Shown here: piece by piece, positions 1-64,000 of the stretch
How positions within the stretch are numbered: position 1 is the first letter of the stretch
Layout: each line of letters starts with the position of its first letter
Origin: Escherichia phage VEc20
Strand: one strand, 5' to 3'
Sequence record: MN022785.1
Length of the DNA: 64,000 nt
Notes under the pieces: model-generated
Databases searched by the model: none
What the model saw: only the letters and a program-made list of their open reading frames with translations
Told to the model about the DNA's origin: nothing
Translations under genes and position numbers: made by a program

Positions 1-65
1 GCCTTGGTAAAAACGCTTACTTCCGCCGTGTATATGTTAAAGGTATCTAATCTTTGACGATTTAA

Positions 66-95
66 GGGACCTTCGGGTCCCTTTAGTTGTTTTTA
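66..95 (+). terminator. UUCG-tetraloop hairpin (GGGACC-TTCG-GGTCCC) followed by T-rich tract
   Basis: Inverted repeat 66-81 then T-rich run; lies upstream of the gene 24 late promoter. Confidence 0.5.
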
Positions 96-98
96 TGG

Positions 99-106
99 TA
101 TAAATA
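99..106 (+). promoter_or_regulatory. late promoter TATAAATA
   Basis: Exact TATAAATA about 28 nt upstream of the gene 24 ATG; T4 late promoter consensus. Confidence 0.65.
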
Positions 107-133
107 AATCATATAAACCAAAAGGAAAGCGCA

Positions 134-1417
134 ATGGCTAAAATCAACGAACTTCTGCGCGAATCAACCACAACGAATAGCAACTCAATCGGTCGCCCAA
201 ATCTCGTTGCTTTGACTCGCGCTACCACTAAATTAATATATTCTGACATTGTAGCAACGCAAAGAACTAATCAACCTGTTGCTGCTTTTTATGGTATCAA
301 ATACCTTAACCCAGACAATGAATTTACATTTAAAACTGGTGCTACTTACGCTGGCGAAGCTGGATATGTAGACCGAGAACAAATCACAGAATTAACAGAA
401 GAGTCTAAATTAACTCTCAATAAAGGCGATTTATTCAAATATAATAATATCGTTTATAAAGTATTAGAAGATACTCCATTTGCTGATATTGAAGAAAGCG
501 ACTTAGAGTTAGCTCTTCAGATTGCAATTGTTCTTTTAAAGGTTCGTCTATTTTCTGACGCAGCGTCAACAAGCAAATTTGAAAGCTCTGATAGTGAAAT
601 TGCGGATGCTAGATTCCAGATTAATAAATGGCAAACCGCAGTTAAATCTCGTAAACTTAAAACTGGCATCACAGTTGAATTAGCGCAAGATTTAGAAGCA
701 AATGGATTCGATGCTCCTAATTTCTTGGAAGATTTGCTTGCAACTGAAATGGCGGATGAAATAAATAAAGATATTTTACAGTCTTTGATTACAGTGTCAA
801 AACGCTATAAAGTTACAGGAATTACTGATAATGGATTCATCGATTTGAGTTATGCATCTGCACCTGAAGCTGGTCGTTCATTATATCGAATGGTATGTGA
901 AATGGTTTCACATATCCAAAAAGAATCAACTTATACAGCAACATTTTGTGTAGCTTCAGCTCGTGCTGCTGCGATTCTTGCTGCATCAGGTTGGTTAAAA
1001 CATAAACCGGAAGATGATAAATATCTTTCACAAAATGCCTACGGGTTCTTAGCTAATGGTTTACCGCTTTATTGCGATACTAACAGCCCATTAGATTATG
1101 TAATCGTTGGTGTAGTAGAAAATATCGGTGAAAAAGAAATTGTTGGTTCAATTTTCTATGCTCCGTATACAGAAGGTCTTGACTTAGATGACCCTGAACA
1201 TGTAGGTGCATTTAAAGTTGTTGTTGATCCAGAAAGCTTACAACCGTCTATCGGTTTATTAGTTAGATATGCTTTATCAGCAAATCCTTATACCGTAGCA
1301 AAAGATGAAAAAGAAGCAAGAATAATTGATGGTGGAGACATGGATAAAATGGCGGGTCGTTCAGATTTGTCTGTTTTATTAGGTGTTAAATTACCAAAAA
1401 TTATTATTGATGAATAA
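134..1417 (+). CDS. 24: head vertex protein gp24
   Basis: 427-aa ORF recognised as T4 gp24; length matches; late promoter upstream; RBS AAAGGAAAG. Confidence 0.9.
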   Translation: MAKINELLRESTTTNSNSIGRPNLVALTRATTKLIYSDIVATQRTNQPVAAFYGIKYLNPDNEFTFKTGATYAGEAGYVDREQITELTEESKLTLNKGDLFKYNNIVYKVLEDTPFADIEESDLELALQIAIVLLKVRLFSDAASTSKFESSDSEIADARFQINKWQTAVKSRKLKTGITVELAQDLEANGFDAPNFLEDLLATEMADEINKDILQSLITVSKRYKVTGITDNGFIDLSYASAPEAGRSLYRMVCEMVSHIQKESTYTATFCVASARAAAILAASGWLKHKPEDDKYLSQNAYGFLANGLPLYCDTNSPLDYVIVGVVENIGEKEIVGSIFYAPYTEGLDLDDPEHVGAFKVVVDPESLQPSIGLLVRYALSANPYTVAKDEKEARIIDGGDMDKMAGRSDLSVLLGVKLPKIIIDE

Positions 1418-1423
1418 AACAAA

Positions 1424-1448
1424 GGGACCGAAAGGTCCCTTTTTATTT
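1424..1448. terminator. bidirectional intrinsic terminator hairpin
   Basis: GGGACC-GAAA-GGTCCC with A-run before and T-run after; sits between convergent genes 24 and rnlB. Confidence 0.6.
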
Positions 1449-2454
1449 AGCTCACCAACTCAATCCAAGCTGGACGAAGTACATCTTGTACCATTTTAAC
1501 TAATTCCTTTTTAATCAAAGAAGGATTATCTGCTTGAGTTAGAGTAATACCTTCACGAGAAGTTTCTTCCAAAATATCTTGAACAGTTAGCCCCATCACC
1601 TTTCCAAAATCCTTTGGACCAATTTCGCCAATTTTAGAAATAACGTTATTTACGCGGTTTAGTGTAACGTAACAAGCTAAAATTCCAACCAATTTGTTAT
1701 CAGCTTCTGATAGTTCAACTTTAGCTTTAATAGGCTTATCAGACTTTTTCTTTTCACTAAATTTAGAGTTCTTGCATTTAATCGCTACACGAGCACCGTT
1801 TGGCAGCCATTTAGGGAAACAAGGCTTCAGAACATAACCTTCTGCAGTATTATCACCAATAACATTAGCATCAAATACACAATTATTTGCTTCGACAAGG
1901 TCTTCCGATGCCGTAACGTTATAAGCGGCTAAGACGGAATCAAGGTCGTTTGGAATCATGATAAGAGCATCAAATGTTCCACGTCCAAGCATTGGTGCCA
2001 TTTTAAAACCAAACGTATTACAGAAATCTTGCATTTCGTAATCACTCATGTAATAAGTATCACCGCTTTCCGTGTTTATGATGATATCGAATACATAGAA
2101 ATCTTTTTCACCGTAGTCAACACCTTTCTGAATTCCACCACCAGCGAATTCACCAAAGACTTGATATGTCACCGGCATTGAAGTTGAAATACTGTCCATG
2201 ACTTCTTGAACGCCTTTAATAGCTTTATCATACTTTTTGAGTACTATTTCATAGCCATAAAAATCTTCTGCTGGAAGAATAGGGCCAGTACGTTTAGCGC
2301 AAGTTACTTTATCACGCTCAATAATCAATGAGAAATTTGTACCATGAATCTTTTCACGAGCTACCCACTCCCCACCAGTCAATCCCAAGCTATAAAGTTT
2401 TTCAATGAATTTAGAATTGTAATGATTTTCAAGACTGCTATATTTTTTAAACAT
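1447..2454 (-). CDS. rnlB: RNA ligase 2
   Basis: 335-aa ORF starting [12 protein letters not shown] with the KIHGTN adenylation motif; T4 Rnl2 is about 334 aa at this position. Confidence 0.9.
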
Positions 2455-2463
2455 AATTAATCC

Positions 2464-2742
2464 TCAAAATGTAATTTCTAACCAATCACCATCACGCTGA
2501 TCACTATTGACTTTAAAGCTGAATCCTTCTTTTCTCAGCCAATCACCAATTTCTTCAGTAATCAATTTATCACGAGCAATACAATAATAATTAAAATGTG
2601 TTTTACCTTGTTCAGCTGCTTTATTAGCAAGTTCCGAAAAATCTTTAATAAAACATTCTAGCTTAAACTGTTTACTTTTGAATGCTTTTTCGCGTAATTG
2701 ATTAGCAAAAGATTCATTTTCATAAAGATCATACTGTTCCAT
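2464..2742 (-). CDS. hypothetical protein (24.2-like)
   Basis: 92-aa ORF tightly packed between rnlB and the next ORF. Confidence 0.5.
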   Translation of the reverse strand: MEQYDLYENESFANQLREKAFKSKQFKLECFIKDFSELANKAAEQGKTHFNYYCIARDKLITEEIGDWLRKEGFSFKVNSDQRDGDWLEITF

Positions 2743-2944
2743 TTTTCACCTTTTTATTGATATGTCTTTTTCTATAGACAACTTTTTCTCGAGTTTCAAA
2801 TTTATTCTTAGCAGTCATAGCTCGAGCCCATAATACAGCCACTTCTTTTGCCTGTAAGTTTAATTCACGAGCAATTTCAATGAATGACTTTCCAGACTCA
2901 TGAAGAGTAAACACCACAACCTCAGTTCTCATAATCAATCTCAT
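2729..2944 (-). CDS. hypothetical protein (24.3-like)
   Basis: 71-aa ORF overlapping its neighbour by 14 nt. Confidence 0.5.
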   Translation of the reverse strand: MRLIMRTEVVVFTLHESGKSFIEIARELNLQAKEVAVLWARAMTAKNKFETREKVVYRKRHINKKVKNGTV

Positions 2945-3000
2945 GTTATCGAGTTGGTGCCATTATATACATCATTTTCTGATTGTGTTTTGTGTGCTTT

Positions 3001-3027
3001 CAAAATGAAGAAAGGGGCCGAAGCCCC
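3001..3027 (-). terminator. intrinsic terminator downstream of hoc
   Basis: GGGGC-CGAA-GCCCC (UUCG loop in minus-strand RNA) followed on the minus strand by TTTCTTCATTTT. Confidence 0.55.
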
Positions 3028-3033
3028 TTATGA

Positions 3034-4452
3034 TTATGGATAGGTATAGATGATACCAGTTTCTAAAGCAGTTTTATGAATGATATATCCATTACGCGAT
3101 TCTTGGACATCAACTTCTGGATAGTCTTTCATCATCTTCTGAAGAGTGTAACGATGCAGGTAGTATTTACTATCTGGATCTTCAGTTTTCCAATCTTTAC
3201 CTTCTTCAGTCATTTTTTGAATTTCATCCATAACCCACCAACCGCACCAGATGTAAGCTGAGCTACGGTGTGGAAGAGGATGAACATAAGGTAATTCACC
3301 TTCTGGTTCTGGAGCAACTTTATCAGTTACCTGAACTTGACCTTCTGCCGTAATAGTTTTGCTATCATAATCAGCAGCAGTAACAGTTGCAGTAACTTCA
3401 ATAGTTTGACTTCCAATAGATGAGGTATCAACAGTATATACGTTAGTTGACCCTTCCACAGGAGAAGAATCTTTCTTCCATGAGTAAGTAATTTGTGCTG
3501 CTTCAGGTGCGCCATTAACATTAGCAGTAAATGTAGCCGAAGCATCTTGCTGAACATTAATAGAAGGAGGAGTCAATGTAACCTGTGGATTCATTGTCTT
3601 CTTATTAACTGTCAATGATACTTCATTGGAAGTAACTTCCTTTTCATTATAATTTTCTGCAGTTACTTGGGCTACGCATTTAATTCTTTTTACTCCACTT
3701 GTAGTTGGAGTATAGTTAAATGTAGAGTTAGTTTCTCCACCAACTTGTGAATCATCTACATACCACTGATACGTAGCAGACGCTCCGTCAGGTTGAGAAG
3801 CTAATGCAGCAGTAAATTGAACCGGGGTTCCAATTACTCCAGCAGCAGGACTAGCAGGAGTTACTGCCAAGGTAGTTGTCTGTGTCTTTTTATTAACTGT
3901 CAATGATACTTCATTGGAAGTAACGCTCAGTGCATCATAATCTGTCGCAGTTACTTGAGCTACACACTTAATTTTTTTAACTCCGCTTGTAGTAGGAGTA
4001 TAATTGAATGTAGCAGAAGTTGCTTCGCTCACAGGAGAACCGTCAACGTACCATTGATACGTAGCAGATGCGCCCGATGGCTGTGAAGCTAAGGCAGCAG
4101 TAAATTCAACGGCTGTTCCGATTACTCCTTCTGGAGGACTATTAGGAGTTACAGCTAAGGTAGTTGTTTGTGTCTTATTTTGAACTGTGATAGTTGTACT
4201 AATTTCAGCTGTTTCAGCTTCAGAATCAGGAATAGTATTTGTTGCAACTACCTTAATAGTCTTTTGACCAGCAGGTCCTTTTAATACATAATCAAAAGTT
4301 GCTGCTGATCCTTCTTGGGGAGCATTATCTACGCTCCAAGCATAGGTAATAGTTCCACCTCCAGTTTCACCACTGGGTGTAGCAGTAAACTGCTTGGTTT
4401 CATCAATAACCCCTGTCGGTGTTTTAGGAGTTATATCAACTGTAAAAGTCAT
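3034..4452 (-). CDS. hoc: highly immunogenic outer capsid protein Hoc with an extra Ig-like domain
   Basis: 472-aa ORF starting MTFTVDITPKTPTG with the conserved C-terminal capsid-binding region; two tandem ~96-aa Ig-like repeats of about 85% identity. Confidence 0.85.
   Translation of the reverse strand: MTFTVDITPKTPTGVIDETKQFTATPSGETGGGTITYAWSVDNAPQEGSAATFDYVLKGPAGQKTIKVVATNTIPDSEAETAEISTTITVQNKTQTTTLAVTPNSPPEGVIGTAVEFTAALASQPSGASATYQWYVDGSPVSEATSATFNYTPTTSGVKKIKCVAQVTATDYDALSVTSNEVSLTVNKKTQTTTLAVTPASPAAGVIGTPVQFTAALASQPDGASATYQWYVDDSQVGGETNSTFNYTPTTSGVKRIKCVAQVTAENYNEKEVTSNEVSLTVNKKTMNPQVTLTPPSINVQQDASATFTANVNGAPEAAQITYSWKKDSSPVEGSTNVYTVDTSSIGSQTIEVTATVTAADYDSKTITAEGQVQVTDKVAPEPEGELPYVHPLPHRSSAYIWCGWWVMDEIQKMTEEGKDWKTEDPDSKYYLHRYTLQKMMKDYPEVDVQESRNGYIIHKTALETGIIYTYP
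3601..4176 (-). repeat. tandem in-frame duplication (2 x 288 bp) inside hoc
   Basis: Sequence ttattaactgtcaatgatacttcattggaagtaac recurs at 3602 and 3890 (offset 288 bp); encodes two similar Ig-like domains. Confidence 0.85.
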
Positions 4453-4461
4453 AAGTTATCC

Positions 4462-5142
4462 TTATTTTAATGTTACGAAAGAAGAATTACGTGTTTCACG
4501 AATTAGAACTGATCCGTCACGATTAATGTAGTAAATTAAGCTAAATAAAGTTTGGTGTGCCGACGCATGTTCAAAACTAGTTGGATGAGATTTCCAATCA
4601 GGAGTTTCAGCGATCCATTGATAAATCCACCAAGGAACCGTACAGAATCCTGGATTTTTCCCCAATAATTGAAGATTCGGGCTAAAGTTTTCCGGAAGAG
4701 TAAATACAGACGGCTTTTCAGATTCAATAATCTCAGCTACAGCTTGTTCGAATTTTTCTTCAACAAAAGGAGTATCTTCAATCAAAACATCAGTATTTTC
4801 AGGAATTTTATCCGTTTCTACCACTTCAATTTTAATATCAGATTTAACTGGAGAATCAATCAGAAGTGCTGCTTCTGGATTAACTTCTTCATCGTCATAT
4901 TTTAACCCCTCTGCAGCATCAGCAGCATCAATTAAGTCTTTAATAGATAACCCATCAGTCTCTGGCATAGGTTCACTAGCGAGCTTCTGGAGGGCTTCTT
5001 CAATATCAGCAACGATATTATCAAAAGATTTATTCTTTTTGACCTTTATACCAAACTGTTCAGCATATTCAGCTAATTTAGCTTTAGCTTCTTTATTATC
5101 ATCAAGAGCCTTCAGCTCTGCAATATAATCTTTATCTATCAT
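4462..5142 (-). CDS. inh: prohead protease inhibitor Inh-like protein
   Basis: 226-aa ORF immediately upstream of hoc; position and length match T4 inh. Confidence 0.7.
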   Translation of the reverse strand: MIDKDYIAELKALDDNKEAKAKLAEYAEQFGIKVKKNKSFDNIVADIEEALQKLASEPMPETDGLSIKDLIDAADAAEGLKYDDEEVNPEAALLIDSPVKSDIKIEVVETDKIPENTDVLIEDTPFVEEKFEQAVAEIIESEKPSVFTLPENFSPNLQLLGKNPGFCTVPWWIYQWIAETPDWKSHPTSFEHASAHQTLFSLIYYINRDGSVLIRETRNSSFVTLK

Positions 5143-5155
5143 AATATTTCCTCAG

Positions 5156-5163
5156 TATAAATA
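5156..5163 (+). promoter_or_regulatory. late promoter TATAAATA
   Basis: Exact TATAAATA 29 nt upstream of the segE-like ATG. Confidence 0.6.
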
Positions 5164-5191
5164 TAGATATATTTATTACTCGGAAAATAGT

Positions 5192-5809
5192 ATGTACCAC
5201 TTTGTATATGAAACAACAAATCTAATAAATGGTAAAAAGTATATAGGAAAACACTCTACTGATGACTTGAATGATGGTTACCTTGGTTCCGGTAAGGCAA
5301 TTCAGCAGGCTATAAAGAAATATGGTGAAAACAATTTCTCTAGAACAATACTAAAAGAGTTTAAAACTTCCGAAGAAGCGTACATGTATGAAGAAGAAAT
5401 TATAACTCCTGAACTAATAAAAAGCAAAAATTATTATAATATGAAACCTGGTGGAATTGGTGGAATTGTTATGACTACAGAGGTTATAGCAAAGATGAAA
5501 GAATCTTCCGCTAAAAGATTTGAAAACTCACCAGGCACGGTATTAGGTAAAACTTGTTACACCAATGGAACTAAAAATATTTTTATTAAACCTGGAGAAC
5601 TTGTTCCAGAAGGATTTGTAAAAGGGATGGTTCATCCTAATAGAAAGTCCAGAAAAGGATGTAAAGTCAAACCGACTACCACAGGAACTTTTTGGGTCAA
5701 TAATGGCGCAATAAATAAATTAATACAACCAGACGGTATTATTCCCGACGGATTTATTAAAGGTCGTCTCATGAAAAGAGATTCTAAAGGCAAATTTAGT
5801 AAGGCATAA
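5192..5809 (+). CDS. segE: GIY-YIG homing endonuclease (segE-like)
   Basis: 205-aa ORF; N-terminal GIY-YIG motif YHFVYETTN...KKYIGK; sits between inh and uvsW where T4 carries segE. Confidence 0.65.
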   Translation: MYHFVYETTNLINGKKYIGKHSTDDLNDGYLGSGKAIQQAIKKYGENNFSRTILKEFKTSEEAYMYEEEIITPELIKSKNYYNMKPGGIGGIVMTTEVIAKMKESSAKRFENSPGTVLGKTCYTNGTKNIFIKPGELVPEGFVKGMVHPNRKSRKGCKVKPTTTGTFWVNNGAINKLIQPDGIIPDGFIKGRLMKRDSKGKFSKA

Positions 5810-5811
5810 TT

Positions 5812-7320
5812 ATGGATATTAAAGTACATTTTCACGACTTCAGTCATGTACGCATCGATTGTGAAGAGAGCACGTTCCACGAATTAAGAGATTTCTTTTC
5901 GTTTGAGGCCGATGGATATAGATTTAACCCTCGCTTCAGATATGGCAACTGGGATGGGCGAATCCGTCTTTTAGATTATAATCGTCTTCTTCCATTCGGC
6001 TTAGTCGGGCAAATTAAAAAGTTCTGCGATAACTTTGGCTATAAAGCCTGGATTGACCCACAGATTAACGAAAAAGAAGAATTATCAAGAAAAGATTTTG
6101 ATGAATGGCTTTCTAAATTAGAAATCTATTCAGGAAATAAAAGAATTGAACCGCATTGGTATCAAAAAGATGCAGTGTTCGAAGGATTAGTTAATCGTCG
6201 TAGAATTCTTAATCTTCCAACATCCGCTGGTAAATCGTTAATTCAAGCTTTGCTTGCGCGATATTATTTGGAAAATTATGAAGGTAAAATTCTTATCATT
6301 GTTCCAACAACTGCTCTAACAACTCAGATGGCTGATGACTTCGTTGACTATCGTTTATTCAGTCATGCAATGATAAAGAAAATTGGTGGCGGAGCATCAA
6401 AAGATGATAAATATAAAAATGATGCACCAGTCGTTGTTGGTACATGGCAAACTGTAGTAAAACAACCGAAAGAATGGTTCTCACAGTTTGGAATGATGAT
6501 GAATGATGAATGCCATCTTGCTACAGGAAAAAGTATTTCATCTATCATATCAGGTTTAAATAACTGCATGTTCAAATTTGGTCTATCTGGTTCATTACGT
6601 GATGGCAAAGCCAATATCATGCAGTATGTTGGAATGTTTGGTGAAATATTTAAGCCAGTAACGACTTCTAAGTTAATGGAAGATGGACAAGTAACTGAGC
6701 TAAAAATTAATAGTATTTTTCTTCGCTATCCCGATGAGTTCACTACTAAATTAAAGGGAAAAACTTATCAAGAAGAAATAAAAATTATTACGGGGCTTAG
6801 TAAAAGAAATAAATGGATCGCTAAATTGGCTATTAAGCTTGCACAAAAAGATGAAAACGCTTTTGTCATGTTTAAACATGTATCACATGGTAAAGCTATT
6901 TTCGATTTAATTAAAAATGAATACGATAAAGTTTATTACGTATCAGGGGAAGTTGATACCGAAACCCGCAATATAATGAAAACCTTAGCTGAAAATGGTA
7001 AAGGAATAATTATAGTAGCTAGTTATGGTGTATTTTCTACTGGTATTTCAGTTAAAAATCTGCATCACGTTGTTTTAGCGCACGGTGTTAAATCAAAAAT
7101 CATTGTATTACAAACAATCGGTCGTGTATTACGTAAGCATGGTTCTAAAACAATCGCAACAGTCTGGGACCTCATAGATGACTGTGGTGTCAAGCCAAAA
7201 TCTGCTAATACTAAAAAGAAATATGTTCACTTGAACTATCTTTTAAAACACGGCATTGATCGTATTCAGCGCTACGCAGATGAAAAATTTAATTACGTAA
7301 TGAAAACAGTTAATTTATAA
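5812..7320 (+). CDS. uvsW: UvsW DNA helicase
   Basis: 502-aa ORF with Walker A (PTSAGKS) and DECH box. Confidence 0.9.
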   Translation: MDIKVHFHDFSHVRIDCEESTFHELRDFFSFEADGYRFNPRFRYGNWDGRIRLLDYNRLLPFGLVGQIKKFCDNFGYKAWIDPQINEKEELSRKDFDEWLSKLEIYSGNKRIEPHWYQKDAVFEGLVNRRRILNLPTSAGKSLIQALLARYYLENYEGKILIIVPTTALTTQMADDFVDYRLFSHAMIKKIGGGASKDDKYKNDAPVVVGTWQTVVKQPKEWFSQFGMMMNDECHLATGKSISSIISGLNNCMFKFGLSGSLRDGKANIMQYVGMFGEIFKPVTTSKLMEDGQVTELKINSIFLRYPDEFTTKLKGKTYQEEIKIITGLSKRNKWIAKLAIKLAQKDENAFVMFKHVSHGKAIFDLIKNEYDKVYYVSGEVDTETRNIMKTLAENGKGIIIVASYGVFSTGISVKNLHHVVLAHGVKSKIIVLQTIGRVLRKHGSKTIATVWDLIDDCGVKPKSANTKKKYVHLNYLLKHGIDRIQRYADEKFNYVMKTVNL

Positions 7321-7336
7321 GGGCTTCGGCCCTTTG
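7320..7336 (+). terminator. short UUCG hairpin after uvsW
   Basis: GGGC-TTCG-GCCC followed by TTT; weak. Confidence 0.3.
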
Positions 7337-7345
7337 GAGAAAAAG

Positions 7346-7576
7346 ATGTTACTAGAATTTAAACAATTTCTTTATGAAGCTTCTATTGATGAATTTATGG
7401 GTAAAATTGCCTCTTGTCAAACATTAGAAGGTTTAGAAGAACTTGAAGCTTATTATAAGAAAAGAGTTAAAGAAACTGAATTAAAAGATACTGATGACAT
7501 CTCAGTCAGAGATGCTTTGGCAGGAAAAAGAGCTGAATTAGAAGATTCAGACGATGAAGTAGAAGAAAGCTTTTAA
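7346..7576 (+). CDS. uvsW.1: UvsW.1-like small acidic protein
   Basis: 76-aa ORF from the first ATG (7346) with GGAG RBS; the supplied ORF starts at an upstream TTG. Confidence 0.6.
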   Translation: MLLEFKQFLYEASIDEFMGKIASCQTLEGLEELEAYYKKRVKETELKDTDDISVRDALAGKRAELEDSDDEVEESF

Positions 7577-7577
7577 A

Positions 7578-7608
7578 TTAAAAAAGGCCCAACCAAAAAG
7601 GAAGGGCC
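7578..7608 (-). terminator. hairpin with minus-strand U-run
   Basis: GGCCC...GGGCC stem; on the minus strand followed by CTTTTTTAAT; downstream of the uvsY operon. Confidence 0.4.
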
Positions 7609-7631
7609 AAAACTATAGACTAAAGGTCACA

Positions 7632-7799
7632 CTATAGCAAAAGTTGCGTTTCATTTAATTGTTCTTCCGAACTTTCTGAAACTGGTAGTTCTTTAATGTA
7701 ATTATAGCAAGGCCCAGGATGTACAGGACCTTTGTCTGTTTCAACAACCAATGCAGAATCGATTGGAGTTTTACAGACAACACAAATCTTATCTGACAT
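7632..7799 (-). CDS. small Cys-containing protein (uvsY.-2-like), 55 aa
   Basis: Hand-translated MSDKICVVCKTPIDS...HPGPCYNY; strong RBS GAGGAG; late promoter immediately upstream; below the 60-aa ORF cutoff. Confidence 0.45.
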   Translation of the reverse strand: MSDKICVVCKTPIDSALVVETDKGPVHPGPCYNYIKELPVSESSEEQLNETQLLL

Positions 7800-7824
7800 G
7801 ATTGTCTCCTCTGAATTATATATC

Positions 7825-7832
7825 TATTTATA
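7825..7832 (-). promoter_or_regulatory. late promoter TATAAATA (minus strand)
   Basis: Plus-strand tatttata = minus-strand TATAAATA, about 26 nt upstream of the 55-aa ORF. Confidence 0.5.
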
Positions 7833-8052
7833 CAACTCTCATATGCATATCAATGCCCATATCTTTAGAATAAAAATATTCATCAAGATATCCGGCAAAT
7901 TTTCCTTTAATATAAAGAACATCTTCACCGCACGGGTGGTCAGCCAGGATACGAATATCCTGACGCTTGAGATTATACTTTTTCATTAAGAATTGAATTT
8001 CCGTTTCAAATTCTTCTTCATAATTAAAAGCATCATCAATGCTATATCTCAT
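7828..8052 (-). CDS. hypothetical protein (uvsY.-1-like)
   Basis: 74-aa ORF; TAATG stop/start overlap with uvsY. Confidence 0.55.
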   Translation of the reverse strand: MRYSIDDAFNYEEEFETEIQFLMKKYNLKRQDIRILADHPCGEDVLYIKGKFAGYLDEYFYSKDMGIDMHMRVV

Positions 8053-8465
8053 TATTTTCCAGCCTCAAATGCTCGCATGTCTTGAATATGCTTAATAGCA
8101 AATCCACGTGATTTAATAGCATCAAGAGCTCCGCTACAGAAATCTAATAAAATCCCCCAATACTGTAACGAGGTATCAACCTTTAAAACATCCTTATCAG
8201 CTGATAGAACTGTCTTCATTTCTGATTTCTCGTAACGATCCATACTAAATTCATCACCATCTCCTCGTCCCGAGTAGTAGTCTAATTTAGCTTTAAGAGC
8301 AACTTTTTTCTGTGCTTCAATTCTAAGCATTTCCTTTTTAATACTTGAATGCTTATTAAGCCATTTACTATATAACATCACATTATTAGCTGCTTCATAT
8401 TGTAATTTAGTCGAATCTATAAACACATCTTTCTTCAATTCTTCTTGAAGATCTTCTAATTTCAT
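8052..8465 (-). CDS. uvsY: recombination mediator UvsY
   Basis: 137-aa ORF, the T4 UvsY length, between genes 25 and uvsW. Confidence 0.9.
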   Translation of the reverse strand: MKLEDLQEELKKDVFIDSTKLQYEAANNVMLYSKWLNKHSSIKKEMLRIEAQKKVALKAKLDYYSGRGDGDEFSMDRYEKSEMKTVLSADKDVLKVDTSLQYWGILLDFCSGALDAIKSRGFAIKHIQDMRAFEAGK

Positions 8466-8505
8466 ACTGTTCTCTATTCAATTGTTATTGGATGGACTTA
8501 GATTC

Positions 8506-8531
8506 ATTATACCACGTTTATACGTGAAGCA
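8506..8531 (-). promoter_or_regulatory. MotA-dependent middle promoter of uvsY
   Basis: Minus strand reads aATGCTTCA-N13-TATAAT; MotA box centred near -30, directly abutting the gene 25 stop codon. Confidence 0.6.
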
Positions 8532-8930
8532 TTATACTCTATTACTGGAAGCCAGTTGCAGTTTTATCTGCTCAATATCATCAGGGTTATCAATGACCGA
8601 AAAGCGTATTTCTACTATCAGAGTATAATCATCATAAACCGGTATTACATTAACTGCTAATTTATCAATACGTGGCTCATAGTTTCTTACTGCGCTTTCG
8701 ATGTTACGCTCAACCGTATCAGCAGTAAGAGGAGTCATATTTTCAAAAAGCTGATCTGATAAATCACATCCAAATTCAGGGTCAAAAGGTCTCGACCCCT
8801 TTCTGGTTGTAATAATTCCTAAAAGACTGTTTTTAATTGACCTTAATCCAAGAGATCTGGAAACGTCTTTGTCCCAATCCATTTTCATTTCTGGGTCAAT
8901 GTCAGAATAAAGCTTATTAATATTTGCCAT
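8532..8930 (-). CDS. 25: baseplate wedge protein gp25
   Basis: 132-aa ORF, T4 gp25 length and position. Confidence 0.85.
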   Translation of the reverse strand: MANINKLYSDIDPEMKMDWDKDVSRSLGLRSIKNSLLGIITTRKGSRPFDPEFGCDLSDQLFENMTPLTADTVERNIESAVRNYEPRIDKLAVNVIPVYDDYTLIVEIRFSVIDNPDDIEQIKLQLASSNRV

Positions 8931-9556
8931 TACAATAGCTCAAAGAATTCTTTGAGTCCTCTTATTACATGAGCGTGAGATTTTCCACACTCTGGACACT
9001 TAATTGGAACAGCCAAATAAACAGTAGGCTTTAAAAGCATATCTTTTATAGCTACAATATCTGACTCTGTGATGATAGAATATAAATCTTCCAACTCTTT
9101 TTCATTCAAGTCTTCAATTGGAATGCTTTCCCCGTTAGCATGAATCGTTTCTATGCATGATACTATCATGTGGGCTATATTTTTATCATCAAAAATTTTA
9201 GGGTAATGGAACTTAATTTTGATGTCACCCAGTGTATACCAGAGGTCTTCTGGTGCATCTATTTGTGTATGTAATAGATTTATATGGGTTGGTATTTCAG
9301 TTCCACAGGTGCACTTCCAGGAGTTTTCGTGATTAACTTCGCCGAGAGAATGTGCCCATAAATGAATCAACAATAGTTCTGATTCTTGGCGGTTTAAATC
9401 TTTTGCATTTGTGCAGTCTTTGATTAGCTTTTTAACAATTACTTCTACGGAACCATTATTTTTGGCAGTAATAAGTTCTAGATATTCTTTAAGCGTGAAT
9501 GCGCGACAATTGATTATTTTAGAACCAACTCTCACATCAAATTTGTATTCATACAT
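8930..9556 (-). CDS. 26: baseplate hub protein gp26
   Basis: 208-aa ORF; 1-nt overlap with gene 25; RBS AGGAG. Confidence 0.85.
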
Positions 9557-9577
9557 ATTTAGCTCCTTTATTTATCA

Positions 9578-9585
9578 TATTTATA
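9578..9585 (-). promoter_or_regulatory. late promoter TATAAATA (minus strand) for genes 26-25
   Basis: Plus-strand tatttata at 9578-9585, upstream of the gene 26 start at 9556. Confidence 0.55.
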
Positions 9586-9589
9586 AATA
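9582..9589 (+). promoter_or_regulatory. late promoter TATAAATA for gene 51
   Basis: Exact motif 18 nt upstream of the gene 51 ATG; divergent with the minus-strand late promoter. Confidence 0.6.
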
Positions 9590-9606
9590 GAATAAAAGGA
9601 GCATCT

Positions 9607-10356
9607 ATGGCAAACATTATTCGTTGTAAATTACCAGATGGTGTTCATCGTTTTAAACCATTTACGGTAGAAGATTATCGAGATTTTTTGTTAGTTCGAA
9701 ACGATATAGAACATCGGTCACCACAAGAACAAAAAGAAATAATTACTGATTTAATTGATGATTATTTTGGAGACTATCCGAAGACTTGGCAACCATTTAT
9801 ATTTTTGCAGGTATTTGTAGGGTCAATAGGTAAAACTAAAGTACCAGTCACATTCGTATGTCCAAAATGTAAAAAAGAAAAGACAGTTCCATTTGAAATA
9901 TATCAAAAAGAATTAAAGGAACCTGTTTTTGATGTAGCTAATGTTAAAATTAAATTAAAGTTTCCTTCTGAGTTTTATGAAAATAAAGCAAAGATGATTA
10001 CTGAAAATATTCATTCCGTCCAAGTAGATGAAATTTGGTATGATTGGAAGGAAATTAGCGAGTCCAGTCAAATAGAACTAGTTGACGCCATCGAGATAGA
10101 AACATTAGAAAAAATTCTCGATGCAATGAATCCTATTAATTTAACTCTACATATGTCATGCTGTAATAAGTACATTAAAAAATACACTGATATAGTAGAC
10201 GTGTTTAAGCTATTAGTTAACCCAGATGAGATATTTACTTTTTATCAAATTAATCACACACTCGTAAAAAGTAATTATAGCTTAAATTCAATAATGAAAA
10301 TGATTCCTGCCGAGCGCGGATTCGTATTAAAACTGATTGAGAAGGATAAACAATAA
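9607..10356 (+). CDS. 51: baseplate hub assembly protein gp51
   Basis: 249-aa ORF, T4 gp51 length and position. Confidence 0.85.
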
Positions 10357-11531
10357 TGAGTATGTTGCAACGCCCCGGATATCCAAATCTCAGCGTTAAA
10401 TTATTTGATAGCTACGACGCTTGGAGTAATAATAGATTTGTTGAATTAGCTGCTACTATTACCACATTAACTATGCGGGATTCTCTTTATGGCCGAAATG
10501 AAGGAATGCTGCAGTTTTATGATTCTAAAAACATCCATACAAAAATGGATGGAAATGAAATAATTCAGATTTCTGTAGCTAATGCAAATGATATTAATAA
10601 TGTTAAAACACGAATTTATGGATGTAAGCATTTTTCCGTGTCAGTAGATTCAAAAGGTGATAACATCATTGCTATTGAATTGGGAACTATTCATTCTATA
10701 GAAAATCTTAAATTTGGTAGACCATTTTTCCCTGATGCGGGTGAATCTATAAAAGAAATGCTTGGCGTCATTTATCAAGACCGTACATTATTAACTCCAG
10801 CGATAAATGCTATAAATGCTTATGTTCCTGATATTCCATGGACTAGCACATTTGAAAACTATTTGTCATATGTCAGAGAAGTTGCTCTAGCTGTAGGAAG
10901 CGACAAATTTGTATTTGTGTGGCAAGACATCATGGGAGTTAACATGATGGACTATGATATGATGATAAATCAAGAACCATATCCAATGATTGTCGGTGAG
11001 CCATCTTTAATAGGTCAATTTGTCCAAGAATTAAAATATCCATTAGCATATGATTTTGTTTGGTTGACTAAATCGAATCCTCACAAACGTGACCCAATGA
11101 AAAACGCTACTATCTATGCGCATTCATTTTTAGATTCTTCATTGCCAATGATTACTACAGGAAAGGGTGAAAACTCTATTGTAGTGTCAAGGTCAGGTGC
11201 TTATTCTGAAATGACTTATAGGAATGGATATGAAGAAGCTATTCGTCTTCAAACTATGGCACAATATGACGGCTATGCTAAATGTTCTACTGTCGGTAAT
11301 TTTAACTTGACTCCTGGTGTTAAAATTATTTTTAATGATAGTAAAAACCAATTTAAAACAGAATTTTACGTTGATGAAGTTATCCATGAATTATCCAATA
11401 ATAATTCAGTAACTCATCTATATATGTTCACTAATGCAACGAAACTGGAAACAATAGACCCAGTTAAGGTTAAAAATGAATTTAAATCTGATACTACCAC
11501 TGAAGAAAGTAGTTCTTCCAATAAGCAATAA
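10356..11531 (+). CDS. 27: baseplate hub protein gp27
   Basis: 391-aa ORF, T4 gp27 length; TAATG overlap with gene 51. Confidence 0.9.
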
Positions 11532-12009
11532 AGAAGTTTCTATTCCTAAAATGGGTCTTAAACATTATAACATTTTAAAAGATGTTAAAGGTCCTGATGA
11601 AAATTTAAAACTTCTTATTGATTCTATTTGTCCGAATTTATCGCCGGCAGAAGTTGATTTCGTTTCTATTCATTTATTGGAATTTAATGGAAAGATTAAA
11701 TCTCGTAAAGAAATAGATGGCTATACTTATGACATTAATGATGTCTATGTATGCCAAAGATTGGAATTTCAATACCAAGGAAATACATTTTATTTTAGAC
11801 CTCCTGGAAAATTTGAACAATTTTTAACGGTGAGCGATATGTTATCTAAATGCTTGCTTAAGGTCAACGATGAAGTTAAAGAAATTAATTTTCTTGAGAT
11901 GCCAGCATTCGTTTTAAAATGGGCAAATGATATTTTTACAACTTTAGCAATTCCTGGCCCTAATGGTCCAATAACTGGAATTGGCAATATTATTGGATTA
12001 TTTGAATGA
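11476..12009 (+). CDS. 28: baseplate hub distal protein gp28
   Basis: 177-aa ORF overlapping the gene 27 3' end in another frame. Confidence 0.75.
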
Positions 12010-13778
12010 AAAAGCCACAAGAAATGCAAACGATGCGTAGAAAAGTTATTTCAGATAATAAACCAACACAGGAAGCGGCTAAATCCGCTTCCAACACTTT
12101 ATCTGGGCTTAATGACATTTCTACAAAATTGGATGATGCTCAAGCTGCTTCTGAATTAATTGCTCAAACTGTCGAAGAAAAATCGAATGAAATAATTGGA
12201 GCAATTGACAATGTAGAAAGTGCAGTGAGTGATACTACTGCTGGTTCTGAGTTAATTGCTGAAACTGTCGAAATTGGCAACAATATTAATAAAGAAATCG
12301 GTGAATCACTCGGAAGCAAATTAGATAAATTAACAAGTTTACTAGAGCAAAAAATCCAGACAGCTGGAATTCAACAGACTGGAACTAGTTTAGCCACTGT
12401 TGAAAGCGCTATTCCTGTTAAAGTCGTTGAGGATGATACTGCCGAATCTGTGGGTCCTTTATTACCAGCTCCCGAAGCAGTTAATAATGATCCTGACGCT
12501 GATTTTTTCCCTACCCCTCAACCAGTTGAACCCAAACAAGAATCGCCAGAAGAAAAACAGAAAAAAGAAGCATTTAACTTAAAATTATCTCAAGCTTTAG
12601 ATAAATTAACAAAGACTGTTGATTTTGGATTTAAGAAATCCATTTCAATTAGTGATAAAATATCAAGCATGTTATTTAAGTACACCATAAGTGCTGCTAT
12701 TGAAGCTGCTAAAATGACTGCAATGATATTGGCTGTTGTTGTTGGAATAGACCTTTTGATGGTTCATTTTAAATACTGGTCAGATAAATTTTCAAAAGCC
12801 TGGGATTTATTTAATACTGACTTTACTAAATTCTCTAGCGAAACCGGAACATGGGGTCCTTTATTACAGAGCATCTTTAGTTCTATTGATGAAATTAAAA
12901 AGTTTTGGGAAGCCGGAGATTGGGGTGGATTGACAGTAGCTATTGTTGAAGGGCTTGGAAGTGTTCTTTATAATTTAGGAGAGCTTATTCAATTAGGTAT
13001 GGCTAAATTATCTGCAGCAATTCTTCGAGTCATTCCTGGCATGAAGGATACTGCTGATGAAGTAGAAGGAAGAGCATTAGAAAATTTCCAAAATTCTACT
13101 GGAGCATCTCTTAATAAAGAAGACCAAGAAAAAGTAGCAAATTATCAAGATAAACGAATGAATGATGATCTTGGCCCAATAGCAAAAGGATTAGACAAAA
13201 TTGCGAACTGGAAAACTCGTGCATCTAACTGGATTCGTGGTGTAGATAATAAAGAAGCATTGACTACTGACGAAGAACGTGCAGCAGAAGAAGAAAAATT
13301 AAAACAACTTTCACCGGAAGAAAGAAAAAATGCTTTAATGAAAGCTAATGAAGCTCGTGCTGCGATGATTCGTTTTGAAAAATATGCTGATTCAGCTGAT
13401 ATGAGCAAAGACTCGACAGTTAAATCAATTGAAGCTGCTCATGAAGACCTTAAAAAACGAATGAATGATCCGGATTTAAATAATTCACCAGCAGTTAAAA
13501 AAGAACTTGCTTCTAGATTTGCTAAAATTGATGCCACTTATCAAGAGCTCAAGAAAAATCAACCTGAAGCAAAACCTGAAACTTCTGCTAAATCACCAGA
13601 AGCAAAACAGGTCCAGGTGATTGAAAAGAACAAAGCACAGCAAGCTCCTGTTCAACAAGCATCTCCTTCAATCAATAATACTAATAATGTTATTAAGAAA
13701 AATACTGTCGTTCATAATATGACACCCGTAACGAGCACGACTGCTCCTGGTGTATTTGATGCGACTGGAGTTAATTAA
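12006..13778 (+). CDS. 29: baseplate hub / tail length determinator gp29
   Basis: 590-aa ORF, T4 gp29 length; ATGA overlap with gene 28. Confidence 0.85.
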   Translation: MKKPQEMQTMRRKVISDNKPTQEAAKSASNTLSGLNDISTKLDDAQAASELIAQTVEEKSNEIIGAIDNVESAVSDTTAGSELIAETVEIGNNINKEIGESLGSKLDKLTSLLEQKIQTAGIQQTGTSLATVESAIPVKVVEDDTAESVGPLLPAPEAVNNDPDADFFPTPQPVEPKQESPEEKQKKEAFNLKLSQALDKLTKTVDFGFKKSISISDKISSMLFKYTISAAIEAAKMTAMILAVVVGIDLLMVHFKYWSDKFSKAWDLFNTDFTKFSSETGTWGPLLQSIFSSIDEIKKFWEAGDWGGLTVAIVEGLGSVLYNLGELIQLGMAKLSAAILRVIPGMKDTADEVEGRALENFQNSTGASLNKEDQEKVANYQDKRMNDDLGPIAKGLDKIANWKTRASNWIRGVDNKEALTTDEERAAEEEKLKQLSPEERKNALMKANEARAAMIRFEKYADSADMSKDSTVKSIEAAHEDLKKRMNDPDLNNSPAVKKELASRFAKIDATYQELKKNQPEAKPETSAKSPEAKQVQVIEKNKAQQAPVQQASPSINNTNNVIKKNTVVHNMTPVTSTTAPGVFDATGVN

Positions 13779-13786
13779 GGAATAAT

Positions 13787-14881
13787 ATGGCAATTGTTAA
13801 AGAAATAACTGCTGATTTAATTAAAAAGTCCGGTGAGAAAATTTCAGCCGGACAGAGTACTAAATCAGAAGTAGGAACTAAAACATACACTGCCCAGTTT
13901 CCAACTGGGCGTGCTAGTGGTAATGACACTACAGGGGACTTCCAGGTAACAGATCTATATAAGAATGGATTATTATTTACTGCATACAATATGTCATCTA
14001 GGGATTCTGGAAGTCTTAGATCGATGAGATCTAACTACTCTTCTTCATCTTCGAGTATTTTACGTACAACAAGAAACACTATTAGTAGTACAGTATCAAA
14101 ACTATCAAATGGATTAATATCAAATAATAATTCAGGAACAATAAGTAAAGCTCCTATCGCAAACATTCTTTTACCGAGATCTAAATCTGATGTTGATACA
14201 TCATCACATAGATTTAATGATGTTCAAGAAAGCCTTATCAGTAGAGGTGGAGGTACTGCTACTGGAGTGCTAAGTAATATTGCTTCAACTGCAGTATTTG
14301 GGGCGTTGGAAAGTATAACACAAGGTATAATGGCTGATAATAATGAACAGATTTATACGACAGCCAGAAGTATGTATGGTGGTGCTGAAAATAGAACTAA
14401 AGTGTTTACATGGGATTTGACTCCACGTTCAACAGAAGATTTAATGGCTATTATTAATATCTATCAATATTTTAACTATTTTTCTTATGGTGAAACGGGT
14501 AAATCTCAATATGCTGCTGAAATAAAGGGGTATTTAGATGATTGGTATCGTTCTACGTTAATTGAACCTTTATCTCCGGAAGACGCAGCTAAAAATAAAA
14601 CACTATTTGAGAAAATGACATCGAGTTTAACTAACGTTCTAGTGGTTTCAAACCCGACAATTTGGATGGTGAAAAACTTTGGTGCAACATCTAAGTTTGA
14701 TGGAAAAACGGAAATATTTGGCCCATGCCAAATACAGAGCATCAGATTTGATAAAACACCTAATGGTAACTTTAACGGATTAGCTATTGCTCCAAACCTC
14801 CCTAGTACATTTACTCTCGAGATTACTATGAGAGAAATTATCACGTTAAACCGTGCTTCTTTATATGCGGGGACTTTTTAA
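13787..14881 (+). CDS. 48: baseplate tail-tube junction protein gp48
   Basis: 364-aa ORF, T4 gp48 length and position. Confidence 0.85.
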   Translation: MAIVKEITADLIKKSGEKISAGQSTKSEVGTKTYTAQFPTGRASGNDTTGDFQVTDLYKNGLLFTAYNMSSRDSGSLRSMRSNYSSSSSSILRTTRNTISSTVSKLSNGLISNNNSGTISKAPIANILLPRSKSDVDTSSHRFNDVQESLISRGGGTATGVLSNIASTAVFGALESITQGIMADNNEQIYTTARSMYGGAENRTKVFTWDLTPRSTEDLMAIINIYQYFNYFSYGETGKSQYAAEIKGYLDDWYRSTLIEPLSPEDAAKNKTLFEKMTSSLTNVLVVSNPTIWMVKNFGATSKFDGKTEIFGPCQIQSIRFDKTPNGNFNGLAIAPNLPSTFTLEITMREIITLNRASLYAGTF

Positions 14882-15846
14882 TGTATTCTTTAGAGGAATT
14901 TAATAATCAAGCAATAAACGCAGATTTCCAACGTAATAATATGTTTAGCTGCGTTTTTGCAACAACTCCATCAACTAAAAGCTCTTCGTTGATAAGTTCA
15001 ATTAGCAACTTTTCTTATAATAACTTGGGCCTAAATTCAGATTGGTTAGGATTAACTCAAGGTGATATTAATCAGGGAATTACCACGCTAATTACAGCTG
15101 GCACACAAAAACTGATAAGAAAATCAGGGGTTAGTAAATATCTTATTGGTGCCATGAGTCAACGTACAGTTCAAAGTTTATTAGGCTCATTTACAGTTGG
15201 TACATATTTAATTGACTTCTTTAACATGGCATATAACTCATCTGGATTGATGATATATTCTGTAAAAATGCCAGAGAACAGATTATCCTATGAAACTGAC
15301 TGGAACTATAATTCTCCTAATATTCGTATAACCGGAAGAGAATTAGACCCTTTGGTTATTTCATTTAGAATGGATTCAGAAGCTTGTAACTATCGTGCAA
15401 TGCAAGACTGGGTTAACTCTGTTCAAGACCCAGTAACTGGACTGCGTGCTTTGCCGCAAGATGTCGAGGCAGATATTCAGGTTAATCTTCATTCTCGCAA
15501 TGGATTACCACATACTGCGGTGATGTTCACTGGATGCATTCCAGTGTCCGTAAGCGCTCCTGAGTTATCATATGATGGAGATAACCAAATAACTACATTT
15601 GATGTTACTTTTGCGTATAGAGTGATGCAGGCTGGAGCAGTTGATAGACAAGCTGCCCTTGAATGGCTTGAATCTGCTACTATAAATGGTATTCAAAGCG
15701 TTCTCGGAAATAGTGGAGGTGTTACTGGACTATCTAATTCGCTTTCACGACTTAGTAGATTAGGGGGAACTGCAGGAAGCATTTCAAACATTAATACTAT
15801 GACAGGAATTGTCAATTCGCAAAGTAAAATATTAGGAGCAATATAA
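14881..15846 (+). CDS. 54: baseplate tail-tube initiator gp54
   Basis: 321-aa ORF; TAATG overlap with gene 48. Confidence 0.85.
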   Translation: MYSLEEFNNQAINADFQRNNMFSCVFATTPSTKSSSLISSISNFSYNNLGLNSDWLGLTQGDINQGITTLITAGTQKLIRKSGVSKYLIGAMSQRTVQSLLGSFTVGTYLIDFFNMAYNSSGLMIYSVKMPENRLSYETDWNYNSPNIRITGRELDPLVISFRMDSEACNYRAMQDWVNSVQDPVTGLRALPQDVEADIQVNLHSRNGLPHTAVMFTGCIPVSVSAPELSYDGDNQITTFDVTFAYRVMQAGAVDRQAALEWLESATINGIQSVLGNSGGVTGLSNSLSRLSRLGGTAGSISNINTMTGIVNSQSKILGAI

Positions 15847-15850
15847 CAAC

Positions 15851-15880
15851 GGGGACCTTTCGGTCCCCATATTTTTATTT
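15851..15880 (+). terminator. intrinsic terminator after gene 54
   Basis: GGGGACC-TTTC-GGTCCCC followed by ATATTTTTATTT. Confidence 0.6.
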
Positions 15881-16165
15881 GCGGAATGAAATGAAAGCAG
15901 AAACTGAAGCAACTAAACTGTCTTCAATATAAACTTCAATTTTTACCGGAGCTTCTGACTCAAATTTACCTGTTACTACACCCTGAAAAATACTTTCAGT
16001 CTGTTCTGGCTTTGAAAAATTTTCAGAAGGAAAAATTCCGAACTTTTTATCTGTTCCAAAAATTTTAATAAATTCATCGTAAACCGCTTCGTTAAAAGCA
16101 TTATCAGCAGGAATAACGCCTTCAACTACAAGTTCTTGACCTAAAAAGCGTAAAGAAGATTTCAT
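15875..16165 (-). CDS. hypothetical protein (alt.-3-like)
   Basis: 96-aa ORF with RBS GAGGAA; driven by the early promoter at 16197-16225. Confidence 0.55.
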   Translation of the reverse strand: MKSSLRFLGQELVVEGVIPADNAFNEAVYDEFIKIFGTDKKFGIFPSENFSKPEQTESIFQGVVTGKFESEAPVKIEVYIEDSLVASVSAFISFRK

Positions 16166-16196
16166 TTTGTGTTCCTCATGTTATGTCAGTAAGACT

Positions 16197-16225
16197 ACTA
16201 TAACACAACACGAGGGACTTGTAAA
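16197..16225 (-). promoter_or_regulatory. early promoter (TTTACA-N17-TATAGT)
   Basis: Minus strand GTTTACA-17 bp-TATAGT; part of a 54-bp element (16173-16226) identical to 30449-30502. Confidence 0.55.
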
Positions 16226-16401
16226 CTACATTTTGAACTTTTTAGTACGCGGAATAGGCATGCGTCGATTTTATACTGTTTCATTGTTTGAAGAGCAGTA
16301 TCAAAAACAGCATTAATGACACCAATTGGATTTCCACTCAAGTTTTTAAGCTTAACTAATGATAGTTTCTCATTAACACCTATCATTACGATATGCATCA
16401 T
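16198..16401 (-). CDS. Alt N-terminal paralog fragment (aligns to Alt residues ~65-130)
   Basis: 67-aa ORF MMHIV...TMKQYKIDAC aligning to Alt MMHIVPF...TMRQYKIDAC; ATGA-coupled to the upstream fragment. Confidence 0.5.
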   Translation of the reverse strand: MMHIVMIGVNEKLSLVKLKNLSGNPIGVINAVFDTALQTMKQYKIDACLFRVLKSSKCSLQVPRVVL

Positions 16402-16583
16402 TTTATCGCCTGGTTTAACGTTTTATTTGTATCACCGTCAGAGGTGTATGTACAAAATCTAAATCCAGGAAGTACGCTTTCTTCACCGGCTTGAATAGCA
16501 AAAATTTGAGGTATTTTATGCTTAGGATTTAAGTTAACAACCGGCGCCGAAGCGCCGTCAAATAATTCTGTAATAAGTTCCAT
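16398..16583 (-). CDS. Alt N-terminal paralog fragment (aligns to Alt residues ~2-60)
   Basis: 61-aa ORF MELITELFD...NLNPKHKIPQIF...CTYTSDGDTN aligning to the Alt N-terminus; starts 3 nt after the alt stop. Confidence 0.5.
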   Translation of the reverse strand: MELITELFDGASAPVVNLNPKHKIPQIFAIQAGEESVLPGFRFCTYTSDGDTNKTLNQAIK

Positions 16584-16586
16584 GAT

Positions 16587-18683
16587 TTATCCTTGAACGA
16601 ACTTGTAAGGCATGTTTGTAATATCTATGCAAGACGCAATAATTCCAAGAGATGATTCGACTTTCTGTTTAACATTTGATGAAACAAATGATGCAAAATC
16701 AACTCTATCTTCTATTTCAATATCACCAGTCATTGCAACTACTTCACCAGTTTCCATTAGACGGTCACCGTCATAAATTACTGATTCGGTGAGTTCTTCC
16801 GTAGTCATAACTTCAGCTTGAATGAGTTTTGTATTATTAGATGTTGTTCCGTCGTTATTAGAAGCATCAGTTATTTTATTGACTTTGACCATCAATCCAC
16901 GCGGTAGAATAACTTCAGCTTCTGTTGCTATTCCGAGACTTCCTGGATATACAACATTAACTTTATGAGCTCCATCAATTGCCCATCCTATTTGAACTTT
17001 AACGTATTCAGGATTTTCTTTATACGCTCTTATTTCGTTTGGATTAATAGTTATTCCTTCTTCATTTTTATCAACTGTTAATTCATTGCGAGCTTCTGGT
17101 TCTAAAAGACCAATACCAGCATGTGTAATTCCAAAACGTCCAAAAATGATAGGAGTTAAAGAAGTAGATACAAAATTTCTGAAATAGAATACTTTATTTT
17201 TAACTAGTGCTTCGTATATAGGAGCAGTCATACTTTGAGCACGATAAACTGTAATGCCTTCTGGTATACGATCACCATTTTCAAAAGCAGAATCTAAATT
17301 AGTTATAGCAGCTTCAATTTCTTTTTCACTCATTACTTCATAACGTTCTGGATCATAACGACCCAAAAGAAGATTATTGATGTCAGTATATCCTGAACCG
17401 CAATACTCTCTAATGCCACGCTTTTGTGATGGAGTATATTTAGAACCATCACGGGCAATAGTAATATCAATCATTGGACCTGCACCAATTCCAGAGAAAC
17501 TATAAATCATTCTTTTGAGGAATTTAGTTTTTGTCGCGTTCCAGGAATTTTTAGTTATTTCTTCCCAGACTTCATCTGGCTGTCCTTTACGGGTTTTATT
17601 ATGTTTATCAAGCCAAGTATCTTTATATTCTTCAAATAATTGATTAACAGCTGCTGCGTATTTCTCTAAACATTTTATTGAAGTAGTCGGTTCATTTTTA
17701 ATCGCATTAAGAATTACATCTTTAATTTTTTCAGAAACTTCATTAACCTCACTTTTTGAAAAGAATTTATAGTCATAATGAAGTTCATCTGCAGTTCCTT
17801 CGGCAATGATTTTTGCTGCCTTAGTTTTAGAAGCTAATGAATTAATTCCAATTTTCATTTCTTCTGCTTCGGGAATTAAAGGTGCAGTAGCTGGTTTATT
17901 AAAATTAGCTGCTGTAGATTCATACTTCTGGAATAATTCACTTTCAAATCTAGAAGACTCTAATGATTGACTTTGTGCAATTGCTCTACGGGAAATTTTA
18001 ACTTTAACGATTACAGCTTGGTCAGAACGTTTATCATTTTCTTGTGCAATAGATGCTGCAATTGCCTCATTTTTAGTTACTTGAGCTCCAGTATCTTTAT
18101 TGATATAAACATCACCGACCTTCGATTCAACTTTAGTAAAGAGCTCGGTACTAATTTCCGGAACCCCTGGAATGTCTTCTAGTGATACATTTTTGCGATG
18201 TATAAGAATATATGCATACTTTTTATCATAATCCCAGAGTTCCTTAAGAAGGACGTATCTGCCACCTGAACGACTACGGATAAGTCTATCAGCAATAACT
18301 TGAATTTGTCGAGCTTGACCAGCAGTTTTAGACTTAAGAATACGGAGCATACAGGCATCAATTTTATACTGACGCATTGTTTGCATTGCAACAGTAAAAA
18401 CCGAATTGATATAATTAATTGGGCTTGGACCAAGACCTTTCAATTTAGCAATTGAACCTTTAGCGGTTAATGTAAAAGGAACAATATGCATCATTTTATC
18501 GCCCATCTTTAAATCACGATTAGTATCACCTCCAGATGTATAGGTACATAAACGAAAGCCTGGTTGTTCAATTGCATCATCAACATGAACTGAAAAAATT
18601 TGTGGTATTTTCTTCTTTGGATTTAAGTTTGTAATCGGAAGAGTAGTATCTTCGTCAAATAATTCTGTAATTAGTTCCATCAT
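16587..18683 (-). CDS. alt: ADP-ribosyltransferase Alt (packaged RNA-polymerase-modifying enzyme)
   Basis: 698-aa ORF; ART-like motifs (R...STS...EAE) in the C-terminal half; late promoter upstream. Confidence 0.85.
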   Translation of the reverse strand: MMELITELFDEDTTLPITNLNPKKKIPQIFSVHVDDAIEQPGFRLCTYTSGGDTNRDLKMGDKMMHIVPFTLTAKGSIAKLKGLGPSPINYINSVFTVAMQTMRQYKIDACMLRILKSKTAGQARQIQVIADRLIRSRSGGRYVLLKELWDYDKKYAYILIHRKNVSLEDIPGVPEISTELFTKVESKVGDVYINKDTGAQVTKNEAIAASIAQENDKRSDQAVIVKVKISRRAIAQSQSLESSRFESELFQKYESTAANFNKPATAPLIPEAEEMKIGINSLASKTKAAKIIAEGTADELHYDYKFFSKSEVNEVSEKIKDVILNAIKNEPTTSIKCLEKYAAAVNQLFEEYKDTWLDKHNKTRKGQPDEVWEEITKNSWNATKTKFLKRMIYSFSGIGAGPMIDITIARDGSKYTPSQKRGIREYCGSGYTDINNLLLGRYDPERYEVMSEKEIEAAITNLDSAFENGDRIPEGITVYRAQSMTAPIYEALVKNKVFYFRNFVSTSLTPIIFGRFGITHAGIGLLEPEARNELTVDKNEEGITINPNEIRAYKENPEYVKVQIGWAIDGAHKVNVVYPGSLGIATEAEVILPRGLMVKVNKITDASNNDGTTSNNTKLIQAEVMTTEELTESVIYDGDRLMETGEVVAMTGDIEIEDRVDFASFVSSNVKQKVESSLGIIASCIDITNMPYKFVQG

Positions 18684-18703
18684 ATCCTCTCTAGTGTTTA
18701 TTC

Positions 18704-18711
18704 TATTTATA
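18704..18711 (-). promoter_or_regulatory. late promoter TATAAATA (minus strand) for alt
   Basis: Plus-strand tatttata about 21 nt upstream of the alt ATG. Confidence 0.55.
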
Positions 18712-18716
18712 AAATT

Positions 18717-18734
18717 AAAGGCCCGAAGGCCTTT
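18717..18734 (-). terminator. UUCG hairpin terminator between gene 30 region and alt
   Basis: AAAGGCC-CGAA-GGCCTTT; minus-strand RNA carries a UUCG loop followed by U-rich sequence. Confidence 0.45.
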
Positions 18735-18921
18735 AGTAATCTAGTGGTAAGAGAGTACGATATATTTCAAACTTTGGTCCTTTTTCATAGGCATCAAATG
18801 TTTCTGTAAATTTATTATAAGCGTATGCATCTACAAATTCGAGAATGACTTGTGATACAGAAGTAGAAACATCTCCACCTTCTTTTTGAGCAATGACAAT
18901 TGTTTCTAAGTAAGCTTTCAT
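18733..18921 (-). CDS. hypothetical protein
   Basis: 62-aa ORF overlapping the gene 30 stop by 4 nt. Confidence 0.5.
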   Translation of the reverse strand: MKAYLETIVIAQKEGGDVSTSVSQVILEFVDAYAYNKFTETFDAYEKGPKFEIYRTLLPLDY

Positions 18922-20381
18922 AGACCAGTTACCTCATGAAAATCACCAAATACATCCTCGAATGTATTAGCTTTAGTTTTATCTTCACGTAAACGAATCG
19001 CAATCGGAAGAAATAATTTAACGTAATCAGTGCGGCCATCAGATTTTAACCAACCGTTGCATTCGCACTCTAGAATTTTTCCAATATAATAATTTTGGTT
19101 TTCCATAATGCGAGTACGGTCAAGTTCATGTGATTTTACACCGGCTTTATCTTTTAAGCCTGAACCAGCATTTACCTTAATTTTTCCACACTCTGACTCA
19201 AGAATAAATCCACCCGCTTTAGTAGGGTCTTTACGGTGAGGATAAATTCCTACAATTTTTAAATCAACATCAATTACTTCTTTAAATTTATAGAGATTTT
19301 TTGAACGAGCATTTTCCCATAATCCATCGATATTTTTGAGAATAATACCTTCAAGACCTTGGTCAATATACTTTTTATAAATTACCTTAGCTTCATCTAG
19401 GTTATTTACTACCTGGTTTTCAATTAAAATTACTTTATCATAGCCTGATGTCATTTGTTCTAGTTTAGAAAAACGTACATCATATTTTAAACGAAACGCC
19501 GGAAGACCGTATATTTCTACCAACGGGACATAATCCCAGACCTGAAACTTCATGCATTGAGCTTCTTTTTCGGAAATGGTTCCCTTTAAAGATTTATTAG
19601 CGATTCCATTAGAAGTAGTACGTGATTCAGCTACTTCGGCGAATTCTTTGGCTTTACTAATTTCAGGATAAGCATCAAAAAGAAAATCTAGGCCTTCTGG
19701 CTCCTTTTTAACTTGCTCATGGTATACCAATTCGCCATCAATTAACACGCCTTCTGGATGAATCTGGCGGGCTTCAGCGGTCATTTTGATTAATTCTTCC
19801 TTAAGAAGATCTAATCCTAGATATTCATTACCGGCTCGTGATAAAAGACGAACATCATCTAATTCATCACCTCTGACTTCGGCAAAGCACCGAGCCCCAT
19901 CAGCTTTTAACTGGGCAAAGGCTGGAAATTTGATATTCTTATTAATGCCTTTTTCATCATAAGAACTTGCCAGCATTTGAGGTTGTTCAGGAATTAAACC
20001 TGGCCAAACTTTGTTTGCAATAGATACTGAAGCACCACATTCAAGGTCTCGCATCATCACTCGACGCAAAACTTCAACATCATCTTTTTTACCATCGGTG
20101 ATATATCCAGTTAATTCCTCAATTGCTGCATTTCCAGTCAATTTCCGAGTAGCTAATGTGAATTCAATGAAGTCAAGCATATCGGTAAGAGTCAACATTC
20201 CAAAACTCTGGGTAGCAATACCAGGTTTAGGCCATTTCTTGATATAATACTGCAGCCCACGAGAATAAGTCAGACGATATACTCGTTTAAGCAATTCATT
20301 ATCTTTATTCTTTTCAAGAATTGCTTGCTTCTGCTTAGTTGAACCAATAGATGCTATTTCGTTCAGAATTTTAAGAATCAT
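18918..20381 (-). CDS. 30: ATP-dependent DNA ligase gp30
   Basis: 487-aa ORF, T4 ligase length; adenylation motif KADGAR. Confidence 0.9.
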   Translation of the reverse strand: MILKILNEIASIGSTKQKQAILEKNKDNELLKRVYRLTYSRGLQYYIKKWPKPGIATQSFGMLTLTDMLDFIEFTLATRKLTGNAAIEELTGYITDGKKDDVEVLRRVMMRDLECGASVSIANKVWPGLIPEQPQMLASSYDEKGINKNIKFPAFAQLKADGARCFAEVRGDELDDVRLLSRAGNEYLGLDLLKEELIKMTAEARQIHPEGVLIDGELVYHEQVKKEPEGLDFLFDAYPEISKAKEFAEVAESRTTSNGIANKSLKGTISEKEAQCMKFQVWDYVPLVEIYGLPAFRLKYDVRFSKLEQMTSGYDKVILIENQVVNNLDEAKVIYKKYIDQGLEGIILKNIDGLWENARSKNLYKFKEVIDVDLKIVGIYPHRKDPTKAGGFILESECGKIKVNAGSGLKDKAGVKSHELDRTRIMENQNYYIGKILECECNGWLKSDGRTDYVKLFLPIAIRLREDKTKANTFEDVFGDFHEVTGL

Positions 20382-20647
20382 TGTTCATCCTTCAGAGTTT
20401 GGTTTACAGCTCTATTATAAATCAATTCATCATTAAGCTCAGTCAAAGACTTATGATATGTGGTTCTAACTTTATTTCCTTGCATCCAGTGCTTGATATA
20501 AATGAAACCTTGCTCTACGCATTTTTTAAAAATTCGTTCGTCTTTTTGAGCTCGGAATTCTGGATTGCATCTAAAAAATTGATTTACGTGACCGTAATCA
20601 CGTGTAGTATTACCTTCATTTTCATAAATAGTGTGAACAACAAACAT
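20378..20647 (-). CDS. hypothetical protein (30.1-like)
   Basis: 89-aa ORF with 4-nt overlaps to both neighbours. Confidence 0.5.
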   Translation of the reverse strand: MFVVHTIYENEGNTTRDYGHVNQFFRCNPEFRAQKDERIFKKCVEQGFIYIKHWMQGNKVRTTYHKSLTELNDELIYNRAVNQTLKDEQ

Positions 20648-21486
20648 TAGAATGCTCCTTGGAAAATATTATCACCACAAGTAGGTCTATTATACAAATA
20701 CTCTATACCGCCGGGTTTAATATAGTTCCATGTCTGAAACGGATGTGTCTGATATGGATGATATAGATGATTATAAGGATTAAATCCAGGAGTTCTCCAG
20801 GTAGTGTTCCAACGAAAAGAATCGTTTTTAATCATCTTTTCAATTACATCTTTTATAGCTTTTTCACTATCAAAACTTTCTTTATTTTCCTTTGGTGAAA
20901 AAAGCTTATTCTCTACATCGTTCCATGTATAAACTCGCTGAGCAGTTTTTGGAATACTGTCACGTTCCCCTCGAGCCATCCAATAAACAGGAACACTTAA
21001 TATTTCACTCGCGTGATCGCAGTGGTGAGCGAGATCGTCAATATAACAAATTACGTTATATTTCTCTTTTGCCTTTTTGAACAACTCTTCTTTTGAAGAA
21101 TCATGACCACACATCAGTACTTCTGAGAAGGCACCAGGAAAAAGAGCATTCAAATTAAATTGACGATTCAGCAGAGCGTCAATAGAATCACCCAGCGCTG
21201 TAACAGCTACAAAATTATAATCTTCTTTTAATTTGTTAATTACACACAGAGCATCTTTATATGGAGACAAGTAACGAATAAAATCTGAACGATTGTATTT
21301 TTCAATTAACTTGACACCAAGTTCTTCATCACAATTAAAAAGTTTACCAGGAGAAATAAATTTTTCATCTTGGATCATTTTTAAAATATGTTCCAACGGA
21401 AGATTATATTTCTGAGCAAAATAAGGAAGGCCTGATTGCCAGCTTAAACACACTCCATCAATATCAGTTAAAATAGTAGGCTTCAT
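20647..21486 (-). CDS. HAD-superfamily hydrolase-like protein (30.2-like)
   Basis: 279-aa ORF with N-terminal DxDGV motif (ILTDIDGVCL). Confidence 0.55.
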   Translation of the reverse strand: MKPTILTDIDGVCLSWQSGLPYFAQKYNLPLEHILKMIQDEKFISPGKLFNCDEELGVKLIEKYNRSDFIRYLSPYKDALCVINKLKEDYNFVAVTALGDSIDALLNRQFNLNALFPGAFSEVLMCGHDSSKEELFKKAKEKYNVICYIDDLAHHCDHASEILSVPVYWMARGERDSIPKTAQRVYTWNDVENKLFSPKENKESFDSEKAIKDVIEKMIKNDSFRWNTTWRTPGFNPYNHLYHPYQTHPFQTWNYIKPGGIEYLYNRPTCGDNIFQGAF

Positions 21487-21947
21487 AGAGAGTCTCTTAA
21501 TAGGTTTAACACATCAATAAATTCAGCTTCGGTTAGTATTGTATCATCTTTTGTTAGACCACTAGCCATGCTGTGCTTCAAAACTTTTCCTTTCGAGGCT
21601 TGTAACGCATCACGAAAGCCCTTGTTTTGGATCGCTGCTTCAAAATATGCATTTGTGTATAATTCTTTCCACGCCGGGGAGTATCTTGAAAATGGAACTC
21701 CAAGCCAGAAGAGGGTTCCACGGTCTTGAGCTCTTGCATAAGACCTTCCAGCTTGTTGGGCGGCAAGCCCGGATAACCCAAATATACGACGTTGTTGTTC
21801 AACGTTTTTCACCTTGCATCCTTGGAGGAATCCTTCAAGACCTCCAAATTGAATACCATCCATAACGAAAGGCCAATGGGCGAAATTACTTAATGCACAT
21901 GATGGCCACCTAAAATTGCTTCTAATCTCTAACTCAGACATTTTCAA
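21483..21947 (-). CDS. NADAR/YbiA-family protein (30.3-like)
   Basis: 154-aa ORF; segment LSNFAHWPFVMDGIQFGGLEGFLQGCKV resembles the YbiA/NADAR core FSNFAAWP...EHYFQAQKF. Confidence 0.5.
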   Translation of the reverse strand: MKMSELEIRSNFRWPSCALSNFAHWPFVMDGIQFGGLEGFLQGCKVKNVEQQRRIFGLSGLAAQQAGRSYARAQDRGTLFWLGVPFSRYSPAWKELYTNAYFEAAIQNKGFRDALQASKGKVLKHSMASGLTKDDTILTEAEFIDVLNLLRDSL

Positions 21948-22140
21948 TGCTTATAATTTCAACATCAGCCCAATGACCATAGCAAGGAAGACGAAATTCA
22001 ACTGGCCAGTTAGGGTCCTTTTCTAATATAATAGACTCAACTCGTGGTTCTTCACGTTCATCAGTATATGGATTTTTATCTGTTACTTTATATGTGACCT
22101 TAATGTACTGAATTCCAAAAATCTTATTAATTATATTCAT
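21934..22140 (-). CDS. hypothetical protein
   Basis: 68-aa ORF in the operon. Confidence 0.45.
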   Translation of the reverse strand: MNIINKIFGIQYIKVTYKVTDKNPYTDEREEPRVESIILEKDPNWPVEFRLPCYGHWADVEIISIENV

Positions 22141-22334
22141 ACTAATTCCTTTAATCCGTAGATAGGAGATAATTCATCACCCATACGAAGGTCTTCATTT
22201 CCATCTACCCAGGAAACAATATAAGCCTCTTTTATTTGAATACCACTCCATTTAAATGGAGGTAGAACCTTAGAAATTAATCCAGGTATACCAACTCCCT
22301 TTAATTCAACAGTTTGACCTAAAAAGAATTTCAT
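22137..22334 (-). CDS. hypothetical protein
   Basis: 65-aa ORF, 4-nt overlap. Confidence 0.45.
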   Translation of the reverse strand: MKFFLGQTVELKGVGIPGLISKVLPPFKWSGIQIKEAYIVSWVDGNEDLRMGDELSPIYGLKELV

Positions 22335-22621
22335 TAGAACCTCATCTGAAAACCGTGCGATTTAACATTACCGCCGCCAATATCAGAGATATTAATTTCG
22401 CGCGCAATTGAAGGGTCAATGTCAATTTCACGATTGAGTTTAGTGATAGCTAAAGTATCGCGCCCATTTACAGTACGAAACTCTAAAGGACAAACCACAT
22501 CAACGTAGTTTTTAATCGATTCACTGGTAGGCTGCAAATGAGCAGGAAGGTCTTTAGGCGCCTTTGAGAAAACCACTTCACAGAAATTTTTGCGGGTATC
22601 AAAATAAGTAGTCATAAACAT
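22334..22621 (-). CDS. hypothetical protein
   Basis: 95-aa ORF, 1-nt overlap. Confidence 0.5.
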   Translation of the reverse strand: MFMTTYFDTRKNFCEVVFSKAPKDLPAHLQPTSESIKNYVDVVCPLEFRTVNGRDTLAITKLNREIDIDPSIAREINISDIGGGNVKSHGFQMRF

Positions 22622-22638
22622 AGTATTTTCCTCAGTAA

Positions 22639-22664
22639 GGGGCCGAAGCCCCTCATTTTATTTT
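22639..22664. other. intergenic GC hairpin (GGGGC-CGAA-GCCCC)
   Basis: UUCG-loop hairpin in minus-strand RNA between two early ORFs; the T-run is on the plus side only. Confidence 0.4.
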
Positions 22665-23040
22665 AAATATCAAATTCGTTAAGAACTACATCAAAGATTG
22701 CTTCAAGATGCTCAGGTTTAGCTCTGTTACTCAGAATATGACGAATCCAAGTTTTAACCAGAAGCTTGCGATTAACGCCATTCCAGCAAGGATGAGTCCC
22801 TAAATCGCGTTGACGAAAATCATCATCCAAAGCAATTTTGAAGTTGGAACCTTCCATTGTGATTGAAACCGTGATGCCATTTTCAAATCGCATATAAACG
22901 TAGTTAGGAGTCATATACTGTTCAATTTCGCATACTGATCCATTTTGATGTTTCCAAAGGCAGATGGTATCAATAGAACCTGCAATACCATTAGAAACAT
23001 ATTTACGTTCAAAGTTAATGTAGTTCATTTTATTCTCCAA
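22663..23040 (-). CDS. hypothetical protein
   Basis: 125-aa ORF downstream of the early promoter at 23065-23092. Confidence 0.5.
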   Translation of the reverse strand: MENKMNYINFERKYVSNGIAGSIDTICLWKHQNGSVCEIEQYMTPNYVYMRFENGITVSITMEGSNFKIALDDDFRQRDLGTHPCWNGVNRKLLVKTWIRHILSNRAKPEHLEAIFDVVLNEFDI

Positions 23041-23064
23041 GATGTTTAATTGCGGTACAGGTAT

Positions 23065-23092
23065 ATAATATCATGTCCTGTACCAAAGTAAA
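23065..23092 (-). promoter_or_regulatory. early promoter (TTTACT-N16-TATTAT) inside an inverted repeat
   Basis: An 8-bp inverted repeat GGTACAGG/CCTGTACC (23054-23084) brackets the -10 region. Confidence 0.4.
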
Positions 23093-23095
23093 CAA

Positions 23096-23428
23096 TTATT
23101 TTACTACTTTCCAATGCTGCATGTCAAGTTTACCAACTTTTTTCATCTTCTCAATTAAGCGTTCGGCACGTTGGCGAGCTGTAACATAATACCATTCACC
23201 TAATTCATTTTGTTCAATTTTTCCAACGATTACTGTATTCAATTCATAAATCCAACCAGTAAAGAAATTATGAACTTGAATTGTAAAGGTGAAATCTGTT
23301 CCCATACCTTCTGTTGTTTCTACTTCAATAATATCACCTTCAACTGCCATTAAGAACCACATAGTTTCATCATATTTACCATTGAAGCATTTAGTTTTAA
23401 CTGCAGCGTTCAGATTAATCGTTTTCAT
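23096..23428 (-). CDS. hypothetical protein (30.9-like)
   Basis: 110-aa ORF downstream of the early promoter at 23456-23484. Confidence 0.5.
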   Translation of the reverse strand: MKTINLNAAVKTKCFNGKYDETMWFLMAVEGDIIEVETTEGMGTDFTFTIQVHNFFTGWIYELNTVIVGKIEQNELGEWYYVTARQRAERLIEKMKKVGKLDMQHWKVVK

Positions 23429-23455
23429 TTTATTCTCCTTTGTTTGTGTAAGATA

Positions 23456-23484
23456 ATACTATCACAAAGGAACCATACTGTAAA
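23456..23484 (-). promoter_or_regulatory. early promoter (TTTACA-N17-TAGTAT)
   Basis: Minus strand GTTTACA-17 bp-TAGTAT about 28 nt upstream of the 23428 start. Confidence 0.5.
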
Positions 23485-23504
23485 CAACTTTATGCAATCT
23501 TTGG

Positions 23505-23533
23505 AAAATAAAAAAGGACTCCCGAAGGAGTCC
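23505..23533 (-). terminator. intrinsic terminator (UUCG hairpin plus U-run)
   Basis: GGACTCC-CGAA-GGAGTCC; minus-strand RNA hairpin followed by UUUUUUAUUUU. Confidence 0.6.
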
Positions 23534-23538
23534 TCAAC

Positions 23539-23757
23539 TTATGCTTTCTGCTTACCAAAACGAGAAGCATCATCTCGAAGAACCGCACGTGCTCGGCGCA
23601 TGATCTTCTCAACAGTTTGATTGATACGAGAGTTCGACCCACGCTTGTAGCCAGCGCGTTTAGAATCACCAACTTTCTTTTCAACTGCTTTCTTTGCTTT
23701 AGCTTGTTTTGCCATTATAAATTCTCTTTTAAATGAAAATGCAGGACTTATTGGCAT
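23539..23757 (-). CDS. small highly basic protein
   Basis: 72-aa ORF, or 58 aa if it starts at ATG 23715 (MAKQAKAKK...); Lys/Arg-rich; terminator directly downstream. Confidence 0.45.
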   Translation of the reverse strand: MPISPAFSFKREFIMAKQAKAKKAVEKKVGDSKRAGYKRGSNSRINQTVEKIMRRARAVLRDDASRFGKQKA

Positions 23758-24113
23758 TGCCTGCGCAAGCCCTCAAGGGGAACATAGGTTTTTGGATATT
23801 TAACGACCAGGATAACCATAAACCCGTCATCATACCTTATAGCTCTTATCTGTTGCACACCGTTAGCTTAAAGGTTCCGGGTTCGATTTCTCGAGGATAA
23901 GATATATACTGATGGATATATAGGCCTTGAGGCGTACTCCCGATTGGCCATCACCTCGGGGTAGCATGCACTTGCCGCTATAAGAATAACATTCAAGAGG
24001 TACACCGTAAAACTGCCGGGGTCTTAAAACTATAATGATTCGCAAATCATTAATCAGACAGTTCGACGGCTCCTCGATTTTAGCTCACACTAAGGCAGTG
24101 AATCTCCAGTAAA

Positions 24114-24362
24114 TTACTTCAGTGTTACCACAAAGTGACGAACTGCTTTTCGTGCAGCAGAAGCCAAAGGCTTAGCATATTTAAGTTCATCTTTTTCCTG
24201 AAGCTCAGCAGCTAATGCAGTTTGAGCAGGATTCAGATGTTTGAAATAACGCAGGATTTCAAGAGCTTCGGCTTCAACATCAATAGATGCGCCATAGTTT
24301 TCGTGACCATTATTCCATGCGTTTCGTTGCAGTTCAAGAGCGTGTTGTAATTGTTTAATCAT
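24114..24362 (-). CDS. rIII: RIII-like lysis-inhibition accessory protein
   Basis: 82-aa ORF immediately downstream of gene 31; length and position match T4 rIII. Confidence 0.6.
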   Translation of the reverse strand: MIKQLQHALELQRNAWNNGHENYGASIDVEAEALEILRYFKHLNPAQTALAAELQEKDELKYAKPLASAARKAVRHFVVTLK

Positions 24363-24501
24363 TTAAAAATTCTCGTTAGAGATTAAAACTCGGTAGTCAC
24401 GTTCTTCTGAATTTCATCTTCTTTCGACAGATCTCTCAGTTGTAGACTACCACATAGAATTGTTCGGTTAACTTATTATTCCGACACCCAATTCATATTA
24501 T

Positions 24502-24509
24502 TATTTATA
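24502..24509 (-). promoter_or_regulatory. late promoter TATAAATA (minus strand)
   Basis: Plus-strand tatttata right after the gene 31 stop, upstream of rIII. Confidence 0.4.
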
Positions 24510-24845
24510 TCACTTATAAAGACACGGAATAGCTTTATAGTGACAGGTAACAAATTTTTGTTTAATTTCTTTTGGCTGCTTAAGACCCAGAGCTACAAAA
24601 GGATGCGGAACATTTCGAATTTGACCAACTGGGAGAGAAGTCAAATCACCAACTTCGCAGAAACCTTCAGGAACATCAGGACCGACAGAGTGAATTACAC
24701 ACAGTTCAGGAACTTCACCTTGAACACGTTTACCGATAATAAGTCCTGATTCTGTAACTTCTTCATCACCGGCTTGTGAAGGTTCAGAAACTAAAATAAC
24801 ATATTCACCGACAGCGCGAATTGGTAGCTGTTGTACTTCAGACAT
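24510..24845 (-). CDS. 31: co-chaperonin gp31 (GroES analogue)
   Basis: 111-aa [22 protein letters not shown]... recognised as T4 gp31. Confidence 0.9.
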
Positions 24846-24875
24846 CGTTTTTCCTTTTTGTTAACAGATGAGTTA

Positions 24876-24900
24876 ATAATAACAAATAATTCTTAAAGCA
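24876..24900 (-). promoter_or_regulatory. MotA-dependent middle promoter of gene 31
   Basis: Minus strand AATGCTTTAA-N12-TATTAT, abutting the upstream ORF stop. Confidence 0.5.
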
Positions 24901-24901
24901 T

Positions 24902-25210
24902 TTATTTACCAATAAATTGGAGCAAATGCTCAACTTTCATACCATTAACAGAAATCAATTTGTCAATAGAAAAACCTCGCCAAGCGCCAAGTTCAACATC
25001 AAATACTGGAATCATATCCGTAGATTCTTTCCGAGTAGATTCAGTCAATTTACCGGTTTGCATGGTTGGCATAAAGTCTGCATCACGAGTACCTTTCATA
25101 GTACGAATAGTACCATCAGACTTTTCAAAAACTACGTTTGAAACACCCATGGACAATTTAGTTTTCAAAATTTCACGAATTGCTACTTTCTGCTCAGTTG
25201 TTAGTTTCAT
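24902..25210 (-). CDS. hypothetical protein (31.1-like)
   Basis: 102-aa ORF. Confidence 0.5.
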   Translation of the reverse strand: MKLTTEQKVAIREILKTKLSMGVSNVVFEKSDGTIRTMKGTRDADFMPTMQTGKLTESTRKESTDMIPVFDVELGAWRGFSIDKLISVNGMKVEHLLQFIGK

Positions 25211-25447
25211 TTATTTACCTATCACAGTTTTAATATGAGTTGTTCCACGTTCTTTAAGGGTGGAAAGTAATTTTTGGCATTTTTCTAAATCAGATTTCCA
25301 ACTATGTGGTCTATCAATACAAACCCAGTTTGACTTATAATACTGCTTCCATTTAGAGAAAAAATACTTCTTATACTCTACAGCAAATGAAATGTTCTCG
25401 TTGGAATAAGAACTAATTGCTGTGAGCTGTACCAAACGAAATTTCAT
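25211..25447 (-). CDS. hypothetical protein (31.2-like)
   Basis: 78-aa ORF. Confidence 0.45.
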   Translation of the reverse strand: MKFRLVQLTAISSYSNENISFAVEYKKYFFSKWKQYYKSNWVCIDRPHSWKSDLEKCQKLLSTLKERGTTHIKTVIGK

Positions 25448-26028
25448 TATTCACCACAGAATTCGTTGATATTTTCCCAGTTTAACTTATTCAAGTTTTT
25501 CTTAGGAACATTAAACACTTCAATACCTGCATTTCGCAGAATATCATCCCAGCCAGGTTTATTTTTATCGTATGTTTCACAATAAACCAGCTTTTTAATT
25601 CCAGATTGAGCTATCGCTTTTGCGCAATCTGGACATGGAGAAAGTGTTACATACATAGTAGCACCTTCAATAGAAGAACCATTTCGTGCAGCAAACAAAA
25701 TTGCATTTAGTTCAGCATGAATTTCATTTTTAGATGACCATTCCGAGTGAGCACTACGATGTTCTTTCGCCAAGACAAAACGATCAGTTGAACCAAATGA
25801 TACACATTCGGGCTTATGGCCTTGAATGATAGTGTGTTTAGGCTTATTCAACAACCAACCTTGCTCAGCAGCATAATCACAGCAATTTACTCCACCTGCG
25901 GGTGAACCATTATACCCAGTAGAAATAATACGTCCATTCTTTTCAATTACTGCTCCTACCTTCCAGGAACAACATTTTGATTCCTGCGATACTAAATATG
26001 CAATTTGAAGTACTGTACTCGCTTTCAT
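25447..26028 (-). CDS. cd: dCMP deaminase
   Basis: 193-aa ORF with zinc-binding motifs HAE...PCxxC (HAELNAI...SPCPDCAKA). Confidence 0.9.
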   Translation of the reverse strand: MKASTVLQIAYLVSQESKCCSWKVGAVIEKNGRIISTGYNGSPAGGVNCCDYAAEQGWLLNKPKHTIIQGHKPECVSFGSTDRFVLAKEHRSAHSEWSSKNEIHAELNAILFAARNGSSIEGATMYVTLSPCPDCAKAIAQSGIKKLVYCETYDKNKPGWDDILRNAGIEVFNVPKKNLNKLNWENINEFCGE

Positions 26029-26363
26029 TTCATAATCACCAGATAAGCAGATTTAGCAGTTTCAACACGATAAATTTCGTGACGAAGTTTAGTTATACTT
26101 TTAATAACAGAACTAATTATATTCTGCCCATCTTTAAAGCGGTTTTTCTTATCAATAAAAACTGCGCCAGTCATCTTTTTGTGAAGCTCAACTGGATACT
26201 TCGTCACAATAATAGCATCATACACAGAAGGATGAATACTATTCACCAGAGTATCATTCATTAAAGTTATTCTAATGAACTGTGCTGTTTCAGAATCAAG
26301 CGCTCTATGATCGCCAGTATCATTTTCAAGACAATTATCAATTATATCAGTTAAATTCATCAT
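26025..26363 (-). CDS. hypothetical protein (cd.1-like)
   Basis: 112-aa ORF, 4-nt overlap. Confidence 0.5.
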   Translation of the reverse strand: MMNLTDIIDNCLENDTGDHRALDSETAQFIRITLMNDTLVNSIHPSVYDAIIVTKYPVELHKKMTGAVFIDKKNRFKDGQNIISSVIKSITKLRHEIYRVETAKSAYLVIMK

Positions 26364-26596
26364 AGTACGCCATACACCCTTTGTGCTTCAACTAATCCAT
26401 CAAAATCCAGTTTAAGATGCGATATTTGATCGCCATCACCTGGATTCACAATTACTAATACTGAACGAGGAGTTTCGGTAATAACACGAACCGATGTTTC
26501 AGGAAATCGTTCAGAAACCTTATTTACCAATTCCTGAGCAAATAGTTTAACTTTTTCTTGGAATTCTTTAACAGTAATTGGTTTTTCACTTAGCAT
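26360..26596 (-). CDS. hypothetical protein (cd.2-like)
   Basis: 78-aa ORF. Confidence 0.45.
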   Translation of the reverse strand: MLSEKPITVKEFQEKVKLFAQELVNKVSERFPETSVRVITETPRSVLVIVNPGDGDQISHLKLDFDGLVEAQRVYGVL

Positions 26597-27117
26597 GTTG
26601 ATCCCAGCTCCTTACTTTCAACGTTTTTAACTAATTTGACAGAAACTAATTCAGCATCTTGAGTAATCATTACCGGGCCTTCTTCATACTCTTCAAGATA
26701 TTCTAGAGCTTTCTTTTTAGCTTCTTCCTTCGTATCAGTTTGAGCATAGATATAAAACATACAACCAGTAATACCTACTACTTTCCACTTAATTTCTTTA
26801 TCAGTTTTAATTTCAAATTTACTGACAGAATCATCTTTTTGAACTTCTTCGAAAAAAGAATATTCTAACATATAAGCAATTGAAAATAACGGGCTAACTT
26901 TATAAGATTCGCCCATTACATCAACAGCTTTATACCAACAATCATCAATTTCGCGTTTAATGCTAATAACATTTTTCGCAGGATCTATTTTTACTTTAAA
27001 TGAATTTTCCCCAATAAACTGGGCAATTCGTTTATTAGCCCCGCAAGTTTCATTAAAAATATCTTTATATCCAGCTTTAAAGCGATAAACCTTATCTTCT
27101 TCAAACCATTCGCTCAT
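26590..27117 (-). CDS. hypothetical protein (cd.3-like)
   Basis: 175-aa ORF downstream of the early promoter at 27148-27176. Confidence 0.5.
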   Translation of the reverse strand: MSEWFEEDKVYRFKAGYKDIFNETCGANKRIAQFIGENSFKVKIDPAKNVISIKREIDDCWYKAVDVMGESYKVSPLFSIAYMLEYSFFEEVQKDDSVSKFEIKTDKEIKWKVVGITGCMFYIYAQTDTKEEAKKKALEYLEEYEEGPVMITQDAELVSVKLVKNVESKELGSTC

Positions 27118-27147
27118 TTCAATTTCCTCATTTGTTTTGGTAGAGCT

Positions 27148-27176
27148 ATAATATCACAACTCTACCGTAAAGTAAA
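27148..27176 (-). promoter_or_regulatory. early promoter (TTTACT-N17-TATTAT) inside an inverted repeat
   Basis: GGTAGAG/CTCTACC inverted repeat (27139-27166) brackets the -10. Confidence 0.45.
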
Positions 27177-27179
27177 CTA

Positions 27180-27485
27180 TTAAATTGCTTTGAATTCTGA
27201 TGTCTGTGATTCAAAGCGAATATCGCCTTTGATGACTAGCTCAGCATCAAGACCGAATACAACAATGATATGCGCTGAACCTGGATACAACGTGATGGCA
27301 ACAGAATCCACCTGGTCTGGAAGCAAAGTATTCAATACATGAGTCACTTGAGCGTGGATTCGAAGTTCAGCTGCATTATCAAGCTTTTCAAACATGTTAT
27401 TAGCGATAATTTGGCTAAACACTACTTCTACGATTTTAGAGTAAGTCGGAAACATATTTACCTCACATAATTTTCTTCGAGCCAA
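27180..27485 (-). CDS. hypothetical protein (cd.4-like)
   Basis: 101-aa ORF. Confidence 0.45.
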   Translation of the reverse strand: MARRKLCEVNMFPTYSKIVEVVFSQIIANNMFEKLDNAAELRIHAQVTHVLNTLLPDQVDSVAITLYPGSAHIIVVFGLDAELVIKGDIRFESQTSEFKAI

Positions 27486-27658
27486 TCAATAACATCCAAA
27501 GCGTTATCAAAAGTTGAACCATCTACTTTGTCTTCTGTTTCATAATCAAGAACATCTAGGCCTACTCTTCCGTCAACAATAGGCCATAAACAAAATAGAT
27601 ATTTCTTTTCTTTTTCAATTTTATCACAAAGACGATAAATCTTTTCTATATTATTCAT
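27458..27658 (-). CDS. hypothetical protein (cd.5-like)
   Basis: 66-aa ORF. Confidence 0.4.
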   Translation of the reverse strand: MNNIEKIYRLCDKIEKEKKYLFCLWPIVDGRVGLDVLDYETEDKVDGSTFDNALDVIDWLEENYVR

Positions 27659-27847
27659 AAGTTTTCCATGGTAAAGGCAGTTTAGTTTTCTTTACTGTTA
27701 GTTCAATATCAGGATTCTTTTCTCTTAATTTAAGGCATTCCTCCCAAGCTCTGATTTCACTAGTGAATACACAAAATTGCCCATTACTAGTACCAACTAA
27801 ACCACTATTTACAATAACAATAGACCAAGTTTCATGATGCCACGCCA

Positions 27848-27848
<1 letters not shown>
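27651..27848 (-). CDS. hypothetical protein
   Basis: 65-aa ORF, 1-nt overlap with pseT. Confidence 0.4.
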
Positions 27849-29073
<1,225 letters not shown>

Positions 29074-29076
29074 TTA

Positions 29077-29307
29077 TTATTTCTCAACCAATGATTGAAT
29101 ATAATCATGCAGGTCTTTAGATGCTTTACCCCACTTATTTTGGTATTCATTTTTAAGATTAGCCCGAGATTGAGCTAATAAAACATCATTAGTTGGAGGT
29201 AAAGATTCTAACCGTTGAATCTGGCGTCCATAAATCATTGCAGCCATCTCGGATTCATAAATCAATCCTTTGAGATGTTCAAATTGATGCCATGAAATCA
29301 TTTGCAT
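29077..29307 (-). CDS. hypothetical protein
   Basis: 76-aa ORF. Confidence 0.4.
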   Translation of the reverse strand: MQMISWHQFEHLKGLIYESEMAAMIYGRQIQRLESLPPTNDVLLAQSRANLKNEYQNKWGKASKDLHDYIQSLVEK

Positions 29308-29597
29308 TTATCCTCTTTTAGCTCTTGACGATAATAACATATCATAGTTTTTTGGTCATGTACATATCGTTTTACATCATTAAGCCAAATACGAAATTCC
29401 TGGGAATCTTCAAATGGCATACCGACCCAAGCTTTACCATCAATAACTTTAACTTGCCAAGATAGTTTAGCTTCATCATATGACTTTATTTGTACAGGCC
29501 AATTAGGATGAACTGTTTCTTTCTTTACTTCTAGAGGCTTTGTCGAACAACCAACTAGAAGACCAATAGATAATATTACTGCTGATAGTTTAATCAT
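29298..29597 (-). CDS. pseT.2: o-spanin (outer-membrane lipoprotein) candidate
   Basis: 99-aa ORF with signal peptide and lipobox LLVGC; 4-nt overlap with the upstream i-spanin candidate. Confidence 0.55.
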   Translation of the reverse strand: MIKLSAVILSIGLLVGCSTKPLEVKKETVHPNWPVQIKSYDEAKLSWQVKVIDGKAWVGMPFEDSQEFRIWLNDVKRYVHDQKTMICYYRQELKEDKCK

Positions 29598-29947
29598 TTA
29601 GAAAGGTCCTGGATGTCTTCTGCGAACTTGTTGAAGGAGTTGTTGATTTGTTTTTCAACCAATCCTGGCTTATGAGCCACCACATCCGCCTTCTTTGCGT
29701 CTTTGCGCAGTTTTTCATTTTCACGCTCAATAGCAGCAATTGCCTCACGATTTTTATTATTCATCGCATCAATATAATTATACTGAATTCGCAAATTGTT
29801 TAATGCTAAAGCGTTTTCATTGGCCGTTTTTGTAATTTCTACAACAGACGTTTCTAATCTTTCAATTTTATTTTTTAAAATTAAAGAAGTTCCGCCCAAT
29901 GCAATTACAATTAATAGCAAACCTGTTGTCGTATTACTTAATTGCAT
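29594..29947 (-). CDS. pseT.3: i-spanin (N-terminal TMD, periplasmic coiled coil) candidate
   Basis: 117-aa ORF; hydrophobic segment LLLIVIALGG followed by a charged helical region. Confidence 0.55.
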   Translation of the reverse strand: MQLSNTTTGLLLIVIALGGTSLILKNKIERLETSVVEITKTANENALALNNLRIQYNYIDAMNNKNREAIAAIERENEKLRKDAKKADVVAHKPGLVEKQINNSFNKFAEDIQDLSK

Positions 29948-30444
29948 AAAGTTTTAATAACCTCTATAATATCGTCTTGAGAAAGACCGTTAATTAAAAT
30001 ATGATGTTCCGCCGGAGATTTAGAAATTTTAAAGCATGCCGCAACATCTTCTGCCATATCTGATGCACTACGATTTGGATTACTAATCCCAAGGCGGTGT
30101 TTTCCCGTTAAAGGATTAACGATGATATAGCATTTACAGTTGTTAATATGAACATTAGGTTGAGTCTGATTAATGAACACATCACAATCATATTTCGCAA
30201 GCTGATTTTCTAAAAAGACTTTCATCTCCTCAACCGCATCAGGAAGCATATCACGGGCTTGCTCAAGACGACGATTTCGATATTCTTTAATGGTCGTTTT
30301 CCGCTTGACTTGCTTAGCTAAATCTTTCTTAAGATCGGTGATATATCCAACTCGACGATTTCCTTTGAATACAGAAATCCCATCTGTAGTATCACCGTAT
30401 GCTTCAACGACCATTTCAGTAGTAATAAGTTGTAAATCCATCAT
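29938..30444 (-). CDS. alc: Alc-like transcription terminator of cytosine-containing DNA
   Basis: 168-aa ORF between the spanins and rnlA; length and position match T4 alc. Confidence 0.6.
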   Translation of the reverse strand: MMDLQLITTEMVVEAYGDTTDGISVFKGNRRVGYITDLKKDLAKQVKRKTTIKEYRNRRLEQARDMLPDAVEEMKVFLENQLAKYDCDVFINQTQPNVHINNCKCYIIVNPLTGKHRLGISNPNRSASDMAEDVAACFKISKSPAEHHILINGLSQDDIIEVIKTLCN

Positions 30445-30472
30445 AAAGTCCTCATGTTATGTCAGTAAGACT

Positions 30473-30501
30473 ACTATAACACAACACGAGGGACTTGTAA
30501 A
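30473..30501 (-). promoter_or_regulatory. early promoter (TTTACA-N17-TATAGT)
   Basis: 54-bp element 30449-30502 identical to 16173-16226, covering -35, -10, leader and RBS. Confidence 0.55.
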
Positions 30502-30505
30502 CAGC

Positions 30506-32093
<1,588 letters not shown>

Positions 32094-32101
32094 AATAAAA
32101 T

Positions 32102-32115
32102 GGGCCTTGCGGCCC
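32102..32115 (-). other. intergenic hairpin between nrdB and denA
   Basis: GGGCC-TTGC-GGCCC; GCAA loop in minus-strand RNA, followed by AUUUUAUU. Confidence 0.4.
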
Positions 32116-32120
32116 ACTCC

Positions 32121-33290
32121 TTAAAAATATTTTTTAAAACTCATCATAACTTTATCATCAACATCATTATCAATCTGTGCTACAAGGTAAGATGACAGTT
32201 CTACTTCTTGCGGCGCGGATTGAACATTATCAGAATTAAGGTATTCACGAATCCAAGGATATGGATGTTTAACCGGAGCATCGGTAATTGGGCATGGAAG
32301 ACCGCACTGTTTCATACGAGATACAGTTAAGTAATCAATAAAGCTCCACATGCTATTTGTATTTAATCCAGGAACATCACCATCTTTAAATAAATGAACT
32401 GCCCAATCTTTTTCTTGGCGGTTAACTTCCATGAAAATATCAACTGCTTCTTGTTCACACTCTTGAGCAATTTTAACCCATTCATCGCCATCAGTGCCAA
32501 GTTGAAGTTGACGAATAATATATTGAGTGCCTTTAAGGTGAAGCTGCTCATCACGTGCAATGAACTTCATAATCTTGGCATTACCTTCCATGATTTCCAT
32601 ATTCTTGTGGAAGTTAAAGGTACATGCGAAAGATACATAAAAACGAATAGCTTCTAAGGCATTAATAACGTGCAAACAGAGGTAAAGAGATTTCATTAGC
32701 TCTCGTTTGGCGTATTCAACGACTTTACCAAGTTCATCTTTGCGCCAACCTTCAGACAAAATTCCTTCGTATTCTTCTTTAGCGTTTTCCCAATAACGAG
32801 TTTTAATCAGAACATCATCATAATAACGTCCAATGGATTCAGCACGTTTCATAATAGCTTCATCTAGTACAATCTCATCAAATACCTTTGACGGATCAGT
32901 ATAAAGATTTCGCATGATATGTGTATATGAACGGCTGTGAATAGTTTCACTAAAAGTCCATGTAGCAACCCATGTATCAAGGCTTGGGTCTGAAATTAAT
33001 GACATAAGTACAGCAGACGGTGCACGACCCTGAATGCTATCCAAAAGTGATTGATACTTCAGGTTATTAGTAAAAATATTTTGCTGATACTGAGGAAGCT
33101 TATTAAACTGTGCAGCATCCATCATTAAGTTTACTTCTTCAGGACGCCAGAAAAATGATAAAGATTTCTCAATAAGTTCTTCAAATACTCTATGCCGTTG
33201 AATATCATATCGAGCTAAACCCAATCCAGAACCAAAAAACATCGGCTCAGTCAAAATATTAACAGGGGATGTATTAAAAACTGTACTCAT
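32121..33290 (-). CDS. nrdB: ribonucleotide reductase small subunit NrdB (uninterrupted)
   Basis: Continuous 389-aa ORF with no intron. Confidence 0.9.
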   Translation of the reverse strand: MSTVFNTSPVNILTEPMFFGSGLGLARYDIQRHRVFEELIEKSLSFFWRPEEVNLMMDAAQFNKLPQYQQNIFTNNLKYQSLLDSIQGRAPSAVLMSLISDPSLDTWVATWTFSETIHSRSYTHIMRNLYTDPSKVFDEIVLDEAIMKRAESIGRYYDDVLIKTRYWENAKEEYEGILSEGWRKDELGKVVEYAKRELMKSLYLCLHVINALEAIRFYVSFACTFNFHKNMEIMEGNAKIMKFIARDEQLHLKGTQYIIRQLQLGTDGDEWVKIAQECEQEAVDIFMEVNRQEKDWAVHLFKDGDVPGLNTNSMWSFIDYLTVSRMKQCGLPCPITDAPVKHPYPWIREYLNSDNVQSAPQEVELSSYLVAQIDNDVDDKVMMSFKKYF

Positions 33291-33928
33291 TTAGAATCCT
33301 TAAATTTACATTTATCATAATGCCATCTTAGAGCATTGCCTTTATTAACTTTCTTGCCACAATGCGGACAAGGCGGATACTCTATACTTTGCTTAGTTCT
33401 CAAAGAAATCAAATCGCGAGTTTCTTTAGTATGAGGAACATCTCTTGTCGGAGAGATTGTACCATACATCGGATTAAGCACGCCGACTTTAGCAGCAGCT
33501 ATATTCTTTTTAGCTTCTTCGGTTTTAGGTTTTCTCATGCGAGCTAAATGCTCTTTGGTAAATTTCCTTCCTTTAAGAGCTCTACTTATCTTTTCCCTGG
33601 TTTCTATAGAAACTTCACGTCCTATAGCAGCTTCAGATAAACGTCGTCTACCTAATTCGTATAGTTGAGAAGAAATTTTATATGAGCGATTTTTACCAGT
33701 CAAGCACATTAAACCAAAAGCTTTCTTTAATCCTGGGGTGTCATATATTTTGCATAAAAGCCAATGAGCTATAAAATGCTCTCTACCTGTTAATTCAACT
33801 AAATTTTCTTTATCATCAGAACCTCCCATGCATCTAGGGATTATATGATGAGTCTCTTTATATCCTAATAAAGGTTCCCGAGCCTGAGCTCGGGAAATTA
33901 GGTCATTATAGATTTTTTGATAATTCAT
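33287..33928 (-). CDS. mobE: HNH homing endonuclease (mobE-like)
   Basis: 213-aa ORF with HNH motif HHIIPRCMGGSDDKENLVELTGREHFIAH; sits between nrdA and nrdB where T4 carries mobE. Confidence 0.6.
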   Translation of the reverse strand: MNYQKIYNDLISRAQAREPLLGYKETHHIIPRCMGGSDDKENLVELTGREHFIAHWLLCKIYDTPGLKKAFGLMCLTGKNRSYKISSQLYELGRRRLSEAAIGREVSIETREKISRALKGRKFTKEHLARMRKPKTEEAKKNIAAAKVGVLNPMYGTISPTRDVPHTKETRDLISLRTKQSIEYPPCPHCGKKVNKGNALRWHYDKCKFKDSK

Positions 33929-36192
33929 TACAATTTACACGCTGCACAATCTTCAGCTTTTGGAGTTTCTATTTCATAATCATCAGTACCAGAACCATCG
34001 CGGGTATTATGATAATAGAAATTTTTTCCGCCAAAATACCAAAAATACAAAAGGTCATCAATCATTATTGACATTGGAACCTTGCCTTTAGGGAAGATTT
34101 GGGGGTCATAGTATGTATTCGCCGAAGCTGATTGACAAACCCATTTCAGCATAATAGCTACCTGCGTAAGATAAGGTTTATTACCTTTCTTAGCTAATTT
34201 CCATGTATAGTCGTAAAGGTCTATGTTATGCTCAATATTGGGCACGACCTGATTAAAGGAGCCCTCTTTTGATTCTTTAACAGAGACTGGTCCACGTGGA
34301 GGCTCGATACCGTTTGTACTGTTAGAAACTTGGGAAGATGACTCACATGGCATAAGTGCTGATAATGTGCTATTACGGATGCCAAAGAGCTTAAGGTCTT
34401 CCCGCAGCGACGACCAGTCACAAACGTATTTTGGAGCTGCGATTTGGTCAATCTTTTTATTGTACCAGTCGATAGGTAATTCGCCTCGAGACCAACGAGT
34501 GTCTGAATAATATTCGCAAGGTCCTTTTTCTTTGGCGAGCTTAATGGATGCTTTAATGAGTCCATACTGTAATCTCTCAAATAGTTCATGTGTTAAATCG
34601 TTAGCATCTTCATAAGAAGCAAAGTTACTTGCCAGCCAAGCTGCATAGTTAGTAACACCTACACCGAGGTTACGACGCTTTTTAGCTTTTTCTGCTTCAG
34701 GAACTGGATATCCTTGGTAATCCAAAAGATTATCAAGAGCACGAACTTGGACTTCTGCCAATTCATTAATTTTATCTTGGTCTTGCCAATCAAAATTATC
34801 CAGTACGAATGCAGAAAGAGTACACAATCCAATTTCAGCATCAGGACTATTCACATCATTTGTTGGAATAGCAATTTCACAGCACAAGTTACTCTGACGA
34901 ATAGGTGCCTTTTCACGAATAAACGGAGTATAGTTATTCGTATTATCAATGAACTGCACATAAATCCTTGCTGTTCCTGAACGTTCAGTCATGAGCAATT
35001 CAAATAGTTCACGGGCTTTAATACGCTTTTTACGAATATTAGGGTCTTTTTCTGCGGCTTCGTATAATTCACGGAAACGGTCTTGGTCTTTAAAATAAGA
35101 ATAATAAAGCTCGCCACCCATTTCATGCGGACTGAACAAAGTAATGTAATCGTTCTTTCCGAATCGTTCCATCATCAAATCATTCAGCTGAACACCATAA
35201 TCCATATGACGAATGCGGTTTTCTTCTACGCCTTTGTTATTTTTCAAAACGAGAAGATTTTCAACTTCCAAATGCCAAATAGGATAATAAGCAGTAGCAG
35301 CGCCGCCACGAATTCCACCCTGTGAACATGATTTAACTGCAGTCTGAAAATGTTTCCAAAAAGGAATAACACCAGTATGACGTACTTCACCCATGTCAAT
35401 CTTAGAACCTTCAGCACGAATCATACCAACGTTAATACCAATTCCAGCGCGTTTAGAGATATATTCAACAATTGAAGCAGAAGCTTTATTAATTGACTTC
35501 AATGAATCACCAGCTTCAATAACAACACATGAACTAAACTGTCGAGTCGGAGTACGGCAACCAGCCATAATAGGAGTTGGCAATGAAATCTGTCGAGTAG
35601 ATACCGCTTCATAAAAACGAATAACATGTTTTAATCTATCAACAGGTTCATCTTGATGCAATGCCATTCCAATAGTCATAAATGCAAACTGTGGAGTTTC
35701 ATAAATTTGACCAGTGGTTTTATCTTTAACTAGATATTTTTCTTTTAATTGCATCGCCCCGGAATAAGTAAATTCCATATCCCGCTCGTGCTTAATTTTT
35801 GATTCTAAAAATGTAATTTCTTCTGCTGAATATTTTGACAATAATTCAGGGTCGTATTTACCTTCATTTACACAGTAAGAAATATGGTCAATAAATGAAC
35901 GTGGTTCATACTGCCCATAAACATGCTTACGAAGAGCAAACATTAAACAGCGTGCAGCTACATATTGATAATCAGGCTCTTCAACCGAAATAGAATTCGC
36001 AGCGGCCTTAATGACAATAGTCTGAATATCATCAGTTGTCATTCCATCACGGAGATAAGATTTAATATTTTCATATAATTCATAAGGATCTACTGATGTT
36101 CCCTCAGCTGCCCAAGATAAAACTTTAATAATTTTTTGCGGGTCAAAGCTCTGAGAAACACCACTACTTTTGATAACATTAATTAATTGCAT
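33928..36192 (-). CDS. nrdA: ribonucleotide reductase large subunit NrdA
   Basis: 754-aa ORF, T4 NrdA length. Confidence 0.9.
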   Translation of the reverse strand: MQLINVIKSSGVSQSFDPQKIIKVLSWAAEGTSVDPYELYENIKSYLRDGMTTDDIQTIVIKAAANSISVEEPDYQYVAARCLMFALRKHVYGQYEPRSFIDHISYCVNEGKYDPELLSKYSAEEITFLESKIKHERDMEFTYSGAMQLKEKYLVKDKTTGQIYETPQFAFMTIGMALHQDEPVDRLKHVIRFYEAVSTRQISLPTPIMAGCRTPTRQFSSCVVIEAGDSLKSINKASASIVEYISKRAGIGINVGMIRAEGSKIDMGEVRHTGVIPFWKHFQTAVKSCSQGGIRGGAATAYYPIWHLEVENLLVLKNNKGVEENRIRHMDYGVQLNDLMMERFGKNDYITLFSPHEMGGELYYSYFKDQDRFRELYEAAEKDPNIRKKRIKARELFELLMTERSGTARIYVQFIDNTNNYTPFIREKAPIRQSNLCCEIAIPTNDVNSPDAEIGLCTLSAFVLDNFDWQDQDKINELAEVQVRALDNLLDYQGYPVPEAEKAKKRRNLGVGVTNYAAWLASNFASYEDANDLTHELFERLQYGLIKASIKLAKEKGPCEYYSDTRWSRGELPIDWYNKKIDQIAAPKYVCDWSSLREDLKLFGIRNSTLSALMPCESSSQVSNSTNGIEPPRGPVSVKESKEGSFNQVVPNIEHNIDLYDYTWKLAKKGNKPYLTQVAIMLKWVCQSASANTYYDPQIFPKGKVPMSIMIDDLLYFWYFGGKNFYYHNTRDGSGTDDYEIETPKAEDCAACKL

Positions 36193-36509
36193 AAGTCCTC
36201 AACTTGAAAATCGTCTTTAAACAATCGGTTAACTATATGAGCTATTATATCACCATGACACGGCTTTGGTTTACATGTGCATCCTAGCCTCATTCCGCGT
36301 AAAGGCTCTAAATGTGCTTTAGTTATTTCTCCGGATTTAATTCGACGTATAAAATCTTTTTTGAATAATTCAATGGCAGCCTCCCGGCTGCCAGCATCTT
36401 TACCGACGTAATTTCCCCAAAATGTACCGCGGTGAATATTAATATCAAAGTCGGATTTATATTTATTCACTACCTGGCATAGACGGCCCGCGCGACGATA
36501 ATTCGTCAT
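36183..36509 (-). CDS. hypothetical protein
   Basis: 108-aa ORF with Cys/His cluster ([11 protein letters not shown]). Confidence 0.5.
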
Positions 36510-36738
36510 ATTGTTTTTCCGTTAAAACAGTAATATCATAGTAACAATCAGAAGAAGTTTTAACTGTAGAAATTTTATTATCAAAATACTCACGAGTCAT
36601 TTTATGAGTATAATATTTTTTACCATAAATGATAATAGGCTGATTTGGTCCTGGAACTTCTAACTCGCTTGGGTTAGGAAGTGTAAAAAGAATGGCACCA
36701 GAAGTATCTTTAAATCGTAAAATCATATATCCTCTCAA
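36463..36738 (-). CDS. hypothetical protein
   Basis: 91-aa ORF. Confidence 0.45.
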
Positions 36739-36749
36739 TTAAATTAAAA

Positions 36750-37061
36750 TTATACCGCCATTTTTCCTTTCAAGACACCGTGGGATTGATAATCTTTGAG
36801 AACGAAATCTTTAGGCCTAAGTTTAAGAACATATTTTAATTGTTCTTTAGTAGAAAGATATCGGAATTTATAAGGTAGACCACTTATTACCAGCTCACAA
36901 AGCTCTTTAGGTTCACGCCTCAAAATTTCTTTACATTGTTCTACGTGATTCATATAGATATGAGTATTACCACCAGAAAATATCAAATCTCCTGGAATAA
37001 GATTACACATCTTAGCTACAATATGCGTCAAGGCAGCGTACGAGGCAATGTTGAACGGTAG
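36750..37061 (-). CDS. td: thymidylate synthase, exon 2
   Basis: Encodes LPFNIASYAALTHIVAKMC... through the stop; the 3' splice site follows the intron-terminal G at 37062. Confidence 0.85.
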   Translation of the reverse strand, partial: LPFNIASYAALTHIVAKMCNLIPGDLIFSGGNTHIYMNHVEQCKEILRREPKELCELVISGLPYKFRYLSTKEQLKYVLKLRPKDFVLKDYQSHGVLKGKMAV

Positions 37062-38077
37062 CATTATGTTCAGATAAGGTCGTTAATCTTATCCCGGAAT
37101 TATATCCAGCTGCATGTCACCATGCAGAGCAGACTATATCTCCAACTTGTTAAAGCAAGTTGTCTATCGTTTCGAGTCACTTGACCCTACTCCCTAAAGG
37201 GATAGTCGTTAGGCATTTATGTAGAACCAATTCCACTTATCAGATTTTACACGGTAAGTAACTAATCCTGATGAAATTTCAAAATGTCTAGCCGCATCGG
37301 CTGCACATTCAAAAATAATCCCATCGCATGAAATCTTTTTGATGTTAGCTGGCTTTTTGCCTTTCATCTTTTCAGATAGTTTAGTTTTAGTTTTTTCTGA
37401 ATGTTTGTGATTAAAGAACGGGTTATTTTCACCTGAACGTTTTCGGCACTTTCCACAAGTATCGGCCGAAGATGGTATGCGAACACCGCATTTACAAAAC
37501 TTGTGGTTTTCTGGATTCCATCGGCCATTTTTACTTCCGTGTTTACCATAAAGAGCTTTCCGACCATCAGGACCAAGCTTAAGCATCTTAGCTTTAACAG
37601 TTTCAGCTCGTTTCTTAGCAATTTCTTCTTTTAATGGATGATTTGAAAGCACATCGCCAAAAGACGCATCAGCAATATTATATCCATTAATTTTAGAATT
37701 TAGCTCTTTAATCCAAAAATTTTCTCGTTCAATAATCAAATCTTTCTCATATGGAATTTCTTCCAGTACAGAGCATTCAAAAACATTACCATGTTTATTA
37801 AAAGACCTTTGAAATTTTATAGAAGAGTGAACACCGTTTTCAAGGTCTTTAAAATGTCTCTTCCATCTTTTCTCAAAATCTTTAGCACTTCCAACATACA
37901 CTTTACCGTTTAAAGTGTTTTTAATCTGATAAATTCCGCTTTTCATAAACACCTCTTTTTATATAGAAGTATTTATTAAAGGGTAGTCCTACAATTTAGC
38001 ACGGGATTGTCTACTAGAGAGGTCCCCCGTTTAGATAGATTACAAGTATAAGTCACCTTATACCTAGGCCTAAATTA
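37062..38077 (-). mobile_element. td group I self-splicing intron carrying the I-TevI gene
   Basis: 1016 nt between exon 1 (...FLG) and exon 2; 5' end reads UAAUUUAGGCCUAGGUAUAAGGUGAC and 3' end ...CAUAAUG, as in the T4 td intron. Confidence 0.85.
37209..37946 (-). CDS. I-TevI: intron-encoded GIY-YIG homing endonuclease I-TevI
   Basis: 245 aa from ATG 37946 (MKSGIYQIKNTLNGKVYVGS...) with RBS GAGG. Confidence 0.85.
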   Translation of the reverse strand: MKSGIYQIKNTLNGKVYVGSAKDFEKRWKRHFKDLENGVHSSIKFQRSFNKHGNVFECSVLEEIPYEKDLIIERENFWIKELNSKINGYNIADASFGDVLSNHPLKEEIAKKRAETVKAKMLKLGPDGRKALYGKHGSKNGRWNPENHKFCKCGVRIPSSADTCGKCRKRSGENNPFFNHKHSEKTKTKLSEKMKGKKPANIKKISCDGIIFECAADAARHFEISSGLVTYRVKSDKWNWFYINA

Positions 38078-38626
38078 ACCCAAGAAAACATCTACACTGC
38101 GTTGATACCACTGCAAATCCAAATAGCCATTACGCACATTAAACTGATAGAACATATGACAAGGCGGTAATGCCATATATTTAAGTTCAGCTGGATTCCA
38201 CGCAGAAACAATTTGTCGCCTATCATTCGGCAGTTTTTTAATACGATCAATAACTTCTACAATTTGGTCTACACCGCCAAAATCACGCCACTGTTTTCCA
38301 TAAATTGGACCAAGTTCACCGCTATGGTATCCTAAATCTTTTGCTTGATTTTCGTAATTTTCATCCCAGACTGTTTTGCCTTGAATTAATGAATCATGCT
38401 GAATTAATCGTAAATCATTGACATTTGTGCTTCCTGATAAAAACCAAAGTAGCTCAGCAATGCATGCATTCCAGGCGAGCTTTTTAGTTGTTACTGCAGG
38501 AAAACCTTTACTTAAATCCCAGCGTAATTTAGTACCGAACAAAGCAATTGTTCCTGTGCCTGTTCGATCATCGGTTTCATAGCCATTTTCAAAAATGTCT
38601 TTAATTAAATCTTGGTATTGTTTCAT
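38078..38626 (-). CDS. td: thymidylate synthase, exon 1
   Basis: 183 codons MKQYQDLIKD...QRSVDVFLG ending at the 5' splice site; 183 + 103 = 286 aa. Confidence 0.85.
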
Positions 38627-38671
38627 TTAGTACCTTATATAAATTATAATACATTTTATGAAGCTAAATAA

Positions 38672-39019
38672 TCAATACGGTTTAGCATCAAATTTTCTTT
38701 CGATTTCAGGAGTGAAATATAATTCTTTACCGCGTTTAGAAAAGCGACCAATAATATGATAATTATTCTCATCAAACGTGATATTACCAATATCCATAGC
38801 TTTCAACCAAATATCGATATTTCTATCCAGCTTTATGTCAAAATTCCAATACGGAGAACTATTACCGAAAATACTGCAAGCGGATTCAGTGAAACAACTG
38901 CTATAAATCTTGTCTTTAGGAACTACTAATTGATAGACACCTTTAATAAACTGAGGACCTTGCCATTTTGGCTGTTTTGCGTCTTTTTCTAATAGAATAG
39001 GATAATAATTAAAGTTCAT
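38672..39019 (-). CDS. hypothetical protein encoded by a cassette inserted between frd and td
   Basis: 115 aa from ATG 39019 (MNFNYYPILLEK...); no recognisable motif. Confidence 0.5.
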   Translation of the reverse strand: MNFNYYPILLEKDAKQPKWQGPQFIKGVYQLVVPKDKIYSSCFTESACSIFGNSSPYWNFDIKLDRNIDIWLKAMDIGNITFDENNYHIIGRFSKRGKELYFTPEIERKFDAKPY

Positions 39020-39039
39020 ATTTTCCGCCACGCGTTATT

Positions 39040-39866
<827 letters not shown>

Positions 39867-39876
39867 ATTATTTTCC

Positions 39877-40119
39877 TTAAATAGACTTTTTCACAATTTT
39901 CCAATCAGCTTTAAACTGCTCGACGTCAGAATGGTAAATCCAGAATCCTGCGCTTTCTCCGTCTTCATAAAGAGGACATCCATCACATTCATCTTCCCAT
40001 CCCATGCCACGTAAAAGGTGTTCAGCTTTTTCAACAAGTTCAGAATCTTTACCGATGATATTAAAATACCATTTACCTCTAACTTCTGAATCTTTGATGC
40101 TCTGGCGTTGTAATCTCAT
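39877..40119 (-). CDS. hypothetical protein (frd.2-like)
   Basis: 80-aa ORF. Confidence 0.45.
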   Translation of the reverse strand: MRLQRQSIKDSEVRGKWYFNIIGKDSELVEKAEHLLRGMGWEDECDGCPLYEDGESAGFWIYHSDVEQFKADWKIVKKSI

Positions 40120-40228
40120 TTTATTCTCCTTAGCAAGCTTTAATCAAAAGATATAAACAGACCAACATAACTGCTGCCATAATATAAGGTGCGAACATTT
40201 TCTTTTCTCCATTAGTTTTGATAGGGTA

Positions 40229-40257
40229 ATAGTATCACACTACTACCCTTCTGTAAA
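40229..40257 (-). promoter_or_regulatory. early promoter (TTTACA-N17-TACTAT)
   Basis: Member of the GATAGGGTAATAGTA...TGTAAAC promoter family. Confidence 0.5.
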
Positions 40258-40275
40258 CTACTTTTTGAAAGTTTT

Positions 40276-40623
40276 TCACAAAAGTTCAATGATTTCATCT
40301 ACATTGTTTTCGTCAACAATGCAGTGAATTTTTGTTACGCCAGAAACTTTGTCTTTGACTTCATCTTCTTCAGAAGTCGGTTCTTTATACTCACGAAAAC
40401 AATGAAATTCGTCTTCACAAACGTTAAAGTAAAAATGCTTTCCATTTGCGCATTCAATGTGTTTTATTACTCTAAATCCATCAACAAAGAAAGCTTCTTT
40501 AACTTCAAACCATCCGCCATTTTCTTGAATAATTTTAACTATTGCTGAATTAGAACGTGGGCGATAATTAATAAATGTATCAATAAGTCTTGGAACAAGT
40601 TCATACTTTTTACCGATATACAT
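40276..40623 (-). CDS. hypothetical protein (frd.3-like)
   Basis: 115-aa ORF. Confidence 0.5.
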   Translation of the reverse strand: MYIGKKYELVPRLIDTFINYRPRSNSAIVKIIQENGGWFEVKEAFFVDGFRVIKHIECANGKHFYFNVCEDEFHCFREYKEPTSEEDEVKDKVSGVTKIHCIVDENNVDEIIELL

Positions 40624-40667
40624 TATGTTTTCCTCATTTTAACGGGGCTGTAATAGCCCCTTGATAA

Positions 40668-40895
40668 TTATTGTTCAATCAATCCCATGTAAAATTCTGC
40701 GTCTTCAGAATCCATACCATCACAATATTCATTAGCCATAAAGCGGGTGAGGTCTTCAAGAGGACCTTCAATAACGATTTGAATACTCCAAAACTTAGAA
40801 TCTTGCACGCTTGTGATACTAAGTTCAGGATAACGATTACGAATAATTTCTTCGATATATTCAAAATCAACGATGTCAATATCAACTTTAGCCAT
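40668..40895 (-). CDS. hypothetical acidic protein
   Basis: 75 aa from ATG 40895 (MAKVDIDIV...) with RBS GAGGAAA; the longer supplied ORF would start upstream of its own promoter. Confidence 0.5.
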
Positions 40896-40938
40896 ATTAT
40901 TTTCCTCTTTAATCATCAGCAGTATTGCCGATAGTTGT

Positions 40939-40967
40939 ATAGTACCATGGAAGGACAAGGATGTAAA
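40939..40967 (-). promoter_or_regulatory. early promoter (TTTACA-N17-TACTAT) with A/T-rich UP region
   Basis: Part of cassette 40930-41017, near-identical to 58478-58567 except for the -35/-10 spacer and terminator stem. Confidence 0.55.
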
Positions 40968-40989
40968 CCGTTTTGTGAAAAAATTTTTG

Positions 40990-41017
40990 AAATAAAAAGG
41001 GGACCTCTAGGGTCCCC
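40990..41017 (-). terminator. intrinsic terminator downstream of gene 32
   Basis: GGGGACC...GGTCCCC hairpin followed on the minus strand by TTTTTATTT. Confidence 0.6.
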
Positions 41018-41039
41018 AATTAATTAGTAATATAATCTA

Positions 41040-41945
41040 TTAAAGGTCATTCAAAAGGTCATCTAGGTCCGTGTCATCAGCACTAGATGAACTGCCAGAG
41101 CTTGAGCTCATAAAATCATCTTCAGTTTTTGTATTGAAGTCATCAACATTGAATGCATCCAAATCATCAGCAACTTTATCAGCTTTCTTAGCAGCAGTTG
41201 CAGCAGCACCGCCCATCACAGCAGTTCCCATAACTTGACCGAATTTAGTATTCAGTTCTTCAAATGATTTGAATTTATCTTTAGAAGTCATTTCAGAAAG
41301 GTCAACCATTTGTTCGAACAGTTCTTTCTGGAAAGATTCATCATCAATGTTTGGAATCGCAGATTGATTCAGGAATTTAGATTCATCGTAGTTACTAAAT
41401 CCGGAAACTTGTTTAACTTTCAGTACAAAGTTAGCACCTTCCCACGGACAAGTTACATCAACCGGAGTTTCACCCATTTCAACATCAACCGCAATCATTG
41501 CATTGATTTTATCCCAGATTTTCTTACCGAAACGATATTTAAATACTTTACCTTCATTTTCTGGAGCAGCTGGGTCTTTTACAACAAGAATATTAGCCCA
41601 GTAAGAAGTTTTACGTTTAACAAGACTGTACTCTTTATTGTCAGTGTTGTACAGATCATTTTTACTGATGTACTGACATACTGGGCAAGAATCGTAATCA
41701 CCATGGGTAGATGAACATGTTTCAATATACCATTTACCATTTTTCTTGAAACCGTGATTTACAAGAATTGCGAATGGTGCTTGTTCATCATTTTTAGACG
41801 GAAGAAAACGAATTACTGCTTGACCGTTACCCGCATTATCGAGTTTCAGTTTCCACTCGCCTTTATCTTCAGAAGAAAAACCTTTATTGCCATTCAGTTT
41901 AGCCATTTGTGCAGCAAGTTCAGCAGTAGATTTACGTTTAAACAT
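41040..41945 (-). CDS. 32: single-stranded DNA-binding protein gp32
   Basis: 301-aa [24 protein letters not shown]... with an acidic C-terminal tail. Confidence 0.95.
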
Positions 41946-42012
41946 TTTATTTCCTTTTTAATTTAATTTAATTAACAGTTGGTGCTATGACACTTTACCT
42001 CATAGCTGGCAT
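41946..42012 (-). promoter_or_regulatory. gene 32 translational operator (pseudoknot plus A/U-rich repeat)
   Basis: mRNA leader GCUAUGAGGUAAAGUGUCAUAGCACCAACUGUUAAUUAAAUUAAAUUAAAAAGGAAAUAAA-AUG matches the T4 gene 32 autoregulatory leader. Confidence 0.7.
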
Positions 42013-42632
42013 AATTCGCAATACTCTGGGTCTTCGAGAGGTATCCAACCTAAGTTGAAATACTTTACCATCGATTTAGCAGTTGTATCAGTTATATTTA
42101 TATTACCTTTAACTCTTCGCCATCCAGGAGTTTTACCGTACAGATTAGAGGATAATAATAACACATAATTCTCGTAAGCAATATGAGATAATTTCCAAGA
42201 CTCTATATTAGCTCGTGATGTTTTCCAAGGTCTAAAATCGTCACGGTTCATATAATTAGCCAATCTCATATGCTCTCTAACTTCCGGGTCTTTGGCTGGA
42301 TGAGTTTCACCACTCACACCAAATCCACCACCAGCATATACCAGATTAAAATAGTCTGGATTATCTCTTGCATTTACTTCAAGTTGGTATTTTCGTTCTG
42401 CTTCAATAACATCCAAGTCATCATCAATTTGAATTATTTTAACGCTCGGTTTTTGAAGCATTAGCGCATTCAAAAATCTTTTTTGTTTACATGAGCTCCA
42501 GTATTCCTTTCCGGAAGAGTCATATATTATTCCGTTCTCAAATGAGCAATTTAATTTACTACCGATATAATAGTATGGCGGAGTCTTATTTTTGACACGG
42601 TCTTCAAATGTAAACCAATATACTATATTCAT
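42000..42632 (-). CDS. segG: GIY-YIG homing endonuclease (segG-like)
   Basis: 210-aa ORF with N-terminal IVYWFTF...YYIGSK motif; between genes 59 and 32 as segG is in T4. Confidence 0.6.
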   Translation of the reverse strand: MNIVYWFTFEDRVKNKTPPYYYIGSKLNCSFENGIIYDSSGKEYWSSCKQKRFLNALMLQKPSVKIIQIDDDLDVIEAERKYQLEVNARDNPDYFNLVYAGGGFGVSGETHPAKDPEVREHMRLANYMNRDDFRPWKTSRANIESWKLSHIAYENYVLLLSSNLYGKTPGWRRVKGNINITDTTAKSMVKYFNLGWIPLEDPEYCELCQL

Positions 42633-42633
42633 A

Positions 42634-43287
42634 TCAATACTTGCAAGATTTCACAATTTCAATGAAAACATTTTTAGCTTTCTGTGAATCAATATTTAAA
42701 ATTTTTCTATAAGCCTTTAACTTTATAGAATAATTATTCCAGACTAAATTATCAGTCTGTTCATCGTGTTTATCAATTATATTTAAAAACGAATCAAGCA
42801 AGATAAACGTTTCAAACGAAATTATGTTCGATTGAAGTAGTTTAAAAATATAACTTGATTGAACTTTTGGATTATATTCAAAAATTTCTTTAAAAGCAGA
42901 AACTTCAACTTTTTTACTGAAATAGTAAATGTTGCGAATATCTTCTTCAAACTTAAATTTAATTTGCTTCAAGCGTCCGATATATTCACGATAAAACACA
43001 AGTGCATCAGCGTCAGAGATGTCGCCAATCCAAGCATCCTGGTTAGCAACCAGATTGCTTATAAAGATTAAAGCAAGTTCCTTTAATTTATATTTTTCTG
43101 ATAACTTCTGGAAAAAATACTTATCCCTTCGCTTTTGATAAGCGGCATCAGACACCCGCATGCACCAATTATACTTAATTACATCATACTTTCCATTCAT
43201 ATGTTGTTTTATCATTAAGTATAATTTATAAACTGATTTACCATCAATATATCTTTCACCACCAGCAGGCATGCGGAGTTTAATCAT
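42634..43287 (-). CDS. 59: helicase loader gp59
   Basis: 217-aa ORF, T4 gp59 length and position. Confidence 0.85.
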   Translation of the reverse strand: MIKLRMPAGGERYIDGKSVYKLYLMIKQHMNGKYDVIKYNWCMRVSDAAYQKRRDKYFFQKLSEKYKLKELALIFISNLVANQDAWIGDISDADALVFYREYIGRLKQIKFKFEEDIRNIYYFSKKVEVSAFKEIFEYNPKVQSSYIFKLLQSNIISFETFILLDSFLNIIDKHDEQTDNLVWNNYSIKLKAYRKILNIDSQKAKNVFIEIVKSCKY

Positions 43288-43622
43288 AGTAGAAAATCTA
43301 ATGTATTAGTTTTTTCACAACGAACAACAGAAGGACGTAAAAGATTTTCGTCAATAGCTTCTGACTGAATTTTTTCAATTATACCCGAAGGAATAAATTT
43401 AGCAAATTGAGTTTCAGGAATAGAATTTTCTTCCAAGAATGCTGTTGTAGCTTCAAGATAACTCATTCCAAACTCTTCTACCATTTTTTCAATAATAAAT
43501 CCATTTTCTTGACGATCAAGAAGCTTTGCTATTTCATCCTTTTCTTTCTTGATTGAAAGTTCTTTTTCTGAAAGACCGGTCTCATCGACCGGACGAATAT
43601 CATTTAGAGAAAACTGTGTCAT
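43284..43622 (-). CDS. 33: late transcription co-activator gp33
   Basis: 112 aa from ATG 43622 (MTQFSLNDIRPV...); the supplied ORF starts at an upstream TTG. Confidence 0.7.
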   Translation of the reverse strand: MTQFSLNDIRPVDETGLSEKELSIKKEKDEIAKLLDRQENGFIIEKMVEEFGMSYLEATTAFLEENSIPETQFAKFIPSGIIEKIQSEAIDENLLRPSVVRCEKTNTLDFLL

Positions 43623-43869
43623 AAAGTTCAACTACCTCTTCAGTTTCAGCTTCAAACACATCACGGTTATCTTTATGATACAAAGCTAACAAACGATTAA
43701 ACATCTTACCATCAACGCCAAGTTCATCTTTAGCACGAATTCGAATATCTTTAATCAGTTCATTATAACCGGAAATTTTCAGTTTATGATCAGATGCTTC
43801 TTTAATAAATTTAGCCAAGTCTTCGCCATGGATAGCTTCATCAAATTCAACCATTTCTTTTTTAGCCAT
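43600..43869 (-). CDS. dsbA: dsDNA-binding protein DsbA
   Basis: 89-aa ORF between rnh and gene 33. Confidence 0.65.
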   Translation of the reverse strand: MAKKEMVEFDEAIHGEDLAKFIKEASDHKLKISGYNELIKDIRIRAKDELGVDGKMFNRLLALYHKDNRDVFEAETEEVVELYDTVFSK

Positions 43870-43877
43870 TATTCACC

Positions 43878-44795
43878 TCAAAATTCATTAATGCTATTAG
43901 TTAATTTAGAAAGACCCGCTTTTACAAAATATGAATAAATTTTGCCACGCGGTGGTAATTTATATGAATTATAGTAATTCACAATGTTTGAAGCAATATT
44001 ATCAGGAATATAATCAAAATCAATTAGAACTAAATTTTCTTTATAACGATTATATTCAGATTCTGTGAGAAGCACCTTAGCTTGCTCACGGTCATTAGCA
44101 ATAGCTTCAACGATTGAAGTTTTCATTGAAGGAGTTCGTTCACCTTCAACTCTGGTAAACCAAAAGTCAGATCGTACTTTAACTGAAGCAACGTTATCCT
44201 TTTTGTCGCCCTTAAGGATTTTAGTCATACAGTCAATTTCAGCAGAACCGCTTTTAATTTTAACCCATTTCTTATGCATCGGTGACCATTGCTTAACATT
44301 TGGATATTTGTGAAGCTGTGTAAAGTCACCATCCGATGAAATGATTAAAATCTTATGTCCTTCTAAAGAGAACTTTTTAACAAGAACAGCAATGTGGTCA
44401 TCTGCTTCATACTTATCAATATCCATAACAATGTATGGCATATAAGCTTTCAATTCATCTATAACTTTATGGCTGGATTCAAAATAACCTTCCCAGTCCC
44501 AAGTAGATTCTTCTCGTGCTTTTCCACGGTTTTTCTTGTAATAATACGCGAAATCACGACGCCAATATCCAGATTTCGCGTTATCAATACACAGTACAAT
44601 TTTAGTGTATCCAAGTGTTTTTGCTTTTTTGACATTAAACTTAATTGAGTTCAATATCAAATGACGAACCATTGATAAATTAATTTTTTCTTTATCTGGG
44701 AAGTTTACCAGAGCAGTTGAAAGAGCAATTTGACTAAAGTCAATAAAGCAAATTCCTTCTTTGTAATCTTCATCCAGCATCATTTCTAAATCCAT
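43878..44795 (-). CDS. rnh: RNase H / 5'-3' exonuclease
   Basis: 305 aa from ATG 44795 (MDLEMMLDEDYKEG...) with RBS GAGG; the supplied ORF starts at an upstream TTG. Confidence 0.85.
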   Translation of the reverse strand: MDLEMMLDEDYKEGICFIDFSQIALSTALVNFPDKEKINLSMVRHLILNSIKFNVKKAKTLGYTKIVLCIDNAKSGYWRRDFAYYYKKNRGKAREESTWDWEGYFESSHKVIDELKAYMPYIVMDIDKYEADDHIAVLVKKFSLEGHKILIISSDGDFTQLHKYPNVKQWSPMHKKWVKIKSGSAEIDCMTKILKGDKKDNVASVKVRSDFWFTRVEGERTPSMKTSIVEAIANDREQAKVLLTESEYNRYKENLVLIDFDYIPDNIASNIVNYYNSYKLPPRGKIYSYFVKAGLSKLTNSINEF

Positions 44796-44824
44796 ATGAA
44801 CCTCGTTCAATTAGTGAGATTTCT

Positions 44825-44853
44825 ATTATATACTATCTAAATCTTAAAGTAAA
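44825..44853 (-). promoter_or_regulatory. early promoter (TTTACT-N17-TATAAT) for rnh
   Basis: Minus strand GTTTACT-17 bp-TATAAT about 23 nt upstream of the rnh ATG. Confidence 0.5.
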
Positions 44854-44857
44854 CAGG

Positions 44858-44865
44858 TATAAATA
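44858..44865 (+). promoter_or_regulatory. late promoter TATAAATA for gene 34
   Basis: Exact motif 35 nt upstream of the gene 34 ATG. Confidence 0.6.
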
Positions 44866-44899
44866 CTTATTATTGAAAACACAATAGGAGCCCGGGAGA

Positions 44900-47800
44900 A
44901 TGGCCGAGATTAAAAGAAAGTTCAGAGCAGAAGATGGTCTGGACGCAGGTGGCGATAAAATAATCAACGTAGCTTTAGCTGATCGTACCGTAGGAACTGA
45001 CGGTGTTAACGTTGATTACTTAATTCAAGAAAACACAGTTCAGCAATATGATCCAACTCGTGGATATTTAAAAGATTTTGTAATCATTTATAATAATCGT
45101 TTTTGGGCAGCAACGGATAATATTCCAAAACCTGCTGGAAATTTTAATAGAATTCGTTGGAAAGCATTACGTACTGATGCCGTATATACAACCGTATCAT
45201 CTGGACCATATCAATTAAAATCCGGAGAAGCAATTTCAGTAGATACATCAGTTGGCAATGACATTGAGTTTACTTTACCAGCTTCTCCGCTTGATGGAGA
45301 AACCGTAATAATTCAAGATATCGGTGGAAAACCTGGCATAAATCAGGTTAAAATAAATTCTTCAAATCAGAGTATTGTCAATTTTAGAGGTGAACAGGTA
45401 CGTTCAGTTTTAATGACTCATCCAAAGTCACAGATGGTATTCATTTTTAATAATCGTTTGTGGCAAATGTATATTGCTGATTATAGCAGAGAAGCTGCGA
45501 TTGTTACTCCATCGACTGCATATCAAGCACAATCTAATGATTTTATCGTACGTAGATTTACTTCTGCCGCGCCGATTAATGTTAAGCTCCCAAGATTTGC
45601 CAATCATGGAGATATCATTAATTTCGTTGATTTAGATAAATTAAATCCACTTTATCATACAATTGTTACGACATATGATGAAACGACGTCAGTGCAAGAA
45701 GTTGGAACTCATTCCATTGAAGGCCGTACATCGATTGACGGTTTCTTGATGTTTGATGATAATGAGAAATTGTGGAGATTGTTTGACGGGGATAGTAATG
45801 CGCGTTTACGCATTATAACAACTAATTCTAATATTCGTCCAAATGAAGAAGTCATGGTATTTGGCGCGAATAATGGAACAACCCAAACAATTGAACTTCA
45901 GCTTCCAACCGATATTTCCATTGGTGATACTGTTAAAATTTCCATGAATTACATGAGAAAAGGACAAACAGTTAAAATCAAAGCTGCCGGTGAAGATAAA
46001 ATTGCTTCTTCAGTTCAATTGCTGCAATTCCCAAAACGCTCAGAATATCCGCCTGAAGCTGAATGGGTAACAGTTCAAGAATTAGTTTTTAATGGTGAAA
46101 CTAATTATGTACCAGTTTTGCAACTTGCTTATATAGAAGATTCTAATGGAAAATACTGGGTTGTACAGCAAAACGTTCCGACAGTTGAAAGAGTCGATTC
46201 TTTAAATAATTCTACTAGAGCAAGATTAGGCGTAATTGCTTTAGCTACGCAAGCTCAAGCAAATGTCGATTTAGAAAATTCTCCACAAAAAGAATTAGCA
46301 ATTACTCCAGAAACGTTAGCTAATCGTACTGCTACTGAAACTCGCAGAGGTATTGCAAGAATAGCAACTACTGCTCAAGTGAATCAGAACACCACATTCT
46401 CTTTTGCAGATGACCTTATCATCACTCCTAAAAAGCTGAATGAAAGAACTGCTACAGAAACTCGTAGAGGTGTCGCTGAAATTGCTACGCAGCAGGAAAC
46501 TAATACAGGTACTGATGATACTACAATCATCACTCCTAAAAAGCTTCAAGCTCGTCAAGGTTCTGAATCATTATCTGGTATTGTAACTTTTGTATCTACC
46601 GCAGAAGCTACTCCAGCTTCTAGCCGTGAATTAAATGGTACGAATGTTTATAATAAAAACACTAATAATTTAGTTGTTTCACCTAAAGCTTTGGATCAGT
46701 ATAAAGCTACTCCAACGCAACAAGGCGCAGTAATTTTAGCAGTTGAAAGTGAAGTAATTGCTGGACAAAGCCAAGAAGGATGGGCAAATGCGGTTGTAAC
46801 GCCAGAAACGTTACATAAAAAGACATCAACTGATGCAAGAATTGGTTTAATTGAAATTGCTACACAAAGCGAAGTTAATACAGGAACTGATTATACTCGT
46901 GCAGTCACTCCTAAAACTTTAAATGACCGTAGAGCAACTGAAAGTTTAAGTGGTATAGCTGAAATTGCTACACAGGTTGAATTCGACGCAGGCGTCGACG
47001 ATACTCGTATCTCTACACCATTAAAAATTAAAACCAGATTTAATAGTACTGATCGTACTTCTGTTGTTGCTCTATCTGGATTAGTTGAATCAGGAACTCT
47101 CTGGGACCATTATACCCTTAATATTCTTGAAGCAAATGAGACACAGCGTGGTACACTTCGTGTAGCTACACAAGTTGAAGCTGCTGCAGGAACATTAGAT
47201 AATGTTTTGATAACTCCTAAAAAGCTTTTAGGTACTAAATCTACTGAAGCACAGGAAGGTGTCATTAAAGTTGCAACTCAGTCTGAAACTGTGGCTGGAA
47301 CGTCAGCAAATACTGCTGTATCTCCAAAAAATTTAAAATGGATTGTGCAGAGTGAACCTACTTGGGCAGCTACTACTGCAATAAGAGGTTTTGTTAAAAC
47401 TTCATCTGGTTCAATTACATTCGTTGGTAATGATACGGTAGGTTCAACACAGCCATTAGAATCATATGAGAAAAATGGTTATGCAGTATCACCATATGAA
47501 TTAAATCGCGTATTAGCAAATTATTTGCCATTAAAAGCAAAAGCTGTAGATAGTAATTTATTAGATGGTCTAGATTCGCTCCAGTTCATTCGTAGGGACA
47601 TTGCACAAACAGTTAATGGTTCACTAACCTTAACCCAACAAACGAATCTGAGTGCCCCTCTTGTATCATCTAGTACTGCTACATTCGGTGGATCAGTTTC
47701 AGCAAATAGTACATTAACTATTTCTAATACTGGAACGGCAACTCGTCTGATTTTTGAGAAAGGACCTCAAACTGGAACAAACCCAGCTCAAACGATGACA

Positions 47801-48769
47801 GTCAGAGTGTGGGGAAATCAATTTAGTGGGGAATCAGACACAACACGTTCTACCGTATTTGAAGTTAGTGATGAAACGTCTAGTCATTTTTATTCTCAGC
47901 GTAATAAAGCTGGAAATATAACATTTAATATCAACGGTACAGTAACACCGATAAATGTTAATGCTTCAGGAACATTGAATGCAAATGGTGTAGCAACATT
48001 TGGTAATTCAGTCACTGCAACTGGTGAAATTATTTCTCGAAGCGCAAATGCTTTCCGTGCTATTAACGGAAATTATGGTTTCATTGTTCGCAATGATGGG
48101 TCAGTAACGAATTTTATGCTTACTGCATCGGGTGATCAAACTGGCGTATTTAATGGATTGCGTCCTTTAGCTATTAATAATGCATCTGGCCAAGTAACGA
48201 TTGGTGAAAGCTTAATCATTGCAAAAGGTGCTACTATAAGTTCAGGCGGTTTAACTGTTAACTCGAGAATTCGTTCTCAGGGTACTAAAACCTCTGATTT
48301 ATATACCCGTGCGCCAACATCTGATACAGTAGGATTCTGGTCAATCGATATTAATGATTCAGCCACTTATAACCAGTTCCCGGGTTATTTTAAAATGGTT
48401 GAAAAAACTAATGAAGTGACTGGACTTCCATACTTAGAACGTGGTGAAGAAGTTAAATCTCCTGGTACATTGACTCAGTTTGGTAACACACTTGATTCAC
48501 TTTACCAAGATTGGATTACTTATCCAACGACCCCAGAAGCACGTACCACTCGCTGGACACGTACATGGCAGAAAACCAAAAACTCTTGGTCAAGTTTTGT
48601 TCAGGTATTTGACGGAGGTAACCCTCCTCAACCTTCAGATATAGGAGCGATCCCATCTGATAATGGAATAATAGGTAATCTTACTATTCGCGATTTCTTG
48701 CGAATTGGTAATGTTCGCATTATTCCTGACCCAGTGAATAAAACTGTTAAATTTGAGTGGATTGAATAA
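44900..48769 (+). CDS. 34: long tail fibre proximal subunit gp34
   Basis: 1289-aa ORF, T4 gp34 length, with repetitive beta-rich segments. Confidence 0.9.
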   Translation: MAEIKRKFRAEDGLDAGGDKIINVALADRTVGTDGVNVDYLIQENTVQQYDPTRGYLKDFVIIYNNRFWAATDNIPKPAGNFNRIRWKALRTDAVYTTVSSGPYQLKSGEAISVDTSVGNDIEFTLPASPLDGETVIIQDIGGKPGINQVKINSSNQSIVNFRGEQVRSVLMTHPKSQMVFIFNNRLWQMYIADYSREAAIVTPSTAYQAQSNDFIVRRFTSAAPINVKLPRFANHGDIINFVDLDKLNPLYHTIVTTYDETTSVQEVGTHSIEGRTSIDGFLMFDDNEKLWRLFDGDSNARLRIITTNSNIRPNEEVMVFGANNGTTQTIELQLPTDISIGDTVKISMNYMRKGQTVKIKAAGEDKIASSVQLLQFPKRSEYPPEAEWVTVQELVFNGETNYVPVLQLAYIEDSNGKYWVVQQNVPTVERVDSLNNSTRARLGVIALATQAQANVDLENSPQKELAITPETLANRTATETRRGIARIATTAQVNQNTTFSFADDLIITPKKLNERTATETRRGVAEIATQQETNTGTDDTTIITPKKLQARQGSESLSGIVTFVSTAEATPASSRELNGTNVYNKNTNNLVVSPKALDQYKATPTQQGAVILAVESEVIAGQSQEGWANAVVTPETLHKKTSTDARIGLIEIATQSEVNTGTDYTRAVTPKTLNDRRATESLSGIAEIATQVEFDAGVDDTRISTPLKIKTRFNSTDRTSVVALSGLVESGTLWDHYTLNILEANETQRGTLRVATQVEAAAGTLDNVLITPKKLLGTKSTEAQEGVIKVATQSETVAGTSANTAVSPKNLKWIVQSEPTWAATTAIRGFVKTSSGSITFVGNDTVGSTQPLESYEKNGYAVSPYELNRVLANYLPLKAKAVDSNLLDGLDSLQFIRRDIAQTVNGSLTLTQQTNLSAPLVSSSTATFGGSVSANSTLTISNTGTATRLIFEKGPQTGTNPAQTMTVRVWGNQFSGESDTTRSTVFEVSDETSSHFYSQRNKAGNITFNINGTVTPINVNASGTLNANGVATFGNSVTATGEIISRSANAFRAINGNYGFIVRNDGSVTNFMLTASGDQTGVFNGLRPLAINNASGQVTIGESLIIAKGATISSGGLTVNSRIRSQGTKTSDLYTRAPTSDTVGFWSIDINDSATYNQFPGYFKMVEKTNEVTGLPYLERGEEVKSPGTLTQFGNTLDSLYQDWITYPTTPEARTTRWTRTWQKTKNSWSSFVQVFDGGNPPQPSDIGAIPSDNGIIGNLTIRDFLRIGNVRIIPDPVNKTVKFEWIE

Positions 48770-48777
48770 GAGGTATT

Positions 48778-49893
48778 ATGGAAAAATTTATGGCAGAGTT
48801 TGGACAAGGATATGTCCAAACGCCATTTTTATCGGAAAGCAATTCAGTAAGATATAAAATAAGCATAGCGGGTTCTTGCCCGCTTTCTACTGCGGGGCCA
48901 TATGTTAAATTTCAGGATAATCCCGTTGGAAATCAAACATTTAGTGCAGGTCTTCATTTAAGAGTTTTTGACCCTTCTACGGGAGCATTAGTTGATAGCA
49001 AGTCATATGCTTTTTCTGCTTCAAACAATACAACATCTGCCGCTTTTGTCAGTTTCATGAATTCTTTGTCAAACAATAGACTTGTTGCTATATTAACTAG
49101 CGGAAAGGTTAATTTTCCTCCTGAAGTGGTATCTTGGTTAAGGGGAGCAGGAACTTCAGTTTTTCCATCAGATTCAGTATTGTCAAGATTTGACGTGTCA
49201 TATGCTGCTTTTTATACTTCTTCTAAAAGAGCTATTGCATTAGAGCATGTTAAACTAAGTAATAGAAAAAGCACAGATGATTATCAAACTATTTTAGATG
49301 TTGTATTTGATAGTTTAGAAGACGTCGGAGCTACAGGATTTCCTAAAAGAACATACGAAAGCGTTGAGCAATTTATGTCTGCGGTTGGAGGAACTAATAA
49401 TGAAATTGCGCGATTGCCAACTTCAGCTGCTATAAGTAAACTTTCTGACTACAATTTAATTCCTGGTGATGTTCTTTATCTTAAAGCACAACTATATGCT
49501 GATGCTGATTTACTTGATCTTGGAACTACAAATATATCTATTCGTTTTTATGATGCATCAAATGGATATATTTCCTCGACCCAAGCTGAGTTTACTGGGC
49601 AAGCTGGGTCTTGGGAATTAAAAGAAGATTATGTAGTTGTTCCTGAAAATGCAGTAGGATTTACGATATATGCACAAAGAACTGCCCAAGCAGGTCAAGG
49701 CGGCATGAGAAATTTAAGCTTTTCTGAAGTATCAAGAAATGGCGGCATTTCAAAACCTGCCGAATTTGGCGTCAACGGTATTCGCGTTAATTATGTCTGC
49801 GAATCGGCTTCACCTCCAGATATAATGGTACTTCCTACACAAGCCTCTTCTAAAACTGGCAAAGTGTTTGGGCAAGAATTTAGAGAAGTTTAA
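48778..49893 (+). CDS. 35: long tail fibre hinge protein gp35
   Basis: 371-aa ORF with RBS GAGG. Confidence 0.85.
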   Translation: MEKFMAEFGQGYVQTPFLSESNSVRYKISIAGSCPLSTAGPYVKFQDNPVGNQTFSAGLHLRVFDPSTGALVDSKSYAFSASNNTTSAAFVSFMNSLSNNRLVAILTSGKVNFPPEVVSWLRGAGTSVFPSDSVLSRFDVSYAAFYTSSKRAIALEHVKLSNRKSTDDYQTILDVVFDSLEDVGATGFPKRTYESVEQFMSAVGGTNNEIARLPTSAAISKLSDYNLIPGDVLYLKAQLYADADLLDLGTTNISIRFYDASNGYISSTQAEFTGQAGSWELKEDYVVVPENAVGFTIYAQRTAQAGQGGMRNLSFSEVSRNGGISKPAEFGVNGIRVNYVCESASPPDIMVLPTQASSKTGKVFGQEFREV

Positions 49894-49898
49894 ACTGA

Positions 49899-49925
49899 GG
49901 GAGCCTTCGGGTTCCCTTTTTCTTT
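49899..49925 (+). terminator. intrinsic terminator after gene 35
   Basis: GGGAGCC-TTCG-GGTTCCC followed by TTTTTCTTT. Confidence 0.55.
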
Positions 49926-49932
49926 ATAAATA
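49925..49932 (+). promoter_or_regulatory. late promoter TATAAATA for genes 36-37-38
   Basis: Exact motif 24 nt upstream of the gene 36 ATG. Confidence 0.6.
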
Positions 49933-49955
49933 ATATTAAAATAAAGGGGCATATA

Positions 49956-50606
49956 ATGGCTGATTTAAAAGTAGGTTCAACTGTAGGTGGATCTGTCATT
50001 TGGCATCAAGGAAATTTTCCATTGAATTCAGCCGGTGACGATGTACTCTACAAATCATTTAAAATATATTCAGAATATAATAAACCACAGGCAGCTGATA
50101 ACGATTTCGTTTCTAAAGCTAATGGTGGTACTTACACCGGTCCAATTACTATTAATTACGGGGTAAATAGTTATCTTCAATTAAGTAATAATGAAACCCC
50201 CATTCGAATTCGTTCTGGTGGCGGTACCGGTAATACTCTTGTAGTTGGCGGCTCTTCCGGCGGTATTAGTTTTAGACCTGCAGGTAGTGAAATCACTACT
50301 GGACAAATTACTATTACACCAGAAGGTTTGACAACATTTACCAGGGCTGTAACGGCTCCATCGGTAACTGTTACATCTACTCCTTCCGCAGCATCTGATG
50401 TTACTCGTAAAGATTATGTTGATGGAGCAATAAATACTGTTACAGCAAATGCAAACTCTAGGGTATTACGCTCTGGAGACACTATGACAGGAAATTTAAC
50501 TGCGCCAAACCTTTTTTCACAGAATCCTGCATCTCAACCTTCACACGTTCCACGATTTGACCAAATCGTAATTAAGGATTCTGTTCAAGATTTCGGCTAT
50601 TATTAA
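49956..50606 (+). CDS. 36: long tail fibre protein gp36
   Basis: 216-aa ORF between genes 35 and 37. Confidence 0.85.
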
Positions 50607-50614
50607 GAGGACTT

Positions 50615-53600
50615 ATGGCTACTTTAAAACAAATACAATTTAAAAGAAGCAAAACTGCAGGTCAACGTCCTGCTGCTTCAGTATTAGCCGAAGGTGAATT
50701 GGCTATAAACTTAAAAGATAAAACAATTTTCACAAAAGATGACTTAGGTAGTGTTATAGAATTAGGTTTAAAATATGGAGGAACAATTGATGGTTCTTTA
50801 ACTGTTAATGGAAACATAATTGGAAATTTAACAGGTAACGCTGCAACTGCAACGAAATTAAAAACAGCACGAAAAATTAATGGTATATCCTTTGATGGGT
50901 CAAAAGATATCACGCTAACTCCATCTGACATAAATGTCAATAGCACAACGTTTATAAAAAATAACGGCGAATTACCTGTTGATGCTAATTTAGATGAGTA
51001 TGGGCCTGTTGAAGAATATCTTGGAGTTTGGTCGAAAGCAACTTCAACCAACGCTCAACCAGCAAATAAATTTCCAGAAGAAAATGCTGTAGGTGTTCTA
51101 GAAGTATTTGTGGCCGGTCAATTTGCTGGTACTCAGAGATATACAACTAGATACGGAAATGTTTATATTCGTTCCTTGACTGCTACATGGAACGGAGTAA
51201 ACGGTCCGTGGAGTGCGTGGCGAAATATTCAATCTGGTACTCGTCCACTGTCAACAACGATTGATCTTAATGATCTAGGAGGCGCTGAACACCTTGGTTT
51301 GTGGCGAAATAGTTCAAATTCCATTGCTACCTTTGACAGAAATTTCCCAGAAGAAGGATCGTCAGCTCAAGGACTTTTAGAAGTATATGAAGGTGGAAAC
51401 TATTCTCGCACACAGAGATATACGACCAGATTTGGTGTTGTTTATACTCGCTGTCTTGCTGCTGCATGGGATGCATCTGCACCTAAATGGGGACCGTGGC
51501 AACAAGTCGGTAATGTCACACCGGCGACTTTCTATGACGGAGACCTGAATGATTTTAAAGCTCCTGGGTTATATAACATTTTAGGCACTGATGCCGTTAT
51601 TAACTGTCCTACCGGTGAAGGTTTGCCGACTGTTATTGTTGGTTTGCTGGAAGTTAAACAGCGTGCTTCTGGCGGTGCTATTTTCCAAAAATTTACTACT
51701 GCCGGAACGGGTGCAACTACTCGCGATCGTATTTTTGAGCGTGCATATACTGGTGGTGTGTGGGGTGCATGGAACGAAGTATATACATCTTATTCCCTGC
51801 CAATTACTTTGGGTATGGGTGGTATTAAATCTAACTTAGCAGAGTTAGACTGGCAAACATTTGATTTTGTTCCTGGTAGTATGTTTAGCGTTCCTTTGAA
51901 CAAAATAAAGAACATGCCAGCTAATATGGATTGGGGTACGATTGACGGAAACTTAATTATGTTTTCTGTTGGTCCTAGCGAGCACACCAGCACAGGACGT
52001 ACTGTTCAGGTTTGGCGTGGTACTGTATCCCAGACAAACTACCGTTATTTTGTCGTTCGTGTATTCGGTAATTCAGGAAATAGAACTTGCACAGTTCGTC
52101 GCGTTGTTCTTGAAGATGGTCGCCACAAATGGACAGCGCAACAAGATTTTAATGGCGCAGTTAACTTCGGTGCTCCTACCAATTTTAACTCTACTGTTAA
52201 CCTTAATAACACTACCACTTTTAAAACAGAAGTTAAATTTCGCTCATTGAATGCATTCCGTATGTATGGCGGAAAATTTGGTACAATTTTCCGTAATGAT
52301 GGAGAGAGTCTTTATATTCTTTCCACCGACGAAGATGATCAAGATGGAAACTTTAATAAAAATAGACCTTTCCGCTATCAATTAAAAACTGGCGATGTTA
52401 CTTTGGGTGGCACTAGTGGTGCTAACGTTTTAAAATTAAAACGTGATTCTCTCACCGCATTTTTTGGTGGTGATATTAACATGAAAGGCTTGATGACTTT
52501 TGACGCCGGACGTTTAGGATCACGAGATTATTTTAAATTTAACCATTGGGGTGATAGTAATAATGCGCGCGATAACATTATTCAGTTAGAAGACAGCAAA
52601 GGCGTTCATTTTTCCACTGAACGTACTTTAGCGACAGGTGCAATTAAAACTAAATTTTTTGGTGAAACCTTCACTGACGGTACATTATACCTAAATCAGA
52701 TGAATAATAGCTCTGAACGATTCTCTATCAACAATTGGGGAAATTCAGAAGTTGGACGCGCGGCAATCTTAGAAATCAGCGATTCACAAGGTTATCACTT
52801 CTATACGGAACGTAGAACAGATGACAGTTTGGTGTTTGATATATCCGGTGCGTTGACCGTGCGTGGACCTAACGGAATAACCGTCAAAAACTCAACTGGT
52901 GCACGCCATATCTGGTTTAGAGATGATAGCGAAACAGAAAAGGCTGTTATTTGGGTGACCGATGATGGTATTTTACATATACGAAATAATCGTGGGGGTT
53001 CATTTAGTCATCACTTCCAAGGTGCAATGATTAAAGCGGGAGAGCGTGTTCCTTATGCCGGAGATCAAGGGCTTATTCGCGGTGAAGTTTCTGGTGGTGC
53101 ATGGGTAGACTGGCGAGATCGTCCGGCTGGATTGTTGGTAGACTGTCAGGACTCACGAAGTCAAGCATATAACATTTGGAAAGCTACTCATTGGGGCGAA
53201 CAGCACCTTGCGGCGATGGGTGTTCATGCTGGCGGTGGTAATCCTCATGTTGTATTGCATGTGGGTGGGAGTGATTATGCATTTGCATCTAACGGTGATT
53301 TTACTGCTGGTGCTGCTGTATATTGTAACGACGTTTATATTCGTTCTGACCGTCGTCTGAAAAATAATGTTGAAGACTACGAAGAGAATGCGGTGGATAA
53401 GGTAAATAAACTCAAAGTTAAAACCTATGATAAAGTTAAATCTCTTTCTGACCGCGAAGTTATCGGCCATGAGATTGGTATTATCGCACAGGATTTGCAA
53501 GAAGTATTACCGGAAGCTGTTAGCACTTCTAGTGTCGGATCTCAGGATAACCCAGAAGAAATTTTAACAATTTCTAACTCTGCTGTGAACGCGCTTTTAA

Positions 53601-53698
53601 TTAAGGCTATCCAAGAAATGAGCGAAGAAATTAAAGAATTAAAAACGCCTTTCTTCACTAAAATTGCTCGCAAAATTAGTAATTATTTTAAATTCTAA
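50615..53698 (+). CDS. 37: long tail fibre distal subunit gp37 with C-terminal intramolecular-chaperone-like domain
   Basis: 1027-aa ORF; SDRRLK motif about 116 aa from the C-terminus. Confidence 0.9.
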
Positions 53699-53704
53699 CA
53701 ACAA

Positions 53705-53720
53705 GGGGCTTTGCCCCTTT
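53705..53720 (+). other. short GC hairpin between genes 37 and 38
   Basis: GGGGC-TTT-GCCCC followed by TTT; weak terminator or attenuator. Confidence 0.35.
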
Positions 53721-53730
53721 GGAGAAAATT

Positions 53731-54531
53731 ATGGCAGTAGTTGGAGTTCCTGGCTGGATTGGAAGTTCAGCCGTAAATGAAACGGGTCAGCGCTGGATGA
53801 GTCAAGCAGCTGGTCAATTAAGATTGGGTGTTCCTTGCTGGATGAGTCAATTTGCAGGTCGCTCAAGAGAAATTATTCATACACTTGGAGCAGACCATAA
53901 CTTCAATGGTCAATGGTTCCGAGATAGATGTTTTGAGGCCGGTAGTGCACCTATAGTGTTTAATATTACAGGTGATTTAGTATCATATTCTAAAGATGTT
54001 CCTTTATTCTTCATGTACGGGGATACGCCTAATGAATATGTTGTTCTTAATATTCATGGTGGTGTTCATATGTGGGGTCGTGGTGGTAATGGTGGATACA
54101 CTCACTCGGGAGGCGACGGTAACGGTACACAAGGTGGTCATGTTATTCAAAATGATATCGGTGGACGGCTTCGTATTTGGAACTACGGTGTTATAGCTGC
54201 TGGCGGTGGCGGCGGTGGTGGTATTGCATATCGTCCACACTCAGGGGCAAACTGGCAAGATATCGGTGGCGGTGGTGGTCGACCTTTCGGTGGCGCTGGC
54301 GGTGGCGGTTATTCCGGTGGTGCTGCTTCGTATGAAGGTCCGGGTGGTGGTTATGACTATGGTAACGCACACTCCGGCGCTGGTGGTAATGCTGGTGCTG
54401 CTGGTCAGAATGCATGGTCTGACGGCGGTAAAGTTCTTAAAGTTGGTGTTGGTGGTGCGTCTGGTCATGCAGTGTTTGGATCTTCTCCAACTTGGGGTGT
54501 TGTTGGAACAATTTACGGACCAAGAGTATAA
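53731..54531 (+). CDS. 38: receptor-recognising adhesin gp38 (T2-type, glycine-rich motifs)
   Basis: 266 aa from ATG 53731 ([19 protein letters not shown]...) with RBS GGAG; C-terminal half has poly-Gly blocks ([25 protein letters not shown]) separated by short variable segments. Confidence 0.8.
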
Positions 54532-54561
54532 TGTGAATAAATACCCTTAAAAGGAGGGTCT

Positions 54562-55218
54562 ATGGCAGCACCTAGAATATCATTTTCGCCCTCTGATATT
54601 CTGTTGGGTGTTCTAGATCGCTTGTTCAAAGATAACGCTACCGGGAAGGTTCTTGCTTCCCGGGTAGCTGTCGTAATTCTTTTGTTTATAATGGCGATTG
54701 TTTGGTATAGGGGAGATAGTTTCTTTGAGTACTATAAGCAATCAAAGTATGAAACATACCGTGAAATTATTGAAAAGGAAAGAAATGCACGCTTTGAATC
54801 TGTCGCCCTGGAACAACTCCAGATAGTTCATATATCATCTGAGGCAGACTTTAGTGCGGTGTATTCTTTCCGCCCTAAAAACTTAAACTATTTTGTTGAT
54901 ATTATAGCATATGAAGGAAGATTACCTTCAACAATAACTGAAAAATCACTTGGAGGATATCCTGTTGATAAAACTATGGATGAATATACAGTTCATTTAA
55001 ATGGACGTCATTATTATTCCAACTCAAAATTTGCTTTTTTACCAACTAAAAAGCCTACTCCCGAAATAAACTACATGTACAGTTGTCCATATTTTAATTT
55101 GGATAATATCTATGCTGGAACGATAACCATGTACTGGTATAGAAATGATCATATAAGTAATGACCGCCTTGAATCAATATGTGCTCAGGCGGCCAGAATA
55201 TTAGGAAGGGCTAAATAA
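54562..55218 (+). CDS. t: holin T
   Basis: 218-aa ORF, T4 holin length, one N-terminal TMD (VAVVILLFIMAIVWY) and a large periplasmic domain; RBS AAGGAGGG. Confidence 0.9.
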   Translation: MAAPRISFSPSDILLGVLDRLFKDNATGKVLASRVAVVILLFIMAIVWYRGDSFFEYYKQSKYETYREIIEKERNARFESVALEQLQIVHISSEADFSAVYSFRPKNLNYFVDIIAYEGRLPSTITEKSLGGYPVDKTMDEYTVHLNGRHYYSNSKFAFLPTKKPTPEINYMYSCPYFNLDNIYAGTITMYWYRNDHISNDRLESICAQAARILGRAK

Positions 55219-55491
55219 TTATTTGTTCGTATACATCTCTAAATATCGATATACACTCTCAAAACCCTCGTTGAATTCGTCGATGAGGGTTTTCTTATCT
55301 TCTTGAGTTAATTCAGAAACAATTTTACGGAATGAATTCTGATTTAACTTTCTACCTTCATGCGTTACTCCAATCTCATTCAGAAATGCAATAAAATTAG
55401 CACGATTTTCAACAATATCTTCTCTGGAAAATTTAATCAAAATAGACGCAACAGTAATAATTTCACGAACTGTATCAATGTTTTTATTCAT
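55219..55491 (-). CDS. asiA: anti-sigma70 protein AsiA
   Basis: 90-aa ORF MNKNIDTVREIITVASILIKFSRED... recognised as T4 AsiA. Confidence 0.9.
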   Translation of the reverse strand: MNKNIDTVREIITVASILIKFSREDIVENRANFIAFLNEIGVTHEGRKLNQNSFRKIVSELTQEDKKTLIDEFNEGFESVYRYLEMYTNK

Positions 55492-55652
55492 TAACTATAC
55501 CACTCAATTAGTTGACTTTGTTATAATATCATCAGACACTTGATTTGTAAACTGGTCTGTGTTATTTTCTTCAAAAATTTTTTCTACGAATTCCTTGAAC
55601 GACTCACGTTCCTGAGCTACATTATGCTCGATTACCTTTTCAAGATTATGAC

Positions 55653-55931
55653 TCATTCGAAATAATCTTCAATTTCGTAATCATGGACATAAATCATTAT
55701 AGTTTTTAATACATCATCAATACTTTTTCCTGGAGCTGGAATTACGTAAAAATATCCTGCTTTTGAGAGGTCTTTATAAGTTCCAACCAAGAAATCATTA
55801 TTCTCGAGATGTAATTCTTCAACTAATTCATTAACAATTGAATGGTATAAATTTGGTAGAAACTTATATAGCTTTTCTAGAATATCAATTTTGATTGTAT
55901 ATTGAACCACAGATTGAGAATCAATAATCAT
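55653..55931 (-). CDS. arn: Arn-like anti-restriction protein
   Basis: 92-aa acidic ORF, T4 Arn length and position. Confidence 0.55.
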   Translation of the reverse strand: MIIDSQSVVQYTIKIDILEKLYKFLPNLYHSIVNELVEELHLENNDFLVGTYKDLSKAGYFYVIPAPGKSIDDVLKTIMIYVHDYEIEDYFE

Positions 55932-56014
55932 AGACCTTCCCCTTATGTTTCTGTTTGCGATTAGATTCTTTAAACGCTTTCTTCTTATCCTTATGAACAG
56001 AAGCTTTATTAAAA

Positions 56015-56233
56015 TTATGTTTTGCGACTAAATTGTTCATAGTGCTGAATTACCTCTCTCAAACATTTGCATGTGAATGAAAACTTTTTAGCTACACCAC
56101 ATTCAAATATATGTTCTCTTAAATCACGTGTGTCAGTATATCCCATCTCAACAATAAAATGTCGTATTAGATTTTTATCTTTATCATTGAGAGAATTAAA
56201 ATAATCGGATTTTGAATTAATTTCCCTGGCCAA
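56015..56233 (-). CDS. hypothetical protein
   Basis: 72-aa ORF. Confidence 0.45.
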   Translation of the reverse strand: MAREINSKSDYFNSLNDKDKNLIRHFIVEMGYTDTRDLREHIFECGVAKKFSFTCKCLREVIQHYEQFSRKT

Positions 56234-56513
56234 ATTGAATCACCTTCAGTTGACGTTTTAGTTCTTTTATCATTTCTTCATTCATCGCAATATAAAGATC
56301 GCGTAAAGCGGGTTTTAACATTCCATTTACTGGAGAACTAAATGGACATACATAATCTTTTCCTACGAGCTTTTTAGTGAATTCCATATTACAGAACTGA
56401 AATGCCGGTTCATTAGCATAAATTCCCCAATTGGTTGACATCATTTTATTGGCATATTCCAATGCTTGGATTTGATTAGTAATTCCATCAATTTGAAACT
56501 TTTTAATATTCAT
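56217..56513 (-). CDS. hypothetical protein
   Basis: 98-aa ORF. Confidence 0.45.
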   Translation of the reverse strand: MNIKKFQIDGITNQIQALEYANKMMSTNWGIYANEPAFQFCNMEFTKKLVGKDYVCPFSSPVNGMLKPALRDLYIAMNEEMIKELKRQLKVIQFGQGN

Positions 56514-56980
56514 TAGTAAAGGTCCTCGGAGTAAAGTTCTTTTTCACTACCACCACGTTCAATACGCACTTGTCCAGCGTAAGTTGCAATAATCATTGCT
56601 TCTTCACGTGTCCAGTAATTGCTATACTGGTCAATAAATCCTTGGTCTTCACCACAAACATGGTCTGATACAAGTTTATCACTTACCTGGTCAAGAACTT
56701 CAGCCATATCTTTAGAATAATGACGAGCACCAGGAATAACCAGAGTCCCACCATCTTTTAACTTAAAGCGGTTGGCTGCACACACAATTCGACGTTGATA
56801 TTTTTCATTATTGTTCCAATGAGCTACTTGCCAACAGATTTCAGGAACCTCTTCTAAAACATCCTCTTCCGTATATTCGGTGTAGTCGCCATAGGCCTGT
56901 AATTTAGCTGCTAGACTTTCTGGAGTTTCACGTAATAAAGCCAGGTCTAATAATTCAAGACGCTCTTTGAAGGTTTTCAT
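56513..56980 (-). CDS. hypothetical protein
   Basis: 155-aa ORF, 1-nt overlap. Confidence 0.5.
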
Positions 56981-57128
56981 TTGGTTTCCTCAACACTTTT
57001 AATTTTTATAGCTTGTTTAGAACTTTCAAAGCATTGACAATATACTCTTACCGCATCAAACTGGTTGGCCGCTTTAAGATGGACTACACCTTCGTCGTTA
57101 TAAAATTCTACGACAATTTTAAATGTTT

Positions 57129-57458
57129 TCATTTAAACCATCCTTTAATACGTTGCCATAAAGTTTTCTGTTGAGCTTTGTTAACACCAATTGAACGAAT
57201 AACTGGTTGAGATTCCTGAAATTCTTTATAATCAGCAAGGTAAATTTCGTAAGCTGCATCCGTAAATGAACTTATCGCTGCCATAAAATTATTGCGAATA
57301 CCTACTGAAGCATCTTTACTTTCACGAATAATCATGTATTTACCAGTCTTAATCTTTACGATAGTTCCAAGATAAGCTCCATGGTACCAGATGTCCCAAC
57401 CCTCTTGAGTAGGTTCTACACAACGACGAAGTTCATTGACAATTTCTAACTTGTTCAT
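57129..57458 (-). CDS. hypothetical protein
   Basis: 109-aa ORF just downstream of motA. Confidence 0.5.
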   Translation of the reverse strand: MNKLEIVNELRRCVEPTQEGWDIWYHGAYLGTIVKIKTGKYMIIRESKDASVGIRNNFMAAISSFTDAAYEIYLADYKEFQESQPVIRSIGVNKAQQKTLWQRIKGWFK

Positions 57459-57468
57459 TATTTATTCC

Positions 57469-58104
57469 TCACAGTTCAGATGCTACAGTGATTACAACTT
57501 CAATATTTTCTGCCGAGCGTTTAATGTCAAGATACACATTACCGTTTTTAGCGATTTTACATGACATTCCGATATCAGTAAATTTCTGAATATGATGTTC
57601 CATCATTTTGTATCCAAAAATTCGCATATTTCCATTATTGTTAATTTCAAAATTACGAATTCCGTGAGTGCGTTTTTCTAAAATGGCAAGATAATTACTA
57701 CGATAAGTTTCAACCTTTTTAAGAACAAATCCATTTTCATCTAAAAGTTTTAACATGAGGTCTTTATCTTCTTCCATATCAGAAGTAATCTCACGAGCTT
57801 TACGAGTTGCTCGTTTTTTCAGTAGTTCAGGAGCATTTTCCTGTGCATATAAAGTTGCCGCATTTGAAATAATATCCTGAGCTTCACCAGTAATGATTAA
57901 TCCATCACCAGATTTCTCCACCAGGCCTTTTTTAATCAATACCCCAATATTACTATTAACTACTGCGTTACCTAAATCTGGATGCACCTCACGAACTTCT
58001 GCGGCTGTAATGAAATCTTTCTTAGCAATGGTAATTAAAATCGCAGCAGTTTTTTCATTCAGAACATCGTTAGAAGCTTTGATGATGTAAGTTACTTTAG
58101 ACAT
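57469..58104 (-). CDS. motA: middle-transcription activator MotA
   Basis: 211-aa ORF MSKVTYIIKASNDVLNEKTAAILITIAKKDF... recognised as T4 MotA. Confidence 0.85.
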   Translation of the reverse strand: MSKVTYIIKASNDVLNEKTAAILITIAKKDFITAAEVREVHPDLGNAVVNSNIGVLIKKGLVEKSGDGLIITGEAQDIISNAATLYAQENAPELLKKRATRKAREITSDMEEDKDLMLKLLDENGFVLKKVETYRSNYLAILEKRTHGIRNFEINNNGNMRIFGYKMMEHHIQKFTDIGMSCKIAKNGNVYLDIKRSAENIEVVITVASEL

Positions 58105-58141
58105 TTTAATCTCCGTTTCAGTTCATTTATTTGATAGGTCT

Positions 58142-58169
58142 ATAGTATCATGTTTAAAGCAGAAGTAAA
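58142..58169 (-). promoter_or_regulatory. early promoter (TTTACT-N16-TACTAT) for motA
   Basis: Contains the family-conserved GATAGGTCTATAGTATCA segment. Confidence 0.5.
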
Positions 58170-58209
58170 CACTTTTTTGCACTCTTTTTCAAGAGCTCTA
58201 ATAAAGTAC

Positions 58210-58437
58210 TTACTTAATGTTCAGATTACGAACTTCGATTTCGTCTTCATGGGCAAAATCAAACTGTTTGAATTCTGTGTCACCTTTAAATTTAAAAATC
58301 ATTGTGAAGAAAGTCAGAACACCAGGTTTTTCTTCACGAACTCCACAGATATCATATTCAATACCATCTACAACCAGTTTGTTAGCAGTCAGAGCATTTT
58401 TAGCTTTAACGATTTCGTTTTCGATTTTAAATTTCAT
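58210..58437 (-). CDS. hypothetical protein
   Basis: 75-aa ORF driven by the early promoter at 58487-58515. Confidence 0.5.
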   Translation of the reverse strand: MKFKIENEIVKAKNALTANKLVVDGIEYDICGVREEKPGVLTFFTMIFKFKGDTEFKQFDFAHEDEIEVRNLNIK

Positions 58438-58486
58438 TTTTTGTATCTCCGGGTTGTTTGTTTCAGTTCATTTATTTGATAGTTGT

Positions 58487-58515
58487 ATAGTACCACAGTA
58501 TGCTTTGGTTGTAAA
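58487..58515 (-). promoter_or_regulatory. early promoter (TTTACA-N17-TACTAT) with UP region
   Basis: Cassette 58478-58567 shares the -10 and UP/-35 flanks with 40930-41017. Confidence 0.55.
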
Positions 58516-58539
58516 CCGTTTTGTGAAAAAATTTTTGAA

Positions 58540-58567
58540 ATAAAAAAGGGAGAGCCTCGGCTCTCCC
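58540..58567 (-). terminator. intrinsic terminator
   Basis: GGGAGAGCC-TC-GGCTCTCCC followed on the minus strand by TTTTTATTT. Confidence 0.6.
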
Positions 58568-58572
58568 TAAAA

Positions 58573-58722
58573 TTACTGCATGACTGTGATAACTGTCATG
58601 ATAACACGTTGAATTCCGAACGCAAGAAGACCTCCTGCTACGGCAGGAACAACACCTAAACCCGCCAGTAAAATGCCACCAGATACTAATGCAGCGCTTG
58701 TGATACCAATGAATGGACTCAT
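58573..58722 (-). CDS. small hydrophobic membrane protein (49 aa)
   Basis: Hand-translated MSPFIGITSAALVSGGILLAGLGVVPAVAGGLLAFGIQRVIMTVITVMQ; ATGA overlap with the gene 52 stop. Confidence 0.5.
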   Translation of the reverse strand: MSPFIGITSAALVSGGILLAGLGVVPAVAGGLLAFGIQRVIMTVITVMQ

Positions 58723-60047
58723 TTGATTTCCTCTAAATCTTTGGTGTATTCTGTAACTACATCAGTAGTTTTCCAATATTCGTTTTCTTCTTTTTTGGCT
58801 TTAGCTTCTTCAGCAAGTTTCTTTGCTTCGTCGGAAGTCATATGAAAAATGTTCATTCCAACTAGTTTATCAACATGAGAAGAATACATATCAATTTTAG
58901 AAAGTTCTTCGGTCAGTTCTTTGCGAGTTTTACCTTGTACAACAATTTCACCTGAAATTACTTTCTTAATGAAATGTGCCTTGGCAAAAGCTAAACGAAA
59001 TGCTGATTCAGTTTCTTTGATTTTGTTATCAATTCGTTTTTGGACATAAGTTTTACGAACTTCAACGAAGTCTTTGATTAAATCAACTACATTATCGTAA
59101 ACTTGCAGCTTTCCTTTCTCATTAATGACGGTAATATTCTGGGAACGACGCTCAATCAACCCGAAGTCTTTCATAATTTTTGCATGGCGTTCTTCTTCAT
59201 TATCGCTCAAAGAGTATTCTTTTCGGAATTTAACTTTGAATCCAAAACCATGCTCACCACAAGCATCATCCCATGTAATGAAGCCTTTATCTTCAAGCGG
59301 GTCTAAGATTTTACTCACATAAGTTTCACGATCATACTTATATGGAATCTCAGTGATATGCATTTGAGTTCGTGAAGTAAACTTATATGTTCCACGAATT
59401 TCATATTGCCCATCAATTTCAACGACTTCACCACGAAATTCTGGGAATTCTACCTTCGGTTTAGTTACTTTCTTTCCTTGAAGAGCTTGCAGTACAGCTT
59501 TCTTGACAGAAGAAACACTATGAGGAAGAATGTAAGTTGCATAACCAGTTGCAATACCGGAAACGCCATTAAGAAGAACAGTAGGAATAATAGGCAAATA
59601 GAAAGCAGGCGGAATGTGTTCTTTATCTTGATGTACTGGAGCATATTCAGTATCTTTATATACGTTATAGAAATTTTTACTTACACGAGCAAAAATATAA
59701 CGACTTGCTGCTACCTTTTGGACAGTACGAGAACCAAAGTTTCCTTGACCGTCTAACAGAGGAAAGTTATTATTCCAAGTGTTAGCCATCAAAGCACCTG
59801 CGTCTTGCGCAGAGTTTTCACCATGATGATATCCAAGGTCCGCTACACCGCCTGCGATAGAAGCGAGTTTGTGAAACTTATCTTTATTTCCTCGTGCCAA
59901 ATCAAGAGCTCGAGCAATAACAAATCGTTGAACTGGCTTAAATCCGTCAATCATATTTGGAATGGCACGATTTTCAACCGTGTACATAGCATAAGCCAAT
60001 GCTTCATTATCAATGATACTTTTTAAATCACGATTATTCAGTTGCAT
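58719..60047 (-). CDS. 52: DNA topoisomerase II medium subunit gp52
   Basis: 442-aa ORF, T4 gp52 length; GyrA-like segments. Confidence 0.9.
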   Translation of the reverse strand: MQLNNRDLKSIIDNEALAYAMYTVENRAIPNMIDGFKPVQRFVIARALDLARGNKDKFHKLASIAGGVADLGYHHGENSAQDAGALMANTWNNNFPLLDGQGNFGSRTVQKVAASRYIFARVSKNFYNVYKDTEYAPVHQDKEHIPPAFYLPIIPTVLLNGVSGIATGYATYILPHSVSSVKKAVLQALQGKKVTKPKVEFPEFRGEVVEIDGQYEIRGTYKFTSRTQMHITEIPYKYDRETYVSKILDPLEDKGFITWDDACGEHGFGFKVKFRKEYSLSDNEEERHAKIMKDFGLIERRSQNITVINEKGKLQVYDNVVDLIKDFVEVRKTYVQKRIDNKIKETESAFRLAFAKAHFIKKVISGEIVVQGKTRKELTEELSKIDMYSSHVDKLVGMNIFHMTSDEAKKLAEEAKAKKEENEYWKTTDVVTEYTKDLEEIK

Positions 60048-60051
60048 AAAT

Positions 60052-60192
60052 TTACCATACTAGTGAATGTAGTGCCATAATAACATCAGAAATGAAAAGC
60101 ACGACTTGAATTAATCCGAACATTATTCCGTAATATAATGCTATCAATAAAATAGCAAGGGCTAATGAATAGCCCAAGATTTTCTTAATCAT
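60052..60192 (-). CDS. small hydrophobic membrane protein (46 aa)
   Basis: Hand-translated MIKKILGYSLALAILLIALYYGIMFGLIQVVLFISDVIMALHSLVW. Confidence 0.4.
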   Translation of the reverse strand: MIKKILGYSLALAILLIALYYGIMFGLIQVVLFISDVIMALHSLVW

Positions 60193-60343
60193 TAGTAGAT
60201 AACAACACAAATGTTAAATATGCACACATACCCTGAGCTAAAGCTTGCGAAAACACACTGCTGGCATCAATACAGATAGTTAAAACACATGCTACTATCC
60301 AACAAATAAATGAAATAACTCCTAATAATTTTGCGATATTCAT
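60185..60343 (-). CDS. small hydrophobic membrane protein (52 aa)
   Basis: Hand-translated MNIAKLLGVISFICWIVACVLTICIDASSVFSQALAQGMCAYLTFVLLSTND. Confidence 0.4.
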   Translation of the reverse strand: MNIAKLLGVISFICWIVACVLTICIDASSVFSQALAQGMCAYLTFVLLSTND

Positions 60344-60350
60344 ATTTTCC

Positions 60351-60431
60351 TCACTGGCGTCCGAAGACGCCTTTAGTTTTAAGATTATTACGATAGAACT
60401 GCATCACGTGTTCGTTGTGGAAATTACTCAT
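60351..60431 (-). CDS. stp: Stp peptide (26 aa)
   Basis: Hand-translated [26 protein letters not shown], matching T4 Stp as I recall it; TAATG overlap with ndd. Confidence 0.7.
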
Positions 60432-60889
60432 TAATATGCCTGCAAAACGAATTTAAAATTATCAGCCAACATACGGTTCATTTCTTCAAGTGTTTGATAC
60501 TCAGAATGATGATTACGAGTAAACGCTAAAGCTAACTGTCCTTTTCCAAATCCCGTCGTCAGAGGTTTCATCTTAGAAGCAGGCAGATAAAATACTGCGT
60601 ATGGAACATTGTTATTTGCAATAGTACGTGCAAGCTGAGACCGACGTTGACGAATATGACTTAGAACTGCACTGAATCCTTGCTTAGAACGCTGATTACC
60701 TACATAAAATCGTGCAGACACGCATGGATTACTAAATGGACGACCATCTAATTTACTCGCTAAAAAGTAAAATCCAGGTTTAGATAAAAAGTCTTTATGC
60801 GGAGTTCCCAAAAACCATTCACCGTTCTTGATTGTACCAATAACGGTAGCGCCTGCGTTGTTCAGATCAGTAACAGTCATGTATTTCAT
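60431..60889 (-). CDS. ndd: nucleoid disruption protein Ndd
   Basis: 152 aa from ATG 60889 ([18 protein letters not shown]...) with RBS AGGAAA. Confidence 0.8.
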
Positions 60890-60947
60890 ATTAATTTCCT
60901 CTAAATTATTTTCTACTCCAAGGCCGCATGAATACGCGGCCATTAAA

Positions 60948-61163
60948 TTAATCGTCGCAGTCGACGCTCAATTCCCAAAACTCTTCTACAGTATAAGTTT
61001 CAGTATCATTTTCAATACAGAAACGTTCATTACTGTTATTTGCTAAAGTAGCATTAACTGTCGGTTTCTCGCTAGTGCTCTTAAGAGGTGAAATACGAAT
61101 TAACTGATCACCGTTATCTAAACAGAAAATTTCACCAACTTTTACATCTTTAAAACTTTTCAT
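60948..61163 (-). CDS. hypothetical protein
   Basis: 71-aa ORF. Confidence 0.45.
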
Positions 61164-61278
61164 AATTCACCTCAAGGAGTATAAAATCCAAACGCAGTTG
61201 TTGACCATCCCATCCAATATGGAAAATTTGCACCAATGTAAAACATAAGAATATAAAACCAACCGCTCAGCAAATTCA

Positions 61279-61497
61279 TCATTTTACACCATTCCAAATT
61301 GTTTCAACCACAGATTTTAAACCATTTTGATGAATATCCATTCCGACTACTGCCATCAAATAGATTCCAACTACAACTGAACCTAAGGCAAAAATCAACA
61401 TGAAAATGAATAAAGCCGGAAAAATATTATCGAAAAACCATTCAATAAATGTAAAAACACTGCGTTTACGCTTCATATTTTCCTCACATAAATCCAA
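61279..61497 (-). CDS. small membrane protein
   Basis: 72-aa ORF with a long hydrophobic stretch. Confidence 0.4.
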   Translation of the reverse strand: MDLCEENMKRKRSVFTFIEWFFDNIFPALFIFMLIFALGSVVVGIYLMAVVGMDIHQNGLKSVVETIWNGVK

Positions 61498-61597
61498 AGT
61501 AAGCGTTTAATACATCAATCATTAAAACGATTGGGAATATACTCAAAACTACTAGTATTATAACTACATTCCATATAGCTTTAACAATCTTTTTCAT
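61484..61597 (-). CDS. small membrane protein (37 aa)
   Basis: From ATG 61597 with RBS GGAGG (MKKIVKAIWNVVIILVVLSIFPIVLM...). Confidence 0.4.
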   Translation of the reverse strand: MKKIVKAIWNVVIILVVLSIFPIVLMIDVLNAYFGFM

Positions 61598-61625
61598 TTT
61601 GTGTTCCTCCGTAGTTGATAGGGTA

Positions 61626-61654
61626 ATAGTACCACGGAGGAACAGTCTTGTAAA
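61626..61654 (-). promoter_or_regulatory. early promoter (TTTACA-N17-TACTAT)
   Basis: GATAGGGTAATAGTACCA family member. Confidence 0.5.
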
Positions 61655-61839
61655 CAACTTTTTAAAAATATTCGTAATAAATGTGAATACCAACTACTAC
61701 CGCTGAAACCTGTGCAACCCACCACGCACAAGCAATAAGTACAGAATTCAAAATTTTCATAATAACCTCATTACAAAAGTAAATGTTAAACAAATTAATG
61801 GAATACTAATTAACCAAACAAAACACCACCATAATGAAC

Positions 61840-62103
61840 TCATAGTTCAATCTCAGCGATTTTCATTTCATTATTGTTAATAGCATTTTTAAGACTATCC
61901 GAAAGAATTACATTCCAGTGGTCATTCATATGACCATTAACTAAGCGTGTAATTTCTTCGGGAGTTGAAAAATAAGGCGTATCAGACTCCCAATGCGATA
62001 ATCCTAAGCGAGTATAAATCATGCCTTCATCATCGCTAGAATATTCAACTGACACAAACTCATCAGTTATTTTATGTTTAGCGTAATAAAATTTAAATTT
62101 CAT
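61840..62103 (-). CDS. hypothetical protein (87 aa)
   Basis: From ATG 62103 with RBS GGAG. Confidence 0.5.
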   Translation of the reverse strand: MKFKFYYAKHKITDEFVSVEYSSDDEGMIYTRLGLSHWESDTPYFSTPEEITRLVNGHMNDHWNVILSDSLKNAINNNEMKIAEIEL

Positions 62104-62137
62104 TTTACTCTCCAAATCCGTATCAGTTGATAGTTGT

Positions 62138-62166
62138 ATAGTACCACGGTCCTTGTGGTATGTAAA
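62138..62166 (-). promoter_or_regulatory. early promoter (TTTACA-N17-TACTAT)
   Basis: Third copy of the GATAGTTGTATAGTACCA cassette (62129-62190). Confidence 0.5.
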
Positions 62167-62183
62167 CCATTTTGTGAAATTTT

Positions 62184-62741
62184 TTAAATGGAAAGATACC
62201 ATCCGCTGTAGTTGCTTTTTCTTACAACCTTACGAAGGTCTTCTCTATCACCGATGAACTTCGGAGTGTATTGGATGACACCTGGATGAATTTCTTTAGT
62301 GTTGAATATAATTATACAGTCAGCGACTTGATGATTTAGAATGGGCCCTAGATTTATTCCAGAACCATATGGATACTCTCCGCTGCATCCTGTTGTCACC
62401 GAAATCCAACGTGAGTCAGTTTGATGTGTCTTAACTTCTACACGAAGCCCGCAGTATCTTGGATGCGCCAATACATCCCATGCATATGTGTACGGATCAT
62501 CGACATCTTCTTGACCTTTGTTAACATACCCGCTCAGCCAATCTGCTACAAAAAACTCTGCGTACACAGCGATACGGCATCTTTCGATAACTTCTGCCTT
62601 ATCCTGATTTGGGTTTTGTTTTAAAGAGTATCTTGCAGTATCAACAATTTTGACCTTCATTTCACTAGTCAAGTCACTGTTCGATAGGGTAAATGTCGGA
62701 ATCTGAAATAGTCTCTGTAACCCCGGATTCGTTTTCTGCAT
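62184..62741 (-). CDS. denB: endonuclease IV-like protein
   Basis: 185-aa ORF, T4 DenB length, between ndd and rIIB. Confidence 0.6.
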   Translation of the reverse strand: MQKTNPGLQRLFQIPTFTLSNSDLTSEMKVKIVDTARYSLKQNPNQDKAEVIERCRIAVYAEFFVADWLSGYVNKGQEDVDDPYTYAWDVLAHPRYCGLRVEVKTHQTDSRWISVTTGCSGEYPYGSGINLGPILNHQVADCIIIFNTKEIHPGVIQYTPKFIGDREDLRKVVRKSNYSGWYLSI

Positions 62742-62800
62742 TTAAACTTTCCTTTTATGTCTGAATCACTGGTATTCATATAATAAATCATAATTTCTCT

Positions 62801-62823
62801 TAAAACAAAAGGGCCGAAGCCCT
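62801..62823 (-). terminator. UUCG hairpin with U-run
   Basis: AGGGC-CGAA-GCCCT; minus-strand RNA hairpin followed by UUUUGUUUU; the same hairpin recurs at 63038. Confidence 0.45.
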
Positions 62824-62827
62824 TATT

Positions 62828-63022
62828 TTATTTGAATTGTGCAATTCTTTTCTCTAGACATTCAGCATAAGATTTCATTGAGATAAACTGCGAAAGTAAC
62901 AGTTCTTGCTCAACTGCATTAACTGTTAGAAACTTTGCGCTTTCTAAAAATTTGCTCAGTGCATTAATTTTGAGCATTAATTGATCGTATTCTTCTTTTA
63001 CTCGTGCTTGATAACCTAACAT
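62828..63022 (-). CDS. hypothetical protein
   Basis: 64-aa ORF flanked by two copies of the AAGGGCCGAAGCCCTTA hairpin. Confidence 0.45.
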   Translation of the reverse strand: MLGYQARVKEEYDQLMLKINALSKFLESAKFLTVNAVEQELLLSQFISMKSYAECLEKRIAQFK

Positions 63023-63037
63023 AATTTTCCTCAGTTA

Positions 63038-63051
63038 AGGGCCGAAGCCCT
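63038..63051. other. intergenic UUCG hairpin
   Basis: AGGGC-CGAA-GCCCT directly after the rIIB stop. Confidence 0.4.
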
Positions 63052-63989
63052 TATTTAAATTGTTCAGTAACGTCTTCAACTACTTCGTATTGGCAGGTAC
63101 GCATTTTAGCATCGTTGTAATCAATCGGAATTGATACTACATCACGCGGATGTACTTTAACTTTTACAACTCGGCTAGTTGAACTGCCAAAGTGACGAAT
63201 ATAAGATTTAGAACACACATGCAGACCGCGAGAACAAGTTTGTGTATCATCGTCATTCACACGAGTACGTGGCATTTTAACTACTTTACCAGGGCTGTTA
63301 TCAAAAGTATTTGAATGACAGTCAAAGTAATTGCTGCGAACTACTTTCCAAGCATAGAAGTAACCGTCTTCTGTAATTTCAATATCGTTTGCTACCAAGA
63401 AATCAAAGAGTCGAGATACCGCTTTTTGGCTTGGGTTTTCCAACAGATTTTCCAAGAACGGAAAATAGAATTCAAAGTTTTCGCCTTTTTCCATCGAGTC
63501 AAGAATACGATCAACCAAACCAGATCGCAATTCAATATTTTGATAGAACAAGCTTCCACCTTCAATTCGAACATCGCCGGAAATATATTTTTCAACAGCG
63601 CGACGAACATTAATTTTTTGTGCCGCTTCTTCCAACTTATCCGCTACAAGCAGATTAAGAATTTCCTGGAAGTTTGAATGAGTATTAGGAGTTGCGTTAT
63701 AAGTTACACCGTCAACAGTAATTGAAATGAATTTTTTAGATGCATTCCAAATAATGTCAGATTTAGCAACTGGAGCAATAACTGCATCGCTATTAACTTT
63801 AACTGTAATGTCACCGCTAATAGTAACTTTAGAGCGTTCTGCTTCTTCAGCATTTTTCAAAACACGACGGATTGTGTCAACCGATACACCTTGCCAATCA
63901 GCCAATTCCTGTTGGGTGTAATTACCACTTGAATACAGCTTAACAATTTCAGCTTGTTCGTTTTTGGTCAGGCATTTAATATTGTACAT
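63051..63989 (-). CDS. rIIB: rIIB protein
   Basis: 312-aa ORF, T4 rIIB length, at the end of the early array. Confidence 0.8.
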   Translation of the reverse strand: MYNIKCLTKNEQAEIVKLYSSGNYTQQELADWQGVSVDTIRRVLKNAEEAERSKVTISGDITVKVNSDAVIAPVAKSDIIWNASKKFISITVDGVTYNATPNTHSNFQEILNLLVADKLEEAAQKINVRRAVEKYISGDVRIEGGSLFYQNIELRSGLVDRILDSMEKGENFEFYFPFLENLLENPSQKAVSRLFDFLVANDIEITEDGYFYAWKVVRSNYFDCHSNTFDNSPGKVVKMPRTRVNDDDTQTCSRGLHVCSKSYIRHFGSSTSRVVKVKVHPRDVVSIPIDYNDAKMRTCQYEVVEDVTEQFK

Positions 63990-64000
63990 AATTTTCCTTA

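What the first reader, a model, noticed from the sequence alone, without database searches (positions are those of the whole stretch)
32121..33928. Uninterrupted nrdB beside a mobE-like HNH endonuclease gene
nrdB is one continuous 389-aa ORF, whereas the T4 reference nrdB is split by a group I intron encoding I-TevIII. The nrdA-nrdB spacer still carries a 213-aa HNH endonuclease gene at the T4 mobE position. The locus is therefore a natural intron-minus target next to a free-standing endonuclease.
Basis: partly seen in the sequence, partly recalled or inferred. Interest (0 to 1): 0.45.

Follow-up and report, generated by a model that had tools for sequence, protein, structure and literature searches.

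The report
Known T6-type mobE beside intronless nrdB
This is the ordinary ribonucleotide-reductase locus of a T4-like coliphage, carrying the already described T6-type version of the mobile endonuclease gene mobE next to an nrdB gene that, like most of its relatives, has no intron.

Summary
On the minus strand, nrdB (32121-33290, 389 aa) is one continuous ORF. It is colinear with spliced T4 NrdB and with E. coli R2. A 213-aa HNH/NUMOD3 gene (33287-33928) fills the whole nrdA-nrdB gap.

That gene is mobE. It is 97% identical to the annotated MobE of phage T6, 100% identical to phage JEP6, and 70% identical to T4 MobE. It keeps the published T4 mobE hallmarks: the UAAUGA overlap with nrdA and the internal terminator hairpin.

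The window is a Tequatrovirus, 98.6% identical to phage Lutter over this locus. None of this is new:
- The same mobE allele is in 35 database records, including T6 and LZ7. At least 26 of those 35 are intronless.
- The nrdB intron is a minority state, found in 129 of about 570 related records.

[quoted passage not shown] The window carries the T6-type polymorphic haplotype there.

The I-TevIII homing site is 76/80 identical to the tested T4 substrate. The window is therefore a plausible but untested intron recipient.

Verdict: real, already known, low interest.

The parts
33928..36192 (-). nrdA, class Ia ribonucleotide reductase large subunit (754 aa). Its stop codon overlaps the mobE start.
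   Evidence: ORF. Pfam ATP-cone, Ribonuc_red_lgN and Ribonuc_red_lgC. Annotated nrdA in T4, T6 and Lutter.
33925..33930 (-). TAATGA overlap: the nrdA TAA stop shares one base with the mobE ATG. This is the same arrangement described for T4 and suggests translational coupling.
   Evidence: Sequence. The UAAUGA arrangement is described for T4 in PMC2988022.
33287..33928 (-). mobE, T6-type allele: a free-standing HNH homing endonuclease gene (213 aa).
   Evidence: 97% identical to T6 MobE, 70% to T4 MobE, 100% to JEP6. phrog_655 at E = 1.7e-66, the same family as T4 MobE. dN/dS is 0.15 against the Dhakavirus LHE83 orthologue.
33764..33859 (-). HNH catalytic motif (MobE aa 24-55: KETHHIIPRCMGGSDDKENLVELTGREHFIAH).
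   Evidence: Pfam HNH, 23.1 bits against a cut-off of 21.4. The motif aligns with HNH domains of PDB chains. The residues are invariant in 5 MobE alleles. In T4, deleting aa 33-62 abolishes nicking (PMC2790892).
33875..33896 (-). Internal intrinsic terminator hairpin of mobE (9-bp stem, 4-nt loop, short U tract). In T4 it attenuates mobE transcription.
   Evidence: Terminator scan. The hairpin is identical in T4, T6, RB3, LHE83, Lutter and SHFML-26. T4 experiments are in PMC2790892.
33533..33748 (-). Central region of mobE (aa 61-132, linker plus NUMOD3 repeats). It defines the T6-type allele and is strongly diverged from T4.
   Evidence: 30/72 aa and 50% nt identity to T4, with 19 gap columns, against 92-94% nt identity in the two flanking parts. 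No blastn match to T4 here. Pfam NUMOD3 at aa 103-121. 35 records share this segment.
33308..33370 (-). C-terminal Cys/His cluster (CPHCG...HYDKC, aa 187-207). It is presumed to be a zinc-binding part of the DNA-binding domain (inference).
   Evidence: The sequence is conserved between T4-type and T6-type MobE.
33456..33482 (-). Candidate MotA-type middle promoter for nrdB inside the mobE 3' region (TGCTTA, 13 nt, TACAAT). This is an inference from the motif only.
   Evidence: The motif and surrounding sequence are shared with T4, apart from one substitution just 3' of the -10 box. PMC2790892 states that a middle promoter for nrdB lies in the 3' region of mobE.
32121..33290 (-). nrdB, class Ia ribonucleotide reductase small subunit: one uninterrupted ORF of 389 aa.
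33160..33177 (-). nrdB nt 114-131, the polymorphic block around the position where T4 MobE nicks T2 nrdB (nt 122-126 = window 33165-33169). The window has the T6-type haplotype GAG AAA TCT TTA TCA.
   Evidence: Comparison of 8 phages. Nick mapping is in PMC2790892. The haplotype is found in 39 records.
32700..32777 (-). Variable cassette of NrdB (aa 172-197), here a rare allele. It aligns with E. coli R2 residues about 169-188.
   Evidence: Four unrelated versions occur in 8 otherwise nearly identical NrdBs. The window type is in only 12 records. Alignment to E. coli R2 is.
32584..32663 (-). Empty intron insertion site, between 32624 and 32623 (after nrdB nt 667), with the I-TevIII homing-site homologue from -40 to +40.
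   Evidence: 76/80 identical to T4 with the intron removed. Differences are at -5, -2, +17 and +23, all synonymous. The -14/-16 cleavage positions are from PMC1865063.
31683..32117 (-). denA (endonuclease II, GIY-YIG), the downstream neighbour. Context only.
   Evidence: Pfam GIY-YIG. Annotated denA in T4 and T6.

Best explanation
The locus is the nrdA-mobE-nrdB module of a Tequatrovirus, in the haplotype already known from phage T6: a T6-type mobE allele plus an intronless nrdB.

mobE encodes a modular free-standing HNH homing endonuclease. The architecture is shown here; the activity is inferred from T4 experiments.
- Expression: by analogy with T4, mobE has no promoter of its own. It is transcribed from the nrdA promoters, translated through the UAAUGA stop/start overlap, and attenuated by the hairpin terminator inside its 5' end. 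nrdB is re-supplied by a middle promoter inside the mobE 3' end.
- Action: in a mixed infection with a mobE-less relative, MobE nicks the other phage's nrdB near nt 122-126. Repair from the mobE-bearing genome copies mobE and its flanks.
- Self-protection: the carrier's own nrdB differs from T2 in the polymorphic block nt 114-131, which may protect it. This is an inference.

The absence of the nrdB group I intron is simply the majority state of the genus. Because the I-TevIII site is almost unchanged, this phage could receive the intron from an RB3-like phage. That is an inference and was not tested.
For: Identity and synteny with T6, T4 and Lutter. Full-length MobE homology and a shared PHROG family. 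Intact HNH and NUMOD3 domains. A conserved TAATGA overlap and terminator hairpin. Purifying selection on the T6-type protein, with dN/dS 0.15 at dS 0.92 against LHE83. The T6-type nick-site haplotype in the window, which occurs in 39 records that largely overlap the 35 mobE T6-type records. Intron absence with working positive controls. Frequencies: 113 records with the mobE 5' end, 35 T6-type, 129 with the nrdB intron, out of about 570 Tequatrovirus-level matches. Published mechanism for T4 MobE (PMC2790892) and for I-TevIII (PMC1865063).
Against: All functional steps are borrowed from T4-type MobE. The T6-type allele has a diverged central linker/NUMOD3 region with one repeat fewer, so its target could differ.

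The nick-site haplotype is not strictly linked to mobE. It also occurs in mobE-less EPIMRB01 and TB004, in Aplg8 with an RB3-type gene, and in hef-bearing U5. HY03 and HMD-9 are in the mobE T6-type list but not in the haplotype list. The role of the haplotype in self-immunity is therefore unproven.

Even for T4, MobE activity has never been shown with purified protein (PMC2790892).
Confidence: 0.9

Rival explanations
1. mobE here is a domesticated or decaying relic. It is kept only because it carries regulatory signals for nrdB (the terminator and the middle promoter), not because it is an active endonuclease.
For: The two ends that hold the hairpin and the candidate promoter are the best conserved parts between T4 and T6 alleles, at 92-94% nt identity against 50% in the middle. 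PMC2790892 argues that the embedded promoter selects against deletion of mobE.
Against: The ORF is intact and the HNH residues are invariant. dN/dS is 0.15 overall and 0.23 even in the diverged central part against LHE83, at dS about 0.9-1.3. That indicates selection on the protein, not only on the DNA signals.
Confidence: 0.07
2. The intronless nrdB results from recent precise loss of the intron from a T4/RB3-like ancestor, rather than from never having had it.
For: Intron-plus and intron-minus phages share the same mobE allele (SHFML-26 against the window and T6). The intron is therefore gained or lost within this lineage.
Against: All four intron-containing alleles examined have G at exon position -2, which can pair with the intron's internal guide. 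All five intronless alleles have A or T there. The window also differs from the intron-plus exon flanks at -5, +17 and +23. A recent precise loss would have left the intron-type flanks.
Confidence: 0.1
3. The neighbouring endonuclease targets this very nrdB at the empty intron site, as in collaborative homing, where a free-standing enzyme cuts at the intron insertion site.
For: The gene is adjacent to nrdB. T4 MobE does mobilise the nrdB intron in trans (PMC2790892).
Against: The mapped nicks are at nrdB nt 122-126, not at the insertion site at nt 667. [quoted passage not shown] The window's own sequence at the nick region differs from the T2 substrate at many positions.
Confidence: 0.03

Closest known systems
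Phage T6 (and LZ7) nrdA-mobE-nrdB locus
   Same: Same gene order. Same 213-aa MobE allele (97% aa, 97% nt). Same overlaps with nrdA and nrdB. Same nick-site haplotype. Intronless nrdB.
   Different: The NrdB aa 172-197 cassette differs: T6 has the T4-type and the window has a rare type shared with Lutter. Three substitutions after the mobE terminator give S21L and E22G. There are synonymous differences around the intron insertion site.
Phage T4 mobE / nrdB intron / I-TevIII system (Wilson & Edgell 2009, PMC2790892)
   Same: The HNH domain, the C-terminal 81 aa (79/81 identical), the UAAUGA overlap, the internal terminator and the position between nrdA and nrdB.
   Different: T4 MobE is 232 aa, with a different central region and one more NUMOD3-like repeat. 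T4 nrdB carries the 598-nt intron with a truncated I-TevIII. T4 has a different nick-site haplotype, GAG CGG CAG ATC AGT.
Phage RB3 nrdB intron with functional I-TevIII (Robbins et al. 2007, PMC1865063)
   Same: The exon sequence from -40 to -6 of the insertion site, including the cut positions at -14/-16, is identical to the window.
   Different: RB3 has the 1091-nt intron. Its 'mobE' shares only the N-terminal ~60 aa with the window protein (13/81 identical in the C-terminal part).
Hef of phage U5 (a gene that replaces mobE)
   Same: It occupies the same nrdA-nrdB gap. U5 nrdB has the T6-type nick-site haplotype.
   Different: A 544-aa protein with no detectable similarity to the window protein (E = 1.4).

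Membership tests
MobE (T-even free-standing HNH homing endonuclease between nrdA and nrdB) | Full-length sequence homology to T4 MobE | tested here: met
   70% identity over 213/232 aa, E = 1e-116. 97% identity to annotated T6 MobE. Same PHROG, phrog_655. The central aa 61-132 are only 30/72 identical.
MobE (T-even free-standing HNH homing endonuclease between nrdA and nrdB) | Intact N-terminal HNH nuclease motif | tested here: met
   Pfam HNH at 23.1 bits, cut-off 21.4. H27, H28, N42, H51 and H55 are invariant in 5 alleles.
MobE (T-even free-standing HNH homing endonuclease between nrdA and nrdB) | C-terminal DNA-binding module with NUMOD3 repeats | tested here: met
   Pfam NUMOD3 at 34.5 bits, cut-off 20.4. 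There is one repeat fewer than in T4 (19-aa gap).
MobE (T-even free-standing HNH homing endonuclease between nrdA and nrdB) | Insertion between nrdA and nrdB with a UAAUGA stop/start overlap and an internal 5' terminator hairpin | tested here: met
   These are compared with the descriptions in PMC2790892 and PMC2988022.
MobE (T-even free-standing HNH homing endonuclease between nrdA and nrdB) | [quoted passage not shown] | not testable with these tools
   This needs phage crosses and primer extension. It is known only for the T4 allele (PMC2790892).
Hef-type endonuclease (phage U5) | Sequence similarity to U5 Hef | tested here: not met
   BLASTP best E = 1.4.
nrdB group I intron carrying I-TevIII | Intron sequence or structure interrupting nrdB after the codon-222/223 junction (T4 nt 664) | tested here: not met
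   The ORF is continuous and colinear. There is no blastn match to the T4 intron. There is no Intron_gpI match up to E = 10, while both controls score 36 bits.
I-TevIII homing site (cleavable intron-minus allele) | Sequence matching the tested T4 intron-deleted substrate across the cleavage (-14/-16) and insertion sites | tested here: inconclusive
   76/80 identical, and identical from -40 to -6. Substitutions are at -5, -2, +17 and +23. Tolerance of I-TevIII to these changes is unknown.
Class Ia ribonucleotide reductase small subunit (NrdB/R2) | Full-length R2 fold sequence with the conserved segments that hold the di-iron ligands, the radical tyrosine and W48 | tested here: met
   Pfam Ribonuc_red_sm, E = 7.7e-37. 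Aligns over 3-385 with E. coli R2, E = 1e-129. The FFWRPEE, LLDSIQGR, FSETIHSRSYTHI, NALEAIRFYVSFAC and IARDExLHL segments are conserved.

The most novel reading that the evidence does not exclude
The T6-type mobE allele may be a functional specificity variant, not just a diverged copy. Its swapped central linker/NUMOD3 region could give it a target or immunity relationship different from T4-type MobE. The T6-type nrdB haplotype at nt 114-135 would then be its cognate immunity mark. On this reading, mobE-less phages that carry the haplotype (EPIMRB01, TB004) were 'vaccinated' by short gene-conversion tracts that copied the resistant site but not the endonuclease gene. Different mobE alleles would compete by cutting each other's carriers.
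Probability: 0.2. Interest if true: 0.4.

Novelty: already known. Interest (0 to 1): 0.1.

Why it matters
It matters little as a discovery. The same arrangement is annotated in phage T6 and in dozens of sequenced Tequatroviruses. [quoted passage not shown]

Its modest value is as a data point. It shows that the nrdA-nrdB region is a mosaic of independently assorting blocks:
- the mobE allele;
- the nick-site haplotype;
- an NrdB surface cassette;
- intron presence or absence.

This fits repeated homing-driven gene conversion. The phage would also be a convenient natural recipient for testing I-TevIII homing, and a donor for testing the specificity of the T6-type MobE allele.

Tried and rejected
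- Rfam at gathering threshold over the whole window found nothing. I rejected this as evidence of 'no intron', because the td intron present in the window is also missed. I replaced it with E-value scans that have two positive controls.
- A PDB sequence search with MobE gave only marginal HNH-motif matches (E 0.2-0.9), so no solved relative was found by sequence. I did not run structure prediction, because the allowed inputs would have needed an expensive homologue search and the answer would not change the verdict.
- The paper of Sandegren et al. 2005 (SegH/Hef, PMC1275590) is not held. I therefore could not check which mobE allele was used in their crosses, or where Hef cuts.
- I considered strict linkage between the nick-site haplotype and mobE. 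It is rejected as absolute: 7 of 39 haplotype records lack T6-type mobE, and these include two phages with no endonuclease gene at all.
- A possible hidden frameshift or pseudogene in nrdB or mobE is rejected: both ORFs are full length and under purifying selection.

Full report
**What is there**

The window is a T4-like coliphage of the genus Tequatrovirus. Region 31600-36300 matches phage vB_EcoM_Lutter at 98.6% identity. It matches 577 phage records over at least 80% of its length.

All genes in the region lie on the minus strand:

| Gene | Window coordinates |
|---|---|
| rnlA | 30506-31666 |
| denA | 31683-32117 |
| nrdB | 32121-33290 |
| 213-aa HNH gene | 33287-33928 |
| nrdA | 33928-36192 |
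| nrdA.1 | 36183-36509 |
| nrdA.2 | 36463-36738 |
| td exon 2 (end) | 36750-37064 |
| I-TevI ORF | 37209-37952 |
| td exon 1 | 38075-38626 |

This is the order annotated in T4, T6 and Lutter. There is no nrdA-nrdB spacer. The HNH ORF shares one base with the nrdA stop (TAATGA) and four bases with the nrdB start (ATGA).

**nrdB is uninterrupted**

- The 389-aa product aligns over residues 3-385 with E. coli R2 residues 3-373 (E = 1e-129). The conserved segments are intact.
- It aligns end to end with the spliced NrdB of T4, RB3 and SHFML-26.
- Aligning the T4 gene places its 598-nt intron after T4 nt 664. That corresponds to window nrdB nt 667, between window 32624 and 32623.
- blastn finds no T4 intron sequence in the region.
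- The Rfam scan at gathering threshold was uninformative, because it also misses the td intron in this window.
- In E-value mode, Intron_gpI is found in the td intron (36.2 bits) and in the T4 nrdB intron (35.7 bits). It is not found in 31600-34200 up to E = 10.

**The HNH gene is mobE**

- The protein has Pfam HNH and NUMOD3 domains.
- It falls in phrog_655, as T4 MobE does.
- It is 70% identical to T4 MobE over the full length, 97% identical to the annotated MobE of T6 and 100% identical to the JEP6 protein.
- It is unrelated to Hef of phage U5.

Similarity to T4 is mosaic:

| MobE region | nt identity to T4 | aa identity to T4 |
|---|---|---|
| aa 1-60 (HNH) | 92% | 54/60 |
| aa 61-132 (linker and NUMOD3 repeats) | 50%, with a 19-aa gap | 30/72 |
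| aa 133-213 | 94% | 79/81 |

This central segment defines a 'T6-type' allele. It is present in 35 records, including T6 (AY262134, annotated MobE) and LZ7 (DQ178119).

The protein is under purifying selection. dN/dS is 0.15 against the Dhakavirus LHE83 orthologue at dS 0.92. It is therefore not a relic.

The regulatory hallmarks described for T4 mobE are present:
- the UAAUGA overlap (PMC2988022);
- the 9-bp/4-nt hairpin terminator at 33896-33875 (PMC2790892), which is identical in every allele compared;
- a MotA-box-like promoter motif shared with T4 at 33482-33456. This assignment is an inference.

**How it most likely works**

The mechanism is taken from T4 and is inferred for this allele. 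According to PMC2790892:
- T4 mobE is promoterless and is co-transcribed with nrdA.
- It is attenuated by its internal terminator.
- It causes a strand-specific nick at nt 122-126 of T2 nrdB.
- It is inherited at about twice the input frequency.
- It drags the defunct nrdB intron along in trans.

In the window, the corresponding block (nrdB nt 121-135) reads GAG AAA TCT TTA TCA, as in T6 and SHFML-26. T2 has GAA AAG CAG TTG TCA and T4 has GAG CGG CAG ATC AGT.

The haplotype occurs in 39 records, which largely overlap the 35 mobE T6-type records. The overlap is incomplete in both directions:
- It also occurs in EPIMRB01 and TB004, which have the T2-like 51-nt spacer and no endonuclease gene.
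- It occurs in Aplg8, which has an RB3-type gene, and in hef-bearing U5.
- HY03 and HMD-9 have T6-type mobE but are absent from the haplotype list.

A self-immunity role for the haplotype is therefore plausible but unproven.

**Is it an intron-minus target?**

[quoted passage not shown] Across -40 to +40 the window is 76/80 identical to that substrate. It is identical from -40 to -6. Synonymous changes lie at -5, -2, +17 and +23.

All four intron-containing alleles examined have G at -2. All five intronless alleles have A or T there. This fits a pairing constraint with the intron's guide sequence, which is my inference. It also argues against a recent precise loss of the intron.

Whether I-TevIII would cut the window site cannot be decided computationally.

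**How common is the arrangement?**

Among about 570 Tequatrovirus-level matches to the locus:

| Feature | Records |
|---|---|
| mobE 5' end (any allele) | 113 |
| T6-type mobE allele | 35 |
| nrdB intron | 129 (85 at >=80% coverage) |

Of the 35 T6-type records, at least 26 match the window locus as one uninterrupted 4.7-kb piece in the listed rows. Five records carry a roughly 1.1-kb insertion in nrdB: SHFML-26 (two records), HY03 (two records) and ECOLIGBLB0003. That insertion was examined as the intron in SHFML-26. Intronless nrdB is the rule, and T4 is the exception.

**Verdict**

The locus is an already described, commonly sequenced haplotype. Both points overstate the case. The novelty category is 'already known', and interest is about 0.1.

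**Side observations**

1. NrdB aa 172-197 is a discrete cassette with four unrelated versions among eight otherwise nearly identical proteins.
   - The window version is rare: 12 records.
   - It aligns with E. coli R2 residues about 169-188.
   - It assorts independently of the mobE allele.
2. Three substitutions just 3' of the mobE terminator (33869-33864) create a perfect complement of the conserved CCTAAT at 33902-33897.
   - They extend the stem, with RNAfold energy -20.7 against -16.7 kcal/mol.
   - Only three other records share the variant.
   - The pattern looks like a templated quasi-palindrome correction.
3. The RB3 and Aplg8 'mobE' genes share only the first ~60 aa with T4-type and T6-type MobE.

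Noticed in passing
window 32700-32777 (nrdB nt 514-591, NrdB aa 172-197): A discrete hypervariable cassette in an otherwise nearly invariant NrdB. Four unrelated versions occur among 8 phages: window/Lutter, T4/T6, RB3/SHFML-26 and T2/LHE83. The window version is in only 12 database records. It assorts independently of the mobE allele and of the intron. It aligns with E. coli R2 residues about 169-188. One T4 x T2 recombinant junction reported in PMC2790892 lies at nt 505-515, at the cassette's 5' edge.
   Followed up: partly
window 33864-33902 (minus strand, inside mobE codons 9-22): Three substitutions (TC[C/T]GAA to TTAGGA, giving MobE S21L and E22G) lie just after the U tract of the mobE terminator. 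They create ATTAGG, a perfect complement of the conserved CCTAAT upstream of the hairpin. This extends the predicted stem, -20.7 against -16.7 kcal/mol. Only JEP6, KarlGJung and GRNsp7 share the variant, out of 113 records with the mobE 5' end. It looks like a quasi-palindrome templated mutation. Its effect on termination is unknown.
   Followed up: partly
L010 (EPIMRB01) and L011 (TB004), nrdA-nrdB junction near 2353-2548; L009 (Aplg8) 1675-2421: The T6-type nrdB nick-site haplotype also occurs in phages with no endonuclease gene between nrdA and nrdB (T2-like 51-nt spacer). It also occurs in a phage with an RB3-type gene. In EPIMRB01 and TB004 the first ~60 nt of nrdB are T2-like. This suggests short conversion tracts that transferred the site without mobE.
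   Followed up: partly
window 36750-38626 (minus strand): td is split by a group I intron carrying an I-TevI ORF (37209-37952). This phage is therefore intron-plus at td and intron-minus at nrdB. Rfam Intron_gpI scores only 36.2 bits here, against a gathering score of 50, so it is missed at the default threshold.
   Followed up: partly
L006 (RB3) 5864-6595; L009 (Aplg8) 1675-2421: The gene annotated mobE in RB3 shares only the N-terminal ~60 aa (the HNH domain, plus the identical terminator hairpin) with T4-type and T6-type MobE. It has an unrelated C-terminal domain. 'mobE' at this locus therefore covers at least three alleles with modular C-termini.
   Followed up: partly
window 32625-32626 (exon position -2 of the empty intron site) and loci L001, L004, L006, L008: Position -2 relative to the intron insertion site is G in all four intron-containing alleles (T4, RB3, SHFML-26, U5). 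It is A or T in all five intronless alleles (window, Lutter, T6, T2, LHE83). This is consistent with a P1 pairing constraint imposed by the intron, which is an inference.
   Followed up: no
L005 (phage T2 record AP018813) 8785-12279: The T2 record mislabels nrdB as 'thymidylate synthase' and nrdA as 'single stranded DNA-binding protein'. Name-based searches of that record would miss the locus.
   Followed up: no

What the first reader, a model, noticed from the sequence alone, without database searches (positions are those of the whole stretch)
37062..38077. Complete td group I intron with intact I-TevI
Exon 1 ends ...FLG and exon 2 begins LPFNIAS..., separated by exactly 1016 nt. The intron opens with a UAA stop immediately after the splice site and ends ...AUG. 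Inside is an intact 245-aa GIY-YIG endonuclease (MKSGIYQIKNTLNG...), so the mobile intron appears fully functional.
Basis: partly seen in the sequence, partly recalled or inferred. Interest (0 to 1): 0.35.

Follow-up and report, generated by a model that had tools for sequence, protein, structure and literature searches.

The report
Known td intron with I-TevI endonuclease
This is the well-known self-splicing, mobile intron of the T4-type phage thymidylate synthase gene, here in an already sequenced natural variant ("TuIa type") with an intact homing endonuclease, so it is a correct but ordinary finding.

Summary
On the minus strand, td exon 1 (38626-38078, ...FLG) and exon 2 (37061-36750, LPFNIAS...) are separated by exactly 1016 nt (38077-37062). 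This stretch starts with an in-frame UAA, ends in AUG, and holds an intact 245-aa GIY-YIG endonuclease gene (37946-37209).

It is not T4's own allele. It aligns to the T4 td intron without a gap but with 100 mismatches (90.2% identity). It is 100% identical to the intron of phages NRG-P0074 and BEU50, and 99.9% identical to the TuIa td intron.

All 76 modelled P1-P10 pairs are standard pairs. Across 12 natural variants 99.6% of pair cells hold, and 8 pairs show compensatory changes.

The endonuclease is 88.6% identical to I-TevI. It keeps every catalytic residue and zinc-finger cysteine, and it is under purifying selection (dN/dS 0.125). The late promoter, operator and Shine-Dalgarno hairpin are conserved.

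One extra result: td here is a mosaic. The exons are T4-like, but the intron and the first 36 nt of exon 2 are TuIa/Mosigvirus type. That is the footprint of homing or recombination.

Function (splicing, mobility) is inferred, not shown. Novelty: already known. Interest is low.

The parts
38078..38626 (-). td (thymidylate synthase) exon 1, 183 codons, ends ...FLG
   Evidence: ORF list. Pfam PF00303 profile positions 1-175, E=4e-64. 96% nt identity to T4 exon 1.
38100..38104 (-). CAACG (5'-CNNNG-3') at -27..-23 from the insertion site. This is the I-TevI cleavage motif of the reconstituted homing site.
   Evidence: Sequence. Cleavage at 23/25 nt upstream of the insertion site and the CNNNG preference are taken from PMC2988022.
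38096..38098 (-). Ser codon AGT at -21..-19 (T4 has TCA). It matches the TuIa/Mosigvirus carriers of this intron and is the only difference from T4 in the last 120 nt of exon 1.
   Evidence: Base-by-base exon comparison.
37062..38077 (-). Group I intron, 1016 nt (intron position i = window 38078 - i). Starts UAA (in-frame stop) and ends with a terminal G (AUG).
   Evidence: 100% identical to NRG-P0074 and BEU50, 99.9% to TuIa AY262157, 90.4% to T4.
38064..38083 (-). P1: exon UUGGGU (-6..-1) pairs with the internal guide G9-G14 (GCCUAG), including the U-1/G9 wobble at the 5' splice site. U6-A7-G8 can pair with exon 2 CUA (P10, 3 bp).
   Evidence: Pair list. The register comes from the Rfam alignment of ORF-less relatives. 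P1 and P10 pairs vary but stay paired across variants.
38046..38063 (-). P2 hairpin (intron 15-32), 7 bp with a GUGA loop
   Evidence: recovered by MFE.
37989..38039 (-). 5' strands and hairpins of the catalytic core: P3 5' (39-44), P4/P5 (48-77), P6 5' (78-79), P6a 5' (85-89)
37975..37994 (-). Probable I-TevI operator (intron 84-103, TTGTAGGACTACCCTTTAAT). It overlaps the late promoter. G94A relative to T4.
   Evidence: Similarity to the homing site is 13-14/20 in my register. The operator concept and T4 data come from PMC2988022. Binding was not tested.
37970..37978 (-). T4-type late promoter-like box TAATAAATA (intron 100-108), identical to T4
   Evidence: Sequence. The role is taken from PMC2988022.
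37949..37972 (-). Hairpin that sequesters the Shine-Dalgarno GAGG of the endonuclease gene (intron 106-129). Same predicted stability as T4 (-6.4 kcal/mol).
   Evidence: Fold of the leader in 9 variants. TuIa variants of this hairpin are mentioned in PMC2988022.
37209..37946 (-). I-TevI ortholog, 245 aa + stop (intron 132-869), inserted in the P6a loop. Its last codons form the 3' strands of P6a and P6.
   Evidence: Pfam GIY-YIG, I-TevI_ZnF, NUMOD3 and I-TevI_DNA-bd. PDB 1mk0/1ln0/1i3j. 88.6% aa identity to T4 I-TevI, dN/dS 0.125, key residues kept.
37073..37224 (-). 3' half of the ribozyme: P6a/P6 3' (854-865), P7 5' (871-876), P7.1, P7.2, P3 3' (910-915), P8, P7 3' (941-946), P9, P9.1, P9.2
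   Evidence: Rfam RF00028 partial hit at 37110-37340, 36.1 bits, E=3e-7. Pair counts. Only 2 differences from T4: a loop base, and a G-U to A-U change.
36750..37061 (-). td exon 2, 103 codons + stop, begins LPFNIAS
   Evidence: Pfam PF00303 profile positions 176-266.
37026..37061 (-). Exon 2 positions +1..+36: identical to TuIa, 10 differences from T4. From +48 on the exon is T4 type. This is the likely co-conversion tract, with the crossover at window 37015-37025.

Best explanation
This is the mobile group I (subgroup IA-type) intron of the thymidylate synthase gene td of a T4-like phage (Tequatrovirus-like backbone), in the natural allele first sequenced from phage TuIa. Inferred mechanism, by homology with the T4 td intron:

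1. Splicing. The pre-mRNA folds into the P1-P10 ribozyme. An external guanosine bound in P7 attacks after U-1 of the U-1/G9 wobble. The terminal G1016 then occupies the same site and the exons are ligated, restoring a 286-aa thymidylate synthase. Unspliced RNA terminates at the in-frame UAA.

2. Endonuclease expression. The gene sits in the P6a loop and is read late in infection from an intron-internal late promoter. Early read-through transcripts keep its Shine-Dalgarno sequence in a hairpin. The protein probably represses its own promoter by binding an operator that resembles the homing site.

3. Homing. In a mixed infection the enzyme would bind an intronless td allele around the insertion site through its zinc finger, helix and helix-turn-helix domain. 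It would cut 23/25 nt upstream at CAACG with its GIY-YIG domain. Repair from the intron-containing genome copies the intron and the adjacent exon sequence.

The td gene in this window carries the trace of such a transfer or a related recombination: T4-type exons, but a TuIa/Mosigvirus-type intron plus 36 nt of exon 2.

Shown here: the boundaries, the intact ORF and domains, all helices intact, covariation, the conserved regulatory motifs, and the mosaic. Inferred: splicing, cleavage, autorepression and the route of acquisition.
For: Boundaries and reading frames.

Identity: 100% to NRG-P0074 and BEU50, 99.9% to TuIa, 90.4% to T4. The window as a whole is about 96% identical to Tequatroviruses.

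Ribozyme: all 76 pairs are standard in the window. Across 12 variants 99.6% of cells are paired and 8 pairs have changes on both sides. 0/500 shuffles reach these values, and slid controls pair at only 30-43%. ORF-less td introns with a nearly identical core score 72.7 and 66.9 bits on Rfam RF00028, whose gathering score is 50. The MFE fold of the ORF-deleted core recovers 10 of the helices, z = -2.5. The 7 differences from T4 in the intron RNA outside the ORF and its leader all fall in loops or junctions or keep the pair: U-G/U-A swaps in P1, and G-U to A-U in P9.2.

Endonuclease: four I-TevI Pfam domains. Matches to PDB 1mk0, 1ln0 and 1i3j. Y6, Y17, R27, H31, H40, E75, N90 and C151/153/164/167 are kept, and dN/dS is 0.125 at dS 0.51.

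Regulation: late promoter box identical to T4, hairpin energy unchanged. Mechanism literature: PMC2988022.

Mosaic.
Against: No experiment was possible. Splicing, cleavage and autorepression all rest on homology.

Rfam does not call the intron in the window at its gathering score (0 hits; 36.1 bits against 50). The 775-nt gap between the P6a strands (ORF plus leader) explains this, but the direct family test on this sequence is formally not met.

28 amino-acid changes, concentrated in the linker and zinc finger (16-24% of residues), could alter activity or distance selection.

In exon 1, position -4 is G (T4 type) although every sampled carrier of this intron type has A. That does not fit a simple repair tract running from a cut at -23 through the intron, so the acquisition route is uncertain.
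Confidence: 0.95

Rival explanations
1. The intron variant entered this T4-like td gene not by I-TevI-initiated homing into an empty site, but by ordinary homologous recombination between two co-infecting phages that both already had a td intron (one T4 type, one TuIa type). The crossovers would lie in the conserved 5' end (between exon position -4 and intron position 6) and in exon 2 (+37..+47). This rival concerns the history only, not what the element is.
For: Exon position -4 keeps the T4-type G, while every sampled TuIa-type carrier has A. A repair tract starting from a cut at -23 should have converted it. Phage sutha has the same intron type but T4-type bases at intron positions 13, 14 and 54, so crossovers inside the conserved intron core do occur. 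The closest overall relative, G2540, carries a T4-type intron at the same site.
Against: The AGT at -21..-19, next to the cleavage site, and 36 nt of exon 2 are donor type, as expected for co-conversion. However, the Arg-Ser codons at -24..-19 vary among td alleles, so AGT is a weak marker. A donor with G at -4 may simply not have been sampled.
Confidence: 0.35
2. The intron is present and splices, but the endonuclease is an inactive or weakened relic, so the element is no longer mobile (as with T4's I-TevIII).
For: 28 substitutions relative to the characterised enzyme, densest in the linker and zinc finger that set the cleavage distance. ORF-less and ORF-truncated td introns exist in related phages (HMD-9 254 nt, MLP2 320 nt, F1 446 nt), so loss of the gene does happen in this lineage.
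Against: The ORF is full length with no frameshift. All catalytic and zinc-binding residues are kept. dN/dS is 0.125 over a synonymous divergence of 0.51, which indicates long-term selection on the protein. The same allele is found at 99-100% identity in at least 21 records from two genera with very different exons (79% identical), which implies recent spread.
Confidence: 0.05
3. It is simply the phage T4 td intron and I-TevI as in the reference genome.
For: Same length (1016 nt), same insertion site, same ORF length and position. Gap-free alignment.
Against: 100 nucleotide and 28 amino-acid differences from T4. Other deposited phages match at 100%.
Confidence: 0.01

Closest known systems
td intron of phage TuIa (GenBank AY262157) and of Mosigvirus phages such as NRG-P0074, AV109, SQ17
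   Same: The intron is identical (NRG-P0074, BEU50) or differs at 1 of 1016 positions (TuIa). The endonuclease allele, leader, insertion site and first 36 nt of exon 2 are the same.
   Different: The surrounding td exons are only about 79-85% identical. The window's exons are T4 type. Exon position -4 is G here and A there, so the P1 pair is G-U instead of A-U. Those phages have frd overlapping td, and some carry a homing endonuclease gene between td and nrdA that the window lacks.
Phage T4 td intron with I-TevI (GenBank M12742; PDB 1mk0, 1ln0, 1i3j)
   Same: Same gene, insertion site, length (1016 nt), secondary structure, ORF position in the P6a loop with its 3' end forming P6a/P6, late promoter box, SD hairpin, domain order and key residues.
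   Different: 90.2% nt identity. Divergence is 12.5% in the ORF but only 1.4-4.3% in the ribozyme core. The protein is 88.6% identical, with most changes in the linker and zinc finger. G6U adds a third P10 pair that T4 lacks. G94A lies in the operator.
ORF-less td introns (phages HMD-9, MLP2) and the I-TevI homolog intron of Salmonella phage CGG4-1
   Same: Same insertion site and the same ribozyme core. They supply the Rfam-validated register and the compensatory changes in P6a, P7.2, P8 and P9.2.
   Different: HMD-9 and MLP2 have lost the endonuclease gene (254 and 320 nt). CGG4-1 is 1012 nt with a more diverged core.

Membership tests
Group I self-splicing intron (Rfam RF00028; T4 td intron lineage, subgroup IA with P7.1/P7.2) | P1 helix between the 5' exon end and an internal guide sequence, with a U-G wobble at the 5' splice site | tested here: met
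   U-1/G9 wobble plus 5 further pairs (-6..-2 with 14..10). U-G is invariant in 12 variants, and the outer pairs vary while staying paired.
Group I self-splicing intron (Rfam RF00028; T4 td intron lineage, subgroup IA with P7.1/P7.2) | Terminal guanosine at the 3' end of the intron, and P10 pairing with the 3' exon | tested here: met
   The intron ends ...AAUG (G1016 = window 37062). U6-A7-G8 pairs with C+1 U+2 A+3.
Group I self-splicing intron (Rfam RF00028; T4 td intron lineage, subgroup IA with P7.1/P7.2) | Conserved core P3-P4-P5-P6-P7-P8-P9 with the P3/P7 pseudoknot | tested here: met
   All pairs are standard in the window. 99.6% of cells are paired across variants, 8 pairs are compensatory, and controls are far lower. 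The MFE fold recovers the local helices.
Group I self-splicing intron (Rfam RF00028; T4 td intron lineage, subgroup IA with P7.1/P7.2) | Extra hairpins P7.1 and P7.2 between P7 and P3' (subgroup IA feature; the definition is from my own knowledge and PMC3984707) | tested here: met
   Intron 877-886 and 891-904 form hairpins. P7.2 has a U-A to C-G compensatory change in CGG4-1.
Group I self-splicing intron (Rfam RF00028; T4 td intron lineage, subgroup IA with P7.1/P7.2) | Score at or above the Rfam gathering threshold (50 bits) | tested here: inconclusive
   Window: no hit at gathering, and 36.1 bits, E=3e-7, for the 3' half only, because 775 nt of ORF and leader separate the P6a strands. ORF-less td introns with a nearly identical core score 72.7 and 66.9 bits.
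Group I self-splicing intron (Rfam RF00028; T4 td intron lineage, subgroup IA with P7.1/P7.2) | Guanosine-dependent self-splicing | not testable with these tools
   Needs in vitro transcription and splicing, or RT-PCR.
I-TevI-type GIY-YIG homing endonuclease | N-terminal GIY-YIG catalytic domain with GIY...YxG and catalytic Arg27, Glu75, Asn90 | tested here: met
   PF01541 E=1.4e-16. Residues 1-97 align to PDB 1mk0/1ln0. Y6, Y17, R27, H31, H40, E75 and N90 are present.
I-TevI-type GIY-YIG homing endonuclease | Linker ending in a four-cysteine zinc finger, then a NUMOD3/minimal helix and a C-terminal helix-turn-helix DNA-binding domain | tested here: met
   PF22635 E=1.8e-17, PF07460 E=2.3e-5, PF20987 E=1.9e-31. 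Residues 130-245 align to PDB 1i3j end to end. C151, C153, C164 and C167 are kept.
I-TevI-type GIY-YIG homing endonuclease | Encoded inside the td intron, with the target being the intronless td junction carrying CNNNG about 23-27 nt upstream | tested here: met
   The ORF occupies intron 132-869. The joined exons give ...CAACGCAGTGTAGATGTTTTCTTGGGT|CTACCGTT, with CAACG at -27..-23. Site definition from PMC2988022.
I-TevI-type GIY-YIG homing endonuclease | Double-strand cleavage 23/25 nt upstream of the insertion site, and promotion of intron homing | not testable with these tools
   Only indirect evidence: purifying selection, near-identical copies in divergent genomes, and a donor-type exon tract.

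The most novel reading that the evidence does not exclude
The TuIa-type enzyme differs from T4 I-TevI at 28 residues, with the highest density in the linker and zinc finger that set the cleavage distance (16-24% of residues against 5-7% in the catalytic and helix-turn-helix domains). It may therefore have a measurably different cleavage-distance or spacer preference. Separately, this window may record a recent cross-genus (Mosigvirus to Tequatrovirus) intron transfer with an unusually short and patchy exon 1 tract. That pattern is opposite to the exon 1 bias in co-conversion reported for T4 I-TevI (PMC2988022).
Probability: 0.2. Interest if true: 0.3.

Novelty: already known. Interest (0 to 1): 0.1.

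Why it matters
The td intron with I-TevI is the textbook model for bacterial group I intron splicing and homing, and I-TevI domains are used in genome-editing fusions. This window adds no new kind of element, and the same intron sequence is already in GenBank.

Its modest value is as a clean natural example of two things. First, the divergence is uneven: the ribozyme core is almost frozen (1-4% divergence), while the endonuclease gene inside it has diverged 12.5% under purifying selection. Second, it shows intron exchange between phage genera, with a sharply delimited donor-type tract in exon 2. For annotation, td should be joined across 38078|37061 on the minus strand. The internal gene should be called an I-TevI-family homing endonuclease starting at the ATG at 37946.

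Tried and rejected
1. The Rfam scan of the whole window at gathering thresholds found nothing. A permissive scan found only the 3' half, and it mis-assigned ORF sequence as the P3 5' strand. I rejected this as evidence against an intron, because the ORF splits the core. ORF-less relatives were used to obtain a valid register.

2. My first manual guess for the helix closing the ORF loop (UAGG/CCUA) was dropped in favour of UGUAG/CUACA (P6a). The Rfam alignment of MLP2, covariation in HMD-9 and the MFE fold all support the latter.

3. The ORF listing reports a 247-aa ORF from a GTG at 37952. I rejected that start. The GTG is created by the A128G substitution and directly abuts the GAGG Shine-Dalgarno sequence, whereas the ATG at 37946 sits 5 nt downstream of it, as in T4.

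4. I looked for a deposited phage with the same hybrid td allele. None exists in the phage collection (best 95.5%).

5. My operator/homing-site identity count gave 13-14/20, against 15/20 stated in the review. My register may be off by a base or two, so I make no claim about operator strength.

6. Not attempted, as unnecessary for a 100%-identical known element: protein database searches, structure prediction, and metagenome or genome scans.

Full report
**Observation.** The feature is real and lies at exactly the stated coordinates, but on the minus strand. Reading the reverse complement:
- td exon 1 (38626-38078) ends GTT TTC TTG GGT (V F L G).
- The next triplet (38077-38075) is an in-frame TAA.
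- The intervening sequence runs down to 37062, ends ...ACATAATG, and is 1016 nt long.
- Exon 2 starts at 37061 with CTA CCG TTC AAC ATT GCC (L P F N I A) and ends at 36750.

The joined exons encode a 286-aa protein that differs from T4 thymidylate synthase at 12 residues. The Pfam thymidylate synthase profile is split exactly at the junction: positions 1-175 in exon 1 and 176-266 in exon 2. Inside the intron, an ORF from the ATG at 37946 to the stop at 37209 encodes 245 aa beginning MKSGIYQIKNTLNG.

**Identity.** A megablast of the 1016 nt against 50,697 phage records gave 259 records with a match:
- 100% identity in Escherichia phages BEU50 and NRG-P0074.
- 99.9% in the td record of phage TuIa (AY262157) and several Mosigvirus genomes.
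- 90.4% in T4 itself and the many T4-type carriers.

Twenty-one records are at least 99% identical, and 164 fall in the 90-95% band. The window therefore holds the minority "TuIa-type" allele. The window as a whole is about 96% identical to Tequatrovirus genomes such as G2540 and RB3. Against the original T4 sequence (M12742) the intron aligns with no gap and 100 mismatches.

**Ribozyme.** Rfam does not report the intron at its gathering score. A permissive scan finds only the 3' half (37110-37340, 36.1 bits, E = 3e-7) and mis-places the 5' half, because 775 nt of ORF and leader separate the two P6a strands.

A distant search with the ORF-deleted core turned up natural ORF-less td introns: HMD-9 at 254 nt, MLP2 at 320 nt and F1 at 446 nt. 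Rfam RF00028 scores HMD-9 at 72.7 bits and MLP2 at 66.9 bits, against a gathering score of 50. Its alignments fix the register of P1, P2, P3, P4, P5, P6, P8 and P9.

I transferred this register to the window and added P6a, P7, P7.1, P7.2, P9.1, P9.2 and P10. All 76 pairs in the window's intron are Watson-Crick or G-U. On an alignment of 12 natural variants (A1):
- 99.6% of 909 pair cells are standard pairs.
- 8 pairs carry changes on both sides, in P10, P6a, P7.2, P8 and P9.2.
- No shuffle out of 500 reaches any observed measure.
- Sliding the partners by 1-3 columns drops pairing to 30-43%.

A plain MFE fold of the ORF-deleted core independently recovers P2, P4, P5, P6, P6a, P7.1, P8, P9, P9.1 and P9.2, with z = -2.5.

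Of the 100 differences from T4, only 7 lie in the intron RNA outside the ORF and its leader:

| Position | Change | Effect |
|---|---|---|
| 6 | G to U | adds a third P10 pair |
| 13 / 14 | GA to AG | swaps U-G and U-A in P1 |
| 54 | A to G | in the J4/5 junction |
| 94 | G to A | in the P6a loop / operator |
| 883 | G to A | in the P7.1 loop |
| 986 | G to A | G-U becomes A-U in P9.2 |

**Endonuclease.** Pfam finds all four I-TevI modules in order:
- GIY-YIG, residues 3-90, E = 1.4e-16
- I-TevI zinc finger, 149-179, E = 1.8e-17
- NUMOD3, 171-191
- I-TevI DNA-binding domain, 192-242, E = 1.9e-31

Residues 1-97 and 130-245 align end to end with the crystallised I-TevI domains (1mk0, 1ln0, 1i3j). 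Compared with T4 I-TevI there are 28 substitutions (88.6% identity) and no indel. Y6, Y17, R27, H31, H40, E75, N90 and the four zinc-finger cysteines are all retained.

Substitutions are densest in the linker (16%), the zinc finger (24%) and the minimal-helix region (18%). They are rarest in the catalytic domain (5%) and the helix-turn-helix domain (7%). Nei-Gojobori estimates are dS 0.51 and dN 0.064, so dN/dS is 0.125, which indicates long-term purifying selection.

Nucleotide divergence from T4 is very uneven: 12.5% in the ORF, 10% in the leader, 4.3% in the 5' core, 1.4% in the 3' core, and 0% in the 16 nt where the ORF end forms P6a/P6. The second refutation test, a frameshift, is also passed. 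The GTG start two codons upstream that the ORF listing reports is an artefact of the A128G change and abuts the Shine-Dalgarno sequence, so the ATG is the start.

**Regulation.** The features described for T4 I-TevI are a late promoter inside the intron, an operator overlapping it that resembles the homing site, and a hairpin that hides the ribosome binding site in early transcripts (PMC2988022). All are recognisable here:
- The TAATAAATA box is identical to T4's.
- The hairpin keeps all 8 pairs, with one U-A becoming U-G and two loop changes. It has the same predicted energy of -6.4 kcal/mol.
- The operator-like 20-mer carries one change, G94A.

That review already notes TuIa variants of this hairpin. 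Function of these elements here is inferred.

**Homing site and mosaic.** The joined exons give ...CAACGCAGTGTAGATGTTTTCTTGGGT|CTACCGTTCAAC..., with the CNNNG motif CAACG at -27..-23. This matches the published cleavage position of 23/25 nt upstream of the insertion site.

Feature-by-feature identity shows that td is a mosaic:

| Segment | vs T4 | vs Mosigvirus carriers of the same intron |
|---|---|---|
| Exon 1 | 96% | 78-80% |
| Intron | 87.5-98.8% across its segments | 99-100% |
| First 50 nt of exon 2 | 11 mismatches | 2-3 mismatches |
| Next 100 nt of exon 2 | 1 mismatch | 22-23 mismatches |

Base by base:
- Exon 2 positions +1..+36 are identical to TuIa, with 10 differences from T4.
- From +48 onward the exon is T4 type.
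- In the last 120 nt of exon 1, the only difference from T4 is AGT for TCA at -21..-19, which matches the donors.
- Position -4 is G as in T4, whereas all sampled donors have A.

Two other Tequatroviruses with this intron type, sutha and TB004, switch to T4-type exon 2 already around +13..+17. Sutha's intron has T4-type bases at positions 13, 14 and 54. These hybrids therefore differ in their recombination boundaries, and crossovers also occur inside the intron. No deposited phage has the window's exact hybrid allele (best 95.5%).

The pattern fits the known co-conversion that accompanies homing. However, the unconverted -4 leaves room for plain homologous recombination between two intron-bearing phages, and I could not distinguish the two routes.

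**Comparison and verdict.** Every sequence-testable defining feature of a group I intron of the T4 td lineage and of an I-TevI-type endonuclease is met. The one exception is the Rfam threshold on the uninterrupted window sequence, which the ORF insertion explains. Catalytic activities cannot be tested here. The element is already known, down to identical sequences in GenBank and a mention of the TuIa variant in a 2010 review.

Interest is low. The mosaic and the uneven divergence of core and ORF are tidy illustrations of known biology rather than new findings.

Noticed in passing
window 38672-39031 (minus strand): A 119-aa ORF sits between frd (39040-39621) and td. In T4 and the Mosigvirus carriers, frd overlaps td directly. 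It has no Pfam match and hits PHROG 1928 (unknown function, E=1e-35). G2540 has a homolog at the same place (94% nt), and sutha has a different, shorter ORF there.
   Followed up: partly
window 33287-33928 and 32121-33290 (minus strand): A 213-aa HNH + NUMOD3 protein (mobE-like free-standing homing endonuclease) lies between nrdA and nrdB. nrdB itself is one uninterrupted 389-aa ORF, so this phage has no nrdB intron or I-TevIII.
   Followed up: partly
window 31683-32117 (minus strand): A 144-aa protein with a GIY-YIG domain lies downstream of nrdB. By position and from memory of the sequence it resembles T4 endonuclease II (denA). I did not verify this beyond Pfam.
   Followed up: no
window 37950-37952 (intron position 128): The A128G substitution creates an in-frame GTG two codons upstream of the I-TevI ATG, so mechanical ORF calling gives 247 aa. 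It also turns a U-A pair of the SD hairpin into U-G without changing the predicted stability.
   Followed up: yes
A1 columns 14/272 (intron position 6 with exon 2 position +3); window 38072 and 37059: The third P10 pair covaries among natural td alleles: U6 with A+3 in 5 sequences, G6 with U+3 in 4, and U6 with G+3 in 1. T4 and T6 have an unpaired G6/A+3. The intron guide and the exon 2 allele thus seem matched in most phages but not in T4.
   Followed up: partly
L004 (HMD-9), L005 (MLP2), L006 (F1): Natural td introns that have lost all or most of the endonuclease gene (254, 320 and 446 nt) while keeping the ribozyme core. HMD-9 replaces the ORF loop with a short GUUC-UUUU-GAAC hairpin. They illustrate the loss phase of the homing-endonuclease cycle.
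   Followed up: partly
L016 (phage sutha) intron positions 13, 14, 54: Sutha's intron is TuIa type except for T4-type bases at 13, 14 and 54, so it is a recombinant within the conserved 5' core. Its exon 2 donor tract is also shorter than the window's.
   Followed up: partly
exon 1 positions -24..-19 (window 38096-38101) across td alleles: The Arg-Ser codons directly at and next to the I-TevI cleavage site are unusually variable in synonymous form among phages: CGC TCA, CGC AGT, CGA TCA, AGA AGT, CGT TCT, CGC AGC. The surrounding 20 nt are nearly invariant. This could reflect repeated conversion or selection at the cut site.
   Followed up: no
window 36183-36738 (minus strand): Two small overlapping ORFs lie between td and nrdA: DUF5496, 91 aa, and DUF4326, 108 aa. 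Mosigvirus carriers of the same intron instead have one small ORF, and in NRG-P0074 and AV109 also a homing endonuclease gene there. Sutha has a homing endonuclease gene on the opposite strand.
   Followed up: no

Follow-up and report, generated by a model that had tools for sequence, protein, structure and literature searches.

Three sites on the minus strand of the window (the whole 64,000-nucleotide stretch of Escherichia phage VEc20 analyzed here, accession number MN022785.1), referred to as A, B, and C, belong to a family of cassettes that is best read as early-promoter and terminator modules kept alike both by selection and by ectopic homologous exchange (probability roughly 85%). Comparison across T4-like genomes demonstrates exchange between cassettes insofar as it can be traced in sequence, and part of the conservation of the shared blocks must be plain purifying selection; the phage recombination system (UvsX and gp46/47) is the probable agent of the exchange. 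A more specific proposal, for which the odds appear about even, is that the 17-bp promoter spacers are discrete transferable alleles that short-patch ectopic gene conversion (with tracts of ∼13 to 15 up to ∼70 nt) copies among at least six loci up to ∼90 kb apart. The promoter of frd.3 would be a frequent recipient, with four or five alleles, among them three that usually belong to other loci, and the T4 early promoters would form a family under concerted evolution.

The window is evidently of Tequatrovirus (T4-like) origin, judging from its matches: positions 40000 to 44000 are ∼99% identical to Tequatrovirus members Escherichia phage a15, Shigella phage JK08, and Yersinia phage PYps35T, and several hundred T4-like records match this same interval. 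The gene order between ∼40000 and 64000 corresponds to the T4 segment from td/frd to rIIB when set against the annotated JK08 and T4 records, JK08 extends the shared order back to DNA ligase, and the early and middle genes of this region are on the minus strand. The T4 orthologues of A, B, and C lie upstream of frd.3, motA, and ndd.6, respectively. In total, ∼30 related genomes and contigs were compared, including a 22-kb segment in nine further phages, locus A alone in eight lower-identity records, and ES12 as a whole, unannotated relative; cassettes were assigned to loci by their unique outer flanks. Exact matches to the family were also collected from IMG/VR and metagenome contigs, and as the IMG/VR exact-pattern scan gave only 7 loci, the census is based instead on GenBank phage records and the metagenome scan.

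The three sites form one 74-nt repeat family in a repeat search, the other two copies being 86% and 62% identical to the reference one. An 18-mer (GATAGTTGTATAGTACCA) is exact at 40930, 58478, and 62129 and recurs with 3 mismatches at 58133 (4 matches versus 0.07 expected), and a 36-mer (GTAAACCGTTTTGTGAAAAAATTTTTGAAATAAAAA) is exact at 40963-40998 and 58511-58546 (0.00 expected). These blocks bear out the initial annotation, made from the sequence alone, which had described cassettes at 40930-41017 and 58478-58567 with identical −10 and UP/−35 flanks, a differing 15-bp spacer, and differing terminator stems: only 6 of the 15 positions between the exact blocks match in A and B, and the two stem-loops are unlike in sequence while both fold as intrinsic terminators. 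Its third copy, at 62129-62190, holds for the −10-side 18-mer, which is exact, but the upstream block is present only in an indel-containing version and there is no stem-loop. Related variants had also been placed at three further sites, two of which share GATAGGGTAATAGTA exactly (40220-40234 and 61617-61631), whereas the site at 58125-58170 reads GATAGGTCTATAGTA, with 3 mismatches to that sequence, and is a looser relative. The features are collected in Table 1.

TABLE 1 Predicted promoters, terminators, and adjacent reading frames of the cassette family in the VEc20 window
Feature	Coordinates	Strand	Sequence or allele	Remarks
frd.1 promoter, variant	40220..40257	minus	TTTACA-N17-TACTAT-taccctatc	Overlaps frd.2 end; no stem-loop
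A, conserved start-site region	40930..40938	minus	ACAACTATC	
A, −10 hexamer	40939..40944	minus	TACTAT	
A, 17-bp spacer	40945..40961	minus	tccttgtccttccaTGG; allele a1	End is the TGn extended −10
A, −35 hexamer	40962..40967	minus	TTTACA	Preceded by G
A, T-run merging into A/T-rich UP-like block	40968..40998	minus		With −35, forms the 36-nt block common to B
A, intrinsic terminator of gene 32	40999..41017	minus	GGGGACC-CTAGA-GGTCCCC	Fold of −14.3 kcal/mol
motA early promoter	58133..58169	minus	TTTACT-N16-TACTAT-agacctatc	Looser family member, without strong stem-loop
75-aa ORF	58210..58437	minus	phrog_10955	Downstream of predicted promoter B
B, promoter block including UP-like block	58478..58546	minus		Upstream block and −35 as in A
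B, start region	58478-58486	minus	ACAACTATC	
B, −10	58487-58492	minus	TACTAT	
B, spacer	58493-58509	minus	accaaagcatactgtgg; allele b1	
B, −35	58510-58515	minus	TTTACA	
B, intrinsic terminator	58547..58568	minus	AGGGAGAGCC-GA-GGCTCTCCCT	−20.1 kcal/mol, z = −4.8
ndd.4-side gene promoter, variant	61617..61654	minus	TTTACA-N17-TACTAT-taccctatc	No strong stem-loop
87-aa ORF	61840..62103	minus	phrog_2390	Downstream of predicted promoter C
C, promoter only	62129..62190	minus		Starts at denB stop codon
C, start region	62129-62137	minus	ACAACTATC	
C, −10	62138-62143	minus		
C, −35	62161-62166	minus		
C, spacer		minus	taccacaaggaccgtgg; allele c	

Cassettes A and B are intergenic and combine a terminator with a promoter, as predicted from T4 homology and sequence motifs, on which the assignment to early expression is also based. 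The stem-loop of A directly follows the stop codon of gene 32, as judged from the homologous JK08 and T4 sequences, with 7 pairs plus a T-run in a terminator scan and the U-run sequence TTTTTATTT on its 3′ side; the cassette separates gene 32 from frd.3, whose 5′UTR, Shine-Dalgarno sequence, and ATG (∼40896) follow the start region. Cassette B lies between a 49-aa ORF (58573..58722), which itself comes after gene 52, and the 75-aa ORF; its terminator, 3′ of the 49-aa ORF, has 9 pairs in the scan (a 9-bp stem) and is followed by TTTTTTATTT. Both terminator sites are also annotated as terminators in other records, and in T4 the same cassette B is directly upstream of motA. The upstream block of C overlaps the 3′ end of denB (stop at ∼62184) and is related to the A/B block, with an indel. 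C and the promoters at 40257, 61654, and 58169 are promoter-only "half" elements, at which a stable stem-loop was sought and the folds proved no better than those of shuffled sequences. An Rfam scan of 40000 to 64000 returned no family match and thus gives no sign of a known RNA element that would explain the conservation.

The promoters share a common build, with an A/T-rich upstream region (tttttatttcaaaaattttttcacaaaacgg in A and B, ccatttaaaaaatttcacaaaatgg in C), GTTTACA, a 17-bp spacer ending in TGG, and TACTAT, followed by a Shine-Dalgarno sequence and ATG. The TTTACA-N17-TACTAT core occupies 40967-40939, 58515-58487, and 62166-62138, and a TGn extended −10 is present in all three. The initial annotation had suggested an alignment of such minus-strand sites and had named promoter-function constraint, with no excess identity, as the explanation that would undo its reading. 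When 13 early-type promoters on the minus strand of the window are aligned in register, the flank identity of A and B is the highest of all pairs at 61 of 82 positions, against an all-pairs mean of 37.5 (standard deviation, 6.3), and promoter consensus alone is therefore insufficient to account for it. Elsewhere the sharing involves other blocks: over the 31 positions that lead from the −10 into the 5′UTR, the motA promoter and B agree at 29, while their upstream blocks differ, and the promoters at 16225 and 30501 are identical in the spacer, −10, and UTR, though not in the upstream block. The members are mosaics and make up a tighter subfamily within the early-promoter class; genome-wide, this subfamily evidently includes at least seven loci (in T4 terms, the promoters of frd.3, motA, ndd.6, nrdC.10, imm.1, e.8, and nrdC.8). 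In ES12, exact in-register runs between members reach 56 nt (B-D), 40 nt (E-F), 37 nt (A-B), and 34 nt (C-G).

Spacers are distributed across phages in the manner of movable alleles. T4 has the same B and C spacers as the window, but its A spacer is wholly different (agcataaagctttatgg) within nearly identical flanks (a T4 record is 92.3% identical over a 166-nt query at locus A), and this replacement of an entire spacer excludes point mutation as its cause. At A, replacement between phages involves the spacer: allele a1 is common to most, a2 is present in T4 and Lutter, and pSe_SNUABM_01 has a fifth spacer, a3. The spacer usually found at locus B (b1) is present at locus A in Solly, UFV-AREG1, and metagenome contigs OIWM and ERZ1673747, and that usually found at locus C (c) is present there in AUBRB02, teqhad, pSs-1, CJY920, and contigs OBRH and MAVG; in pSs-1, CJY920, and UFV-AREG1 the c or b1 spacer at this locus carries point changes. 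Approximate counts at locus A, taken from BLAST identity bands (at least 95% identity to each 166-nt allele query) rather than from read-out sequences, are 315 for a1, 83 for a2, 69 for b1, and 46 for c among ∼500 records.

The same spacers recur at other loci. At locus B, on the motA side, b1 is almost universal, with a2 in GADU22, and at locus C, after denB, c or a one-base variant of it occurs in every genome examined. The nrdC.10 promoter, located between nrdC.11 and nrdC.10 and with its own terminator, usually has a2, including in T4, so that the T4 frd.3 and nrdC.10 promoters, ∼91 kb apart, have one spacer in common with near-identical flanks; in ES12 it instead has b1, within a 56-nt exact run in common with locus B. 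The imm.1 and e.8 promoters have a1-like spacers, spacers of the agactgttcttc type, and intermediates between both. Two further ideas were set aside. A T/C variant in the upstream block, read as T in cassettes A and B of T4 and as C in both cassettes of the window, had pointed to concerted evolution of that position, but pSe and GADU22 are mixed. SegG cleavage in the neighboring gene 32 was considered as a cause of the frequent conversion at locus A, and the presence or absence of segG has no obvious link to the allele at locus A among 11 annotated genomes.

These patterns can be accommodated in a simple scheme. The intrinsic terminators of A and B would end the upstream transcription unit, with the T-run continuing into the A/T-rich UP-like region, and host sigma-70 RNA polymerase would use the A, B, and C promoters straight after infection, giving predicted transcripts of frd.3 from A, of the 75-aa ORF and motA from B, and of the ORFs after denB from C. 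Near-identity of the blocks would be maintained by promoter function together with ectopic homologous recombination between family members. Recombination in T4 works on homologies shorter than 50 bp. Short-patch gene conversion with end points within the identical blocks would move whole spacers from locus to locus and generate mosaics of upstream block, spacer, start region, and 5′UTR. Since end points can be placed only inside identical blocks, the tracts are at least 13 to 15 nt and at most ∼70 nt. All members have the same orientation, and a reciprocal crossover between distant members would probably delete tens of kilobases with essential genes, leaving conversion-type products as the only ones likely to survive. 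At locus A, the exchanged unit is a short patch, the spacer, and not a gene, and no gene-content difference was seen directly at this site.

One alternative is that promoter function alone is responsible, with every flank position needed, the spacers drifting freely, and no recombination between cassettes. T4 early promoters do have a known extended consensus beyond the −35 and −10 (PMC2988021), GTTTAC, a TG-type extended −10, and a "..ctatc"-like start recur to some degree throughout the window's 13 early-type promoters, and the B and C spacers are stable across most genomes. Yet the exact 36-mer is not required for function, since the upstream blocks of other early promoters in the window are quite different, and neither drift nor convergence can yield identical 17-nt spacers at nonorthologous loci, as seen both across phages and within T4 and ES12, or replace the whole spacer at locus A between phages that are otherwise near-identical there; this explanation is accordingly very unlikely. 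Another source of mixed cassettes would be misassembly, in which the assembly of short reads joins repeats of 36 nt and 18 to 24 nt through a wrong 15-nt spacer. The repeat-unique-repeat layout could confuse small-k assembly, and many of the database genomes are short-read assemblies of unstated quality, with ES12 and CJY920 marked UNVERIFIED. Against this, a2 stands at both frd.3 and nrdC.10 in the reference record for T4, the non-a1 alleles are each found in tens of independent records, and a converted copy can have acquired point changes of its own that the presumed donor in that contig lacks. In MAVG, for instance, C reads taccacaaggactgtgg, and the converted copy at A, which reads tacaacaaggactatgg, differs from it by two private changes. 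On these three grounds assembly artefact was rejected, and it would be surprising in the extreme.

Exchange could in principle be the work of a dedicated, sequence-specific system, either integron-like or dependent on a protein that recognizes GC-rich stem-loops. Arbiol et al. suggested a possible specific DNA-binding protein at GGGG...CCCC stems (PMC2839356), the block shared by A, B, and nrdC.10 begins exactly at the 3′ foot of the GC-rich hairpin, and the orientation of the hairpin loop flips between phages. The end points of exchange vary, however, involving the upstream block only, the spacer with the −10 and UTR, or the UTR only, and some spacers are intermediate between two types, suggesting crossovers within the spacer. 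Different pairs that share different blocks, together with these intermediates, indicate variable crossover points, as in general homologous recombination, and argue against a fixed site. C and the variant promoters, moreover, participate without any stem-loop, and homologies of under 50 bp are generally known to suffice for T4 recombination, a point that Arbiol et al. (2010, PMC2839356) also make. A dedicated system is thus highly improbable, and selection combined with general homologous exchange is the favored reading.

Movement of an inner promoter segment without its neighboring genes provides a clean natural marker for ectopic gene conversion, and one that could be used to gauge the rate, distance, and direction of conversion in phage populations. 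The allelic series could also probe whether spacer sequence matters in very strong promoters; if the proposal of transferable spacers is true, these phages provide a natural spacer-swap series in otherwise constant contexts, and the spacers might tune promoter strength or Alt responsiveness.

Beside cassettes B and C, the genomes also differ in gene content. The 75-aa ORF, which cassette B and the motA promoter bracket, varies among the 12 genomes compared: the window, JK08, ACG-C40, GADU22, and ES12 have it, and T4, RB32, pSe, phiD1, e11/2, AUBRB02, and AndreasVesalius lack it. A 36-nt direct repeat flanks it (58115-58150 and 58460-58495), and a search for a simple crossover or excision junction of these repeats gave no single-piece match, the ORF being present in all of the best 30 records. 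The T4-type arrangement was considered as a simple excision product and rejected, as the T4 5′UTR differs and resembles those of other family members; the history of the ORF is thus more complex than one excision. The slot after C contains one of two divergent versions of the 87-aa ORF, an unrelated ORF of 68 aa (RB32), or nothing (T4), and it is bordered upstream by the cassette UTR and ATG and downstream by a short AAATGAAA repeat, with no second cassette. Cassette-to-cassette deletion does not account for the T4 arrangement lacking the 87-aa ORF, in which the junction is an 8-nt microhomology (AAATGAAA) inside the ORF. Cassettes B and C evidently border variable DNA, as the model of promoter-early stem-loop (PeSL) elements proposes, and not every event is an exchange between two cassettes, a point that is also made by Comeau, Arbiol, and Krisch (2014, PMC4122927).

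The cassettes accordingly are an already known kind of element, the PeSL, with its defining features present save for the stem-loop at C and the variants. The initial annotation had noted the resemblance to PeSL modules proposed to mediate shuffling in T4-type genomes, and this is supported in that the sites fit the consensus TTTACW-N17-TAYWAT given for phages PST and T4 (PMC4122927) and both exchange and gene-content differences are seen; the full module applies to A and B, which have a stem-loop, but C and the GATAGGG variants are promoters only. The PeSLs of T4 and PST have the same order of elements (stem-loop, A/T-rich region, −35, N17, −10, Shine-Dalgarno sequence, and ATG), occur in the same phage group, and are assigned the same proposed role in homologous exchange, and an exchange at ndd.4/ndd.5 between T4 and PST is illustrated for the same region (PMC4122927); A, B, and C are likened to the PST PeSLs by layout and consensus. 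That work concerns gene insertion, deletion, and replacement, whereas here the 17-bp spacer also moves, and the passages of Comeau 2014 consulted here (PMC4122927) contain no mention of spacer movement among distant members. The words "spacer" and "gene conversion" are absent from the text of Arbiol 2010 (PMC2839356) in a word search, and a literature search on gene conversion among T4 early promoters returned nothing relevant, as one on the mapping of T4 start sites returned nothing usable. Spacer hopping between loci adds modestly to the PeSL model, from which it follows naturally, and lends it support. The comparison of many genomes confirms T4-like promoter-terminator modules as both regulatory signals and short portable homologies, by way of which the very active phage recombination system would reshuffle DNA, and the current picture of T4 biology is unchanged by these results.

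The PeSLs of RB49 and phi1 (Arbiol et al., 2010, PMC2839356), on which the element was defined before its extension to T4 and PST, likewise combine a strong early promoter with a terminator stem-loop in variable regions, flank small ORFs, and form chimeras by recombination, with crossovers that were mapped to varying points within the element. They have near-perfect TTGACA and TATAAT boxes, often with the stem-loop between or over them, in contrast to the GTTTACA, TACTAT, and upstream stem-loop seen here, and mini-circles were shown experimentally for RB49/phi1. T4 early promoters have the same UP, −35, TGn, and −10 architecture, with additional consensus regions (Hinton, 2010, PMC2988021), and include the orthologues of A, B, and C upstream of frd.3, motA, and ndd.6. 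Whereas that class is defined by function and consensus, the cassettes are a tighter subfamily with exact blocks and shared spacers, and so go beyond what consensus alone predicts. The internal protein (IP) gene cassettes of T-even phages (Repoila et al., 1994, as described in PMC2839356) similarly consist of variable small genes bounded by conserved T4-type early promoters, although they are at other loci and have weak stem-loops, whereas those predicted as terminators at A and B are strong and GC-rich.

Beyond the cassettes that link the gene 32 terminator to the frd.3 early promoter (locus A) and a terminator to the early promoter upstream of motA (locus B), the window carries two early-type promoters of the form TTTACA-N17-TATAGT that together constitute a perfect direct repeat. 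Their -35 hexamers, spacers, -10 hexamers, and 5'UTRs up to the Shine-Dalgarno sequence are identical and their upstream blocks differ; the genes they would drive are a 96-aa ORF in one case and, in the other, a 168-aa ORF located where alc lies. The two promoters are a further mosaic pair of the same kind as the cassette family. A further complete terminator and early-promoter cassette is also present, predicted to drive a 110-aa ORF and having an upstream block akin to those of the GATAGGG promoter variants.

Coordinates of promoter, terminator, repeat, and ORF features in the window
Feature	Coordinates	Description	Detected by
Direct repeat	16173-16226; 30449-30502	54 nt, perfect; copies 14 kb apart	Repeat search and promoter alignment
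Complete cassette	23456-23533	Hairpin GGACTCC-TTCG-GGAGTCC, then T-run, then TTTACA-N17-TAGTAT	
Gene 32 terminator (A)	40999-41017	Loop CTAGA or TCTAG	
B terminator	58547-58568	Loop CCGAGG or CCTCGG	
ORF after cassette C	61840-62103	87 aa	
GC-rich hairpin family	3009-3031; 22634-22656; 62805-62827; 63033-63055	(A)AGGGGCC-GAAG-CCCCTT(T)	Repeat search and terminator scan
Tandem direct repeat	3595-4170	288 nt, two copies, 79% identity	Repeat search

Comparison of the window with sequences L023-L025, L001, and L011-L017 shows that the terminator loops at A and B each have two orientations, mirror images of one another, depending on the phage, and that at both terminators the entire palindrome is inverted between the two. 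Such inversions are the pattern expected of a hairpin 'flip' through template switching, and loop orientation does not track with spacer allele in the phages compared. Among the spacer alleles, which lie between -35 and -10, a2 (agCATAAAGCTTTATGg) alone is palindromic, with a HindIII site lying inside its perfect palindrome of 14 nt; this allele is carried by T4 (L002, 2352-2369), Lutter, GADU22, and the nrdC.10 promoter (L062).

When the window is compared with AndreasVesalius and JK08, two versions of the 87-aa ORF that follows the promoter after denB (cassette C) can be distinguished, and they clearly diverge from each other. Because each version has its own 5'UTR type and the surrounding flanks are near-identical, the sequences suggest allelic replacement and not gradual divergence.

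Variation is also evident in the promoter upstream regions. The lengths of the A- and T-runs in the A and B upstream blocks differ strongly among phages (TOPO13, AndreasVesalius, and AUBRB02), two examples being 13 A at B in AndreasVesalius and 13 T at A in TOPO13. These differences, which would displace the upstream region relative to -35, could reflect either true slippage or homopolymer sequencing error. At locus B of JK08 (L001, around 38257) the -35 region reads GGTTACA in place of GGTTTACA, and this loss of one T is either a homopolymer sequencing error or a natural promoter-down variant.

Two other types of repeat are present in the window. The GC-rich hairpins are terminator-like when read on either strand, and two copies, 228 nt apart, bracket a small ORF between denB and rIIB. 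The tandem repeat is probably a duplicated coding segment.

Follow-up and report, generated by a model that had tools for sequence, protein, structure and literature searches.

Where exactly does the gene of a homing endonuclease end when its downstream neighbour is controlled by a structured operator, and which of the two partners is constrained by the bases that they share? This question is raised by a locus of Escherichia phage VEc20 (sequence record MN022785.1), which we studied within a 64,000-nucleotide stretch of DNA, hereafter the window; all coordinates refer to it, and all features for which they are given lie on its minus strand. A reading of the sequence alone, hereafter the sequence-only reading, had proposed that a segG-like GIY-YIG endonuclease gene of 210 codons ends at 42000, that the pseudoknot of the gene 32 mRNA begins inside its last codons, and that the 3' coding sequence of the endonuclease is constrained by this autoregulatory structure. 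The interpretation that we favour, with a probability of slightly above 90%, is that the locus is the segG gene of phage T4 abutting the gene 32 translational operator, i.e. a mobile cassette whose last codons consist of pseudoknot sequence. Evidence against this identification was not encountered.

Results

Identity of the locus

The open reading frame at 42000..42632 (210 codons plus stop; ATG at 42632..42630, TGA at 42002..42000) is segG, known in T4 as ORF 32.1, and its coordinates are as the sequence-only reading had given them. Over the 1 kb between 41800 and 42800, the window is 99.3% identical in nucleotide sequence to phage T4 and represents a T4-type phage, while the encoded protein shares 209 of 210 residues with T4 SegG, the sole difference being L194 (S194 in T4). 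The matching T4 frame is annotated as 'SegG homing endonuclease; GIY-YIG family', and on the basis of this identity and annotation we treat the gene as a free-standing GIY-YIG homing endonuclease gene. It sits between genes 59 and 32, the same site as in T4. Gene 59, which encodes the helicase loader (42634..43287; Pfam T4_Gp59_N and T4_Gp59_C), stops with TGA at 42636..42634, leaving one base before the segG ATG, and no Shine-Dalgarno sequence is evident upstream of that ATG. Gene 32, encoding the single-stranded DNA-binding protein of 301 amino acids (41040..41945; Pfam gp32, E 4.9e-67), is followed by a terminator-like hairpin (41017..40999) identified in a terminator scan. The likeness to T4 extends to the length of SegG, the pseudoknot, the 12-nt overlap described below and the neighbours (59, 32 and the frd side). 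That said, an A present in T4 immediately ahead of the AUG is missing from the leader of the window, and the gap from the segG stop to the gene 32 start is 54 nt as compared with 55 nt in T4. McPheeters et al. (1988) and Shamoo et al. (1993) are reportedly the sources on the translational operator of gene 32 in T4.

Since sequence models fail on SegG, its membership in the GIY-YIG family had to be tested by fold. Namely, Pfam gives no match for SegG even at E<=10, the SegG family profile finds no GIY-YIG chain among PDB sequences (only a spurious isochorismatase match at E = 1), and hhalign of the same profile against the I-TevI encoded in the window itself (37212..37946) yields a probability of 3.6%, covering only a NUMOD3-like stretch. 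The fold test, on the other hand, finds in SegG the alpha/beta catalytic fold of the family. The motifs are present as well: IVY occupies residues 3-5 and YIG residues 22-24, with Y5, Y22, I23 and G24 invariant in 26 SegG homologues. The spacer between them, at 16 residues, is longer than the 10-11 residues typical of I-TevI. The conserved catalytic residues of I-TevI are R27, E75 and N90; in SegG, E79 and N96 are invariant, and their EAER...FNL context resembles ERE...YNI of I-TevI, while an invariant arginine of the sequence alignment, R12, is placed between the two motifs and not after YIG. The assignment rests on fold, motifs and published biochemistry, the latter including site-specific DNA cleavage by T4 SegG (Liu et al. 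2003, as cited in PMC2988022 and PMC2330249).

Anatomy of the overlap

The gene 32 pseudoknot of the window is UGCC-A-GCUAUGA-GGUA-AAGUG-UCAUAGC, spanning 42011..41984. Its 5' arm of stem 1, UGCC (42008..42011), falls within segG codons 208-209 and, like the 3' arm GGUA (41996..41999), is defined by pairing and covariation. Loop 1 is a single A (42007), invariant in 14 of the 14 aligned variants, and loop 2 is AAGUG (41991..41995), as read from the sequence. The 5' arm of stem 2, GCUAUGA (42000..42006), which recurs in segG-less T2, ends in the very UGA that stops segG (42002..42000), and it pairs with UCAUAGC (41984..41990), an arm placed by covariation, the stem 2 hairpin also appearing in the minimum free energy fold. 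The rest of the operator (41946..41983) is unstructured and contains ACCAACUGU, UUAAA/AUUAA repeats and the Shine-Dalgarno sequence AAGGAA, located by sequence with functions taken from the literature (PMC535899, PMC3014915); the number of A/U repeats in the gene 32 leader varies from 2 to 5 among relatives.

Written as RNA, the junction reads ...UAU UGC GAA UUA UGC CAG CUA UGA GGUAAAGUGUCAUAGCACC..., and segG and the pseudoknot share 12 nt, namely the codons for Cys208, Gln209 and Leu210 (UGC CAG CUA) together with the stop UGA. Relative to the gene 32 AUG, the pseudoknot occupies -66..-39 in the window and -67..-40 in T4, where our computed start agrees with the published one at -67 (Uzan & Miller 2010, PMC3014915). 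Specific binding of gp32 and translational repression at this operator have been published for both T4 and RB69, and the gp32 footprint on T4 RNA is reported to reach U(-70), i.e. into segG codons (PMC535899).

The sequence-only reading thus had the overlap right in kind, with the start of the pseudoknot upstream of 42000 and inside the last segG codons, but not in extent. The string that it took for the pseudoknot, GCUAUGAGGUAAAGUGUCAUAGCACC, is present and begins within these codons, at 42006, but lacks the 5' arm of stem 1 and loop 1. The actual start is at 42011, 5 nt further upstream, and the overlap comprises 12 nt (three sense codons and the stop) rather than the implied 7 nt. What is more, the trailing ACC of the string does not belong to the structure, which ends at 41984.

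Comparative evidence for the pseudoknot

We gathered gene 32 leaders from annotated phages, IMG/VR contigs and metagenomic contigs, and found elements of the same architecture in Tequatrovirus, Mosigvirus, Jiaodavirus, Dhakavirus and several further lineages, amounting to 14 distinct sequences. In their MAFFT alignment, whose columns are anchored by invariant flanks (CCAG..., ...ACCAACUGU), 95.2% of the cells form standard pairs, a percentage inflated by selection since the pseudoknot finder demands fully paired stems, while sliding the partners by 1-3 columns lowers it to 26-48%. Eight of the 12 pairs change on both sides; an alignment of 11 sequences was also analysed. In particular, stem 2 is 100% paired with 4 of its 7 pairs covarying, as seen in the compensatory variants GCUAUGA/UCAUAGC, GCUACGA/UCGUAGC, GUUGCAA/UUGCAAC and GUUAUCA/UGAUAAC, and stem 1 varies in the same manner (UGACC/GGUCA, GUCC/GGAC, ACCU/AGGU and CACC/GGUG). 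Both stems covary across at least six genera, and it is this comparative evidence that is decisive for the pseudoknot.

Insertion boundary and linkage

Among the phages compared, 140 records carry segG, while in approximately 400 close relatives genes 59 and 32 are directly adjacent; in other words, segG fills the 59-32 spacer in about a quarter of T4-like coliphages, a presence/absence polymorphism among close relatives with clean junctions. In the alignment with T2, homology on the left ends directly after the gene 59 stop and resumes on the right at CCAGCUAUGAGG, corresponding to 42009, the base at which alignments of the segG-less records begin (query base 12). The break between 42009 and 42010 therefore lies inside the 5' arm of stem 1, and the suggestion of the sequence-only reading that comparison with endonuclease-less phages might reveal the pseudoknot as the insertion boundary holds for the right-hand side of the insertion. 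In segG-less loci with a pseudoknot, the gp59 stop is always located 8-42 nt upstream of it, and a stop inside the pseudoknot occurs only in loci with segG.

The pseudoknot of T2/T6 has the same H-type architecture as that of the window, with identical stem 2 arms, loop 1 A and ACCAACUGU-UUAAA operator. However, its stem 1 comprises 5 bp (UGACC/GGUCA) and its loop 2 comprises 7 nt, as compared with 4 bp and 5 nt in the window, and in T2 the structure is wholly intergenic, lying 34 nt after the gene 59 stop. Its structure has reportedly been solved by NMR (2TPK; Du, Giedroc & Hoffman 1996; Holland et al. 1999). The 45-nt spacer of T2 that is displaced by segG carries TTGCTTA-12 nt-TATAAT (MotA box and -10) and TATAAATA, resembling elements of middle and late promoters, respectively. 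The operator of RB69/Mosigvirus (Borjac-Natour et al. 2004), again from phages without segG, shares the architecture, and its loop 2 (AAGUG) and 3' arm of stem 1 are almost those of the T4 type (GGUAUAAGUG over this region, as compared with GGUAAAGUG in the T4 type), but it exhibits a compensatory change from U-A to C-G in stem 2 (GCUACGA/UCGUAGC) and a longer A/U-rich operator.

Two alleles of the pseudoknot can therefore be told apart, a T4 type (UGCC...GGUAAAGUG) and a T2 type (UGACC...GGUCAUACAUCG). Operators at least 90% identical to that of the window occur in 140 records, a count equal to that of segG. In the sampled rows, the T4-type operator is always accompanied by a homing endonuclease under the match and the T2-type operator never is, and the sampled loci with segG have an identical pseudoknot and stop, differing only in the number of UUAAA repeats. 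Equal counts (140 and 140) together with 60 sampled rows, every one of which fits, are consistent with the T4-type allele and segG travelling together. Such linkage is predicted by the published mechanism, in which genomes without segG are cut in their gene 32 by SegG, and the interval from the cut to segG is co-converted during repair; both the homing of SegG and the exclusion of T2 gene 32 have been described (PMC2988022, PMC2330249).

Consequences for the protein tail

Would the protein suffer from having its end written by an RNA structure? In the family alignment, the conserved pattern near the SegG C-terminus is ...D-P-E-[FY]-[ILC]-x-L; behind it come two to five residues that vary (KRS, KYS, ALS, KNS, KMLYSK and others), and SegG of T4 and of the window ends within 1-4 residues of the other full-length homologues. 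The pseudoknot begins directly 3' of UUA, the codon of the conserved Leu207, and the overlap is thus confined to the variable tail; the protein probably pays a negligible price for it. Given that the two stems covary between genera and that the three residues vary in the family, we take the RNA to be the constrained partner and the protein tail to be free. The constraint on segG coding that the sequence-only reading had proposed is thus supported, but is limited to codons 208-210 and the stop, i.e. to non-conserved residues. Phages with segG diverge by about 1%, which is too little to reveal purifying selection on the 12 overlapped bases directly.

Two further ideas about this end of the gene were discarded. 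We considered the CxxC of the T4 tail (CELCQL*) as a remnant of the C2HC zinc finger of the PKO111 type described below; the pseudoknot-homologous bases are, however, read in different frames, and the corresponding residues of SegG-type homologues are I/L and K. We also rejected the idea that the pseudoknot stimulates read-through or frameshifting: the stop is inside the structure and not upstream of it, there is no slippery heptamer, and read-through would add only four codons before a UAG.

Promoters and processing within segG

The middle and late promoters of gene 32 lie inside segG, and segG-gene 32 transcripts are processed by RNase E (Edgell, Gibb & Belfort 2010, PMC2988022). In agreement with this published embedding, an exact match to the late-promoter consensus, TATAAATA, is found in segG at 42095..42102, 150 nt upstream of the gene 32 AUG, and we regard it as a candidate embedded late promoter, with the reservation that the 11 occurrences of the motif in the window are not above chance (8.4 expected). 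In segG-less phages, TATAAATA is located 4-17 nt 5' of the pseudoknot. A MotA-box-like AUUGCUUA followed by a -10-like UGUUAU/UAUUAU (42155..42182), picked out by eye, is a weak candidate for the embedded middle promoter. A sigma-70 scan gave 9 promoter-like sites against 11 expected, i.e. below chance, and was not taken as evidence.

An RNase E cut at -71 has been reported in all gene 32 mRNAs (Uzan & Miller 2010, PMC3014915). By transfer of coordinates from T4, its equivalent (approximately 42015) falls in the GAAUUA of segG codons 206-207 (42012..42017), 4 nt 5' of the pseudoknot. Cleavage there would produce a gene 32 mRNA with its 5' end 4 nt ahead of the pseudoknot, along with an upstream segG fragment that lacks its last codons and stop.

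In these respects segG resembles other free-standing endonuclease cassettes of T4, namely segA, segE, mobB, mobC and mobE, which are likewise promoter-less or co-transcribed, lie between essential genes and contain within their reading frames the signals for the downstream essential gene (PMC2988022). It differs from them in that its 3' signal is a repressor-binding structure that shares coding bases, and not only a promoter.

Junctions in other genera

At the 59/32 site, SegG homologues are present in several genera, and their 3' junctions differ. In Dhakavirus Bp7/VR5 and in locus L107, the stop lies 21-30 nt upstream of an intact pseudoknot; in L108 it lies 4 nt upstream, the last codons TAT AAA TAA forming TATAAATA; T4 has the 12-nt overlap; and in L105/L106, a type known solely from metagenomic reads, the frame takes in the whole 28-nt pseudoknot (-65..-38) and ends at -27, giving the homologue, a predicted protein of 219 aa, the tail ...EFIELVHQVQGETLHQLT. 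This last case is a genuine extension of the reading frame into the pseudoknot of the recipient.

Finally, in Klebsiella phage PKO111, Hyena_ER38 and L101-L104, the stop is 3-26 nt from the gene 32 AUG and there is no pseudoknot. The endonucleases of this group represent a second architecture, which combines a SegG-like catalytic domain with a NUMOD3 motif (matched weakly by Pfam, E 0.0036, under the gathering score) and a zinc-finger-like CxxC…H…C in the C-terminal half, and their tails (KLNLKTV*, NQIKTVN*, LNKIKVK*) are translated A/U-rich leader. Over genes 59 and 32, PKO111 shares 97% identity with a Jiaodavirus that has no endonuclease at this site, L007, whose gene 32 leader has a canonical pseudoknot; in the gene 32 leader of PKO111 none was found. 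A cryptic candidate inside the endonuclease reading frame of PKO111 (UCC a GUGUGC gGGA ... GCGCGU) was dismissed: it received a finder score of 5.8, as compared with 10-12 for real pseudoknots, and its complementarity, which falls on conserved zinc-finger Cys/His codons and is absent in L103, is probably due to chance. It is conceivable, if speculative at this point, that SegG-family genes repeatedly re-engineered the gene 32 operator, with the pseudoknot tolerating the insertion or being lost, depending on the lineage. We found no description of this spectrum of junctions in the searchable literature.

Discussion

The explanation that we propose is the following. segG would be a mobile, free-standing homing cassette whose left junction lies right after the gene 59 stop and whose right junction falls within stem 1, in its 5' arm, of the H-type pseudoknot at which gp32 binding to its own mRNA is nucleated. 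Insertion at this arm would have left the last three SegG codons and the stop built of pseudoknot sequence, the UGA being simply the 3' end of the GCUAUGA arm that segG-less phages such as T2 also carry. When SegG cuts gene 32 of a segG-less genome, repair would copy donor DNA beginning at the cut, across the operator and on into segG. If a transcript reads through both genes, ribosomes that terminate at the end of segG would open up the pseudoknot; cleavage by RNase E at -71, in segG codon 206, would, however, separate the segG and gene 32 cistrons.

How do the alternatives fare against this explanation? One could argue that there is no functional pseudoknot here, that the complementarity is due to chance or reflects a plain hairpin, and that the 3' end of segG is accordingly unconstrained. 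Indeed, the minimum free energy fold of 41940..42030 gives the stem 2 hairpin only, with z = -0.05 relative to shuffled sequences, although the tool used cannot model pseudoknots. Likewise, a scan of 41000..43400 against the 4227 curated models of Rfam 15 at E<=10 returned no match to the pseudoknot element, giving only sub-threshold, unrelated matches (snoRNA, scaRNA, miRNA, CRISPR repeat and sRNA); this silence means that nothing among the curated models exceeded the threshold, and is therefore no argument against the structure. The covariation of both stems in at least six genera, the NMR structure of the T2 homologue and the footprinting and genetic definition of the T4 element (PMC3014915, PMC535899) already refute this alternative, to which we assign a practically vanishing probability. 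A less remote, albeit still unlikely, possibility is that an ancestral segG, deprived of its stop when it inserted, was extended into the pseudoknot of the recipient, thereby gaining extra residues. This idea was put forward as a chimera hypothesis in 2004 (PMC535899), and it draws support from the fact that CAG CUA UGA, i.e. the final two codons with the stop, also occurs in the pseudoknot of segG-less T2, as well as from the genuine case of L105/L106, where the SegG homologue has approximately 12 extra codons corresponding to the whole pseudoknot. However, the tail of SegG in T4 and the window (…DPEYCELCQL) ends at the same alignment column as the homologues P0002, P0003 and P0006, which argues that the last three codons were replaced and that there was no net lengthening, and homologues whose stops lie intact upstream of the pseudoknot are equally long. 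Given these equal lengths, what is left of the chimera idea for T4 is that its final three codons and its stop were exchanged.

Very improbable, in our estimation, would be an adaptive coupling in which termination of segG translation within stem 2 opens the pseudoknot and relieves the repression of gene 32, or bound gp32 blocks the completion of SegG, so that the levels of the two proteins are tied. The case for it is purely geometric: with a ribosome stopped at the UGA (42002..42000), the two 5' arms would be covered, as would the 3' arm of stem 1, and the footprint up to U(-70) enters segG codons (PMC535899). Yet members of the SegG family do not have the overlap in common, their junctions ranging from a 30-nt spacer to full read-through to no pseudoknot at all; the cleavage reported at -71 for every species of gene 32 mRNA uncouples the cistrons (PMC3014915); and, with the gene 32 promoters inside segG, most gene 32 mRNA cannot translate segG (PMC2988022).

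The finding of the overlap is correct but already known. Namely, it was stated explicitly, in Figure 3 and with an evolutionary reading, by Borjac-Natour, Petrov & Karam (Virol J 2004, PMC535899), and the embedded promoters and the RNase E site at -71 are likewise published. What is new is minor and incremental, i.e. that the overlapped codons are the variable tail of SegG and that other genera have other junctions. The added value is in this sense comparative only: a non-conserved tail, one of several solutions to the junction, and a co-inherited pseudoknot allele.

If leaders of the PKO111 type are truly without a nucleation structure, autoregulation by gp32 in these phages would be either independent of the pseudoknot or lost, and they would represent natural operator knock-outs made by a selfish element. 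As for the T4-type phages, the locus provides a tidy textbook case of a selfish mobile gene, some of whose bases also belong to a regulatory RNA that its host cannot do without. A clean deletion of the endonuclease gene would harm the control of gene 32, and this would help the parasite to persist.

Relationship of SegG-like reading frames to the gene 32 pseudoknot

In two compared loci, L105 and L106 (Logan SRR15237817 and SRR28624380), the SegG homologue P0009 (54% identity) is encoded at 901..1560 and 304..963, respectively. Here, the endonuclease ORF runs across the gene 32 pseudoknot in full (CACC a GGUGCAA GGUG aaacg UUGCAUC, positions -65..-38 relative to the gene 32 AUG) and only stops at -27. 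The tail of this protein, HQVQGETLHQLT, is the translated pseudoknot, and the resulting dual-coding overlap far exceeds that of T4.

In Klebsiella phage PKO111, the endonuclease ORF stands in place of the pseudoknot. Namely, genes 59 and 32 of this phage (L003) are 97% identical to those of an endonuclease-less Jiaodavirus (L007), and while the latter carries a canonical pseudoknot, in PKO111 the ORF extends over the Shine-Dalgarno sequence and ends only 3 nt short of the gene 32 start codon (compared stretches 784..1449 in L003 and 777..844 in L007). No alternative pseudoknot that was convincing could be found. Several genera (L006, L014-L023 and L028), including Kanagawavirus, lack a pseudoknot upstream of gene 32. 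In these loci, the gene 59 stop lies 11-28 nt upstream of the gene 32 AUG, its TAA often falling within the Shine-Dalgarno sequence UAAGGU, and the AACUGU repeats of the leader fall in the final gp59 codons (...KTVKNCKY*).

Each of the zinc-finger-type SegG-like genes (L101-L104 and L093) occupies the site between gene 59 and gene 32, and 3-26 nt separate its stop from the AUG of gene 32. Their final Cys codon is part of an AACAA(C/A)UGU or AAAAACUGU motif, and a like motif occurs in other phages after the pseudoknot or at the end of gene 59. L103 has two copies of AAAAACTGTAAA, one of them in the tail of the ORF and the other in the spacer, which hints at recombination via microhomology.

Individual segG copies and homologues

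One metagenomic T4-like contig (IMGVR_UViG_3300045988_128797; L011 924..1451, also L009) carries a segG copy that matches over 631 nt rather than 630, and whose stop-to-stop frame spans only residues 46-210. This is probably a frameshifted, decaying copy. Its pseudoknot and stop are identical all the same, and a Glu206Lys change lies just 5' of the pseudoknot.

In the Dhakavirus homologues (L090 701..1336 in Bp7; L091 701..1330 in VR5), the annotated start at position 719 (MTWLNRQ...) leaves out the GIY strand. Starting instead from the TTG at 701, which overlaps the stop codon of gene 59, yields (M)NIVYKMTWLNRQ..., like the homologue P0005; six codons are probably missing from the deposited annotation. 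In L108, the last two codons and the stop of the SegG homologue (TAT AAA TAA, 1537..1545) form a late-promoter consensus, TATAAATA, which lies 4 nt upstream of the pseudoknot, the same position at which this motif is found in endonuclease-less phages.

Other features of the window

The I-TevI ORF is listed at 37209..37952 on the minus strand with an upstream GTG as its start, giving 247 aa; I-TevI itself (MKSGIYQIK..., 245 aa) starts at the third codon. Upstream of this ORF is the 5' part of td, with 183 codons (38075..38626, minus strand), and the td group I intron is therefore present in the window. The frd gene is at 39040..39621. On the plus strand, directly across the pseudoknot, there is a sigma-70-like match (ATGACA-17-CATAAT with TG, 41987..42015). 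It is probably meaningless, since the region has no more promoter-like matches than chance would give (9 against 11 expected).

Operator repeats and possible origin of the pseudoknot allele

In the unstructured part of the operator (41946..41983 in the window; L002 and L096-L100), phages that are nearly identical in other respects differ in their number of AUUAA/UUAAA units (2 to 5), in genomes with and without segG alike. The window has three units and, before the AUG of gene 32, one A fewer than T4. In its 3' half (GGUAAAGUG, 41984..41999), the T4-type pseudoknot is nearer the Mosigvirus/RB69 type (GGUAUAAGUG, L004 and L005) than the T2 type (GGUCAUACAUCG), although overall T4 is closer to T2 than to RB69. 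This suggests that the segG-linked pseudoknot allele was derived from, or exchanged with, an RB69-like background.

Follow-up and report, generated by a model that had tools for sequence, protein, structure and literature searches.

The window analysed here, 64,000 nucleotides of the Escherichia phage VEc20 record (MN022785.1), comes from the genome of a T-even (Tequatrovirus-like) phage; over a 24-kb upstream stretch, identity to many Tequatrovirus genomes is 95-97%. We identified genes for gp34 (44900-48769), gp35 (48778-49893), gp36 (49956-50606), gp37 (50615-53698, plus strand) and gp38 (53731-54531, plus strand), followed by the holin gene t (54562-55218). The gene asiA is encoded on the minus strand.

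Gene 37 encodes the precursor of the distal subunit of the long tail fibre (a single ORF; 1027 aa, 112.9 kDa), and base 53698 is the final base of its TAA stop codon. The protein matches PHROG 1699, and its counterpart in phage RB32 is annotated as 'large distal tail fiber subunit, similar to T6'. Across genes 37 and 38, nucleotide identity to the T6-like phages RB32 and RB33 is 88%. A scan of gp37 and gp38 for NCBIfam families matched none and is uninformative either way. Residues 521-587 of gp37 (52175-52375) match Gp34_trimer (PF21446, E 1.5e-13), and this segment is a module common to the proximal and distal fibre subunits. An antisense ORF at 53153-53500 (115 aa, TTG start) has no Pfam match, and we regard it as spurious, since the sense frame is already accounted for in full. 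In the hinge protein, residues 58-112 of gp35 (48949-49113) unexpectedly match the Pfam family ILEI (interleukin-like EMT inducer / FAM3), with 33.1 bits (E 8e-8; the curated threshold is 27 bits).

T4-type late promoter motifs (TATAAATA) occur at 44858-44865 and 49925-49932, about 30-40 nt upstream of genes 34 and 36, respectively. The total of 11 such motifs in the window is not above chance. Our motif search of the window found none directly before gene 37 or gene 38. Given the motif before gene 36 and the lack of one before the two genes downstream, genes 36, 37 and 38 (and t) are probably expressed as one late transcript. Scans for sigma-70 promoters and for terminators around the gene 37-38 region returned no more sites than shuffled sequence. 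A hairpin (AGGGGC-TTT-GCCCCT, 53704-53718) lies between the stop codon of gene 37 and the ribosome binding site of gene 38. It is not more stable than its shuffles (z = -1.17), has no T-run and was not called as a terminator. The fPS-65 record carries a 'terminator' feature under the match to this region.

The chaperone domain at the C-terminus of gp37

The last 117 of the 1027 residues of gp37 (residues 911-1027; 53345-53695, plus strand) form a C-terminal intramolecular chaperone domain of the Peptidase_S74 type, identified by Pfam, by a PDB profile search, and by comparison of an AF2 model using Foldseek. The initial annotation had pointed to this part of the protein from the motif SDRRLK, placed about 116 residues before the C-terminus, and had likened it to the self-cleaving chaperone domains of phage fibre and spike proteins. 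The motif is where it was said to be: it occurs once, at residues 911-916 (53345-53362), with 116 residues following S911. The span given for the domain, 53341-53698, is correct at its end, which is the last base of the stop codon. Its start falls 4 nt before the codon for S911 and misses the frame by one base, as the R910 codon begins at 53342. Apart from this small offset, the span runs from the R910/S911 junction to the end of the stop codon.

Pfam family PF13884 (Peptidase_S74, 'Chaperone of endosialidase') matches residues 911-969 when the whole protein is searched (E 2.8e-15, 56.8 bits, with a gathering cut-off of 22 bits). The match covers profile positions 1-57 of 58, and position 1 falls on S911. 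The initial annotation had proposed searching the last 130 residues with profiles of S74-type chaperones, and this check is clearly positive for the same family (E 2.5e-16, 60.1 bits). In the PDB, the single sequence matches S16 gp37 (6F45_A, E 2e-11, 47.5 bits) and the ICA domain of MyRF. Using a profile built from 35 homologues, the PDB matches are 6F45_A (2.9e-18), the tail fibre 8JOV (2.6e-14), the MyRF ICA domain 7DC3 (1e-10) and 3GUD (2e-4), and no others. The segment also matches 40 PHROG tail-fibre families, in each case at the C-terminal end of the family. Homologues of the gp37 C-terminus were found in >1500 phage records, including T-even relatives, T5-like L-shaped fibres, streptococcal PblB and hyaluronidase.

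Records from E. coli include stand-alone 'tail fiber domain-containing proteins' of about 135 aa (P0021, P0023) in which the S74 chaperone domain makes up almost the whole protein, and one such protein is encoded on a 5.04-Mb contig. They probably represent remnants of prophages or chaperones encoded as modules of their own.

The alignment of the 35 homologues, in which overall identity falls to 28%, shows that S911, D912, R914, L915, K916, G955, A958, E967 and V969 are invariant. Thus, gp37 has a serine at the N-terminal edge of the domain and a lysine five residues on, the spacing (S and S+5) of the established Ser-Lys catalytic centre (PMC8326128; PMC3742443). The single-sequence PDB search aligned SDRRLK to SDRRIK of S16 and to (S587A)DLRAK592 of MyRF. 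Based on this equivalence and on the invariance, we predict that Ser911 and Lys916 are the catalytic dyad, corresponding to the dyads defined in endoNF (S911/K916) and MyRF (S587/K592) (PMC8326128).

The AF2 model covers residues 881-1027 as a monomer only; gp37 itself is trimeric. The model has a mean pLDDT of 83 and contains short helices at 926-932 and 958-964, four strands, and then a long C-terminal helix at residues 988-1024 (53576-53686, plus strand; DSSP, model residues 108-144). An alpha/beta fold that ends in a long helix is thus predicted, as in 3GW6, 3GUD and 7DC3. In a Foldseek search of the PDB, E falls below 0.1 for three structures only, 7DC3 (3e-6), 3GUD (5e-3) and 3GW6 (1e-2), each of them an IMC/ICA domain, and the next match is to unrelated PadR regulators (E 0.45). 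From the structures of MyRF and endoNF (PMC8326128), helix 988-1024 is predicted to form the trimeric coiled coil of the chaperone domain. The motif had been described as followed by a helical acidic segment. The residues just after K916 are indeed acidic (5 of 12, with no basic residue), but the domain has a mixed alpha/beta fold and its extreme C-terminus is basic.

We also considered whether SDRRLK might have arisen by chance in a helical C-terminus that is unrelated to these domains. This reading has the shortness of the motif in its favour and nothing else. It was rejected, and we assign it next to no probability, given profile E-values of 1e-15 to 1e-18 over about 60-110 residues, the agreement of the fold, and the >1500 phage records with a homologous C-terminus. 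The match to self-cleaving fibre and spike chaperones is instead supported by PF13884, the PDB profile, Foldseek and the invariant dyad.

The domain of gp37 extends past the canonical domain end with a 17-residue tail that is amphipathic, basic and aromatic (residues 1011-1027; 53645-53695, plus strand). The tail has a net charge of +4, and its helical hydrophobic moment (0.64-0.71) is the highest in the domain. The AF2 model carries the helix on through the tail, at lower confidence (pLDDT 70-74). When the 35 C-terminal residues of gp37 were used as a query, 226 phage records covered at least 80% of it, and 225 reached 90% identity or more within the part that matched. The tail is missing in T2 gp37 and in most homologues of the 35-sequence alignment. 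The standard chaperone mechanism leaves this tail unexplained. It is unlikely that the tail does more than lengthen the coiled coil; conceivable functions of its own include brief contact with a membrane, the recruitment of an assembly factor such as gp57A, and the timing of chaperone release. The high conservation of the tail may derive in part from homogenisation of the junction by recombination.

Predicted processing of gp37 and the gp38 adhesin

The strand DVYIR (residues 906-910; 53330-53344, plus strand) directly precedes the dyad motif. By analogy with characterised and aligned relatives, the scissile bond of gp37 is predicted to be R910/S911. A homologous site was predicted in fPS Tequatroviruses, DVYIR/SDGRLKI, by alignment to DLNVS/SDRRIK of S16 (PMC7917993). 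The site here reads exactly DVYIR/SDRRLKN. Cleavage at this position would convert the 112.9 kDa precursor to a mature gp37 of residues 1-910 (about 99.7 kDa), with DVYIR as its last strand and proposed docking tip for gp38. The fragment expected to be released has 117 aa (13.2 kDa), a net charge of -3 and a pI of 5.3.

Gene 38 lies directly 3' of gene 37. The ORF listing begins it at a TTG (53719); however, the ATG at 53731, 33 nt past the gene 37 stop, has GGAG upstream (53721-53724), and translation from it gives MAVVGVPGW..., which matches MAIVGVPGW... of T2 gp38. Thus, the true product is probably the 266 aa protein that starts at 53731. It has the N-terminal attachment domain and glycine-rich C-terminal domain of adhesin-type gp38. 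We identified matches to the adhesin families PF05268 (E 2.7e-67) and PF21721 (E 3e-20), to PHROG 2056 (E 5e-110), and, over the full length, to the solved adhesins 9V85 (PP01 gp38, E 3e-65) and 6F45_D (S16 gp38, E 5e-43). Tryptophans W9, W22 and W37 (numbered from the ATG) are shared with T2 gp38. In S16, the gp37 trimer has pockets at its base into which three tryptophans of gp38 insert (PMC6851490). The CASP13 account (PMC6851490) and the PP01 paper (PMC12892980) describe the docking of gp38 on gp37, with the chaperone domain unmentioned.

The same gene order, 34-35-36-37-38-t, and almost the same gp37 length are found in T4, whose gp37 has about 1026 aa. These features would fit a T4-type arrangement, in which gp37 itself binds the receptor through its C-terminal tip, and gp38 serves only in assembly, as a chaperone that is absent from virions. 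However, gp38 of VEc20 belongs to the adhesin families over its full length, and the C-terminus of gp37 matches the S74 chaperone domain rather than a receptor-binding needle. On these two grounds the pair was not assigned to the T4 type, a reading that we reject as extremely improbable. The earlier suggestion that gp38 acts as a tip adhesin is supported, as the downstream gene is of the T2/S16 type and does not encode a T4-type chaperone.

Residues 911-1027 are very probably an intramolecular chaperone of the endosialidase (Peptidase S74) type that folds the fibre tip and cleaves itself off, after which gp38 docks. By homology, three nascent gp37 chains would be set in register by their chaperone domains, with the long C-terminal helices as a trimeric coiled coil that would nucleate folding of the adjoining beta-helical fibre tip. 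After correct folding of the trimer, Ser911, activated by Lys916, would cut the R910/S911 bond. The 13-kDa chaperones would then depart as a trimer, and mature gp37 (1-910) would end in the DVYIR strand. One gp38 could dock on this exposed tip through its N-terminal attachment domain of three helices and three tryptophans. If gp38 docks in this way, it would therefore be gp38, and not gp37, that forms the receptor-binding tip.

An alternative is that the S74-like domain is never removed and that the mature fibre carries it as a structural cap or adaptor, with gp38 bound there or elsewhere. Cleavage in VEc20 is predicted by homology, and the extra conserved amphipathic tail might hint at a role beyond transient folding. 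However, both residues of the catalytic dyad are intact and do not vary among the homologues, and the related proteins are reported to be processed. In S16, according to PMC7917993 (summarising Dunne 2018), the last 113 residues of gp37 are an intramolecular chaperone that is autocleaved at DLNVS/SDRRIKK, and gp38 docks on the surface that is uncovered. Similarly, PMC3157838 (citing Drexler, Riede & Henning 1986) reports that gp37 of T2 and T6 is proteolytically cleaved at its C-terminus and then capped by gp38. We consider retention of the domain quite unlikely and, by analogy with these phages, infer that gp37 is cleaved in VEc20.

Comparison with RB32 and other known systems

RB32 gp37 is like that of VEc20 in length (1027 aa), in the position of SDRRLK at residue 911 and in its C-terminal tail, and the last 130 residues of the two proteins are 99.2% identical. 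The DNA at 53165-53914, which spans the gp37 tip, chaperone domain, intergenic spacer and gp38 attachment domain, is 98-100% identical between these phages. Identity is lower on both sides, at 68-96% (150-nt blocks) in the gp37 shaft (50765-53164), where blocks drop to 68-76%, and 72-88% in the hypervariable, glycine-rich C-terminal half of gp38 (53915-54531). This divergence in the shaft and the C-terminal half of gp38 points to a different receptor specificity rather than to a different mechanism. The pattern fits modular exchange around a conserved junction, and a mosaic with a conserved lock-and-key junction is known (PMC3157838).

For annotation, mature gp37 should end at R910, with a mass of about 99.7 kDa instead of 112.9 kDa, and the predicted receptor-binding protein of VEc20 is gp38, not gp37. 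Engineering of host range would involve exchange of gp38 or its hypervariable loops, while the matched cassette of gp37 tip, chaperone and gp38 N-terminus is kept. Beyond correct annotation, there is little consequence.

T2 gp37, for which processing is said to have been reported first, has the motif NVYIR/SDIRLK, an S74-type C-terminus, and a downstream gp38 adhesin with the same N-terminal tryptophan pattern as in VEc20. It differs in being 1341 aa long (AP018813), with the motif at residue 1243 and 98 residues after the Ser. It ends ...VKELESKLM, without the 17-residue tail of VEc20.

S16 gp37 and gp38 (6F45) share with VEc20 the S74-type C-terminus and the architecture of gp38. Identity over the gp37 domain is roughly 40%. 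The motif is SDRRIK in S16 and SDRRLK in VEc20, the strand before the site is DLNVS rather than DVYIR, and the chaperone is 113 rather than 117 residues long. The match to the deposited S16 chain (6F45_A) stops at residue 114 of the 130-residue query, before the VEc20 tail starts.

The founding members of the family (MEROPS/Pfam Peptidase S74) are endoNF, the K1F endosialidase (3GW6), and the GA-1 neck appendage IMC (3GUD). These have the Ser-Lys dyad and the same fold, and are known for trimerisation-dependent self-cleavage; the match in S911/K916 numbering is coincidental. Unlike the VEc20 domain, they are carried on a tailspike/sialidase or a neck appendage and not on a long tail fibre, and no separate adhesin caps the cleaved end. 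Identity to VEc20 in structural alignments is about 10-17%. The best structural match to the VEc20 domain is the ICA domain of MyRF (7DC3; Foldseek E 3e-6, TM 0.62-0.66), which has an equivalent dyad. However, MyRF is a eukaryotic membrane-bound transcription factor in which cleavage frees a nuclear fragment and has no part in fibre maturation.

The VEc20 gp37 domain is thus already known, as a textbook member of its family in the context known from T2, T6 and S16. The conserved 17-residue tail is a small addition beyond this known system, in the T6/RB32-type subtype.
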